64,000 nucleotides of DNA from Eledone cirrhosa (Eukaryota), in NCBI GenBank assembly GCA_964016885.1, contig OZ024748.1, positions 11,346,001 to 11,410,000 on the forward strand. Reading direction: 5' to 3'. Under the pieces are notes generated by a model. It was not told where the DNA came from. It saw only the letters and a program-made list of their open reading frames with translations, and made no database searches. The stretch's first letter is position 1, and the number at the start of each line of letters is the position of its first letter. Below are positions 1 through 64,000 of this stretch, piece by piece. Both the position numbers and the translations under genes were made by a program.

Positions 1-327
1 CGGCGGGATTTGAACACAGAACGCAAAGGACCATAACTCTGTGCTGCACAGCATGGTGTCCAACACTCTACTGATACTGCCAAACTAAATAGTAAAAACA
101 TCAGTATAATAATTGTTTCTACTATAGGCACAAGGTCAGCAATTTGAAAGGGAGGCGAAAGTCGATTAAATCAATTTCAGTGCATTACTGGTACTTTATT
201 TTATTTACCCCGTAAGGATGAATGGCAAAGCTAACCTCGGTGTGTAATAATAAGGAAAACATTTGTGTAGTTTTGTGACTATTGTTTTTTTCTTTTTCTC
301 TTTTCATTTGTTCTTCACACCCAATAG

Positions 328-497
328 AACCGTTCTAGTGATGAGCTTCACTTTGGTGAGAAATGGTTCCATGGTAAACTAGAAGGAGGCCGACACCGTG
401 CTGAATGGTTACTACATCAATACAAGAATCTAGGTGATGGTACATTTCTTGTCCGGGAGAGTGAAACCTTTATCGGAGATTTTTCCTTATCATTCTT
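328..497 (+). CDS. PLCG1: PLC-gamma exon: nSH2 N-terminal half (first exon inside window; gene starts upstream)
   Basis: TAG acceptor, GTAAGT donor; translates [56 protein letters not shown], with WFHGKL and FLVRESETF motifs of PLCG nSH2. Confidence 0.95.
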
Positions 498-1878
498 GTA
501 AGTATTTCAATTCTATCAAAAATATTTAGGGTAGGGCTGGGTGGGCAAGTTGTTGATAGAAAGGTTGTTATAATTTGTTGAAATATTAACCTAATACTAA
601 CCTTAACCGTAACCTCTTTTTTTTACAGATGGAAAGCCTTTACATTATTCATATCTAAATTATGTTTCAATCAGGTTGATATGTGGTTATTCTCAGTTTG
701 AATTTACTTTGGTACTAAGTGATGGGTCACATTGTTGGTTTTGACTTCTCTCGGGTCTTGAATAATCATTAACCCCCTCCCCGATTATTAATTTTTCAGA
801 CCCCCCCATTCCTGCAACAGTTAATTTTCTTTAGACATTAAAAAATATTTTACATGACAAAAAATAACATTACAAGAAATCCTATATGTTATAAAGCAAA
901 TAGAATGGGTTGGGGTTTCAACTAAATGACTAATTCTGGTTTTTAAAAAAATCAACGGAGGCAACCTAGAAATCAATTGGTCTCATAGGGGGTTTCTTGG
1001 GGTTTTAATAATAAAGGCCCATGTCCTATCATGTTATATCAGCTCACACCTATGTAGGTTTAGCTGGCCTCAGGAGTTTTCTTTGGTTTTTTAATAATAA
1101 GGGCCCCACTCCTCTCATGTTATTGTTACTCACAAAAGATATGGGTATATTATTTGTTGTTGCGACTGGTGTTACTGCTACCGTTGCTGTTGTTTGTTAT
1201 CTTCAACTGCCAATTTGAAATTTGTTGTAAAATATTTGGTGAAACTGACCAAGATGTTTTTGTTATTTTTTTTTTTATTTTCATTTTATTTTTTGTTTTG
1301 TTCTTAAAGATATTTTATTTTCTCTAAAACTTTGGTAAGTAAACCCCACTTTTACTGACTGTTGTTAATGTCCAATCTGGCTGCATTTTTGGCACCAGCA
1401 ATCCCTGAAATACCAAATGTCCATGAAAAAACCCGATCCAATCCATTACAAACTTGACACCCACAGTGCTTCTCTGTTGATATATTGGCTTCATATTTGA
1501 ATTATAGATTGTTAGGAGAAAGAACATAAGAGTAGGGGTGATGCAGGGGGTTGGGTGTATTTTTTATGTTTATTTTTAGCTATCTGCTAATCCAGCTTTT
1601 TTTTGCTTTTTTTGTTCTTTTTTTTTTTCTTTTTCAAGCATTAAAAAAAAAAAAATCTTTATCATTCATTCTCCCTCGGATCTTATTAAAATATTTAATA
1701 TTGATATTTTTTGCCAGCCATTGTATATCTTCTGTGTTCACTGTCCATGTCACATTGCCAAGTGTGATGTTGCATGGCAGTGAGATATGTGCAGTGAAAT
1801 GATTGCAGAAGATATGTGAACGCTGGAGAGAAATAAAAACGAGCATGCTCTACTGGATGTGTAATGTTAAAATGTTAA

Positions 1879-2086
1879 CCCTATAGCATTTAAACCGGCC
1901 ATATCTGGCCAGAATTCTCTCACCTCTTTCTGTTCAAACTGGCTGTAACTGGCCGCTCATACTGATGTCAAGGTATTGTTCTCAGAATAAATAACATCAA
2001 AATCTCATAGATTTGACATTATGTGAGGTAAAGCCTTTACCATGAAAATACAATAGTATATATAGAGTAATGTAAATGCTAAAGGG
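1879..2086 (+). mobile_element. piggyBac-like MITE (copy 1)
   Basis: TTAA|CCCT(A/T)TAGCATTTA...TAAATGCTAAAGGG|TTAA. Confidence 0.85.
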
Positions 2087-2838
2087 TTAATGTGCATGAA
2101 GGATGGAGCATGGGTGAGCTGAGAGAAAAAATAAAATGGCTATAAGAGGAATCAGATGCAGTATGCAAGAGCAAAAACTGCACTGGTATGGACATGTGAG
2201 GTGTTTGTATGATAATTCTTGGATAAAGAAGTGCCAAGATGTCCAAGTGGAAGGAAGCTGCTATAGAGAAAACAAAGGAATATCCCAGGCAACAGAAGTT
2301 CGAATTGATTTCCAAACACTGAACCTTATAGAGGAGATGATGAAAAACTGCAACGAGTAAAAGGATCCATGTTGGAAAAGACCCATCCTACCTGTGCAAG
2401 TATGGAAAAGTGGATGCAAGATGTTGATGATAATGATGATGATGATCTTTCCATGGAAAGCATGCATCAGACTTGCGTGTGAGATTGCTGCATGTTAGTG
2501 AAAAGACATGAGAATTATTCAGATAAGCTATAGAGAAATGATGAGAACATCTGCAAGATCTATTGGTTGAGGGTAATGTGAGCTTGTCTTTTAACAAAAA
2601 TATACAACAAAACCCCAAAACAATCAAGGTACAAATGAGCTTGACAAAGAAAGTATGGTGAAAAGTGCCATAGGTTGGCAATATTGAGTATCAAAGATAT
2701 AGGTAAATAAATATAAGATGTAATGAGGTGAGATGTCAGAAGCTGCTGTACAAATAAGATTATAAAACATCAAGATAAGTAGAGATATAACAGTTTCTTC
2801 CTAAATTACCCATACATAGCATGATAAAAATACATTAA

Positions 2839-3022
2839 CCCTTTAGTATTCAAACTGGCTGTATCTGGCTGAAACTGGCTGTTCATACTAATGTTAAGAT
2901 ATTTTTCTCAAAATAAATATCAAAATCTCATAGATTTGATATTATGTGAGATAATTATGTGAGGTAAAGTGTTTACCATGAAAATACAATAGTATATATA
3001 GATTAATGTAAATGCTAAAGGG
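2839..3022 (+). mobile_element. piggyBac-like MITE (copy 2)
   Basis: Same TIRs, TTAA flanks, internal deletion. Confidence 0.85.
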
Positions 3023-4456
3023 TTAAAATAAACATGATGATGATGATATAAATACTATACAATTGTAAATAACAATTTTGGATCATAAAAGAAAGAATGA
3101 ATCCAGTGAAGGCAGGGCCAGACTTTCACCTGCTGAGGCTCTCAGCTATACAAAATTTGAGACCCTTCTCTAAAAAATTCAGGTAAAAAAAAGTCTAAAA
3201 TAGACTAGATTATTATTTATTAATGATTACAAAATTAAATTAATGTTAATGATGGGAAATCTTTGAGGACTGAGTACTTGACATGTATTGTATTTTCGCA
3301 ACCCTGGAGGATGAAAGGCAAAGTTGACCGTCCCAGGATTTCAATTCAGAACAAATATTGCAATGTCATTTAATCTAATGCTCTACCAATTCTGCCAATG
3401 AACAGATATTCACCTGCGTACAAATATTGCTATGCGTTCTTCTGGCAGAAGAGTGTGAGGTATAAGAGTGGGTAAATATCTTTGTGTCAATGAAGTTGGG
3501 AAGGGAAAACGTGGGTAATTACCTTTTTATTGATTAAGGAGGGTGGGACACTTATTACAGATAGGATTTCCAGATTAATTACATAAAATGTATCAGATTG
3601 TATCAGAAAGTAGCTCAAAAAAGAAAATTTTGGTAATAAACTATTAAAATTATATAAAGATTACTTGTATATAAATTCTAATTCACTTAGTTGATAATTT
3701 ATCTTTTAACATCCTGATATGATTTAGCAGAAAATATCTAAAAATAAGTTTATTAATTCAAATGTTTATATTATCTTTATTAGTGGATAGATCATTGTGG
3801 AAATTTACAGTTTTATCTTTTAACATTCTGTAATGTTTATAGTAACTTTACTGATGGACAGATTGTTGTGAAAATGTGCAGTATTAGACTAAAGATTTCA
3901 GTTTTTTTAATGAGATATAGAGTACTGTTTTATATTTATCAAGAATGTCTTGCAGTCATAGTGCTGTTTTGTATTTATCAACATCTTGCTAATGCGGTTT
4001 CACGTGGTACAGGATGTTAAGAATTAGCATGATGTTCAATATTTAAAAATTAAAATTTCGAAGTAGTAAGTAGTCTAGTTACCCCAGTAGCACAAACCAT
4101 GAGAGCTGTAAGAGGGCAGATGAACTCCTCAGAATCAACAGCCATCCACAAATGGCCAAGCATGGTCAATGCAGCTACAACCCTGAAGACATGAACAAAA
4201 CGAAACAGAAATTGGTGAAGGTCAACCAGGGAGGGGTTCCTCCTACAGGAGTGACAAGACCCTGGATTGGATTGGATTGGATTGGAAGTAGTCCAAATTA
4301 AAACAAAAAAATAGAAGCATGCAGTTCTGAAAAAGTAGTGTAATACACTGCTTGTTGGCCAATCTGGTAAATCTGTATACATGTGTTCTACTTAGCATTG
4401 CACTACTATAGGTAATTGGAGGTTGTAGGGCCTAGTCTGTGTGAGTGTATATGTGT

Positions 4457-5180
4457 GTGTAAAAATAGCGAGACATATCTAAAAGGATGGTAGTCTAGGA
4501 TAATCTATTTACTATTGAGGAAATAACTCCAGTGATAGGACTCTGATAAAATCTGTCAAACTATCCCACCACCACCACAACCATTTCCACCACCATCACC
4601 ACAACCATTTCCACCACCATCACCACAACCATTTCCACCACCACCACCACCATTTCCTTTAGACAATATTTTAGCTCAGTCTTCCCTTTTGAACTGAGGC
4701 TTTCTCAGCTAATTTTATTATTTATTGTATTTTTTTTTCTTCATTTTTGTTTTGTATGGAAATGTGTAAAAATGTGTAAAAATACCGAGACATCTAAGAG
4801 GATGGTAAACTAGGATAATGTTCCATTTACTATTCAGGAAATAACTCCATTGATAGGACTCTGATAAAATCTGTCAAACTTTCCCACCACCATTTCCACA
4901 ACCATTACCACCACCACCACCACCACAACTACCACCATCACCACAACCATTACCACCACCACAACCACCACCATTTCCACAACCATTACCACCACCACAA
5001 CCACCACCACCACCACAACCATTACCACCACCATCACCACTTCCACCACCATTACCACCACTACCACCTCCTGTAGACAATATTTTCGCTCAGTCTTCCC
5101 TTTTGAACTGAGGCACTCTCAGCTAATTTTATTATTTATTGTTTTTTTTTTCATTTTTGTTTTGTATGGAAATATGTAAT
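4457..5180. repeat. Tandem duplication (~315 and ~410 bp units) with internal (CCA)n of different length
   Basis: Two copies of GATAGGACTCTGATAAAATCTGTCAAACT...AGACAATATTTT..CTCAGTCTTCCCTTTTGAACTGAGGC. Confidence 0.9.
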
Positions 5181-5255
5181 ATTTCCTATCATGTGAAACT
5201 AGGTTTCATCTCCGCCATCTTTGTTCTCAGCTTTGGTCTTTCTTGCAGCTAAGAT

Positions 5256-5850
5256 TAATAATGGTTTCTGATTTAGGTACAATTAGGGAGGGGAATGTCG
5301 ATTAAATTAACCCCAGAGTGTTACTGGTACTTTATTTTATTGACCCAACCCCTCCCGTAAGGATGAAAGGGCCATAACTCTATGTCACAAAGAATGTTGT
5401 CCGATGCTCTACCGAAACTGCTAATCCCCTATCCTTATAATAATAATAATAATTGTTTCGACTTTTGGCACAAGGCCAGCAATTATCCCAGTGCATTACT
5501 GGTACTTTATTTTATCGCCCCTGTAAGGATGAAAGGCAAAGTTCACCTCGGTGGGATTTGAACTCAGAATGGCAAGGGCCGTAACTATGCATCAAAGCAT
5601 GGCGTCCGACCCTCTACCGATACTGCCAATCCACCGCCCTTATAATAATAATAATAATGATGTCTACAATAGACACAAGGCCAGCAATTAAATCGACCTC
5701 AGTGTGTTACTGGTACTTTATTTTATCGACCCCCGTTAGGATGAAAGGCAAAGCTAACCTCGGTGGGTTTTGAACTCAGTACATAAAAGGCCATAACTAA
5801 ATACTGCAAAGCATTTTGTCTGACACTCTACCGATTTTGCCAATCCCCAT
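5256..5850 (-). mobile_element. Cluster of three head-to-tail tRNA-derived SINE (family 1) copies
   Basis: Repeated TACTGGTACTTTATTTTATCGACCCCGTAAGGATGAAAGGCAAAG..GGATTTGAACTC (box B on - strand); further - copies at 1-243, 6982-7100, 29375-29775, 31756-31910, 32763-32985, 45798-45983, 53602-53698, 60052-60340. Confidence 0.85.
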
Positions 5851-6396
5851 TGTTATTTTCATATATAAATTATTTCCCTCTCTTCTAAGATTAATAATAC
5901 TACTATAAATAAGTTGCAGCAGCAGATAAAACAACCCCCTTTGTAATTATAATATTTTGAACTTGTTATTAGAATATTTCAAGCCTAAAGCAAGGCTCGT
6001 TAGAGAAGTCGCATACAGCTCTCTACACCAAATTGTATTTTTAGTTAAAAACTGCGACTTATCTGGTTAGTGCTGAGGGTGGTAGAGTGTCGGACAATAT
6101 GCTTTATGAGTTCAAATCCCGCCGAGGTTAGCTTTGCTTTTCATGCTTATGGGGTCGATAAAATAAAGCACCAGTAATGCAGTGGGTCGATTTAATTGAC
6201 TTTCCTCTCTCCTAAAATTGCTGGCCTTGTGCCTAAATTAGATACAATTTATGGTCAGTGCTAAAGGTAATTGTAAAATTTTGATAAAATTTTATGAACT
6301 TGCTGCAACAAAATGTTTTTTTTTTCTTCCTTTTGTTCTTATCTTTTCTCTTTTCTATCTCTTTTCCTCTCCTGCCACTCGCTACGGACATTCCAG

Positions 6397-6597
6397 ACGG
6401 AAATCAAATGTGAATCATTGTCGAATCAAGTCAAAACAGGACCGTGGTCAACTGAAATATTACTTGATTGATACGTTATTGTTTGATAGTCTGTACTCAT
6501 TAATAACATACTACAGACAGAATCCATTACGAAGCTCTGACTTTGAGCTCACTCTAAAAGAACCCATTCCACAGCCACAGTGCCACGAGGGCAAAGA
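6397..6597 (+). CDS. PLCG1: PLC-gamma exon: nSH2 C-terminal half
   Basis: CAG/GTAAGT, phase 2-2; RKSNVNHCRIKSKQDRGQLKYYLIDTLLFDSLYSLITYYRQNPLRSSDFELTLKEPIPQPQCHEGK. Confidence 0.95.
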
Positions 6598-6687
6598 GTA
6601 AGTTTTTGATTCTTTCTTTTACGTTTTTTTTTTTTTTGTTTATTATACTCCTCATCATCATCATCGTCTTAACGTCTGCTTACCCTG

Positions 6688-6734
<47 letters not shown>

Positions 6735-6753
6735 TATATATATATATATATAT

Positions 6754-6947
6754 AACGAAGGAAGTGTGGTAAGTAACCAGGTGGACCATAATGCACCAAA
6801 GTACTCGATACTGGGTAGTAGAGTGGGTAAAAGGAAAAGAGTTAGGACCCCGACGGCTGAGCTCCGGCCGTTTTGACAGCTAGGTCTGAACTCGGACCTA
6901 GCTGTCGAAACGGCCGGAGCTCAGCCGTCGGGGGTCATGACTCTTTT

Positions 6948-6950
<3 letters not shown>
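6754..6950. mobile_element. Fold-back element family A in (TA)n (copy 1)
   Basis: AACGAAGGAA... unique arm, then ~57-bp hairpin 6832-6950, flanked by (TA)n; homologues at 52621, 56735, 59789, 9629. Confidence 0.8.
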
Positions 6951-6986
<36 letters not shown>

Positions 6987-7118
6987 GTTTCTACTTTTGG
7001 CACAAGGCCAGTAATTACCCAGTGCATTACTGGTACTTTATTTTATCGACCCCGTAAGGATGAAAGGCAAAGTTAACCTCGGCGGGATTTGAACTCAGAA
7101 TGGAATATATAATGTATG

Positions 7119-7569
<451 letters not shown>

Positions 7570-7618
7570 CTCATCATCATCATCATCGTTTAACGTCAAT
7601 TTTCCATGCTAGCATAGG

Positions 7619-7654
<36 letters not shown>

Positions 7655-7737
7655 ATACTTGGGGAGGGTCATATTTGTGTAATATTGCCAGAATTAATAA
7701 CAGAACTAATTCATTGCCGTTATATATATATATATAT

Positions 7738-7953
7738 GTGTGGAAATGTGCCAGGAAATGCCAGTTGAAGGAAGACGTGGTAGAGGTAGACCACGAAAAA
7801 CATGGGCGGAGGTGGTGAGAACAGACCTCAGATCATTGAAGCTCACGGTGGAGATGACGAGGGACCGTGACGAGTGGAGAGATGCTGTGCTGAATAAGAC
7901 CCGTCCCACCCTTGCAAGCAGGGAAAAGCGGACGTAAAATGATGATGATGATG
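7738..7953 (+). mobile_element. RTE-clade LINE 3' end
   Basis: VEGRRGRGRPRKTW..DL..DRDEWR C-terminal motif and (GAT)n tail; other remnants at 2100-2445, 21004-21290 (-), 34172-34330, 36670-36825, 58100-58380 (-). Confidence 0.8.
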
Positions 7954-7999
7954 ATATATATATATATACATACTTATACATATGAACATTTCTTTCCAG

Positions 8000-8122
8000 T
8001 TGGTTTTATGGTGATATTGATCGAGTTACTGCTGAAGATAAACTGAAGAGAATTCCACGTGACGGTGCTTTTTTGGTGAGGAAAAGTGAGACAGACCAGT
8101 TTGCTTTTGTGATATCCTTTAG
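8000..8122 (+). CDS. PLCG1: PLC-gamma exon: cSH2 N-terminal half
   Basis: CAG/GTAAAA, phase 2-2; WFYGDIDRVTAEDKLKRIPRDGAFLVRKSETDQFAFVISF (PRDGAFLVRK motif). Confidence 0.95.
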
Positions 8123-8236
8123 GTAAAAACCTCAGCCTCTCACATTTTCACACAAATAATTTTCTCATGTATGTATGCATGAGTGTTTTTGTGTGTATGC
8201 ATGTGTGTATTTTAGCTTATGTGTATGTGCATATGT

Positions 8237-8520
8237 GGAGGCGTGTGGCCTAGTGGTAAAGGTGTTGGGCTTACAATCATATTGCCGTGGGTTCAATTCC
8301 TGGGCTGGGTTGTGTGTTGTGTTCTTGAGCAAGACACTTCATTTCACATTACTCCAGTTTACTCAGCTAAAAATGAGTACCAGCAATAGAAGGAAAGTTT
8401 AACCCTGTGATGGACTAGTGTCCTGTCCAAGGGGGAAGTCTTGGTCCTCAGTCGCTTCATGCCACGGAAACTGGGATAAGCACTGGCCCGAGGAGCCTCT
8501 GAGCTCGAGACAGACTTTAG
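8237..8520 (+). mobile_element. tRNA-derived SINE family 2 (CORE-like)
   Basis: TGGCCTAGTGG box A, GGTTCAATTCC box B, GTGTTCTTGAGCAAGACACTT core; relatives at 11610-11950, 28450-28640, 42537-42880. Confidence 0.75.
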
Positions 8521-8936
8521 TGTGTGCATAAATGTGCATTTGTACACGTGTGTGTGTGTATGTGCATTTGTATGTGCATGTGTATGAATCTGTGTGCAAT
8601 TGTGTGTGAGCTTAAGTCTGTATGTGGGTGTGTGAGTTTATGTATGTGCCAATGCATGCGTGTGTATGTATGAGTTTGTGGGTGTGTTTTGTGTGTATGT
8701 GCATATGTGAGTTAGTTTAAGTGTGTATGTGTGTGTGAGCTTATGTGCGTATGTAGGTGTATGAGTTTGTGTGTATGGGTTTGTGTGTATATGCATGCAT
8801 CTACATTTGTGTGTGTGTATGTATGTAAGCTTAAGTGTGTGAGCTTATGCATATTTGTGGGTATGTATGAGTTTGTGTGTGTACATACATATGCATGTGT
8901 GTGAGTGTGTGTGTGTATGCCAATGGTTCTATATTA

Positions 8937-9112
8937 CAGTAAAATTCCATTATAACGAAATTCATGGGGTATAAAAACCATTCGTTGTAATAAAAAAATT
9001 CTTTATAATGAGATTGACCTAACATATCAAGAGTGTGGTCGGGGATTGATCAAAATTTCGTTATAACGAATACCATTATAACAAATTTTTCAGTATAACG
9101 GAATTTTACCTG
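8937..9112. mobile_element. Tc1/mariner (pogo/Tigger-like) MITE
   Basis: TA|CAGTAAAATTCC(A)TTATA...TATAACGGAATTTTACCTG|TA, internal TTATAACG repeats. Confidence 0.75.
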
Positions 9113-9154
9113 TATAAAAATATATACTTTTATTTATCTCTCTGTGCTCTTCAG

Positions 9155-9332
9155 GTGTGAAGGTAAAATAAAACACTGCCGCATTAAACAAGAGGGTCGC
9201 CTCTTCACCATTGGTACCGCACAATTTGAGAGTTTGCTCAACCTGATTAAATATCATGAGAAAAACCCACTCTACAAGAAAATGAAGCTTAAGTACCCAG
9301 TCACGGACCAGTTAATTTTGAGAATGGGTATT
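9155..9332 (+). CDS. PLCG1: PLC-gamma exon: cSH2 C-terminal half
   Basis: CAG/GTAAGT, phase 2-0; CEGKIKHCRIKQEGRLFTIGTAQFESLLNLIKYHEKNPLYKKMKLKYPVTDQLILRMGI. Confidence 0.95.
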
Positions 9333-9786
9333 GTAAGTACACTGTTTATGTTGAGTTCTGAGAGTCTTGGCTAGTTTTTTCCCCCCTGCCTTAGATACCA
9401 TCCCAACCTCCAACTGATACCACCACCTCATGCAGTTACTATTTACTACATTACCCAATCATGAAAGTTAACAGCATTTATTTTGAAAATATTTAGACTC
9501 ACATGAGTATATATATAAATATATCTATATATATAATATATATATCTATAGCTATATCTCTCTCTATATACATGTGTGTATACATAGATATATATACATA
9601 TATGTATATATGTATGGGTCTTGAATTTGCCGTCGAAACAGCAAGAGCTCAGCTGTTGGACACCGGCTCTCTACTATACTTATACGCTGCTATCACAAGT
9701 ATTGTGTACTCTGTGCTGAATAATGGTCTTACTAGTTTAAGCTGGTAAAATCCTGACCTATATATATATATACATATATTTTTATT

Positions 9787-9836
<50 letters not shown>

Positions 9837-10527
9837 GGGAAGTGAGGTTCTATACAAAACAGTGGGTATAGAGAAAAGATGAAGTTGGAAATAGCACAGG
9901 AGATATATTTAAGGGTCTGTTTTTTCCTTTTTGATATGTAAAAGTGATATTATTGAAAAGATAATGTTATTAAAAAAGAGAGGGACAATTCTTTTTTGAA
10001 AATTTTTTTATGAAATTTATAAAGTATATGAGAAAATTACTGGTTTCAATGTATTAAGATCCATCCTGTCAAATTCAGGGAAAAAAAGTTAATTAAAAAG
10101 GGTTGGAAGGAGTAAAAAGAGGTTTAAAATTAAAATCAAAATCAAATGTTTAAGTAAAATTTCTTCCATCATATATCCTGAAAAGTTGACTGGATATTAT
10201 TAGTAAATAAATATTTACTCTACGAGTTTATATATATATATATACAATCCTTATCGAGCCCCCTTTGGATTTTGGTCTTCGTAATTATTATTACTATATA
10301 TATATATATATATATATAGTTTAAAAGGGGGGTAAAGTTCCATACAAATCAAAGTTTATAGGTAAAAAGCACAGAATTATATTTAAAGATTATTTTTTCT
10401 TTAATCCGACAATGAATCATTTTATAATTGTATCAAATGGATTTAAATTTCATCAAATTTTTATTGGTATGTCATTCTTTATCAAATAAAGTTTGTTCAC
10501 ATATTCTGTGAGCAGTTAGAACATATG

Positions 10528-10567
<40 letters not shown>

Positions 10568-12650
10568 ATATATATATATATATGAGATAATGATATATAA
10601 GGAAAAGAATTTGAAAATGCAACTGGAGTATTTTAAGACTATTTATTTACTTTACTGGTTTCACAGTTCTTATGATTATCAAAAGTAAAATTGAGATGGA
10701 GGGTTTGTGTTTCTGTTGTGGTTTGTCTTGCATCAGGTGGACATGATCCATGATGAGATGAATTCCAGAGACATCTCTTATGCTTATACTTTTCATCTTG
10801 GGTATGGTTTCTACGACTAAATGCTCTTCCTAATGCCAACCACTTTACAGTCTAGCAGGTGCCTTTTATTGTACCACCAGCACTACCACTTTACAGAGTG
10901 TACTAGGTGCATTTTATTGTATCACCAGCCTTATACCACTTTACAGAGTGTACTAGGTGCATTTTATTGTGGAACTAACATTATCACTGTATAGAGTGTA
11001 CCAGGTACATTTTATTGTGGCATTAGCATTTATCAAGAAATATATTTTTGTAAATAATAGTTCATGACTTCAAACGGTGAAGTGCCTGGCAGAATCTGAA
11101 CTCTATATCTTCTATATTAACTGGTCTAGTATGTTAACCATTGCACCACAGAAGCCTCTTCAGTTTTTCATGTTGAAATTAAGCATATAAAGGTTTAATG
11201 TGCTATGCCAAGTGTTTACCTTACATCGTCCTAATTATGTAAAAATTGCTCAGCAACTCAGCTCATATATTCATCAGTCGATTGACAAGATCCCTGATCT
11301 CATTCACTTAACAAGTTTGGTGGAGCTCATCAAATCAGACCTCGGAAACAATGTTTCCATTGGTCTTTCCAATTGTTAATACAATCTACTGGTCGCAAAT
11401 CTAGGCAGAAGGAGCAATGTGAAATAAAGTGTTTTGCTTAAGAACATAATGCATCACTCGGTCTGGGAATCAAACTCACAACCTCACGATTACAAATCCA
11501 ATTCTCTAACCACTCAGCCACATGCCTTCACAGCTCATATATAGAGAAGTCAAATTACTCTTAATATTGTTGGCTTGTAGATTGTTAATGAGTAGTATCA
11601 ATTAGTGAATGTGCATGGCTTAGTGGTTAGAGCATTGGGCTTACAATTGAGAGGTTGTGAGCTCAATTCTCGGACCAGGTGATGTGTTGTGCCCTTGAAC
11701 AAGACACTTTATTTCATGTTGCTCCAGTTCACTCAGCTGTAGAAATGAGTTGCGATGTCACTGGTGCGAAGCTGTATCGGCCATAGCCTGTCCCCGGTGG
11801 CTTGGAGAGGAGAGATTGGTATATATGGGCAATTGCTGGTCTTCCATACACAAATCTTGTCCAGGCTTGTGCCTCAGAGGGAAATGTTTTAGGTGCAAAA
11901 CAATGGTCATTATTGACCGATGGGGGCCACTCATAGCAGGTAACCACCTGGCAGATTTGTTAGAGTATTGAGTTAAATTCACCATCACTATCATCATCAT
12001 TGTATTATATCCCCTTTTCCATGCAGTTTTTGTTTCAGCTCTCAGCTGAAATCCCACCGAGATCAAATTTGCTTTTTATCCTTTTAGTTTCCCTAAATAA
12101 AATACTGGTCCAGGGCAGTGGGTTGGCAGAATCATTAGAACTTGGACAGAATACCTTGTGATATCTGTACTGATTCTATTCAGATCCCACCTCTAGTAGA
12201 CTAGAAAAATGGAGACATGATAGGACTGGGGCCTCCAATCATTCAAAACGCCCAAGAAACCCACTATAAGATGCAACCTCAGAGTAGATCAGCTAAAAGA
12301 CACTAGATAACAGATACTCTTTTTGAATGTTAATAGCTGCCTGTAAGAAGCAGTCTAGCATTTACATCCAACATATTCCTAGAGGGTGTGAGGGGGAGGC
12401 ATGTGGCCTAGTCGTATTAAAACTACTTCCATTTTTCAGCCAATGGAAGTAGTTTTAATTCTTTTAGAATAACCGAAGGTGATTGGCAGCCCAGTCTCAC
12501 TTGATCTTTACAATATAAAGGTGTAATTTCCCTAAAATCACCCCAGCAAATCTTTTCTTAACTATTCAAAACAAGCTGGGGGATGGTGGGTGGGGCAGAT
12601 GTCACTGAAGTTCAGTTTTTTAAAAACCATGAGTGTGGTGACCTGGAAAT

Positions 12651-12700
<50 letters not shown>

Positions 12701-12943
12701 TATTGGTTGATTTAATTTTGTTCAGCTTATAATGCAGCCACGCTAACCAGTTTGTTGTTGATCTGTTACACTTAGCTGGCATGTTTGTGGTCCTTGTTGC
12801 TTCATTGTAGTTTTCCCTACCCCCACCCTAAAAAAAAAAAAGCAGCAACAACAACAACAACAACACACACCTTACCTTGCCAGATTAAAAATCCCAATGC
12901 TTAGTATGATAAATGTGATTCCGAGTTGATTCTTCCTTTGTAG

Positions 12944-13006
12944 GCACCCAATGCTGGTTCAATACATCAAGATCTTTATGTTATTCCCAATCATTTAACT
13001 TCAAAG
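12944..13006 (+). CDS. PLCG1: PLC-gamma cSH2-SH3 linker exon, variant A (63 nt)
   Basis: Pyrimidine tract + TAG, AAG/GTAACC donor, phase 0-0; APNAGSIHQDLYVIPNHLTSK, Tyr motif like the Y783 region of PLCG1; paralogous to 15542-15604. Confidence 0.8.
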
Positions 13007-13289
13007 GTAACCCTAAGTATTTGCAGAATGTTGCCAGTAGTATATCTTATCATTTTGTCATCTAAGTCTTGTCTGTGTATATGTGTGCCTATGTGTCTGT
13101 GTGTCTATGTGTTTATATGTCTTGTGTCTGTGTGTCTCCTTTTGGTATGCTTGTCACCCTTTATTCGGGTTAGCATGTTCCTTCTTCACCATATAGAATG
13201 TATTATGTTTATTATTATCATTTATTTGCACTATACATACATATTTAATGTGATAGACATAGCAATGATTGAGTGAGTGTATATATGTG

Positions 13290-13325
<36 letters not shown>

Positions 13326-13386
13326 CACACTTAGGTCTTGGATTTTTAGCTCCAGCAATCATAGCCACATGTCATATATATCTTTT

Positions 13387-13427
<41 letters not shown>

Positions 13428-15541
13428 GCTTGTTTTATGGACATGTGTAGTTAAATACACTAAACCTGCACTGATTGAAGAACTCAATACAGATTTTGTA
13501 GTCAAAATAATATTTATGATTAATAATAACTAGTTACTGATACTGATTTTTTTAAAACTACATATTATCATCACCATTTCACATCTGTTCTGTTTCTCTA
13601 TGTTGGCATGGGTTGACTGGGTCACCACATACCAACTCAGCGCTTCATTACTGACTTTTCAGAGTGATCTGGTACCTCATCCTTGCTTACAATCATCCCA
13701 GCACTTTGTAACTTTGCAGAATGTGCTGAGTGCATTTATCATGGTACCTACGCTAGGGACATTTTTGTGCTCTTACCACACTGTAAGGTGGTGTGTTGGT
13801 AACGACAAACACCACACAGTCCACACTGTAAAGTGGTAGTGCTAGTGAACTGACAACAAAAACTACATCTACTAAATATATAATTGTATACATCTACAAC
13901 AGCCCGACCTATATTCATATGTATACAGTCACATATGTGTATACATATTGTGTACACCAACCAATAACACACAAACCTATATATCTATAAATATAGTCAG
14001 TCACCCCATACACACATGTATACATACACTCACACAGAGTTTACATTTAGTTAAGTTTTTTTTATATTTGATTTTCATAGAATTTCTACATTAATTTTCA
14101 TAATTACATTATGGAAAAATATTTTTTAGTTTTTTAGAAAAACAGAAAAAAAAGCTGTTATATATACTTTTCATTTATTAAAAAGGGAATATAACAGTTT
14201 TTCTGTGTTTTTTAAACGACTAAACCTATTACTTAAGTGCCAACACAGTCACTGTTCAAGTGATTTGCCAAACATGTACAACTCTGAGTTGTAAGAAACT
14301 CTCAAGAGAGCTGGGCAGCAGAAGGTCTTCTGAGATGGAACCCTACCCTCAAGCAAGTGTTTCAGCCTGTAAATTCTTTCACTCTAAGGGGGCCAGGCTA
14401 CTTCCAGGTCATGACTCCTGGGTGTCCTTCTCATGACATTTAGTCATTCGGATATTGGAGACTTGTGTATTTAAACCATATGGAGATTTTGTTGACAACA
14501 TCTAGCTGGAACTCATTTTTGTTGTTTCCGCTTTCAAACTTCTATTTAATCACTTTCTTGAGTTAGGAAAAATAACATTGGTAGTCATGGCAGCAGTGAG
14601 GCATCAACAGTGTCACCGCTGCCACCAATAAGAAAAAAAGATTCCATCTGAGAAGAAATATATTTGAGGGCGGTGGATTGGCAGTTGAATCAGTTGAGCG
14701 TCGGACACCATGCTTCACGGCATAGAGTTTCTGCCCTTTATGTTCTGATTTTAAATCCTGCCAAGGTTAGTTTTGCCTTTCATCCTTGCTGGATTGATAA
14801 AATAAAGTACCAGTAATACACTGGGGTCGATTTAATTGACTTTCTCCTCCGTTAAAAATTTTTGGCTTTGTGCCTAAATCAGAAATCATATTTGTAGGGT
14901 TTCTTTTCCCCCTTTCACTCGGTTATCATGGTTTCATTTTGTTCACTTTGTGTTTAGTTCATATTTAGCCATGACAGCAAAATGGAGGGTCAATAGAGCG
15001 TTGGATTAAATGCTTTGCAGTATTTTCTCCTGCTCTCTCTGCATTCTGAGTTCAAATCCCACCTAAGCCATCCTTTTTGGCTCAATAAATAAAGTACCAG
15101 TCTAGGGTCATGAATTGGCAGAATGTTAGATCATCAGGCAGGGTTTCTTTATGGCATGTGTTCCAGCCCCTGTGCATTCTATGTAACTGTAGAGTTTATC
15201 TCGGACAAGAAACTCTCCCCTATGGATAACTTCCATTTCTGGAAGTTATCCATTGGCCTCGGAGCAAGAATCTTGTGGAAAAGAATGGCTAGTTGGTTTT
15301 CGTTGACGCCCAGAGTTTCCCCAAGAATGTCATCGTTTTTACCCATCACTAACCCCCTATAGAACACCAAGGTTGAGTTTCCACCTATCGTAGTGCCCAA
15401 TCAGTGGAAACTCCACCTTGGTGTTCTAATAGTGACAATAATAATAATAATAATAATAGTAATAATAATAGTTGTAGTATAAACTAGTGTAATGTGTCTG
15501 ATTCTTAACTTGCGTCCGTTTTACCACATGTGGCTTTATAG

Positions 15542-15604
15542 GAACCTGATGATGGCAACATCCATGGAGATGAGATCTATTATATGCCCAAGTACACTTC
15601 CAAG
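15542..15604 (+). CDS. PLCG1: PLC-gamma cSH2-SH3 linker exon, variant B (63 nt)
   Basis: TAG acceptor, AAG/GTAATG donor, phase 0-0; EPDDGNIHGDEIYYMPKYTSK, begins EPD like the vertebrate linker. Confidence 0.8.
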
Positions 15605-15639
15605 GTAATGTGGTCAACTGAAATTGTCGCACATACTAC

Positions 15640-15642
15640 AGC

Positions 15643-15690
<48 letters not shown>

Positions 15691-15870
15691 TGATCTATCT
15701 ATTGATCTGTTTATCTATGTATCTACCTATCTATGTCTGACTGTCTATAGATACATATTTCATATCTATATCTCATATCTCTCTCTCACTCATTCTCTTA
15801 CTTTCTCTCTCTTACTTTCTCTCTCTCTCTCACTCTCTATCTCTCTCTCTCTCACTCTCTCTCTCTCTCA

Positions 15871-15903
<33 letters not shown>

Positions 15904-16055
15904 TCTCTCACTCTCTATCTCTCTCTCTCTCTCACTCTCTCTCTCACTCTCTCTCTCACTCTCTCTCTCTATCTCTTTCTCTCTCTCTCTCTCTCTATAT
16001 ATATATACCTCTTTATTTATATGTATGTTTATCTCTATCTCTGCCGCATTATTTT

Positions 16056-16114
<59 letters not shown>

Positions 16115-17200
16115 TCTATCTATCTATCTTTCTATCTATCTATCTATCTATTTGCACTTGACTTCATCTGCACATAATTAAACAACAAAAACAATAACAT
16201 CTGGTCATACCACAACTATTAATAAAATAATGACAACAACAACACTTAATTATACAACTACAACAACACCACCTCATTATACCACAACCACCATCACCAC
16301 AACAAAGCCACAACTACCATCTCATCATACAAATACCACTGCACCACACTACCACCAACACCATCACTACCACACCATCACCACTACAACACCACTACTA
16401 CCACAACACCATCACAAGAATAACACTACCACAACACCATCACAAAAATAACACTACCACAACACCGCCACCACAACACCACAACACCACCACCACAACA
16501 CCACTACCACCACTACAACACCACCACCACCGCTACCACACCACAGCAACACAACACCACAGCAACACAACAACACTACCACAACACCACTACCACAACA
16601 CCACTACCACAAAACCACTACCACAACACCACTACCACCACAACACCACCACAACAACAACAACACCACCACCACAACAACACCACCACCACTACAACAC
16701 TACCACAACAACACCACCACAACAACACCACCACTACAACACCACCACCACCACAACAACACTACCACTACAACACCACCACCACTACCACCACAACAAC
16801 ACCACCACCACCACCACAACACCACCACCACCACAACACTACCACTACACCACCACTACCACCACAACAACACCACCACCACCACAACAACACCACCACA
16901 ACACCACCACCACAACACCACCACCACCACAACACCACCACCACAACACCACCACTACAACACCACTACCACCACACCACCACCACACCACCACAACACC
17001 ACAGCAACACAACACCACTTCCACTACAACACCACCACAACAACACTACCACTATAACACGACCACCACCACAACAACACTACCACCACAACAACACCAC
17101 CACAACAACAACACAACAACAACAACACCACCACCACCACAACAACACTACCATTACAACACCACCACCACTACCACCACACAACTATAACACCACAGCA
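15640..17200. repeat. Compound (CTAT)n, (CT)n and (CCA/CAA)n tracts downstream of linker exon B
   Basis: Direct reading. Confidence 0.9.
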
Positions 17201-17412
17201 ACACAACATCACAAGCTACCACACTATGGCCAATTGCACCAAATCTTTTCCTCTTTATAACTCATGGCTAACTTCTCAATCTCATTAACTATTCATACTG
17301 GCTAATTTGCATCTGATTTAAATATTCTAATTTCTCTGTATTTAACAATATTACTTATGTCTTCTCTTTATATTCAATCCAGCCTCTTTTGCTTTTAAAA
17401 CAGACTAGATTA

Positions 17413-17448
<36 letters not shown>

Positions 17449-18792
17449 CTTGTGTGTGAGCTTGTGTGTGTGTGTGTGTAGATATTTATTTCACTGTGAC
17501 CAATGACAATGATAAAAGCTGAGGAACTGGAGTCTGGTCTCAGTGAAAGATTTGAATAAAAAAGCAGTGAATTGGCAGTAATCAGTAGAGGCTCGGACAA
17601 CATGCTTTGCAGCATAGAGTTACGTCCCTTTACGTTCTGAGTTCAAATTCCACCAAGGTCGGCTTTGCCTTTCATCCTTACGGGGTCAATAAAATAAAAT
17701 ACCAAGTCACACACTCGAGTTGATTTAATCAACTTCCCCCTTTCCCCTAAAATTATTAGCCTTGTGCCTATATAAGAAACCATTATCAAAGGTGGTGGGT
17801 TGGCAGAATCAGTGGAGCATCGGGCAACATGCTTTGCAGCATATAGTTACAATCTGAGTTCAAATCTCACCAAGGTGAGCTTTGCCTTTCACCCTTCCAG
17901 GGCCAATAAAATAAAGTACCAGTAATGAACTGGGGTTGATTTAATCGACTTTCTGCTCCCCTAAAATTTCTGCCCTTGTGCCTAAATCAGAAACCATTGT
18001 TGTTGTTATTAATATTTCTGAAAGATTGGCCCCAAAATTAGACGAGTGTTAGATTTATTTAATTCCCTTTATTTCATGAGTTCAAATCCTCCGACAGAAG
18101 AATTTACCATCCTCTCCCCTTGGGTTTGAGAAACTAAATACCTGTTGCATTCGTGAGTGAATAACACTAATATTATAATAATATGAGTAATATTTGATAT
18201 GCTCAGTATGCAAATTAGGCTAATCAGTTGATGTATACTTTAGAGAATACTATATATTCTTAACAGTTCCAAGGTGTAGCATTAAAGGGAGAGAGATACA
18301 CAATCTTGATAAGGGGCAATAACCCTGAAACAATTGTAGATTGTTTCTCTCTCTGCTACCGCTGGAACAAAAGGATGACGTTAGTCTTCTTAAACACATG
18401 GTGTAATGAGGCTATTTGCTTGCAAATGAATTGAATATTTATTTATTTATTCAAATTAAACGCTCGTGTAGAGCTAGTAAGTCATGACAGACTCTGGGAA
18501 GTATCAAGTGCTCCTTACAGTTGGTAATCAAAAAGAGCTAATGAGACAACAAAAAGAAAAGGAAAAAAACAACAACTAAAATCTAGAATAAAAATTAAAA
18601 AAAAATTATATTATTATTAATTATTCATTCACGAATGCATTTATGTATCCACTATGTTAGAGCGAAAACACATTTTGTTTTTAAATACCAGTTATTTACT
18701 GAAATCAGTACAATCAACAATGTTCCTTCTTTTGTGGCCTTGTAGCCTCGTGTCTGTATGACAAAAAACCTAATAAAAATATAATCTTTTAA

Positions 18793-18998
18793 CCCTTTAG
18801 CATTTAAACCGGCCATATCCAGCCAGAATTCTCTCACCTGTTTCTGTGCAAACTGCTTATAATTGGCTGGTCATATTGATGTTAAATAATTAATATCAAA
18901 ATCTCATAGATTCGATATTATGTGAGAATTATGTAAGGTAAAGCCTTTAATGTGGAGATATAATAGTATATATATAGAGTAATGTAAATGCTAAAGGG
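18793..18998 (+). mobile_element. piggyBac-like MITE (copy 3)
   Basis: Same TIRs and TTAA flanks. Confidence 0.85.
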
Positions 18999-19178
18999 TT
19001 AAAATACTACTTCCACAGTTGCCTCTCTTGCTGCTGCTGCTGTACTACTATACTACTACTACTGCTGCTACTACTGCTGCTGCTACTACTGCTACTACAA
19101 CTATTACTTTTATTTTAAAACTTATTTTTCAGTGTTTTGTACTCATGCTATATTCATCCTTACACACACATATATATC

Positions 19179-19210
<32 letters not shown>

Positions 19211-19319
19211 TGTATATTATATGTATATATATATATATGTGTATATGTATGTATGTATTTGAATATATATGTATATACGTGTATATGTAGACATATATAT
19301 ATATATATATATACACATA

Positions 19320-19845
19320 TGTATATATTCACATGTATATATATATGTATATATTCACATGTATATGTATATATATATGTATATATTCACATATATATGT
19401 ATATATGTGTATATATTCACATGTATATGTATATATATGTATATATTCACATGTATATGTATATATATATGTATATATTCACATGTATATGTATATATAT
19501 ATGTATATATTCACATGTATATGTATATATATATGTATATATTCACATGTATATGTATATATATATGTATATATTCACATATATATGTATATATATATGT
19601 ATATATTCACATGTATATATGTATATATATATGTATATATTCACATGTATATATGTATATATATATGTATATATTCACATGTATATGTATATATATATGT
19701 ATATATTCACATGTATATGTATATATATATGTATATATTCACATGTATTTGTATATATATATGTATATATTTATATGTATATATATATGTATATATTCAC
19801 ATGTATATATGTATATATATATGTATATATTCACATGTATATATG
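19320..19845. repeat. ~28-30 bp minisatellite ATGTATATATTCACATGTATATGTATATAT
   Basis: Many tandem units with recurring TTCAC core. Confidence 0.9.
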
Positions 19846-20819
19846 TATATAATATATATATGCCTTTATGGTAAATAAAGAAATCTATATATGTATAATA
19901 TATATATATAATTTATATATATTATATTATATACATCTCTCTCTTTATCTTTTTATCTATATCTCTATCTATCTCTCTGTATATATATATATACACATAT
20001 ATAAACTGCATGAACACTGTTGCTATTTGGCATGCATATATGATGTACACTTACTTGCTATGCTCTGTGTGTTAGCTTCACAATAATAACTACACTATAT
20101 ATTTGATCTGCACTAAGTTACTACATAAAATGCTATCAACTACTATTATACACTTTGACTTCATCTTTCACCTCTTATATTCAACATTTACTGTTTTTAA
20201 CCAGTTTTTTTATGTTTTTTTTTTACATTTTTTTTTTATTTTCCAATGCATGGTTTCACATGTTTTTCATTTTATGTTTCCTGTTATTTTTTTTTTAATC
20301 GTGTTTCTCTTTCTTTTCTTTATTTTTTTTTGAAAAACAAAAAAAAACACAAAAAAAACAGTTATATTTGAAAATTATGATGTATAGAATGTGATATAAT
20401 ACATATTTAGATATTTATATTGCAGTTTAATTCTCTCTCTGTATGTATTATGTATGTATGTATATATATATGTATATATATATATAATGTGTGTGTAATA
20501 TGTTATATACATAGGTATTTGTATATCACACACACATATATATAATGTGTGTGTGTGTAATATATTGTATACATATGTATTTATAAATCACACACACGTA
20601 TATATATATATATACACACACAAAGGTGTGTGTGTGTGTATATATATATATATACTCTACATTTTTAAAGTATTGAGTAATCTATTAAGACAGTTTATAA
20701 TATTTTGCATACAATTTGTTATATTTATATATATTGTTTTCTTTTCTTTTATTTTGTTTTATTGTTGTTATTTATCTATAATAGTTATATTGTTGTAATT
20801 ACATGGTGGTGTGTGTATA

Positions 20820-20867
<48 letters not shown>

Positions 20868-21939
20868 CACACCACCATAAAGGTAGGTCTGAGTAAAGTG
20901 AATTTACAGACTGGGTCTGTAAGAGAGTAGTAAGTTTGAAGTTTTTCATGTCTTCATAACAGACAATACCTTGCTGTTCTTGTTCTTGTTACTATTGTTG
21001 TTATCATCATCATCATCATGTCCATTGTTCCATACTTGCATGGGTTGGATAGGTACTTTCTCAGTACAGCATCTGTCCACTCGCTGCGTTTCTTTATCAT
21101 TTCCTATGTTAGTCTCAGTGATTTGAGGTCAACTCTCAACCTTTTCTGTCCACGTCTTTCTTTGTCTACCTCTACTGTGGCTTCCATCCACTGGCATTTC
21201 TTGGTTTCCCTTCACCCATCCATTCATCATCCATGAGCATCTCATGTCCGTAACCACGCAGTTTTCTCTCTTACACACCAAATATGGTCTCGCAACCATT
21301 TAACACTTGAAAAACACGGAATAAACGTTAGTAAAACATAGAAGTGGTCACAGTGTTGTATAGAGTGGCTTGCTCTCTAGAAGGAATCTCAGTGTCTGTT
21401 ATGTAATACTATGAAATTTATCACATTCTATCTAATGTCTTGGTAAAGATTGACTTGTTAGATAATACTAACCTACATTGGTACTAACTGACACTCTGTC
21501 AGTTATGACAGAGTGTTTCTAGTTGATACGATCAACAGAGCAGCTTGCTCGTGAAATTAACATACAAGTGGCTGAGCATGCCACAGACACACATACCCTT
21601 AACGTAGTTTTCAGGGAGATTTAACCTGATACAGAATGTGACAATGCTGACCCTTCGAATTACTGGTACATTTCATTTTAGCCAGCTGAGTGGACGGGAG
21701 CAATGTGAACTAAAGTGTCTTGCTCAAGGACTCCGAGGACTGGAGGAAAGTGAAATATATAACCATATCACAACATACCCATCACCACCACCACTAACAC
21801 CACAAACTTAACATCCCACCACTTAAGATATTCTCTACCAAAGTGCCCCAGGATGTCATGTTTATCCCTCACCCACCATTGCAGATCTTGCTCCAAACCC
21901 ACTACTGTCCTCTCTCTCAAATACAACATTCAATATCCA

Positions 21940-21979
21940 ACCTCTCTTTCTCTCACTCTCTCTCACTCTCTCTCTCTCA

Positions 21980-22017
<38 letters not shown>

Positions 22018-22080
22018 TTCTCTCTTTGTCTCTCTCTTTCTCTCTCTCTCTTTCTCTCTTTGTCTCTCTCTCTCTCTCTA

Positions 22081-22167
<87 letters not shown>

Positions 22168-22448
22168 TCTCAAATACAACATTCAATACCCGACTTCTCT
22201 CTCACCGACTTCTCTCTCGCTTTCTCTCTCTCTGTCCTCTCTCTCTCTCTCCTCTCTGTCCTCTCTCTCTGTCCTCTCTGTCCTCTCTCTCTGTCCTCTC
22301 TCTCTCTCTCCTCTCTGTCCTCTCTCTCGCTCTCTCTCTGTCTTCTCTCTCTATCGCTCTCTCTCTGTCTTCTCTCTCTATCGCTGTCCTCTCTCTCTCT
22401 CTCTCTCTCTCTCACATTTAATACCCAACTCTCTCTCTCTCTCTCTCC
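21940..22448. repeat. (CT)n-rich tract forming the pyrimidine tract of the SH3 exon
   Basis: Direct reading. Confidence 0.9.
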
Positions 22449-22452
22449 ATAG

Positions 22453-22556
22453 GTAAAAGTAAAAGCTACCCAAGACTATCAAGCGAAGCGGCCTGATGAG
22501 TTATCGTTCCGAAAAGGTTCCATTGTCAATAATGTCCATAAACAAGAAGGTGGATG
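22453..22556 (+). CDS. PLCG1: PLC-gamma exon: SH3 N-terminal part
   Basis: TAG/GTTAGT, phase 0-2; [34 protein letters not shown](W). Confidence 0.95.
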
Positions 22557-22684
22557 GTTAGTGACACACTTTATTATCAATAGCGTGCTTGCACTTTACT
22601 ACTCTACGCTTAACTGTCTGTCTTTATTTATATGTATATATGTATTTGTATGTATGTATGTATGTATGTATGTATGTACATATC

Positions 22685-22719
<35 letters not shown>

Positions 22720-22912
22720 GTATATGTATGTTTTTTTTTGGCTTGTTTCCTTAAAGTTTATCATCATTCCATTGGTGTACATCTAAAATATGCAATTTAG
22801 ACCTGAAGATGTCACCGGGTCCTTGGGCAACCTGGCTACTGAAATGTGCATAATGTTTGCAGAAATGAATAATTAAGGAAATTCAACACACTTAGCCTCC
22901 TGTCATTTCAGT

Positions 22913-23610
<698 letters not shown>

Positions 23611-23744
23611 TAACAGTATGCTACATGTAAATTTTGTTTATAAATCAAACACATGAAATAATTAAGATGAATTTACAAAACTAAAGAGAAACATTCTTGG
23701 ATTATGTCCCATATTTTCTTGACTGTATATAAACTATATTTCAG

Positions 23745-23890
23745 GTGGCGAGGAGATTATGGTACTGACAAACAGCACTGGTTCCCTGCCAATTATGTTG
23801 AAGAAATTGATAGTGCTGATGATGTAGGTGATTCTTCTGATCTCGGGCCTTTACAGAAAGGTTCCATAGATATAAAGAACAGTATTGTAG
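23745..23890 (+). CDS. PLCG1: PLC-gamma exon: SH3 C-terminus and start of split-PH C-half
   Basis: CAG/GTAAGA, phase 2-1; WRGDYGTDKQHWFPANYVEEIDSADDVGDSSDLGPLQKGSIDIKNSIV. Confidence 0.95.
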
Positions 23891-24528
23891 GTAAGATATC
23901 ACTCTGTCCATCTGCCCGTCTGTCTGTCTGTCTATCTATCTATCTGTCTTGCTGGCTCTCCTTCAAGCATCATTTTCACTGTAAGCCTATTTTGGGTGGT
24001 AAACTTAATCCATCATCTAGTTTAACACCACTATTTGGCCCCTAGGGTGCCTTTAGTAAAGCCGAGCCCATTCTGTTGCAAGCATTCAGGCCAGGACGTT
24101 AGTTTGAGGATACCTTCCTCTCCCTGCCTCCAGTCTCAAGAGTCCCCGAGAAAGAATCTTGGTGCTGCCATTTTCTCCCTGACTTAATAGTTAAAATAAA
24201 TATATATTTAAGATTTGGTGGTATTGTATGGTCCCGTAACTCACGAGTCGTAAGGGTGCTGTTATTAACATACAACATTTCTAGGGCATTTTAAGCCTGG
24301 TGGAGCCCATCTCCTCTCCAGGTCTGAACACAACAGATTTCTTCCAGAGAAGGATAGAAAATGAGAGAGAGAGGATGTAATAAAGAGATATAGAGGAAAA
24401 ATTGACCCTAGTACTTGACTGGTACTTTTTTTATTGACCTCAAAATGATGAAAGGCAAAGTTGAACTCAGAGAGCTGAAACGAATACCACAAAGCATTCT
24501 ATTGGACATTCTATTTGACATATATTTT

Positions 24529-24576
<48 letters not shown>

Positions 24577-24673
24577 TAAATAAATTCACTGCCTTATTTA
24601 TGATTTATTATCTTTGATATCTGTTGGACCAAAACACTGTACTTTTGTTTGTTTTCTTTGTTTTTCTTTCCAG

Positions 24674-24822
24674 AAAATGTCACTGGTCCTACCAACCTGT
24701 TTGTCTTTAGAATATATAATTGCTACCAGAATACTCCACTAGAAATTGGTTGTGAAACTTCAAATGAATTCGTGGAATGGTTCAGTGCAATAAGCAAATG
24801 TATTGCTTCTGCCAATGAACGG
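24674..24822 (+). CDS. PLCG1: PLC-gamma exon: split-PH C-terminal half
   Basis: CAG/GTATGT, phase 1-0; NVTGPTNLFVFRIYNCYQNTPLEIGCETSNEFVEWFSAISKCIASANER, with PH C-terminal helix Trp. Confidence 0.9.
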
Positions 24823-25170
24823 GTATGTTGAAGTTTTCTCCACATCATCATCATCATCATCATCACCATCATCATGTTATGAATTTATGTAATTAATCAT
24901 CATCTATTATGACTTTCCTAACATGCACACACATATGCACACACATGCACACACATATGCACACACATATGCACACACGTGCACACACATGTGCACACAC
25001 ATATGCACAATACATTACATACAAGTATAATCCAATAATGGAACAGTAAAAATATGTAAAACATTCCAAAAATTCTGCATGTACTAACTGCATGTACAGA
25101 TACAAAACATGTGCAGATGCACACATATAACTCAAAACATACACATCCACACATACAATAACATCCATAC

Positions 25171-25241
<71 letters not shown>

Positions 25242-25928
25242 CATGCAGACCTGTATACATACCTACCTAATTGATGTCTAAATTCTGAGAGAGTCTTGTG
25301 TCTATGTTAGAAATCAACTCTCTCTCTCTCTATTGGTAATCATTTATATAATTATATAAATGTTTAAATAACCAGAAGAACATACATACATACACAGGTA
25401 CATACATACATACATGCATACACAGGTACATGCATACATACATACATACATGTATGCATAGATAGATAGATAGATACATTCATATATAGAAGACATGGCA
25501 AAAAACACCCAGCACGTTGATGTTAGAAAGGGCATCCAGCTATAGAAAACCATCCAGAAAAGGTCCTATATGAGTGAAACACGGTCACCCGACCCAACTT
25601 GCCTCTAAATGGAACAAACCCGTCTAACCCATGCTAGCATGGAAGAAGGACATTAAACAATGTTGATGATGATGATACATATATAAAAGTTTGCATACAT
25701 ACGCACATATATGTTTGCATGCATACATACACACATACATGTTTGCATACATACATACACACGTTTGCATGCGTACATACATGCATATGTTTGCATACAT
25801 ACATACATAGAAAGATACATACATACACTGTCAATACTTGTGTATAAGTCTCACCCTTTTTTCCACCAAAATATAACTTAAAACCCAACATCCAAAATAT
25901 CTACTGGCCCTATAATACATCAATTTAA

Positions 25929-26149
25929 CCCTTTAGCATTTAAACTGGCCATATCCGACCAGACTTCTCTCACCTCTTTCTGTTCAAACCTGCCGTAACT
26001 AGCCGCTCATACTGATGTTAAGGTATTGTTCCCAAAATAAATAATATCAAAATCTCATAGATTCGATGTTATGTGAGATAATTATGTTAGATAAAGCCTT
26101 TACTGTGAAAATACAATAGTAAATATAGAGTAATGTAAATGCTAAAGGG
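25929..26149 (+). mobile_element. piggyBac-like MITE (copy 4, longest)
   Basis: Same TIRs and TTAA flanks. Confidence 0.85.
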
Positions 26150-26239
26150 TTAAACCAATTATTGTGCCAAGAATTCTCTACCTGAAATGTAAGAATGACT
26201 TAGGAGTATATAGTTTATCAATTTGTTTCACTACCTCAG

Positions 26240-26327
26240 GTAAATCATGGGCTGCAATTAGAACGAACCAAACAAATTGCTCAAGAATTTTCCGACCTTA
26301 TCGTCTACTGTCAAGCTGTTCCTTACA
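26240..26327 (+). CDS. PLCG1: PLC-gamma exon: start of catalytic Y box
   Basis: CAG acceptor; VNHGLQLERTKQIAQEFSDLIVYCQAVPY; donor GTCAGT chosen because it preserves frame (3' boundary slightly uncertain). Confidence 0.85.
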
Positions 26328-26573
26328 GTCAGTATTCTTTCTTTCTTTCTTTCTTTCTTTCTCTCTCTCTCCTTTCTTTCCTTTGCCTCCCTTCTTTTCT
26401 TCTTTCTTTCCTTCGGTTTTTCCTTTGTTCTTTTACTTTCTTTCTTTCCTTCGTCCTCTCTCTCCCCCCTTTCTTTTATTTCGGTCTTTCCTTTCTTTTT
26501 TCCCTTTTTTTTCTTTCTTTTCTTTCTTTCTCATTATTTTTTAATGTTAAAATTGTTTTAACAATATTTCCAG

Positions 26574-26661
26574 AATTTGGTAATTACTATGAAATGTCTT
26601 CCCTGCCTGAAACAAAAGTTGAGAAGATGACTACGAAAAAAGAAGCCAAATTATTTGCTAA
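26574..26661 (+). CDS. PLCG1: PLC-gamma exon: Y box, ends at U12 AT donor
   Basis: CAG acceptor; FGNYYEMSSLPETKVEKMTTKKEAKLFA(K); followed by ATATCCTTT. Confidence 0.9.
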
Positions 26662-27857
26662 ATATCCTTTTCTGTCTTCTATATAGCCTATATAATTTAT
26701 AATGCATTATATTTGTATAGTATATATAGTATATAATATGTTATATATAACCTATGTAATATATAGTGGGGTATCTACAGCCTATATAATCTATGTGCTA
26801 TCTACAGTCTGTGTTATATATAGCCTATATAATATATAGTGTTATATATAACCTATAAAATATATTGTGCTATATATATAGCCTATATAGTATATAGTGT
26901 GTTATATATATAGCCTATATAATGTATAGTATGTTATATATATAGCCTATATAATGTATAGTATGTTATATATATAGCCTATATAATGTATAGTATGTTA
27001 TATATATAGCCTATATAATGTATAGTATGTTATATATAGCCTATATAATGTATAGTATGTTATATATATAGCCTATATAATGTATAGTATGTTATATATA
27101 TAGCCTATATAATGTATAGTATGTTATACATATAGCCTATATAATGTATAGTATGTTATATATAGCCTATATAATGTATAGTATGTTATATATAGCCTAT
27201 ATAATGTATAGTATGTTATATATAGCCAGTTTTAGGGTTGATTCTTCCTCTAAATCTTGTTCTCACTTCCTCTTTATTACTCTCTCTTTCCTTCTCTGTA
27301 TGTATTCAGCTGTGTTCAGACCTCGACTGATGATGGGCTCTGATAGGTTTTAAATGCCCAACACATGCTGTATGTCACTGCAGTGCCGCCTATGACTCCA
27401 CCAGGAGTTACAGGTTCATACATACAGTCAGAAGAATAATGGTAGGGCCTGTAACCAGAACATCTGAGACTGGTGGGAGAAAGGGATGAAGTTATTCTCA
27501 CCTCAAACACCTGGCCTAGATATATATCCTGTCATCCAGTACTGGGCTCCAAGACTATGGGTCCGCTGTGAGAAGGACAGGTGCAGCCCACTGGCCTCTC
27601 CTTCCTCATAACAGAGCCATCCAGTTCCACACTGTAAATGTGGTTGGTGTTAGGAAGGGCATCCAGCTGTAAAATACCTGGCCAAATTTGCAGTCCTCAT
27701 TTGAGCAAGGTATGGCGTGGCCAACTCTGGACATACTTGCCTCCCGGGCTGGACGACCCATCTAACCCATGCAAGCACGGAAAAATGGATACTAAATAGT
27801 GATGATGATGATGATGATGATGATTCTTTGTTGTATTTTCCTTAACTCCTTTCCCAC
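26662..27857 (+). other. U12-type (minor spliceosome) AT-AC intron, 1196 bp
   Basis: 5' ATATCCTTT, branch site TTCCTTAAC at 27838-27846, terminal AC at 27856-27857; splicing restores LFAK-YNRNQLSRIYP in frame. Confidence 0.92.
26880..27226. repeat. 30-32 bp minisatellite TATATAGCCTATATAATGTATAGTATGTTATA inside the U12 intron
   Basis: About 11 near-identical units, preceded by degenerate units from ~26680. Confidence 0.9.
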
Positions 27858-28028
27858 ATATAACAGAAACCAACTTAGTCGAATCTATCCAAAACGACAA
27901 CGGGTTGACTCCTCCAATTTCTATCCTGTTCCAATGTGGGGCTGTGGATCTCAAATGCTAGCCCTAAATTATCAAACTGGTGACCGAAGTATGCATTTAA
28001 ATCACAGTCGGTTTGCCATGAATGGCCA
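27858..28028 (+). CDS. PLCG1: PLC-gamma exon: Y box core
   Basis: AC acceptor, GTAAGT donor; YNRNQLSRIYPKRQRVDSSNFYPVPMWGCGSQMLALNYQTGDRSMHLNHSRFAMNG, hallmark PLC Y motifs. Confidence 0.95.
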
Positions 28029-29842
28029 GTAAGTTATAATTTGTCTTATATTTTTCATCTTCTTTTACAATACATTGCTGATGTGGATAGCGCCATTGGC
28101 AGATGTTGGTACAACAACCTAAATTTACAAGTTTGTATTCTGTTACAAGGAATATTGATGCTTCTTCAAAATTTCTACAAATAATATCAATGTGTTAACC
28201 TTTCACATGCTGTTGGTGACACAAAGCACCATAGAGTAACCTCCCCTTAATACATAATACATAATACATAATACAGTGTCAAGGGAAACAACTCAAAAAT
28301 TACTAGCTCGCTAAAGGTTAAAACATAAGCTAGTGCTCAACAGAAAAGTTATATTGTTATTGTTACCATTAAGAGTTATCTCCCTTGATATAACATTTTT
28401 TTTACTATAGTTATCTTATTCATTTATAATGGGCATTAGATAGATATCAATGTGTGGCCTAGTGGTAAGTGTGTTGGACTTAGGATTATAATATGGGTTT
28501 GATTCCTGGACCAGGTTATGTATGTGTTGTGTTCTTGAGCAAAACATACATCATTTCATGTTACTCCAGTATACTCTGATGAAAATGAGTATCAGCAATA
28601 GCTGAGAGTTTAACACTGCAATGACTGGCATCCTGTCCATCTTGTAAGGTGGTCAGTCTGGTGACATGACATAAAGCACCTGGTCCAGCTAGTTAGTTTG
28701 TAGTGCTGGTGACGGGATGAAAAGTACCCAGTCCACTCTGTAAGGAGATTGTACTAGTGACATGACAAAAAGCACCTAATCCACCCTGTAAGGTACTTGT
28801 GCTGGTGACAGGAAGAAAAGTACCCAGTTCATCTTGCCAGTTGGTCATTTTAGAGCCATGATGAAAAGCACCCAGTCCATGCTGTAAATGTGGTTGGCAC
28901 TAAGGGCATCTGGTGGCTGTAGAAACCAAACCAAAAATAGTTTTGTATGAGCAAGACATGGTCATTTAATCTGACTTCTCTCACAATGTCAGGAGAACTA
29001 GTCTACCCCCATGCTAGCATAGAAAAATGGTCGCTAAACAGTGATGATGATGATGAATTCTATATGTATTGGTGGCCTCCTCACAAGATAATATACTGCA
29101 GTCTACTACCTTAACTACATTGTGTATCACTGTGTAATTTTCATGTAAGAAATGTCTCAAAGTGAATCATCGTCATCGTCATCACCATCACCATCATCAT
29201 CACCGTTTAGCATCCATTTTTCTATGCTTGCATGGATTAGACGGGTTGTCCACCCTGGGAGGCAAGTCTGGCCAGAGTTGGCTATGCTGTACCCTTGCTC
29301 TGATGAAGACTGTAAATTTGGCTGGGTATTTTACAGCTGTATGCCTTTCCTAACACCAACCACAGTTATAGTATAACAATTGTTTCTACTTTTGGCACAA
29401 ATCCAGCAATTGACCCAGTGCATTACTGGTACTTTTATTTTATCGACCCTGTAAGGATGAAAGGCAAAGTTAACCTTGGCGGGATTTGAACTCAGACCGT
29501 AAAGGGCTGTAACTTTATGTTGCAAAGCATGGTGTCTGACACTCTACCGATACTGCCAAACCACAATAATGGTTTTTGATTTAGGCACAAGGCCTGGAGA
29601 AGGAAAAGTCGATTAAATCGACACCAGTACATTACTGGTACTTTTATTTTATCAACCCTGTAAGAATGAAAGGCAAAGTTAACCATGGCGGGATTTGAAC
29701 TTAGACCGTAAGTTTAACTCTATGTTGTGAAGCATGGTGTCCGACGCTCTACCGATTCTGCCACTCCACCATATAATAATAAACTAGAGTTTGTTTCCAT
29801 TGTTTGACAATCATATTTACAGAATTGTTTGTTGTTTTTCAG

Positions 29843-29945
29843 GTGTGGTTACGTACTACAACCAGAGTGTATGAGGGCTGAGGACTATGACCCCTTTAGT
29901 GTACATACAATGAAAGGAATGGAACCAATGATGATAACAATGACA
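29843..29945 (+). CDS. PLCG1: PLC-gamma exon: end of Y box / start of C2
   Basis: CAG/GTAAGC, phase 2-0; CGYVLQPECMRAEDYDPFSVHTMKGMEPMMITMT. Confidence 0.95.
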
Positions 29946-30280
29946 GTAAGCTACTTGGTCTTTGTTAATTGTTGTTGTTTTAACACATCCCTTGTATTGA
30001 GTTCTTCCTATTAGTCTACAAATTCTAATGCACTCACGCTTCAAACTTGATATTCGAAATAACTTTGTTTATAAAAGCAATAATTTTTAAATATTTATCA
30101 GAAATATATTTTTTTCATGATTTAATTTCATCCTTACAAGAGTCAATAAGATAAAGTACCAGTAATGCACTGGGGTTGACTTAATCAACTTTCCCCTCCC
30201 TCCACCAATATTGTTGGACTTGTGCCTGAATCAGAAATCATTATTTAATTTCTTTATTTTCTATTTTTAATGAAATCCAG

Positions 30281-30395
30281 ATTATTGGAGCACGGCATTT
30301 AGTGAAACAAGGTCGGGGCATTGCCAGCCCCCTGGTTGAAGTCGAGGTTTGTGGGTTGGAGTGTGACACCCACAAATGGCATTCAAGTACAAAAG
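30281..30395 (+). CDS. PLCG1: PLC-gamma exon: C2 domain part 1
   Basis: CAG/GTAAAC, phase 0-1; IIGARHLVKQGRGIASPLVEVEVCGLECDTHKWHSSTK. Confidence 0.95.
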
Positions 30396-30513
30396 GTAAA
30401 CATTTTTATAGATGTCTTTTGAATGGAACTGTTATTTTTCTCCCACAAAATTCTTTTCCGTTTCTGGCACTGCCCGTTTCCTCAAACTTTCTCTTCTTTA
30501 ATTTTCAATTCTA

Positions 30514-30550
30514 TTTTCTGATGAAGGACTAGTGTCCGAAACGTTAAGAC
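30514..30550 (+). ncRNA. Minimal hammerhead-like motif in a Penelope-type tail
   Basis: ttt-CTGATGA-a-ggac tagt gtcc-GAAACGTT-A-aga; palindromic AACGTT helix III; homologous element on - strand at 52800-52990. Confidence 0.6.
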
Positions 30551-31160
30551 CCTTTTCCTACTATATCAAGCATAAAACTAATAATATATTTCTTCATTGT
30601 ACTGTGTCATTTGCTTTGTTATTTCTGTTTGCCTTTTGTATATATATATATATATATATCGAGAGAGAGAGAGATATAAATATACATGGGTGTGTATGAT
30701 TGTGTATAGAAGATTATATTAATAAGAGGAATTCCAACTTTGTCTGATTTACTCGTTTTATTTACAATCCTTTAAAATTTATAATGGTATTATAATGAAA
30801 TAGTATGATAGAATATTAAAACACTTAACATTTAATATTCTATCCTACTATTTCATTATAATACCATATATATAATACCATATATATATATATATATATA
30901 ATTTTTGATGGTTTAGTGTTAAAAAATAAAAAGCTGATGATAAAATAAAAATATATTTTTAAAAACTGTGGCCTTCAAGCGTGTGTGGCCCTAAGCTATA
31001 GCTTATAAGTCCAACACTGGCTAATACAGTACAATGTCCATATTCTAACCTGGGTATACACATCAAATTATATCCAGGCACAAGCACCAAATTATTTAAT
31101 GAACCATATGTATTATATGTATTTCTAAAAATATATGTTTTTTTTTCTTTCTATTTTTAG

Positions 31161-31319
31161 TGGACAGTGGCCTAAATCCAGTTTGGAACGAAGTATGTCA
31201 CTTTGACATTGAGTGTCCTGACCTGGCCTTGTTACGTATTGTTGTACAAGTGGAAGATATGGTAGGAGAACCCAGTTTTCTTGGACAGGCTGGTTTCCCT
31301 GTACACACATTGCAATATG
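31161..31319 (+). CDS. PLCG1: PLC-gamma exon: C2 domain part 2
   Basis: TAG/GTAAGG, phase 1-1; (V)DSGLNPVWNEVCHFDIECPDLALLRIVVQVEDMVGEPSFLGQAGFPVHTLQY. Confidence 0.95.
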
Positions 31320-32383
31320 GTAAGGAAGAAGCTAATGATACATTTCACAAAAGACACCATCATCTGTTCATCATTGATAGCTATAGTTTGATGTTTCTAT
31401 AGAAGTCTGTTATTAGGCCATATGTCCAACCCATGCTTGCTAGCATGGAAAAATCATCATCATCATCATCATCATCTGTTTAACATCCCAGTTTTCCATG
31501 AGTGAGATGAGTTGTCCTGCTGTGAGGCAAGTCAGATCAGATGAGCACGTCATGCTAATGCAGAACTGTTTCTGGGTTGGTTTCCTATGGCTGGATTCCC
31601 TTCCTAACGCACACCACATTTACAGTGTGGACTGGGTGCTTTTTATTGTGCACCCCCTCCCCCCTCATCCCCAAGCACTTTACAAAAGTGGGTGTAAAAC
31701 AGAGATGATGTTTAGATGCAGTATAGATGAATGGTTAAGAAGTTCACTTCGCTATTATAATTGTTTCTACTTTTGGCACAAGGCCAGCAATTACTCAGTA
31801 CATTACTGGTACTTTATTTTATCGACCCCGTAAAGATGAAAGGCAAAGTTAACCTCGGCGGGATTTGAACTCAGACTGTAAATGGACGTAACTATGCTAA
31901 AAAAGCATGGCTGGGTTCACTTTCGCTGTGTAGCATCTGAAGCAAAATTTTCACCATGGGTTAGCCTATGGTTCTACCTAAGTCTTTTCATAATGTTCTG
32001 AGTTTAATCCTGCTGTGTAGCATCTTGAGCAAATATCTCATCATGGATCAACCTATGGATCAAATTAAATCTTGTGTCATAATGTTCTCAGTTCCTTCTC
32101 ACTCTAGCATCTTTGAGCAAATATCGCCCCCATGGATCAACCTAAGTCTTGTGTTATAATGTTTTTGGTTCCTTCCAACTCTAGCATCTTGAGCAAATAT
32201 CTCAACATGATAGTTTCCAAACAATTTCTGTTTGGAAACTAATTATATAGATTGAACCTGTAATTAAAAGATCTTGCCTTGTCACACACTGTGTCAGGCT
32301 GAATCTCAACCTTTGTTGATGTCAGTGTTTTGCTCTAAAAATAATTATCATATTCTAACAAATTTCTCTCCATCTCATCTCAG

Positions 32384-32472
32384 GTTATCGAGTTGTTCCA
32401 CTACTAAATGCTTATTCTGAAGAGTTGGAGTTGGCGTCTCTGTTAATCCATTTTGATATAAAGAACACAAGA
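32384..32472 (+). CDS. PLCG1: PLC-gamma exon: C2 domain end
   Basis: CAG/GTGAGT, phase 1-0; (G)YRVVPLLNAYSEELELASLLIHFDIKNTR. Confidence 0.95.
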
Positions 32473-33058
32473 GTGAGTGTTTATTTTTTAAATTTTATTT
32501 CCATTTCTATTCACTGCTTTCTATTCTGGCACTTGTTGGATGAATCATCAGAATTTGGGTCAGTTTTGGAGACTCTTAGAACTGTCACGGGCACTGTACC
32601 TTCCCTGCCACCAATCTCGGAGACCCTGGTAAACAGTCACGGAAACTGAAACCCGTTGTTGACATTGTCTTGACCTTCCGCCAGTTATGGAGATCTTAAA
32701 AAAAAATCCTAGGCACTCCCTTTCCCTTAACCAGTGTTGGAGACCCTGAACATCATCGCTAACAATGGTTTCTTATATAGGCACAAGGCCAGCAATTTGG
32801 GGGAGGGGAAAGTCAATTAAATCAACCCCAGTGCGTGACTGGTACTTTATTTTATCGACCCCCGTAAGGATGAAAGGCAAAGTTAACCTCGGCGGAATTT
32901 GAACACAGATCATAAAGGGCCGTAACTTTATGCTGCAAAGCGTGGCGTCTAACCCCTCTACCGATATTGCCAATCCACCGCCCTCACTAACAAAGCCTAT
33001 GGTCCCAAGGCCCCATATTTTGCCCTAACTAACTGATATATATCTGAAATCTTTACAG

Positions 33059-33234
33059 GACAGTGAAGATCAGGAAATTTACAGTTCCATCCAAGAATTA
33101 CGGAAACGAACTGACGAACTAATGGAGAAACTGGAAGATGTAGAAGACGCTACACAACGTAATATTGTGGAAGAGCAGCTTAATGAAGCTACAGAGAAAT
33201 TAATGGCTAAGAGAGAGGAACGGAAACAGAAGAA
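33059..33234 (+). CDS. PLCG1: PLC-gamma exon: C-terminal charged helical / coiled-coil tail
   Basis: CTAAC branch, CAG/GTAAGT, phase 0-2; DSEDQEIYSSIQELRKRTDELMEKLEDVEDATQRNIVEEQLNEATEKLMAKREERKQK. Confidence 0.88.
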
Positions 33235-33358
33235 GTAAGTCTGTTTGTGTGTGGTGTAGGGTGAGGTGTGTGGTGTGGTGTGGTGTAGGCTATATATGTG
33301 TATGTGTGGTGTAATTTGTGTGTGTGTGGTGTAGGGTATGTGTGTGTGTATATGTATA

Positions 33359-33917
33359 GGTGTTAATGAGTGTGGGAGTGAAGGAGTGTTGATGAAAATT
33401 TTAAGGGATTAAAGCATACATATTTACACACACAGATATATATACACATATATACATATATACACAGAAAATAGTGAATGGCAACAGCAAGATAATTGAT
33501 TGGGAGTGGTGTTGGGGTTGTTTAAAGGGTGTTTAAGAAAGGGGCTGTAAAGGTGCCCCCCTGCTGGTTCAATTTCAGTAAATGACCTTTGATGAATATA
33601 ATGGCAGGATGTTTGTCACATTCGTTTCTTATAGCTGAATCAACTGTCTTAAATTTATAAAGAATACCTTCAACAATTTTCTATATTAAAGATGAATTCA
33701 GGTGTGTCTGGTGGAGGTGGGGTTAATGAGGTGTAAGGTACATGTCTTTTGATAAGAATGGGATGACAGCAAAGAGGAGAATAAGGATAGTTTTGGAATA
33801 TTTGTCAGAGATGTATGTTGTTGATATTGGTTTGGGAGAGGAAATGTGTGTGTGTGGGGGAGGAGGGATGCTAGCTCACATATTTACTTCCCTACATGTA
33901 AACATACTTACAGACCA
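33359..33917. repeat. Left arm of long inverted repeat (partner 37378-37894)
   Basis: Reverse complement of 37378-37894 with about 5 substitutions, a 2-bp indel and a 44-bp simple-repeat insert (33421-33464). Confidence 0.95.
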
Positions 33918-34064
33918 CACACACACACATATATATATATATACAGATACACACACATACATATATATATACACATGTATATATATATATATATATTCAC
34001 ACCTACATACATACACACACACACACACGCACACACACACATATATGTATACAGATACACACAC

Positions 34065-34097
<33 letters not shown>

Positions 34098-34126
34098 TAC
34101 ACATGTAAATATATATATTCACACCT

Positions 34127-34165
<39 letters not shown>

Positions 34166-34459
34166 CACAAAATTGATGGAAGTTACGGAGTAGGTAGACC
34201 CAGAAAAACATGAGACGACTTGATAAATTCCAACCTTACACATTTGCACCTCTCTAAGACAATGTCACTGGACCGAGATCTTTGGCGCCATGCAGTAATA
34301 CAGAAGACCCGCCTTGCCTGTGTACAAAGCGAAACCTACAGTCAGTGGGCACCTCTTAACCAAATATACACCCCAACCCACTACCCCTACTCCATCCTTC
34401 CACTCCCACCAACACCACCCTTTCGCTGTACAGTTATGTTGGTACCACAACATCAAAGT

Positions 34460-34718
34460 CCAAACTAATGAGGTCGTGTAGGTGTCACGACAAAAAAAAA
34501 CACACAGTCCACGCTGTAATGTGGCCGTGTAGGTAACACGGTAAAAAGTTCCCAGTCCACACTGTAAACGTGGTTGGTGTTAGGAAGGGCATCCAGCCGT
34601 AGAAAACCTGCCAGATACCGAGCGAGACATGGTCACCTGACCAATCTTGTCTCAAGTGGGACAATTCCCGTCCAAACCCATGCTAGCGAGGAAGATAGAC
34701 GTTAAACGATGATGATGA
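34460..34718 (+). mobile_element. Non-autonomous repeat sharing the RTE 3' tail
   Basis: GGTTGGTGTTAGGAAGGGCATCCAGC...CCCATGCTAGC..GGAA..GACGTTAAAC(GAT)n; copies at 25510-25677, 27620-27825, 28650-29055, 29160-29365 (-), 31460-31650 (-), 43510-43670. Confidence 0.7.
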
Positions 34719-34787
34719 TATATATATACCTACATACATATATACATACGTACACACCCACACATATATATATATATACATGCACAT

Positions 34788-36170
34788 TCGAAAAATGCGA
34801 CACCACCGTTAGAGAAGAAATAAACAAAAGAAGCAACAGCAATGTACGGGAAAAACTCTTTGACCTATGGAAGCGAGATACAATCAGAGAGGAATTAAAA
34901 TCAAAGAAAATCTTGGAGTCAAGAAGACAATGGCTACAAGAATATGAAAAAAACTATGGGAAAGACCAAATAAAATCCAAAAATCAAGCCCATAAGAAAC
35001 CCTCAAATTCAGGAATATGCAAAACCACAAGAAATGAAGAATACTCATGCAATAAACAAACTTCAACCAGAGATTGGAGAATCCCAAACCCACAATTATA
35101 CACAGACCAAATACTAAACACCAGAACCAAATACCACTACTGTCAAAACCCCCAAGAACAATTACCAGCGGCAAAATCAAAGATGTATGAAGACCGAACA
35201 GAACAGCAAAGAACCAGATCTCCATATATCAACCACCAAACAATATTCTATTGTTCAGAAAATTATCAACATGAAATGCCAGCAAACAGAATATTTCACC
35301 ACAACAGAAACACCGCTACCTCAAATGGGAATTATTTTTTAGAACAAATGAAAGAAAAAAAGAAAAAAAAACACCACCCTTCAAGTGGCACTCGACGAGA
35401 AAGCCCCAAAGGAACCAAAAATAATCAACATATCGGCCAAAAAACTAACACAACAGGAAATCAAACTGCTAGAAAATGGACTGAAATTCACACCCACTCC
35501 GAAAGCAGATCAAGCCGACTTTATAAAAGACACAGAAGATTGTTGTAAAAAATTACGTCTTGGAGAATTCTTCCAGGGTGTAGGTTACAAGGAGGAATCA
35601 CTAGTGAAAAACAGAAAGAACTTCAAACTCCCATTAAATAGAGACAAACACCTGGAGAAATACATAACCTACCTCTGACGATCGGCGCAGTCAAATATTG
35701 CAGAGACGAAACACAAATGCAACATTCCTACAGACTAGCACTAAACAAAATTTACGTCTGATAATGAAACAATGCAAGTTAAAAGATGCGGGGACCCTCG
35801 AAGTGGAACTTCTGAACACATTGAAGAGGGTGGGAAAAATCTTTAAAAACAACCAGATTTTCAAAGTTAATGCAAACATGAATTGCAAAACCAAAAACTT
35901 AATTTACTGTGCAACCTTCCCACAATGTAAAGAATACTACATTGGTGAAACCGGAACAGGTCTACATGACAGAGTTTGAGTACATAAACAACAAATTAGA
36001 GACCCCTCTATCAGAAAACCACATGCAGTGAACACTTCGCAATATGCGGAAAGGGAAAATTCACAATTTCCCCTTCTTTAAGAAATGGTTGGACGACGAA
36101 CATTTCCGAAAATATAAAGAATTCTTCATTAGAAAGTACAAACCACTACTGAACACTAAAAAATGATATC
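34788..36170 (+). mobile_element. Degraded, internally deleted Penelope-like retroelement (N-terminal region + GIY-YIG endonuclease, RT core missing)
   Basis: IINISAKKLTQQEIKLLENGLKFTPTPK (PLE pre-RT motif) jumps near 35677 to NCKTKNLIYCATFPQCKEYYIGETGTGLHDRV*VHKQQI (GIY-YIG); frameshifts and stops. Confidence 0.8.
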
Positions 36171-36619
36171 CCATCTTCAAATAACGAGATTCTCCCCCCC
36201 TCTCTCTTTTCTTTAAAAAATCGTATATTGAAAAAAGAAAAATATCCAAATAGAAGTTGATGCCACCTGCACTTTCAAACATTTCATCATTGGAGAGGAG
36301 AACAACCCTCAGAGGTACACTAACATTTCATTAATTCCCTCTTCCCCACCCCAATATTTATGTAAACTTAAATACTTGAGTAGATGTGTGTGTGTAGATG
36401 TGTTTGTATGTATGTCTGTAGGTGTACAGGTATGTTGTGTATACATGTGTATGTATGTATGTGCGCATGTGTGTGTGTATGAATATATGTGTATGCATGT
36501 GTATATATATATGTATATATATATATATATATACACGTGTGTGTGTGTATGTATGTATGTGCATATATGAGTAGATATGTGTGTATGTATATATATGTAT
36601 GTATGTGTGTGTGTGTGTA

Positions 36620-36661
<42 letters not shown>

Positions 36662-36949
36662 CATGTATATACACGAAAAACATGGGTGGAGGTCGTGCGA
36701 GCAGACCCCAGATCGCTGAAGCTCACGGTGGAGATGACGAAGGACCGTGACAAATGGAGAGATGCAAGCCGTCCAAACCCATGCAAGCGTGGAACACGGA
36801 CGTTAAACGTTGATGATGATGATGATATATATATCATCATCATCTTCGTTTAACATCCATTTTCCATGCTAGCATGGGTTATCTATATATATATATATGT
36901 GTGTGTGTGTGTATATGTATATATATATATATATGTGTGTGTGTATATG

Positions 36950-37020
<71 letters not shown>

Positions 37021-37129
37021 ATATGTATATATATATGTGTGTGTGTATATGTATATATATATATATATGTGTGTGTATATGTATATATATATATATATGT
37101 GTATATGTGTATATATATATATGTGTGTG

Positions 37130-37160
<31 letters not shown>

Positions 37161-37269
37161 ATATGTGTATATATATGTGTGTGTGTGTATATATATATAT
37201 ATATGTGTATATATATATGTGTGTGTGTATATGTATATATATATATGTGTATATGTGTATATATATATA

Positions 37270-37346
<77 letters not shown>

Positions 37347-37377
37347 ATGTGTGCATGTGTGTGTATGTATATGTATA

Positions 37378-37894
37378 TGGTCTGTAAGTATGTTTACATG
37401 TAGGGAAGTAAATATGTGAGCTAGCATGCCCCCTCCCCCACACACACACATTTCCTCTCCCAAACCAATATCAACAACATACATCTCTGACAAATATTCC
37501 AAAACTATCCTTATTCTCCTCTTTGCTGTCATCCCATTCTTATCAAAAGACATGTATCTTACACCTCATTAACCCCACCTCCACCAGACACACACCTGAA
37601 TTCATCTTTAATACAGAAAATTGTTGAAGGTATTCTTTATAAATTTAAGACAGTTGATTCAGCTATAAGAAACGAATGTGACAAACATCCTGCCATTATA
37701 TTCATCAAAGGTCATTTACTGAAATGGAACCAGCAGGGGGGCACCTTTACAGCCCCTTTCTTAAACACCCTTTAAACAACCCCAACACCACTCCCAATCA
37801 ATTATCTTGCTGTTGCCATTCACTATTTTCTGTGTATGCTTTAATCCCTTAAAATTTTCATCAACACTCCTTCACTCCCACACTCATTAACACC
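37378..37894. repeat. Right arm of long inverted repeat (partner 33359-33917)
   Basis: Direct reverse-complement comparison; the same spurious ORF MSFDKNGMTAKRR appears on both strands. Confidence 0.95.
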
Positions 37895-38310
37895 CTGCCC
37901 CCTGACACACCCAAATCTCTCTGGACGAATGCCAGAAAGTTCTCCAGGAAAGTTAACCTGGAATCTTTAGAAATCTTCCCACGGAAGTTAACAAAGAACT
38001 TACTAGATCTACAAAACTAAATTGTAAAATTATTATATTATAAAATTAAATCAAATTGTTTAGAACTACAAGTGAAGTCATTCTTTTCCTTTTTTTCAAA
38101 TATACCTAACTCTTCCAAGGATTTCACACATTTTCCTATATATATATATATATATTTAATACAATAACAGAGATAACTTTAAGCTATATATATATAAAAA
38201 ATCTCTGCCTGCACAACATTCTTTGTTAACTTTATTTTCTATTTAATTTATTGTCTAATTATTAATTAATTGCTCATGTTTTATTGGCTTGTTTTCTTTT
38301 TTTTTTTCAG

Positions 38311-38359
38311 GCAAAGTTCCAGATCACAAATTGTTTACCGACGGACAGCCAACAACTAG
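38311..38359 (+). CDS. PLCG1: PLC-gamma probable terminal coding exon (to TAG stop)
   Basis: Strong poly-T + CAG acceptor, phase 2 matches; (K)QSSRSQIVYRRTANN*; no homology I can confirm by eye. Confidence 0.7.
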
Positions 38360-38738
38360 TTGTATATAAACCCCCCAATAATCAGTCCTTAACTCTTGCT
38401 CTCAGTCTCTCCCTCCACCACACTCTCTCTCCCTCTCTTACTCTCTTCCCCTCCAATTTCTTACCCTCTCTATCAATCTGTTACAATTTCTACAAATGTT
38501 GCCTTAATTTCCCACCGCAGGAAATCTTTAAAAGAAATGTTATTACTGTAATTAAGAATTTATTATTATCATCATCATAATTATAATTATCACCACCACC
38601 ACTATTTTAATTATTATTATTAATATTATTATTATTATTATTAATATTATCATACTTATATTATTATTATTGAAACATACTGAATTAAAGTGATTAAATT
38701 TACATCTATAAATAAATATATATATATATATACACATG

Positions 38739-38771
<33 letters not shown>

Positions 38772-39053
38772 GCATATTCACACACACATAAATATATAAA
38801 AGACATACATATGAACACATACACACACACACAAATACCCAAACACGCACACACACACTCAGTATATAAAATTAACAAAGAAATGGCTCAGCCACTGTCA
38901 GATCATTGGGTGCCCCACTGCTTTTTTTACCTCAACATTCATAGACTCAGGAAGTTGCTGCCATAAACACTACCACCACCACCACCACCACCACCACCAC
39001 TACCACCACCACCACCACCACTAACAACACCATAACATTATATATTTACACAC

Positions 39054-39243
39054 ACGGTGGATTGGCAGTATCGGTAGAGGTTCGGACGCCATGCTTTGAC
39101 GCATAGAGTTACGGCCCTTGCCATTCTGAGTTCAAATCCCGCCGAGGTTAACTTTGCCTTTCATCCTTACGGGGTCGATAAAATAAAGTACCAGTAATGT
39201 ACTGGGTAATTTTCTGGCCTTGTGCCAATAGTAGAAACAATTA
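39054..39243 (+). mobile_element. Full-length tRNA-derived SINE family 1 (cephalopod-type)
   Basis: Box A-like TGGCAGTATCGG, box B GAGTTCAAATCC, central GCCTTTCATCCTTACGGGGTCGATAAAAT, AT-rich tail; further + copies at 6075-6250, 14668-14890, 17565-18000, 40808-41030, 43024-43415, 47283-47615, 56184-56600. Confidence 0.85.
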
Positions 39244-39262
39244 TATATTTACACACACATAC

Positions 39263-39361
39263 ATACAGGATGTACCCCCAAAATGTATACTCACACCATA
39301 AGCATTCTAATAAATATTGCCTGTACAGGTAATCAAAGTGTGTATACATTTTTTGGAACAC

Positions 39362-39365
<4 letters not shown>
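39263..39365. mobile_element. Short mariner-like MITE (second copy 56973-57091)
   Basis: Degenerate TACAGGGTGTCCCAAAA-type TIRs; shared core TGCCTGTACAGGTAATCAAAGTGTGTATA. Confidence 0.6.
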
Positions 39366-39400
<35 letters not shown>

Positions 39401-39526
39401 AAAAAAGATGAAATAAATATTCTTAAAAAGATTCCAGTTGCATTTTCGATTTCATCTTTTTTCCTTATACTTTCATTCGTGTAGGACATCTCGTTTCTTT
39501 TTCATTTTGGAAAAAAACCTCATTTT

Positions 39527-39587
<61 letters not shown>

Positions 39588-39612
39588 ATATATATATATA
39601 TATTTGTATATG

Positions 39613-39644
<32 letters not shown>

Positions 39645-39739
39645 TTTGTATATGTATATATATATATGTATATATATGTATATATATATATGTATATATA
39701 TGTATATATATATATGTATATATATATATATACATACAC

Positions 39740-39778
<39 letters not shown>

Positions 39779-40088
39779 CATACACACCTATGCTAGCGTG
39801 GAAGATGGACGTTAAATGATGATGATGATGATGATGATATATGTAACAAACATACAGGTGTATGTACACTCACACACACACACACATTCACAATACAAAG
39901 GCGGTGCTCCAGCATGGTTTTAACTGTGATGGCTAAAATCATGAACTAAAGAACACGCATACACACTCACATGTACACATATACACACACACATACATGC
40001 ATTCTCTTTCTCTTTCTCTCTCTCTATATATATATATATGTATATATGTATACACCCACGTATATATTTCACATATGTGTATATACCA

Positions 40089-40129
<41 letters not shown>

Positions 40130-40775
40130 TAAACACACACACATGCATTTATCTCTCTCTCTCTCTCTATATATATATACATATATGTATGTATGTTTGT
40201 ATGTAAGTATGTATATATATATGTATATACCCACGTATATATTTCACACGTGTATATACCAACATATACTCACACATGCATACACACAAATAAAGAAAAT
40301 AAATACGCACAAATGCGCACGCGCGTGCGCGCACACACACATACATATGTACACATGCATAGACACATACGCTCATGTCATCTAACCTAACAGCCGACCT
40401 TTCAGCTGTCTTTAAATTCAAGAAAGTCACATTTTCAGTGTTTCTTGAATTCATCTTCAGAGATTTGCTGTTGATAGTTTTTTTTTTTTTTTCTTGAAAA
40501 AAAAAAAAACTTAAAAAAAGAAAACAAGATAAAAATAAATAAATAAAACAAGATAACAAAATTGTTAAAAAAAAACCCTAAAAAAATTCTTAAGAAAACA
40601 AAACATCAACAACAACAATAAAAAAAGCAAACTGCAAAAAAACCCCCCCAAAAAATTTAACCAAGTTTTACACAATTTATTTTTTTGCCAAACTGTCCAT
40701 TTTAAAGAGAGAAAACTTTTGTGTTTTTTTAATAATTTAAAATGAGAAATTAATCATGAAACATAACTGAAAAAA

Positions 40776-40808
<33 letters not shown>

Positions 40809-41919
40809 GGTATATTGGCAGTAATCAGTAGAGCGTCGGACACCATGCTTTGCAGCATAGAGTTACGGCCCTTTATGATCTGAGTTCAAATCCCGCCGAG
40901 GTTAACTTTGCCTTTTATCCTTACGGGGTCGATAAAATAAAGTACCAGTAATACACTGGGGTTGATATTTAATCGACTTTCCCCTCCCCCAAAATTGCTG
41001 GCCTTGTGCCCATATAAGAAACCATTATTAATATTATTATTATCATTTTTACTATTTTTATTTCATTTTATTTTATTATTATTTCTGTTGTTATTGATTT
41101 AAAAAAAAACTGTAATTACTGTTATTGTTGTTAATTTTATTAATGAGGTATGGAGGAGTGACGAGGGAGGGAGGTGGATGTTTGAATTGTTAGGGAAAAC
41201 TGATTAATAATGCATAGCTGAGAATTTGCCAGACAGTTGTTGGAGCATTAGACAATAAATGCCTTGTGGTATTTAATCCGTCTCTTTACGTTCCGAAGCT
41301 TCAAATCCAGTTATGTCTCTTACTTGGATGGTTGACACAATCAGTCACCTGGTTTAACATAACCACCACCTGACTGTTATTAGGTGCTGTTAGCAAAGTC
41401 CACTCTCTCTTACAAGCATTTAGGCGAGCTATCTGGTTTGTGGAGACCTTCCTCCCGCCAGAGTCGGAGGCCCTGACCCCCCCCCCCCCAATACAAAAAC
41501 AAAAACAAATTAAGGGCACAGTTATACCCCTTTGACTAAGTGATTAAAAAAAAATAATAGTTCTATCCGTTTACATTTCTGAGTTCAAATCCCGTTGAGG
41601 TCAACTTTGCCTTTCATCTTTGCGGGTTTGATGAAATAAATTACCACAGTCAAGTAGAGGAGGCTATCACACCTCCACCCTTTCCCAACATTTGTGGCCT
41701 TCTGACAATGTTAGAAATTTATATTATATTAGGGAGGGTGATAAATGGTGATAAAATGGTGGAATTAGGAGAGCGTTGGACCAAATGCCTTGCAGTATTC
41801 GTTCTGTCTCTGTGTGGGCAACACCGTTTAAAGCAACCAGTAACACAATTGTTTATAGCCTGCATACAAACCATATGTCCTGCAGCTTATTTACAGTCCA
41901 ATAAAGGTCATTGGTTTAA

Positions 41920-42116
41920 CCCTTTAGCATTTACATTACTCTATATATACTATTGTATTTTCACAGTAAAGGCTTTATCTCACATAATATTGAATCTATG
42001 AGATTTTGATATTACTTATTTTGAGAACATCAGTATGAGTGGCCAGTTAGAGCCAATTTAAACAGAAAGAGGTGAGAGGATTCTAGCCGGATATGGCTGG
42101 TTTAAATGCTAAAGGG
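41920..42116 (-). mobile_element. piggyBac-like MITE (copy 5, reverse orientation)
   Basis: Same TIRs and TTAA flanks, internal sequence inverted. Confidence 0.85.
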
Positions 42117-44847
42117 TTAAGTCTAATAGAGGTCATTGGTTTATATCCCATGCTTCAAAATAAAGTATGGGTTTACAACACGAAGAGCATTACGCTATAG
42201 AAACAAAACAAAACTGCCTCAAGAAGTCTCATCTAACCCATGCCAACATGGAAAAGCAGACATTAAGAGTATAATGTTGATGTTGATGATGATGATGATT
42301 AACGTCACTCTTATATTGTATTGTTTCTTTAAAGTTTTTTTTTTCTCTTTTCTTAGCATGCTGTAGGCCACGCCAAAGTATGTGTAGATATTTCCCATTT
42401 TAAATGTTGTCAGTTTGTTTGTTTTCTACATCTAATTAAGTAGGTCATTCCATAATCCTTTTCTCTCTCTTCACAGCAGCCTTCATATATTTCTCAAGGC
42501 CATACTTCCTATTTATTGTACTTCTACTGAAGTGAAGGTGCATGACTTAGTGGTTAGAACATTGAGCTTGCAATCGTGACGTGAGGTTGTGAGTTTGATT
42601 CCCATACTGTTGTATTCTTGAGCAAGACACTTTATACTTTATCTCATGTTGCTCCAGTTTACTCAGCTGTATGTAGAAAGGAGTTGTCGTCACTGGTATG
42701 TCAAACTGTATCGACCATTGCTTTTCCCTTGGACAACATCAGTGGCATGGAGAGGAGAGACTAGTATGCATGGGAAACTGCTGGTCTTCCACAAACAACC
42801 TTGCCTGGACTTGTGCCTTGGAGGGGAACTTTCTAGATGCAAATCCCAGTCGTTCCTGACCAAAGGGGGTCTTTACCATTTACTGAAGTACTGTACTTCT
42901 CCATCTAAATAACACTGAAAAGAATCTCAATAGAATAAAGTGACTTCCCACCCCCAACATCTACAGTGGATTTCATCTGATTATCCATGAACTCTTAATC
43001 CTATTCATTATTTAAATTATTGAGGGTGGTAGATTGGCAGTATCGGTAGAGCGTCAGACACCATGCTTTCTAGCATAGTTACGTCCCTTTACAGTCTGAG
43101 TTCAAATCCCGCCGAGGTTAACTTTGCCTTTCATCCTTACGGGGTCGATAAAATAAAGTACCAGTAATGTACTGGGTAATTGCTGGCCTTGTGCCTAAAG
43201 TAGAAACAATTATTTAAATTATTTACTATTGGCAGTATCGGTAGAGCGTTGGACACCTTTATGATCTGAGTTCAAATCCTGCTGAGGTTTACTTTGTCTT
43301 TCATCCTTACGGGGTTGATAAAATAAAGCACCAGTAATGCACTGGGGTCGATTTAATCGACTTTTCCCTCCCCTTCAAATTACTGGCCTTGTGCCTAAAG
43401 TAGAAACAATTATTTACTAAGTTATTTCATCTCTATAAATATCAATATAACAATGAGGTTGTTGTTACTGTTATTGTTGTTGTTATTCTACCTTTGTAAG
43501 GCAGCTAGTAGTGTTGGTGCCATTAGGAAGGACGTCCAGCCATAGAACACCAAACTATAAACTGACCTGTCTTGACCTCATAATGAAACAACCTGTCTAA
43601 CCTATGCAAGCATGGAAAATAGACAAATGATGATGATGATGATGACGATGACGAAGATGATGATGATGATTCCTTATTCTTTATTTCATTTAGTATTTGT
43701 CTGTCTGCCCCCCCCCCCCCTCTCTCTCTCTCTCCTCATTCTTGTTACCTTTTTGCCCATGATTATTTTCTTTGGCTGAGTCCACTCTAACTCTATTGCA
43801 TACTTTTGTACCAGGTTTCAAATTTGAGGATACCTTCCTCCCTCTGTACCCCCCCCCCCCAGTCTAGGAAGCCATAAAAATACTTCCCTTCTCTTCCCTC
43901 CCTGATTCAAAACAATTAAAAATACATCTTTTATTCCATTCTTACTTTCTACCATTAAAGTATTTCACTTAAATAGAAATTAAACCTAACTTAAAGTTAG
44001 TGGCTTCGACTTAAGTTTTTTGAAAATTATTTTGTTTAACTTATTACACAACTTTTCTTAGTAAGACATATAAACAGTGAATGGAAAAATGTGGACAGCA
44101 TCAAACAATTTTCTCCACCCAGGGGCTTATAGGCTCAACTTAGACTATTTTTCATAGTAAAAAATAAAAAATATGTGTTGAAGTCGCTAATTCTAAGCTG
44201 GATTTTTTTCTCTTCCTCCTCCTTCTTCTTCGACTTCTTCATCTTCTTCTTCTTGAGAGGGTCGTGGGGGCAGCGTCCACAAACATTCCTTCCAAAAGTT
44301 AAATTTTAATTTTAAAAATTTGTAAGTCGCTTGACAATTCTAAACATAGACTGTTTTGCAAATATTTATCAATTAATTTAGTCATCTTCTGTGTCTCGTC
44401 AGTTAAGAATAGTTGAACAGTTAATAACCTCCCGGTTAAAATATCTTCATGTTATGGCAGAAAAATACCCACAATGAGGCAGAGTTTTTTTGGCAGAGAT
44501 GTTAGAGCATTGAACAAGATATTCTGCAGGATTTGTTCCAACTCTTTGCATTCTAAATTTGTTGAGGGTAAACATAAATATTGAAGTTAAGTCTGCAGAT
44601 TTAAGACAACTTCTTTCCACCAGTCTTGGAGGCTCTGAGAAAAAAAAGACGGGTCAGGGGCTTCACCCATTGCCCTTCCCTCAATTAAGCAGTAAAAGGT
44701 CTAGAGAGAAGAGTGTAGGGGAGAATTAACATAATTTTTTTTTTCAGAAATGTAAGCACAAAAGAATCCAATGACCCAGTCTTCAGTGATGTGAAAATGC
44801 TACGAAAGAAACAAATACACACATTATACATTTCTGTCTATCTTGTA

Positions 44848-44920
44848 AATAAATTGTTTTTTATTATTTTTTTTTTTTCCAAACTGAAGAAAATGTTGTT
44901 GTTGTTGTTTGAGTGTTAAA
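44848..44920 (+). terminator. Candidate polyadenylation signal for PLCG (would imply ~6.5 kb 3'UTR)
   Basis: AATAAA at 44848-44853 followed by T-rich and (TGT)n GU-rich downstream element; other AATAAA occur earlier. Confidence 0.3.
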
Positions 44921-45154
44921 TTTTGTGAAATATGTTCTCTCCTCTCTGTCAAAGCGGCTTATTGGGATATATGTGTGTTGTGTTGTAAAGCCTATATCAC
45001 ATTTCAAAAATCTGTTTCTTTGATTCTGTTCCCAGGACTTTATGACCTACCAGATTAATTTAATAAATACAAATCTCGCCGAGGTCAACTATGCCTTTCT
45101 TCCTTCCGAGGTCGATAAAATAAAGTACCAGTCAAGTACTGGGGGAAGGTTTAA

Positions 45155-45343
45155 CCCTTTAGCATTTAAACCGGCCATATCCGGCCAGAATTCTCTCACC
45201 TCATTGTGCTCAAACCAGCCGTAACTGGTATCGTATTGGTCTCAAAATAAATATCAAAATTTCATGGATTCGATATTATGTGAGTTGAAGCCTTTACTGT
45301 GAAAATATAATAGTATATATAGAATAATGTAAATGCTAAAGGG
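45155..45343 (+). mobile_element. piggyBac-like MITE (copy 6, nested in a SINE)
   Basis: Interrupts SINE sequence at its TTAA, which is duplicated. Confidence 0.85.
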
Positions 45344-45420
45344 TTAATCAACTTTGTTCTTTCCCCAAATGAACTGGTCTTATGCTAAATTAAGAACTGA
45401 ATATTAACATTTTTTCCAAG

Positions 45421-45759
45421 GGAAATAACTCTACTAAGGGACGCAACTCTGATCGTTTTAGCATTTCAATAAAATATTGGACTTTTAAAAATTTTATTTC
45501 AATTTATGTTATGTTTGCAATAAAATAATGAAAAGAAAAAGAGAGGTATTGGGGAGCAGAGTCTACATCCCTGTTTAGGTGGCATAACTCAGCTGCACTC
45601 CGTAGACAAGATGGTGAAAACAGCGGTGGAGTACAGCTAGCGACACTCTTGTTTATGTTGTATCATCGCAATTAAGAAATTTAGATAATTAGAATTATAA
45701 AATTATTTTATCGAAATGTTAAGACGATCAGGGTTGCGTCCCTTAAGAGAGTTACTTCC
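45421..45759. mobile_element. MITE-like element with ~55-bp imperfect terminal inverted repeats
   Basis: GGAAATAACTCT..TAAGGGACGCAAC.CTGATCGT at left, ACGATCAGGGTTGCGTCCCTTA..AGAGTTACTTCC at right. Confidence 0.7.
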
Positions 45760-46269
45760 GATTCTTCCTCTATATTACTTTTGAGGTCGATAAATAAATA
45801 ATTGTTTCTACTTTAGGCACAAGGCCAGCAATAACCCAGTGCATTACTGGTACTTCATTTTATCGACCCCGTAAGGATGAAAGGCAAAGTCAACCTCGGC
45901 GGGATTTGAACTCAGATCGTAAAGGGACGTAACTATGCTGGAAAGCATGGCGTCCGACCCTCTACTGATACTGCCAATCCACTAAATAAATACCGAGAGC
46001 CATTCGTCCTCTATATCACTTTTGACGTCAATAAATAAATTACCAGTCCAGTAGGGGCTTGATTCTTCCTTTATATCTTTGTCACTTCCCCTCTCCTTAT
46101 ATGAAAGACATTTGCTGTGTTCAGATCTGGAGAGAGGATGGGATCCTTTAGGTTTTAAAGTGTCCGAGGCATGCCATGTTTCACTAGAACGCTCCTACGT
46201 CTCCACCAGGAGTTACGGACTGACGGACGGATACATATTGGTTTTCTTGATCAGAGCTCACATCAGACT

Positions 46270-46500
46270 CTACAAAACAACAACAGTCATTGAAAAAGAA
46301 ATGGAAAACCTCAAAAAAATATGCAGATCTTGAAGGTCATATTAGAATTGAGCACCATGTAGAGATAGAAGTTGTGCCAATCGTCACTGGGATGCTAGCC
46401 ACGGGTCCTAAATGTCTAACGTCTTTCAGAGGCAGTACCCAAATTTCTACTGTCACTAACACTGCCAGATTCTTGTACGATATATTGATCGTCTGGGATC
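46270..46500 (+). mobile_element. Remnant of an R4/Dong-like non-LTR element (restriction-like endonuclease C-terminus)
   Basis: KEMEN/KKYADLEGHIRIEHHVEIEVVPIVTGMLATGPK resembles the KY.DL...VVPIVIG.LG..PK motif; frameshifted. Confidence 0.55.
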
Positions 46501-47063
46501 AATTAACATACCTCCCCTAGCAACAGATTGCTGGAGCTTTTTTTTTTTTTTTTTTTATTATCTTCATTATAATATAAAATATAAATATTATCTTCATTAG
46601 TAAATCGAGTCAACAGGTACACACGAGACGAGGTGATGACTAAGTAGACCGATCTTCCAGAAATGTCACCAACTTTTACTTCAGGACTCAAGTGTTTTAT
46701 AGTGACAAGAAAGAAGAAAAAGAAAAGAGAAAGAAAGAAAAAGTAAAAAAGAGGGTAAAATATATGGTTGTAGCTATTTTTAGAAACTATATATTTGACC
46801 TTTTAAGGTTATTCTTCCAACTTAATGAACATTGATACAGGCATGGAAATACCAATTCGATCTTCGACAAATCTCCAGGTACACAATTAACGTTTTTTGT
46901 TGTTTTTTTCTTCTGTTGAATTCGGTCAGACTGAAGTACACCAGGTCAAACCGATCACTTCGCTGCCACCGTTGTATATAACACACACACGCACACGCAC
47001 ACGCACACGCACACGCACACACACATACACACATACACACATACACACACATACATGCATGCA

Positions 47064-47103
<40 letters not shown>

Positions 47104-48867
47104 AACGCTCTATGGCATTCATTCCGTCATTGCGCTAACAGAAGTCTGATGATCTTTTGATTCCAGAGTCGGGCCCGATGGATAAAGATCGAACCTTGAG
47201 TTGAACAGTCACGAATCGCGCATCACACCTGAATAAACTTAATGAAAATTTGACACCTCGTCCATATTTATTATTATTATTAATCCCGGCAAGGTTAACT
47301 TTGCCTTTCATCCTTACGGGGTCGATAAAATAAAGTACCAGTAATACACTGCGATAATTGCTGGCCTTGTGCCAAAAGTAGAAACAATTATTATTATTAT
47401 TATTATATATATATATATGTATATATACATATATAGGGCAGTGGATTGGCAGTATCGGACGCCATGCTTTGCAGCATAGAGTTATAGCCTTTTACATTCT
47501 GAGTTCAAATCCCACCGAGGTTAACTTTACCTTTCATCCTTACGGGGTTAATAAACTAAAGTACCAGTAATGCACTGGGGTAATTGCTGGCCTTGTGTCA
47601 AAAGTAGAAACAACTATATATATATATATATAAGTACGGCTACACCCTAGAAGACATGACCCACAACCAAACAATAACTGGTGGAGATCAACCAGGGAGG
47701 GGTTCTTCCTACAGAGGTGAGAATGTCCTGGATTGAATTGGAGCGTCTTGACTACACCACTACCACCACCACCACCACCACCACTACCATAACCATCATC
47801 ACCACCACCATCACCACTTCTACCACCACCACCACCACAACCACCACCACCTCTACCACCATCACCACCACCACTATCACCACCACCACCACCACTACCA
47901 CCACTACCACCATCACCACCACAACCACCACCGCCACCACCATTACCACCACCACCATCACCACCTCTACCACCACCACCTCTACTACCACTATCACCAC
48001 CATCACCACCGCCTCTCTTTATCCAAAATTTGCCCAAACAAAAAGTGGTGGAGAACAACCAGGGAGGAGGTTCTTCCAACAAGAATGAGAAGGCCCTAGG
48101 TTGAACTGGTGTGACCTGACTACCCCACAATCCAATCACCAAAACCCCCACCCCCATCACCCCAACAACAATCACCACCACCACCACCACCACTACAAAC
48201 TCCACTACCGCCGCCGGCGCCTCTCTTCCTCCAAAATTTACCACCCCCGGGGAGCTAAATAACAACAGCACACTACAGGGCAGCAAGTTAACAACCACAA
48301 CATAACCTACTTCAGCATAACACTATGTGTTGACATTGTTCATGTAACATCACTAATGTAACATCACTAACTTCATATTATCATCAGGATAGCTATAACG
48401 CTACAGATCAACTCTTTTATTAATCTATCCTTATAGCTATTGATTGGTAGATCGATAAATCGGTCCATCTATACAATACTCCTGTACTTGTATTAAGACT
48501 ACATTAAATACGGGTTTTATATATATATATGTGCTTGTGTATGTGTGTCTATATCTGAACACACACACACATATATATATATATATACATATAAATATAC
48601 ATGTAATAAATGTATATATGTGTGTGTGTATATATATATATGTGTGTGTGTGTGTATATATATACATACATACATACATATATATACACATAATACACCC
48701 CCCCACACACATATATATGTATATATATATAAATTTATGTGTATATATATGTGTTTGTGTGTGTGTGTATTGATATATATCTATATATATATATATATAT
48801 CTATATGTATATATATATGTATATGTATATATATATATCTATATATATATATATCTATATCTATATG

Positions 48868-48902
<35 letters not shown>

Positions 48903-48937
48903 GTATATATATATGTATATATATATATATGTATATA

Positions 48938-48968
<31 letters not shown>

Positions 48969-49003
48969 GTTTGTGTGTGTGTGTGTATTGATATATATCT
49001 ATA

Positions 49004-49041
<38 letters not shown>

Positions 49042-49149
49042 TGTGTGTGTGTGTGTATTGATATATATCTATATATATCTATATATATATATATATATAT
49101 AGATATATATATCTATATGTATATATATCTATATATGTATATATATATG

Positions 49150-49181
<32 letters not shown>

Positions 49182-49211
49182 TGTTTGTGTGTGTGTGTGT
49201 ATTGATATATA

Positions 49212-49250
<39 letters not shown>

Positions 49251-49482
49251 ATATATGTATATATCTATATATATATATATACATATATGTTTGTGTGTGT
49301 TACCATCCAGCCTGTGATTGGTGCTTTAACTACGATCGTTAGACAGAAAAGACTGGTAGTGCCGTGATTAGAGTGACGCCACTCGTTGTTAAGAAATCTG
49401 TAGTGGACGCCATATTGCTTTGAGGAAACGTTTTCGCCGCTAAATTAAGTTCATTGACACGGTGAGGCAGGAAGCGCGCGCG

Positions 49483-49589
<107 letters not shown>

Positions 49590-50771
49590 ATATATATTAT
49601 ATGTTATATATACACACATATAAATATATGTATGTTATATATATATGTTATATATAAATATATGCACATATGTATGTTTTATATATATATATATATATGC
49701 ACATATGTATGTAGGTATATATATATATATAATCAACATTTACATATATATATATATATAGAGAGAGAGAGTATAGGAAAGAAAAGTATTATTTGTGCAC
49801 GTGTTTATTCGGCAACATTGAATGTAGTTGTTTTCCTTTCATAACCAGCTTCATGTTTCAAATCACTGATGTATAATAGTTACATGGTTGTGGGGTTAGG
49901 AAGTTCACTTTGATATTACGTACTTCTTTTACTATAACTTCCATAGTTTTCAGGGTAACTGGCAGACGATTTCGGGGTTACAATGGCCCCTAGAGATACA
50001 ATGTACACGTTCTCTATAGGGTTTTTCTCACATTATCCCTTTGTATTTTGAGTGAGTTTAATAACAGGAAGGATAAAAGATTGCATCGCGAGAGAAAGCA
50101 AGCTGTGCTGGTTTGTTTTTGAGGAGATTTTCTAGTGACTGGGTTTCTGGAAATCCCCCCCCCCCCCTCCAAACACACACACACACCTACTGACCCATCC
50201 ACACACCAGGCCTGAAAATGTGCGGTCACAGGAGTCTTGGATTTCCATGGCCACTGGATCTATTTCCTTCGCAACGAAGATTGAAGAAATGCTGGCAATC
50301 TCTTAAACCCTCAACGCCATTATAACGATGCTTCACTGCACGTTTGTGCGAGATCTGTCGTAAAAGTATCCGACATTAGACTAAATAATGGTGATGTTGG
50401 TGGGGTAGTGGTTAGTAATGGGGCTGATATGTATTTGATGGGATTCAATTGTTAATTCCCTCCCTTGGAAGTAGCTCTCTTGTACCATTGCAAATTTAAC
50501 TCAACGTCTAGATTGTTTCTTTCGGAATGGGTCTTAGCTCAACCGTCGCAATCCACCATGGACTTTGAGCCACACATCTATGAAACGTTCGTAACTGAGC
50601 CTAATCAATAACAACATTAATGCGTCTTGTTCTTCTTAATTCTTAAACTTAGAGTGTTAGTATTGGTACCTTCCTCATTAAACCACATATAATGAATCCC
50701 ACATACACACATATATAGTATAAACAAAGTTTTATTAGTTATACATACATATATATATATATATATATACA

Positions 50772-50808
<37 letters not shown>

Positions 50809-51360
50809 CATGCATACAAACACACACACACACGCGCATATATATATAGATCGATATAGATATATAGATATATTTGATATACAGAAATATATTATGTTTG
50901 ACAGCTTGCAAAACAATACAAGTGTTCATAATACACACATACAGATGCAGAATGAAGCTAAACCACATTAAAGATACACACATACATACACCCACACAGT
51001 CACAAAGCCAAACACACATACACACAAACACACACATACATACACACACATATGCTCTCTCTCTCTCTTTCGATCTGTTTCTCTCTCACAGACACGCGCA
51101 CACTTACTACATACCACACGTACGTATACACATAATTAGATGTATATGCAAATTAATTTTCATATTACACAGCAAGTCACACGAACACAAGCAAGCTGAC
51201 ATACACATACGAACACACAGAAGCTCACACACACAGACACAGACATACACATAAACATACACACACTTTGAAATACAACATATTTGTATTGGAACCAGAA
51301 AAGGTCATAAACAGAAACAAATACATACTCAGACACAGACACACACAAACAAACACATAA

Positions 51361-51430
<70 letters not shown>

Positions 51431-52590
51431 ACACATCTACACACACACACCTAAGCACATTATCCACCAAAAATATGGCTTTCTTGTTTGCAAACAACAA
51501 GAACCATCGAAAAATAAAAACACACACACGTACACATACATATTCTCAAACATACACGCATACACACATAGACATACACATACATTCATATAGACACACA
51601 TTTGTACACACACATACTCATACTTATATTCACACACGCACACTTACATCTACACACACATGCACACATATATGCATATTCACATACACAAACACACATA
51701 CTTCGCACACACAAATATCGCTTTCTTGTTTACGAAATAACAAAAACCACTGAAAACACACACCCACATACAATAATGCATAAACAGACACTCACACACA
51801 CATGTATACACACACACATGTTCACATACAGCGACTCAAACACACATACATATATACATATATACATACACGCACCACACTCGCACACACATATTCTCAG
51901 ACATTATTATTAACAAATGGACAAAAAAACCAAAAAAAAACCCAACAACAACATTGCTACACAATTTAGCTACTATGGATACACGATAAATTTATTCATA
52001 CACACCATATTTTTTCAAGAAAATATGGCGTATATTGGATATTGAAAAATATAAAAAATATAGATCTTCGGATAATCAGAAAATATCGAAAGAAATTTGA
52101 TGAAAAACAAAATATTTGATTTCGTTGCTACCTTCATCTTCTGCTTCTTCCATTTTCATTTTTGTTCAATTATTTTTTCTCCAAACACATTTTCAGCTTC
52201 ATGCACTAAATATATTTGTCTTGTAACTTGAACCGAGCATAAACTCATTGATTTATGAAGCAAGGTTTTACGGACTTTGAAGAACATGCTAGACGGCAAT
52301 TTTAGAAACCATTAAGAAGACATGTTAAACTATATTGATCATATAAATTTCCTAATTCTAAAATGGCGTCCTTGTTGTTATATTTTCGTTGCCAAACGGA
52401 AGTTTATTAGCCACAGCTACTGAACGCTACTGTGAGCTACAGATCACTACTGATAATATTATGCAGCCCAGTCAACGTCTATCGAATAGTGTATATATAT
52501 GCTTGTGCATATAGATACATAGATACATAGATACATAGATGCATACATACACATACATATATATACACACACACACATATACGTACATAA

Positions 52591-52620
<30 letters not shown>

Positions 52621-52621
<1 letters not shown>

Positions 52622-52749
52622 GGAAAAAGTATGACCCCGACGGCAGAGCTCAAGCCGTTTCGACGGCTATTTCTGGACTAAATTGAATTTAGTCCAGAAA
52701 TAGCCGTCGAAACGGCTTGAGCTCTGCCTTCGGGGTCATACTTTTTCCT
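52621..52749. mobile_element. Fold-back element family A (hairpin only, 129-bp palindrome)
   Basis: Arms ~63 bp with one mismatch, (TA)n on both sides. Confidence 0.85.
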
Positions 52750-52873
52750 ATATATACATATATATATATATATATATCTGTGTGTGTGTGTGTGTGTGTA
52801 AAAGGTTAACAGAAATAACACAATTGGTACAGTATATGGAAGGAATATATTAGGTTAACACTTGAAATAACGT

Positions 52874-52910
52874 TAATAACGTTTCGGGCGCTAGTCCTTC
52901 ATCAGAAGAA
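52874..52910 (-). ncRNA. Degenerate hammerhead-like motif, same family as 30514-30550
   Basis: Minus strand cttCTGATGAaggactagcgcccGAAACGTTA; 3' strand of helix I not preserved. Confidence 0.45.
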
Positions 52911-53163
52911 AGAATGAGAAATTAGAAAGATTGAAGGGACGGGTAGGGTGGATTAGAAAAAAATGTTTTTAGAGAAAAATAACAGGTTTATTCATGTTGC
53001 CATCACTAGGAAAATGTGTGTGTGTGTGTGTGTGTGGCATAGATATATGATATAAATATATTAATATGAGCCCTCTGAACGGAAAAAAATGTCCCTTTAT
53101 TAGATTACTCTCTAGAGTGAAAAACAAACAATCAACAGCGAAAGCTTCTAATTCAAGTTTCAT

Positions 53164-53200
<37 letters not shown>

Positions 53201-53445
53201 GAAAAGGCTTCTATAGGACTAGAAGTGTTTCATTCGGGAGAATTCATCAGAAATCATCTAGTCCTGTAGAAGCCTTTTCTTTATTAAATATATATACTCT
53301 GCGTTGTATTGAGTACCTTACTTACTGTGGCTACCCCCGATTGAACCCGGGATAAAGTTATCTATCTATCTATTGTCCCCTTCTTTTGTGCCCCTGTGGC
53401 TAATAAAGAAACATATCTATCTATCTATATGTATGTGCGTGTGTG

Positions 53446-53499
<54 letters not shown>

Positions 53500-55136
53500 A
53501 CAATGCTGGTAGTGATTTCTTTATTTGTCACAAGAGCAACCCAGATATTGAACATTTAAATGTAGTAGGAAAGCCGAAACATTTAGAGGTAAACACAAAT
53601 TAATAATTGTTTCTACTTTTGGCACAAGGCCAGCAATTACCCAGTGTATTACTGGTACTTTATTTTATCGACCCCGTAAGGTTTAAAGGCAAAGTTACTA
53701 ATGTGACTGAAACATAAGACAAGACACAATACAAAGAGAAGACATAATCTAAAGTTATGCCTATATCATATAGCATTTTTTACTACAGAAGACTTACAAA
53801 ACAATAAAATGAATAATTTGGTTTGAAATTTATAACGTAGCAATCTGCCACCAACAAAACAGACGTCTTCTGTATATAGACATTTGAAAATATGGCCGTA
53901 ATAGAATTAGAAAATAGACTGTCTTATATTGCTGTGTAGCTCTATAATTACTCAGCTATAGAATGATGTGTGATCACTGAACACTATTTGTACAACTGAA
54001 ATGATATACACCGGCTGGTTTCATACAAATCTTGACATAATTAAATTCCAGAATATATGATATATAATATAATGTGGTAAATATTTTCTCAGAGATATTA
54101 TGTATGTCTTCACTGCTGTATGCCATCATGTAGGTAGGTATATATATAGCTGAGTGGTTACAAAGATCTCTTCGCAATCATGAGTGGCATTGACTCTTAA
54201 ACAAATTTCATTTTCTATAGTTTAAGATTTGTTTAGTCATATACTATATCGTCTACAAGGTGGTGAATTGGCAGAGTTATTAGAACGTCGGATAGAATAC
54301 TTTGCAGTATTTGTTCCCGTTCTCTGCTCTCTTAGTTCAAAAATTCTGCCGAGGTCAACTTTCTCTTTCATCCATTCAAGGACGACAAAAAAAGAACCAG
54401 TCTAGTACTGGGGTCGATTCTTCCTCCATACCTCTTTCTCATTTCCATTCTCTCACTCTCTACCCTTCTCTGGGATAAATCTTCTGTGTTCAGACCTGGA
54501 GGCTTCAAATACCCAGGAAACACCGTATGCCACTACGGCACTTCTAGGATTTCAGTTAGGCAGAGAGGGACGTGAAATAGGAATATAAAAACACACATAG
54601 TTAGAAACATCGCAGCGGAGTTGGCCCTCCGCAGGTGCGAGCCCCGCGAGGTAGAGTAGCTGTTGCAGCACGTCTCCTTCGCCGTCCTCCGAGGCAATAT
54701 ATTCTCCATCCTGTCACCCGGGAACCAGAGGAGGAGGAGGAGTAGCTATTCCAGCACGTCTCCTTCGCTGCCCTCCGAGGGGATGTATTCTCCATCTTGT
54801 CTGTGGCTGGGACCCAGAGGCGGAGGGTAAGTCAGTTGGTAGTCGAAGATACTCGTTCGGGTGTCAATTTCATTCATATCTTATCAACAAAGAATTTAAT
54901 TTTCAGCTTGCACTATTAGAAACCAGTGTATGATTATGTGAAAACATTACTTTGCGTTGTTTGCTGTGAGAAAGAGGTTAAAATGAGATTTAAAAGCTAA
55001 TTTATGTCCTTTTAAAATTCCTTTTATTTAAAGCCACCATTATTGCCAACGAAAAGTCCATAAAACTTAATCGTTATTGTTTTGTTTTAGTTTGAAATGG
55101 TCTCATATTTAACGGACAGCTCTGTAAATATTTGAG

Positions 55137-55204
<68 letters not shown>

Positions 55205-55341
55205 TCCTACATCCGTGTATCCACGTATACAAGTGAATAAGACATATCGATAGATAGGGAGAGAAGAAACAGTGAGTCAAAGGGAGACGTCTCCCCCCTC
55301 TCTCTCTCTCTCTACACACACACATATATATGTATGTGTGT

Positions 55342-55400
<59 letters not shown>

Positions 55401-55932
55401 TGTGTGTATGTGTGTCTGTGTCAAAGTACATGTATGTGTGTGTCTTCGTGTGTCCAAGCAGATATGTGTCCGCGTGTCCAAGTAGGTATATGTGGGTTTC
55501 CAAGTACGTATGTGTGTGCGCTGTGTCCAAGTATATATATATATATATGTGTGTGTAGGTGTGTGTGCGTGTGTCCAAGTACATATGTGTATGTGTGTAC
55601 GTATATACAGCAATATTGTGTACCTAAGTAAATAGTAAGACTCACATAAAGCACCAGAAATGTTATTACATCTTAGTTAATTATAAATAAATATAAAAAG
55701 GCCGAAAATAAACAGCAACTATGAAAAACTAATCAACGAAGGTATATATATATATATACACGCACACAAACATACATACACATATATATATATATATACT
55801 TATATATGCATACACACACACAGAGACACACACACACACGCATATATATACTTGCAAGCAGGTAAAAGCGGACGTAAAATGATGATGATGATATATATAT
55901 ATATATATATACATATATATACATATATATAC

Positions 55933-56050
<118 letters not shown>

Positions 56051-56681
56051 ACACGCGTCAGTATGCACCTTATATAAGCATGAGAAGCGTTGGCGTAGAG
56101 AATACGTACGATTAAGGACGAAACAATCAGGAAGTTGTGAGTATATTTCGATTATTTTTTAAAAATATTACTCTTATATAGAAAGGTAGTGGCTTGATAG
56201 TAATCGGTAGAGCGCCAGTCAACATGGTTTGCGTCATATAGTTACGTTCCTACACGTTCTGATTTCAAATCTCACCAAGATTAACTTTGCCTTTCATCCT
56301 TCGATACGGGGGTCGATAAAATAAAAAGTACCAGTCACGCCCTTGGGTTGATTTAATCGACTTTCCCCTCTCCGAAAATTCTTGGTCTTGTGTCTAAACT
56401 AGAAACCATACTTCTTCTATAGAGAGCGGTAGATTGGCAGAGTCGTTTGCTAGAACGTCAGAAAAATATGTAGCTGTATCTTTTTCTGGTTCTGTATGTT
56501 TTGAGTTCAAATCCCACCAAGGTTAACTTTGCCTTTCATCCTTCTGGTGTCGATGTGACTAAAGAACTAGAGAAGTATTTGGGTAGATGTTATTGACCAG
56601 AGTGCAACAGAGTGGACATGACTAGATCTAGATCTTGGGACCCCGAGACACGGGACAGTTCAGGTTTGATTGGCCCCTCAC

Positions 56682-56713
<32 letters not shown>

Positions 56714-56734
56714 GACATATATATCTATATATAT

Positions 56735-56924
56735 AACGAAGGAAATGTGGTAAGGAACCAGGTGGACCATAACGCACCAAAGTACTCAATACTTAGGGCA
56801 GTAGAGTGGGTAATAGGAACGAGTAGGACCCCGACGGCTGAGCTCAAGCCGTTTCGACGGCTAATTCTGGACCGGAATTAGCCGTCGAAACGGCTTGAGC
56901 TCAGCCGTCGGGGTCTTACTGGTT

Positions 56925-56927
<3 letters not shown>
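56735..56927. mobile_element. Fold-back element family A (copy 3)
   Basis: Same start AACGAAGGAA and same end TTCCT-(AT)n as copy 1; hairpin 56814-56927. Confidence 0.85.
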
Positions 56928-56975
<48 letters not shown>

Positions 56976-57103
56976 GGGGTGTCCCCCAAAAATGTATGCA
57001 TAATTCAACGGCATTCTTATAAATAATGCCTGTACAGGTAATCAAAGTGTGTATATATATATATTTTTTTTTGGGGGGGGACAACAACCTGTGTGTGCGT
57101 GTG

Positions 57104-57157
<54 letters not shown>

Positions 57158-57299
57158 TATGTTAGGTAATTCCGAAGGAAAAGCAAAGGAAAAAAGAGTG
57201 CTCTATGTATAGAACAGAGCTATTTAATTAGAAAGTGAACAACACAAAATATAACTACTCCATTACCAATGGAGTAGTTATATTTTGTGTTCACTTTCT

Positions 57300-57361
<62 letters not shown>

Positions 57362-57432
57362 CGAGCTAAAGATTTGCATAAGGTGAAACAATTATTCTCG
57401 GTATGGTTAACTAACTGTTGTGTTACTATATA

Positions 57433-57474
<42 letters not shown>

Positions 57475-57924
57475 TAAGCAGGGAGAGAGAGTGAAGAAGA
57501 AGAAGGGGCCCTGTGGGGAGAGGGGGAAGTCCAGGGTATTCACCACGACCGTCCCGCCCTGTTAAATCCGGCCCTGACAATGGAAGTGGCATTGAATAAA
57601 AAAGAACCACACGTTTTAACGAGTAAATCTGTTAGATTTAGTAAGATTGGTTAATATAGAAGACATTTGTGAAAATGTCTTATGACGAGGACCTGTTTGT
57701 AATTATTTAACAACAATATCCAGCATTTGACAGACTTCATAAGGACGATGATTTAGTAACTGGTAGAATCTTCAATTTCTCCTGATTAAGGAGGAATTGT
57801 TACTTTTGATAATCGTAAACCTGTGGAACTTCCGAATTCTGATGACATTCTATTTCTATAATTGTGTCTCTGTACTTTTGTAATTGTTGTTGTTGTTATT
57901 GTAGTTGTTGGTATTGTTATTGCT

Positions 57925-57957
<33 letters not shown>

Positions 57958-58094
57958 ATTGCTTAATCAGGAATTCATTTTGATTGAAAGCCACTATAGA
58001 TAAAACCGTTCCAGTCATAAACTACACAACTACACTGTGTAGTTTATCTGTGATCACATTGTATACTCCTCCCCCACCTCCCCTCCCTCCTCCA

Positions 58095-58125
<31 letters not shown>

Positions 58126-58458
58126 CTTCTTCTTCTTCTTCGCCCAATTATTACCGAGAGGGTCGTGTGGAGGGCAGATTCCTCAAACACCCCTTCCAGC
58201 GGGTCCTGTCAAAAGCAACCGTCTCCAATTGATCCTGCTGCATTCCCAAGCAAGACCAGTTGAGCTCTTGGATATTATCCTACCATTTTGCTCGGAGTCT
58301 ACCTCTGGTTTCCTTGCCGATTGGTTTTGCCAGTAAACATCTGTCCAGCTATTCTTTCCCCGAGACATTTTAACCACATTGTATAAAGTATTTTCCTTCT
58401 GTTAAAAAAAAATAGATAGAGTAGGACGTCATTGGTGGATGGGTCGGTGAAGGTTGTG

Positions 58459-58503
<45 letters not shown>

Positions 58504-58659
58504 TGTGTGTGTGTGTGTGTTGTGTGAGAGACCGAGAGTGTGAGAGAGAGACAGAGACTGAGAGAGTGAGAGAGCGAGAGAGAGAGTAATAGAGAGACTG
58601 AGAGTGAGAGAGAGTGAAAGAGAGAGAGAGAGAGAGAGTGAAAGAAAGAGAGAGAGAGT

Positions 58660-58730
<71 letters not shown>

Positions 58731-59723
58731 CCTGTTACTTCTAGTAGATCAAACGACCACATAGAAACTCAGTCATATTAATGTAAAACTTTTACCACAT
58801 GTTTTCAAACACCAGATTTCTAAAGGGTCGTATTTTCCAACTTGCCGGGTGCTAATCTCAGTATTACGGAACTATTAACCTTTTTTGTTAACGTGATAAC
58901 AACAACAACATCATCATCATCAACAACAACAACTTTTAACTATCGATTGTTTATTTTTCCACTTCAAAATTACAAAATAGTAATCAGTAGAATTTTTTTA
59001 AATTTTATTTTATAAAAGATTTTAAATTATCGATTCTTGACCTCCACTGTTCTTTATGGTTAATCGATTCAATTGTTCTTCATTTTTAAATTAAAATTGT
59101 TTGAAGTTTAAGTCAAGGTTAATCGAAGAATGAAATTTGGAACAACATTTTTGAAACAAATATCTGTCTCTAACACTGACACAGACTTAGAGTGTGTTCC
59201 AAAGACAATGAAGCATGAGTGCCATATTGGAATTGAACCTATATGTCATAGTTAACACCTTGATTTATTAAAGCAACGCTTTCTCAAACTAAAAGACACC
59301 AAAACGCCACCCTCTCCTCCAAATATGTGTGGACCCACCCCCACCGTTCCCTCTATCTCACCCCTTCCACCCCAACACTCCACATGTTTGTGTGTGTGTA
59401 TATATATAGAGAGAGAGAAAGGATAAAAAGGACGATTGATTATTCCTTCATTGCATTTATTGATAGGTGGCGCGCGTTTCGCCACTGATCAGCTCAATGT
59501 TCGATCTATATCGATCCTACCCGACTCAATAATCCGCAGCTCGACGGACCCTCTTAAAATGGTATAAGAAAATGAAATACATGCTATGTGGTAAAGTCAG
59601 AGATTCAAGAGTTTGACAAAATGAGTTGTTTTGATTGTATAGTTCTACACCTCATCACAGAAGTGAACCTAAACATCGAGTGCTCTCCCGGGTGAACCTG
59701 CAGTAACTCCTAGTTACACCCCC

Positions 59724-59788
<65 letters not shown>

Positions 59789-59790
<2 letters not shown>

Positions 59791-59925
59791 CGAAGGAAGT
59801 GCGGTAAAGAACCAGGTGGACCATAACACACCAGCATACTCGATACTTAGGGTAGTGGAGTCGGCTGCCGAAGCTGTCGAAACGGCTTGAGCCTTGAGCT
59901 CTGCCGTCGGGGTTCTGACTCTTTT

Positions 59926-59928
<3 letters not shown>
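59789..59928. mobile_element. Fold-back element family A (copy 4, left hairpin arm deleted)
   Basis: Same two termini; internal deletion; (TA)n flanks. Confidence 0.8.
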
Positions 59929-59974
<46 letters not shown>

Positions 59975-60455
59975 CTATAAACGTACATCTGTTCGCAGCG
60001 TGAGTTTCCCAATTTAGTGTTATTGTCAGCCACCTACATTTCAAAGTAAACTAATAATTGTTTCTACGTTAGGCACAAGGCCAGCAATTACCCCCAGTGC
60101 ATTACTGGTACTTTATTTTATCGACCCCCGTAAGGATGAAAGGCAAACTAATAATGGTTTCTAATTTAGGCACAAGGCCAGCAATTACCCCAGTGCATTA
60201 CTGGTACTTTATTTTATCGACCCCCGTAAGGACGAAATGAAAGGCAAAGCTAACCTCGACGGGATTTGAAACGTAAAGGGCCGTAACTCTATGCCACAAA
60301 TAATGTTGTCTGACGCTCTACCGATTACTGCCAATCCAACTCATTTCTTAAGTAAACTAATGATATAGAACAGACTGATTATTTGATTAGCTGATTAGCT
60401 ATCTAAAGAAGAATCAGTCTGACAGAGACACATCAATAGTAATTGCATCGTCGTC

Positions 60456-60517
<62 letters not shown>

Positions 60518-60787
60518 CATCATCATCATAACCATCATCATCATCATCATCATCACAATCATCATCATCATCATACCCATCATCATCATCATCACAATCA
60601 TCGTCATCATCATCATCATCATAACCATCATCATCATCAAACTAAACATCATCATTGTCATCATCATCATTGTCATCATCACTGTCATCATCATTGTCAT
60701 TGTCATCATCATTGTCATCATCATCATCGTCATCATCATAACCATCATCATCGTCATCATCATAACCATCATCATCATCATCATAAC

Positions 60788-60819
<32 letters not shown>

Positions 60820-60927
60820 CAATCATCATCATCATCATCATCATCATCATAACCATCATCATCATCATCATCATCAAACTAAACATCATCATCGTCATCA
60901 TCATCACTACCTCCATCGTCGTCGTCG

Positions 60928-60960
<33 letters not shown>

Positions 60961-61124
60961 GCACCATCATCATCGTCACTAATCACCACCACCACCACCA
61001 CCACCACCACCATCCTCTTCCTCCTCATCATCATCATCATCATCGCTATTATCATCATGATCATCATCATCATACTAAACATCATCAACGTCATCATCAT
61101 CACTACCACCATCGTCATCGTCGC

Positions 61125-61156
<32 letters not shown>

Positions 61157-61261
61157 CCATCAACATCATCATCATCAACATCATCATCACCATCAACATC
61201 ATCATCATCATCATCATCATCATGGCTCTCAACATCATTTATACTTATTATTATCACTATT

Positions 61262-61300
<39 letters not shown>
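60456..61300. repeat. (GAT)n to (CAT)n switch and long (CAT)n/(CAA)n tract
   Basis: Direct reading; similar (CAT/CAC)n tract at 63370-64000. Confidence 0.95.
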
Positions 61301-61302
<2 letters not shown>

Positions 61303-61769
61303 GAGAGACTAAAGAAAAAGACACTGTCGATGACCAGAAATACTGTTATGAAACAATTGATTTCTGATCGATATCTAAGCCACAATCGCTAATTAAATAA
61401 TAAAATAATTACAGAAACAATGAACGATTGATTAACCCAGGAACAGGAGAAACAAACAAACAATAAAAAAAATACAAAAAATAAACCAATATAAGAACAA
61501 TAACAAAAATAATTCAGTTATTAATACATCCGGGTCTTTGGTGTCCCGTGGGGCCAACAAATAACGCAAATGGTTGTTGTTGTTGTTATCGTTGTTGTCG
61601 TTGTTGTTTGACCCTTGGTCAATCTTGATTGTGTGGAGCTATGATCAAAGACGTTCAAACCGTGACCATCCAGTCTGTTATTCAAATACACCGTAACCCA
61701 AGGCTATCACATTTCTCATATATTTTCTTTCACAGGTCTAGCATCACTTCACTCCTTGATGGTTAGCCA

Positions 61770-61823
<54 letters not shown>

Positions 61824-62206
61824 GTGAAACAATATATATATATATGTATATATATACACACACAAGTGTAAGCTTAGTAAAATCGAAGCTTTGGCTGTGG
61901 CCAAGCAAAGCAGACCTACAATAAGGAATGAGTAGCAAAGCACTCAATAAGGGTAGGTCCTTACAGTAATAACATTAGGTTTAAAAAGCTTGACAAATTG
62001 AAAATTGCGGTAGGCAAAACCCATACAAAATCAGGTTAAAACAACAGATATATAAATATATATATATATCATCATTATCATATGTATAATGGCGGTGCCC
62101 CAGCATGGCCTCCTCAGTCTGTCGTCAAGAACACGTAACAGAGTCATATATATATGTTATACACACTCACATACACACCCACACACACACACAGATATAT
62201 ATATAT

Positions 62207-62590
62207 ATTATGAAAATAAACCAAAGAAGCCTTCAATACATCAAAAGTCTTTATTAGCCAACAATGTTTCGTCCTATTAAGGACTCATCAGGGCAAGTAA
62301 AGCTATAAGAAGCACTATCGGCCAATACAAGCCAAAAACTCAGAAGAATATGGAGTATTGTATTGGCTTGTATTGGCCGATAGTGCTTCTTATAGCTTTA
62401 CTTGCCCTGATGAGTCCTTAATAGGACGAAACATTGTTGGCTAATAAAGACTTTTGATGTATTGAAGGCTTCTTTGGTTTATTTTCATAATTTTTCGGCT
62501 CTGTTTAATTACATTGAGCTATACCTTTACTGTCATTTCTATAATATGAAGAGGGTGTTTAACTCCAACACACTCTAGTATTATAATTCT
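62207..62590 (+). mobile_element. Fold-back Penelope-type tail with 129-bp perfect inverted arms
   Basis: 62207-62335 is the exact reverse complement of 62363-62491; unique tail to (TA)n at ~62590; hammerhead core in each arm. Confidence 0.8.
62402..62443 (+). ncRNA. Minimal type I hammerhead ribozyme-like motif (mirror copy on - strand at 62255-62296)
   Basis: gcc-CTGATGA-gtcct taat aggac-GAAA-c att g-T-T-ggc: intact core boxes, 5-bp helix II, very short helices I and III. Confidence 0.7.
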
Positions 62591-62611
62591 TATATATATA
62601 TATATATATAT

Positions 62612-62799
62612 ATAATATAAAATCAAAGGATGGTTAAAAGAGTTCCATGTATTTTATTATGCGCATAATAAAATACATGGAACTCTTTTAACCATCTTTT
62701 GATTTTATATTATTTATACTCCAGTCCTATAAACTGTTGAGTGCTACTTATCCGATATTTGCATTGCTTTATGGTGCTACAATAAAACTCACCTCCTAC

Positions 62800-62800
<1 letters not shown>
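62612..62800 (+). mobile_element. Fold-back element: 102-bp palindrome plus tail between (TA)n tracts
   Basis: 62612-62713 palindrome centred on TATGCGCATA with one mismatch; tail contains GAGTGCTACT...TTATGGT like other tails. Confidence 0.7.
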
Positions 62801-62862
<62 letters not shown>

Positions 62863-63643
62863 CCTTTCTGTTTAAGACAGAAGGGTTGTGATTTTATGGA
62901 GATTTGGTTGCCGTTTCTAGCAGGTTCGCAGACTATATAGAGCAGGGCTTCCAAACCATTTTTTTTTGTGTCATCACCCACTTTCACCCACTTTCACACG
63001 AAAAAAAAAAAAATCCTTTATTTTTATTTCATTTTAAATTCTCTTTTTCTTTGCCATTCCAAAACATTTATATAGCCACGATATTTTACTCTAAATCAGG
63101 AGTTCCTAACCTCTTTTTGCGTCATTGCCCACTTCCACATGAAACATTTTTCACCACCAACCTGTGTAGTAAATATTCAAAAGTATACCAAAAATATTTG
63201 GTAAAAATGTCTTACTGGTTCTTTATTCAAACTCCTGTTATTTTTATATTTTTCTCTACACAACTTCTTTGCATATCTCCTTCAATATATTTTTCCCTGG
63301 CAACGTATGTTGAAATACATTCTTAATACTCAAAATCCTATATCGTTCTATCGTTCACCAAAATTTCGTTCACCATCATCGTCATCATCAACACTAGCAT
63401 CATCACCATCATTATCGTCATCATCAACATCATCACCATCAACATCTAAACAACCACCACCATCACCTCCACCATCATCATCACCATAATTATCGTCATC
63501 ATCAACATCATCATCATCATCACCATCAACATCAACACAGCCATCACCATCACCTACACCATCATCATCACCATAATTATCGTCGTCATCAACATCATCA
63601 TCGTCACACTCACCACCAACACAACCACCACCCACCACCCACC

Positions 63644-63677
<34 letters not shown>

Positions 63678-64000
63678 TCTCCATCAACATCCATCATAAA
63701 CATCATCGATACCAACATCATCATCACTGTCATGAACATCATCATTAACATCATCATCGTCGTCACCACCATCACCAACACCACCACCACCATCATCATC
63801 ATCATCGTCATCTCCATCAACATCACCAACACCAACACCACCACCAACTCCATCATCACCATTAATATCAACTACATCAACATCACCAACATCAAACCAT
63901 CACCCCCCTCACCACCAGCACCATCATCGTCAACAACATCAACATCACCAACAACATCATCATCATCATCATCATCATCATCATAACCAACATCAACACC

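Follow-up and report, generated by a model that had tools for sequence, protein, structure and literature searches.

The linker tyrosine between the cSH2 and SH3 domains is the textbook on-switch of PLC-gamma. In the window analysed here (the whole stretch of 64,000 nucleotides of Eledone cirrhosa DNA), two exons, called A and B below, stand between the exons for cSH2 and SH3 in a PLC-gamma gene. This raises the question of what the pair is, whether an mRNA carries one copy, the other or both, and what the choice would mean for the enzyme. An earlier note on this DNA proposed that tandem duplication had produced mutually exclusive exons. The features needed for the argument are as follows.

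328–38359, + strand: PLC-gamma gene, 3' part, with 18 coding exons that cover nSH2 through to the stop codon; the start of the last exon is approximate, and the 5' part precedes the window.
8000–8122, + strand: exon for the first part of cSH2, with the alphaA and betaB arginines retained.
9155–9332, + strand: exon for the second part of cSH2, with the phase-0 donor before the cassette pair.
12944–13006, + strand: candidate cassette exon A, an activation linker of the probable ancestral type; Tyr-aliphatic-Asn-Pro in other molluscs, here diverged to YVIP.
12977–12979, + strand: Tyr codon in exon A, by anchored alignment the predicted counterpart of mammalian PLCG1 Tyr783.
13007–15541, + strand: intron from A to B, 2535 nt, GT-AG, with an AG-free zone of 52 nt before B.
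15542–15604, + strand: candidate cassette exon B, a mollusc-type linker, probably derived.
15578–15580, + strand: first Tyr codon of exon B (Y-x-x-P), by alignment the predicted Tyr783 counterpart.
22453–22556, + strand: first SH3 exon, with the phase-0 acceptor after the cassette pair.
26662–27857, + strand: Y-box intron of the PLC-gamma gene, AT-AC (U12-type), outside the cassette pair.

The gene is identified by its sequence as an octopod PLC-gamma. Its 18 exons differ from O. sinensis PLC-gamma, between nSH2 and the stop codon, at 49 of 742 aligned residues, about two background residues having been misplaced in the exon mapping by imposing GT-AG borders on the AT-AC intron. The cSH2 exon shares 95% identity with those of O. 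sinensis and O. bimaculoides. The window covers the protein from nSH2 to the stop, with the N-terminal half outside, and the domain set was checked through the O. sinensis orthologue, in which Pfam finds the PH, EF, split X/Y boxes, nSH2-cSH2-SH3 insert and C2 of a PLC-gamma. The cSH2 encoded in the window retains the alphaA and betaB5 arginines, the KHCR strand and the PLY motif. The mammalian betaB7 arginine is a serine in E. cirrhosa, which counts against our main reading.

Three further observations concern the rest of the window. The AT-AC intron has the donor ATATCCTT, a branch-like TCCTTAAC at 27839 and an AC acceptor, and its removal by splicing gives back the orthologous protein. Three O. 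vulgaris models stop at this point, at 970–991 residues, and are probably mis-annotated as short because of it. The last PLC-gamma intron contains a non-repetitive open stretch of 280 codons (34706–35548), possibly a retroelement remnant, and the region from 38400 to 64000 consists mainly of microsatellites and low-complexity tracts and holds neither a PLC-gamma exon nor any obvious long coding ORF.

Exons A and B are a real, old homologous pair. The coordinates, frames and peptides reported earlier were all confirmed: each exon is 63 nt long, open and of phase 0-0, with AG/GT borders and with upstream and downstream neighbours also in phase 0. The borders read tttgtag and AAG/gtaacc for A, and ctttatag and AAG/gtaatg for B, and the splice sites of both are alike and of middle strength. 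The ungapped identity was recomputed with the same result, 8 of 21 residues, and 31 of 63 nucleotides are shared. The protein identity and global score were reached by none of 20,000 residue shuffles, and the nucleotide identity by 6 of 20,000 codon shuffles. The two exons are thus adjacent, homologous and of the same phase, and the proposed tandem duplication stands. No third linker copy stands out among the 318 open AG..GT candidates of 30–120 nt between 9333 and 22452; 15 of these are 63 nt long, and the best unrelated one scores 27, against 112–121 for A and B themselves. In the 3.0-Gb genome the DNA of exon A has one match, as has the cSH2 exon, and there is no second PLC-gamma cSH2 exon elsewhere.

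The equal length of the two exons had been taken as meaningful, and we considered it as a sign of an exclusive pair. This was rejected. A proper alignment of A with B needs two compensating one-residue gaps, so the common 63 nt do not reflect an ungapped copy, and in other molluscs the copies vary from 17 to 32 residues; the equality is a coincidence of the cephalopods.

The pair is older and more widespread in molluscs than was first supposed. A- and B-type copies occur, in constant order, in chiton, gastropod, bivalve and cephalopod proteins, with no case of B before A among the 143 mollusc proteins listed. Among 156 proteins from outside the molluscs or without assignment, with 93 distinct linkers, no doubled linker was found; outgroup sampling in this set is thin: Lingula, Owenia, Paralvinella and Chaetopterus are represented by one record each and Lineus by two. 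Since the units are only about 20 residues long, nearest-neighbour tests were used in place of a tree. The first typing of A and B rested on positions +1 and +2 after the tyrosine, and the types were re-tested with labels taken from tandem position alone, in 18 double linkers. Residue pY+1 is Ile or Val in all 18 first units and His or Tyr in all 18 second units, while Asn at +2 occurs in 16 of 18 first units and none of the second. The nearest neighbour from another class has the same tandem position for 36 of 36 units, for 34 when +1 is masked and for 31 when +1 and +2 are both masked. When the typing was trained without cephalopods, cephalopod B was typed as B on its upstream residues alone (8.6 versus −2.9); for cephalopod A, it is the residues after the tyrosine alone that give type A, the upstream residues allowing no discrimination.

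The presence of both types in chiton makes one duplication before the living mollusc classes split the simplest reading, and it is likely that A and B arose in this way in the mollusc stem; the living classes separated over 500 million years ago. The single linkers of brachiopods and annelids resemble A, so B is likely to be the derived copy.

How the pair is spliced was examined through relatives. The mollusc sample comprises 143 listed proteins in 37 taxon groups by source name, some of which pool species; the Mytilus cluster is represented by 15 of its 85 members and the P0199 cluster by 15 of 21, and the gastropod-like P0028, P0030 and P0169 (all A only) and the partial P0094 (A) and P0147 (B) stand outside the tally. 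No shorter partial proteins with the linker were found by protein search. Both copies are present in 20 of the 37 groups, and 11 of these 20 have A-only as well as B-only forms, among them all three Octopus species and the cuttlefish-like cluster (which holds a named Sepia pharaonis protein). Each copy is conserved and used as the sole copy in relatives, as had been expected.

Strict mutual exclusion, on the other hand, is not supported. In relatives, the rule that each mRNA carries exactly one copy is contradicted by A+B forms in 16 of the 20 taxa with both copies, and by annotated forms with neither exon in 3 of 37 (O. sinensis X6, O. bimaculoides X3 and one Haliotis model). In O. sinensis the isoforms are A+B (X1–X3), B (X4), A (X5) and neither (X6); in O. 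vulgaris A, B and A+B; and in O. bimaculoides three B, one A and one neither. The cuttlefish-like cluster has seven B, one A and two A+B proteins. Its intron-free contigs, of about 2–6 kb with full-length ORFs and presumably transcripts, number 24 with B, 3 with A and 3 with A+B, tallies that do not measure expression level. Direct transcript support for A+B thus comes from 3 contigs, which represent 2 proteins; several other A+B records are genome-based predictions, which may join exclusive exons. RefSeq isoform junctions are commonly backed by RNA-seq.

Some side observations belong here. The copy listed alone varies by lineage, with A in many gastropods and B in many bivalves and in the cephalopod transcripts, hinting at a shift of the default exon. 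A third copy, C, is present in Mercenaria, Ruditapes and Mya (P0119, P0121, P0270, P0272); its +1 residue is Phe or Ile and its +2 residue Gln, and it is used alone, after A, or after A+B. Optional basic segments between linker and SH3 occur in Aplysia, Biomphalaria and Bulinus and, apparently independently, in Polypterus and Lepisosteus (P0247, P0159, P0250, P0203, P0221). Linker-less models outside molluscs, from the bee Habropoda and a sea cucumber (P0198, P0336), may be annotation skips.

No mechanism that would enforce exclusion was found in the window, be it frameshift and NMD, steric hindrance or U2/U12 incompatibility. With 63 nt and phase 0-0 for each exon, A, B and A+B are all in frame. 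The AG-free zone before B covers just 52 nt of the 2535-nt intron, which leaves no steric bar to A–B splicing, and the three introns around A and B are all GT-AG with U2-like donors. A search for inverted pairs, with the TA array at 19200–19860 masked, gave 22 perfect pairs of at least 11 nt, against 1–19 in 20 shuffles; in this search of the window sequence alone, none of the 22 overlaps an exon or splice site.

On the basis of these observations, we consider it probable that A and B are spliced in E. cirrhosa as they appear to be in other cephalopods, namely as optional cassettes, mostly with B, but also with A, both or neither, and that this would change the ease with which the enzyme is switched on. 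The use of exon A in E. cirrhosa is read across from the relatives. A different account would keep an effectively exclusive switch, in which the A-only and B-only forms are the regulated ones, the others, A+B and exon-less, being put down to slight leakage or to errors of annotation. It draws on the 27 of 30 cuttlefish-like contigs that carry one copy, and on the 4 of 20 two-copy taxa in which single-copy forms occur without A+B and which fit exclusion (O. bimaculoides, one Haliotis, one scallop, and the chiton Liolophura, with A in six models and B in two, never together). Minor both-exon transcripts are also described in accepted human cases such as TPM1 (PMC8373072). However, A+B is the most frequent form listed in Mercenaria (6/10), Mya (9/13), Mytilus (11 of 17 listed), Mizuhopecten (5/6), Biomphalaria (6/10) and O. 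sinensis (3/6), and A+B contigs equal A-only contigs in number. Given also the lack in the window of frameshift, steric or U12 barriers and of any inverted pair touching either exon, an effectively exclusive switch seems rather unlikely.

What optional cassettes would do to the enzyme can be approached from the mammalian protein. There, kinases phosphorylate Tyr783, and cSH2, once bound by the phosphotyrosine, is lifted off the catalytic core; this binding is proposed to displace cSH2 from the C2 domain (PMC7004563). The same source reports that soluble kinases require Tyr775 too and that the linker loop is dispensable for autoinhibition, a loop-less construct remaining autoinhibited, and it describes the cooperation of extra linker phosphosites as an open question. 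The earlier note had placed the activating tyrosine in this linker, which agrees with our alignment: each exon carries one Y-x-x-P, whose tyrosine is the Tyr783 equivalent in an alignment that includes rat PLC-gamma1 and 84 further linkers.

The contrast drawn earlier between one tyrosine in A and three in B has less meaning than it seems. We considered the three tyrosines of B as the Y771/775/783 set, and rejected this: the extra ones lie at +1 and +5, there are no equivalents of Y771 or Y775, and an upstream Tyr775-like residue is absent from octopod A and B, being kept in cuttlefish-like B and most gastropod copies. Other molluscs have His at +1 of B, and mostly Phe, Tyr or Leu one place beyond +5.

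The fixed differences between the copies lie at +1, which is Ile or Val in A and His or Tyr in B, and at +2. These coincide exactly with the specificity positions of two SH2 domains: PLCG1 cSH2 gains large binding energy from pY+1 only, and the Grb2 SH2 requires Asn at +2 (PMC7337045), its motif being pY-V/E-N (PMC3514216). The cSH2 groove is also termed permissive (PMC7337045), which counts against tuning by A and B. In 84 non-mollusc linkers the +1 residue is Met in 58, Val in 7, His in 6 and others in 13. His at +1 is also present in corals with a single linker, so B need not be a weaker trigger.

We hypothesise that A and B would both be working triggers, differing in cSH2 affinity or kinase preference, mainly through pY+1, and perhaps in adaptor docking too. 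The A+B form would then present two triggers in one enzyme, and the exon-less form would be kinase-insensitive and still autoinhibited. A switch in kinase input or threshold through exon choice, as the earlier note had it, is plausible. A bolder proposal is that, since their common ancestor, molluscs splice tissue-specifically among A (hydrophobic, Grb2-motif), B (His/Tyr, other kinases), a double form and a trigger-less decoy, as a code for kinase access to calcium signalling that is absent from the other animals sampled. This is offered tentatively, as possible rather than expected.

It might instead be that both linkers activate equally, the duplicate being harmless or mildly useful and the exon choice not regulated. 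Tyr-x-x-Pro is indeed retained in A and B, the +1 residue is variable outside molluscs, and the sole copy listed is A in six gastropod genera and B in Solemya, Dreissena, Potamilus, Pecten and Tegillarca. Pure redundancy should, however, lose or blur one copy, and the two signatures have stayed separate through four classes, with a third distinct copy gained in venerid and myid bivalves. Equal, interchangeable linkers are accordingly improbable.

It is worth adding that exon A has changed in E. cirrhosa. The exon B peptide is identical at 21 of 21 residues to those of O. sinensis, O. vulgaris and O. bimaculoides. Where O. sinensis and the cuttlefish-like protein agree, exon A departs from them at 3 of 13 sites and the rest of the mapped sequence at 14 of 533 (p = 0.006 by a one-sided Fisher test); over all sites the figures are 5 of 21 and 44 of 721 (p = 0.009). 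Exon B has no changes. The test is post hoc, on one of 18 exons, and corrects to about 0.1. The sequence YVIP resembles the PDGFR pY1021 YIIP, a ligand of cSH2 (PMC7337045, PMC3514216). The likeness noted earlier is real, but YVIP as a conserved or meaningful motif had to be given up: it occurs only in E. cirrhosa, while 5 of 5 other cephalopod A entries read YVNP, and the Asn at +2 that is lost here is found in 24 of 27 distinct mollusc A units. Exon A still has its frame, its Tyr and Pro+3 and its two splice sites. A search for RNA runs of E. cirrhosa with a 6.6-kb, largely intronic stretch, which is ill suited to that purpose, listed none, and from three runs of unknown kind in one study no read was placed on 12750–13070. 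The changes may reflect relaxed constraint, re-specialisation or assembly error, and exon A may be drifting or taking on a new specialisation, with B as the main working copy. That only B functions in E. cirrhosa and exon A is decaying would account for the excess of changes beside an unchanged B, but is very improbable given the corrected test, the preserved frame, Tyr, Pro+3 and splice sites, a new YVIP that matches the PDGFR ligand, and assembly error as another source of the changes.

Exons duplicated in tandem and spliced alternatively form a known class (PMC8373072). PLCG1 and PLCG2 are absent from the main text and one supplement file of that human tandem-exon catalogue, and no description of a PLC-gamma linker exon duplication was found in the literature searched, a scope that leaves most subscription journals and bioRxiv supplements outside; the earlier remark that the pair is undescribed holds to that extent. 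The isoforms are already present as unlabelled automatic database models, for which no interpreting paper turned up in that literature. In molluscs, one enzyme would come in natural versions with a single, a double, an alternative or no trigger, distinct in four classes at the residue reported to be dominant for cSH2 binding. Such a series is suited to tests of threshold and kinase choice, with Aplysia, Biomphalaria, mussels and octopus as models.

The comparison with known systems is instructive. Mammalian PLCG1 and PLCG2 have the linker in the same place between cSH2 and SH3, with an aligned tyrosine (Tyr783/Tyr759) and, likewise, a cSH2 with the alphaA and betaB5 arginines, KHCR strand and PLY motif. 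In contrast, vertebrate records have one linker unit where the mollusc linker is doubled and optional, and the Tyr775-like residue (Tyr775/Tyr753) is missing from the octopod copies. Substitutions by tandem duplication such as Drosophila Dscam1 and SLC12A1 (PMC8373072) are alike in adjacency, homology, phase, age, alternative splicing and the placing of the exon at a functional site. The PLC-gamma pair differs in that it is not strictly exclusive, all four combinations being in frame, and in that the exon is predicted to hold a phospho-switch located in a loop, not a piece of a folded domain. In oyster alternative oxidase (PMC5589949), molluscan isoforms also come from a duplicated, alternatively spliced exon, although in an unrelated enzyme without phospho-regulation. 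The closest parallel to the exon-less form is an engineered one. PLC-gamma1 delta-25 (residues 766–790 replaced; PDB 6PBC, PMC7004563) lacks the same loop, the deletion being visible in the 6PBC alignment as a gap across the linker, and is reported to be autoinhibited in cells (PMC7004563). It carries a three-residue spacer, whereas the natural form, as annotated, would fuse cSH2 straight to SH3.
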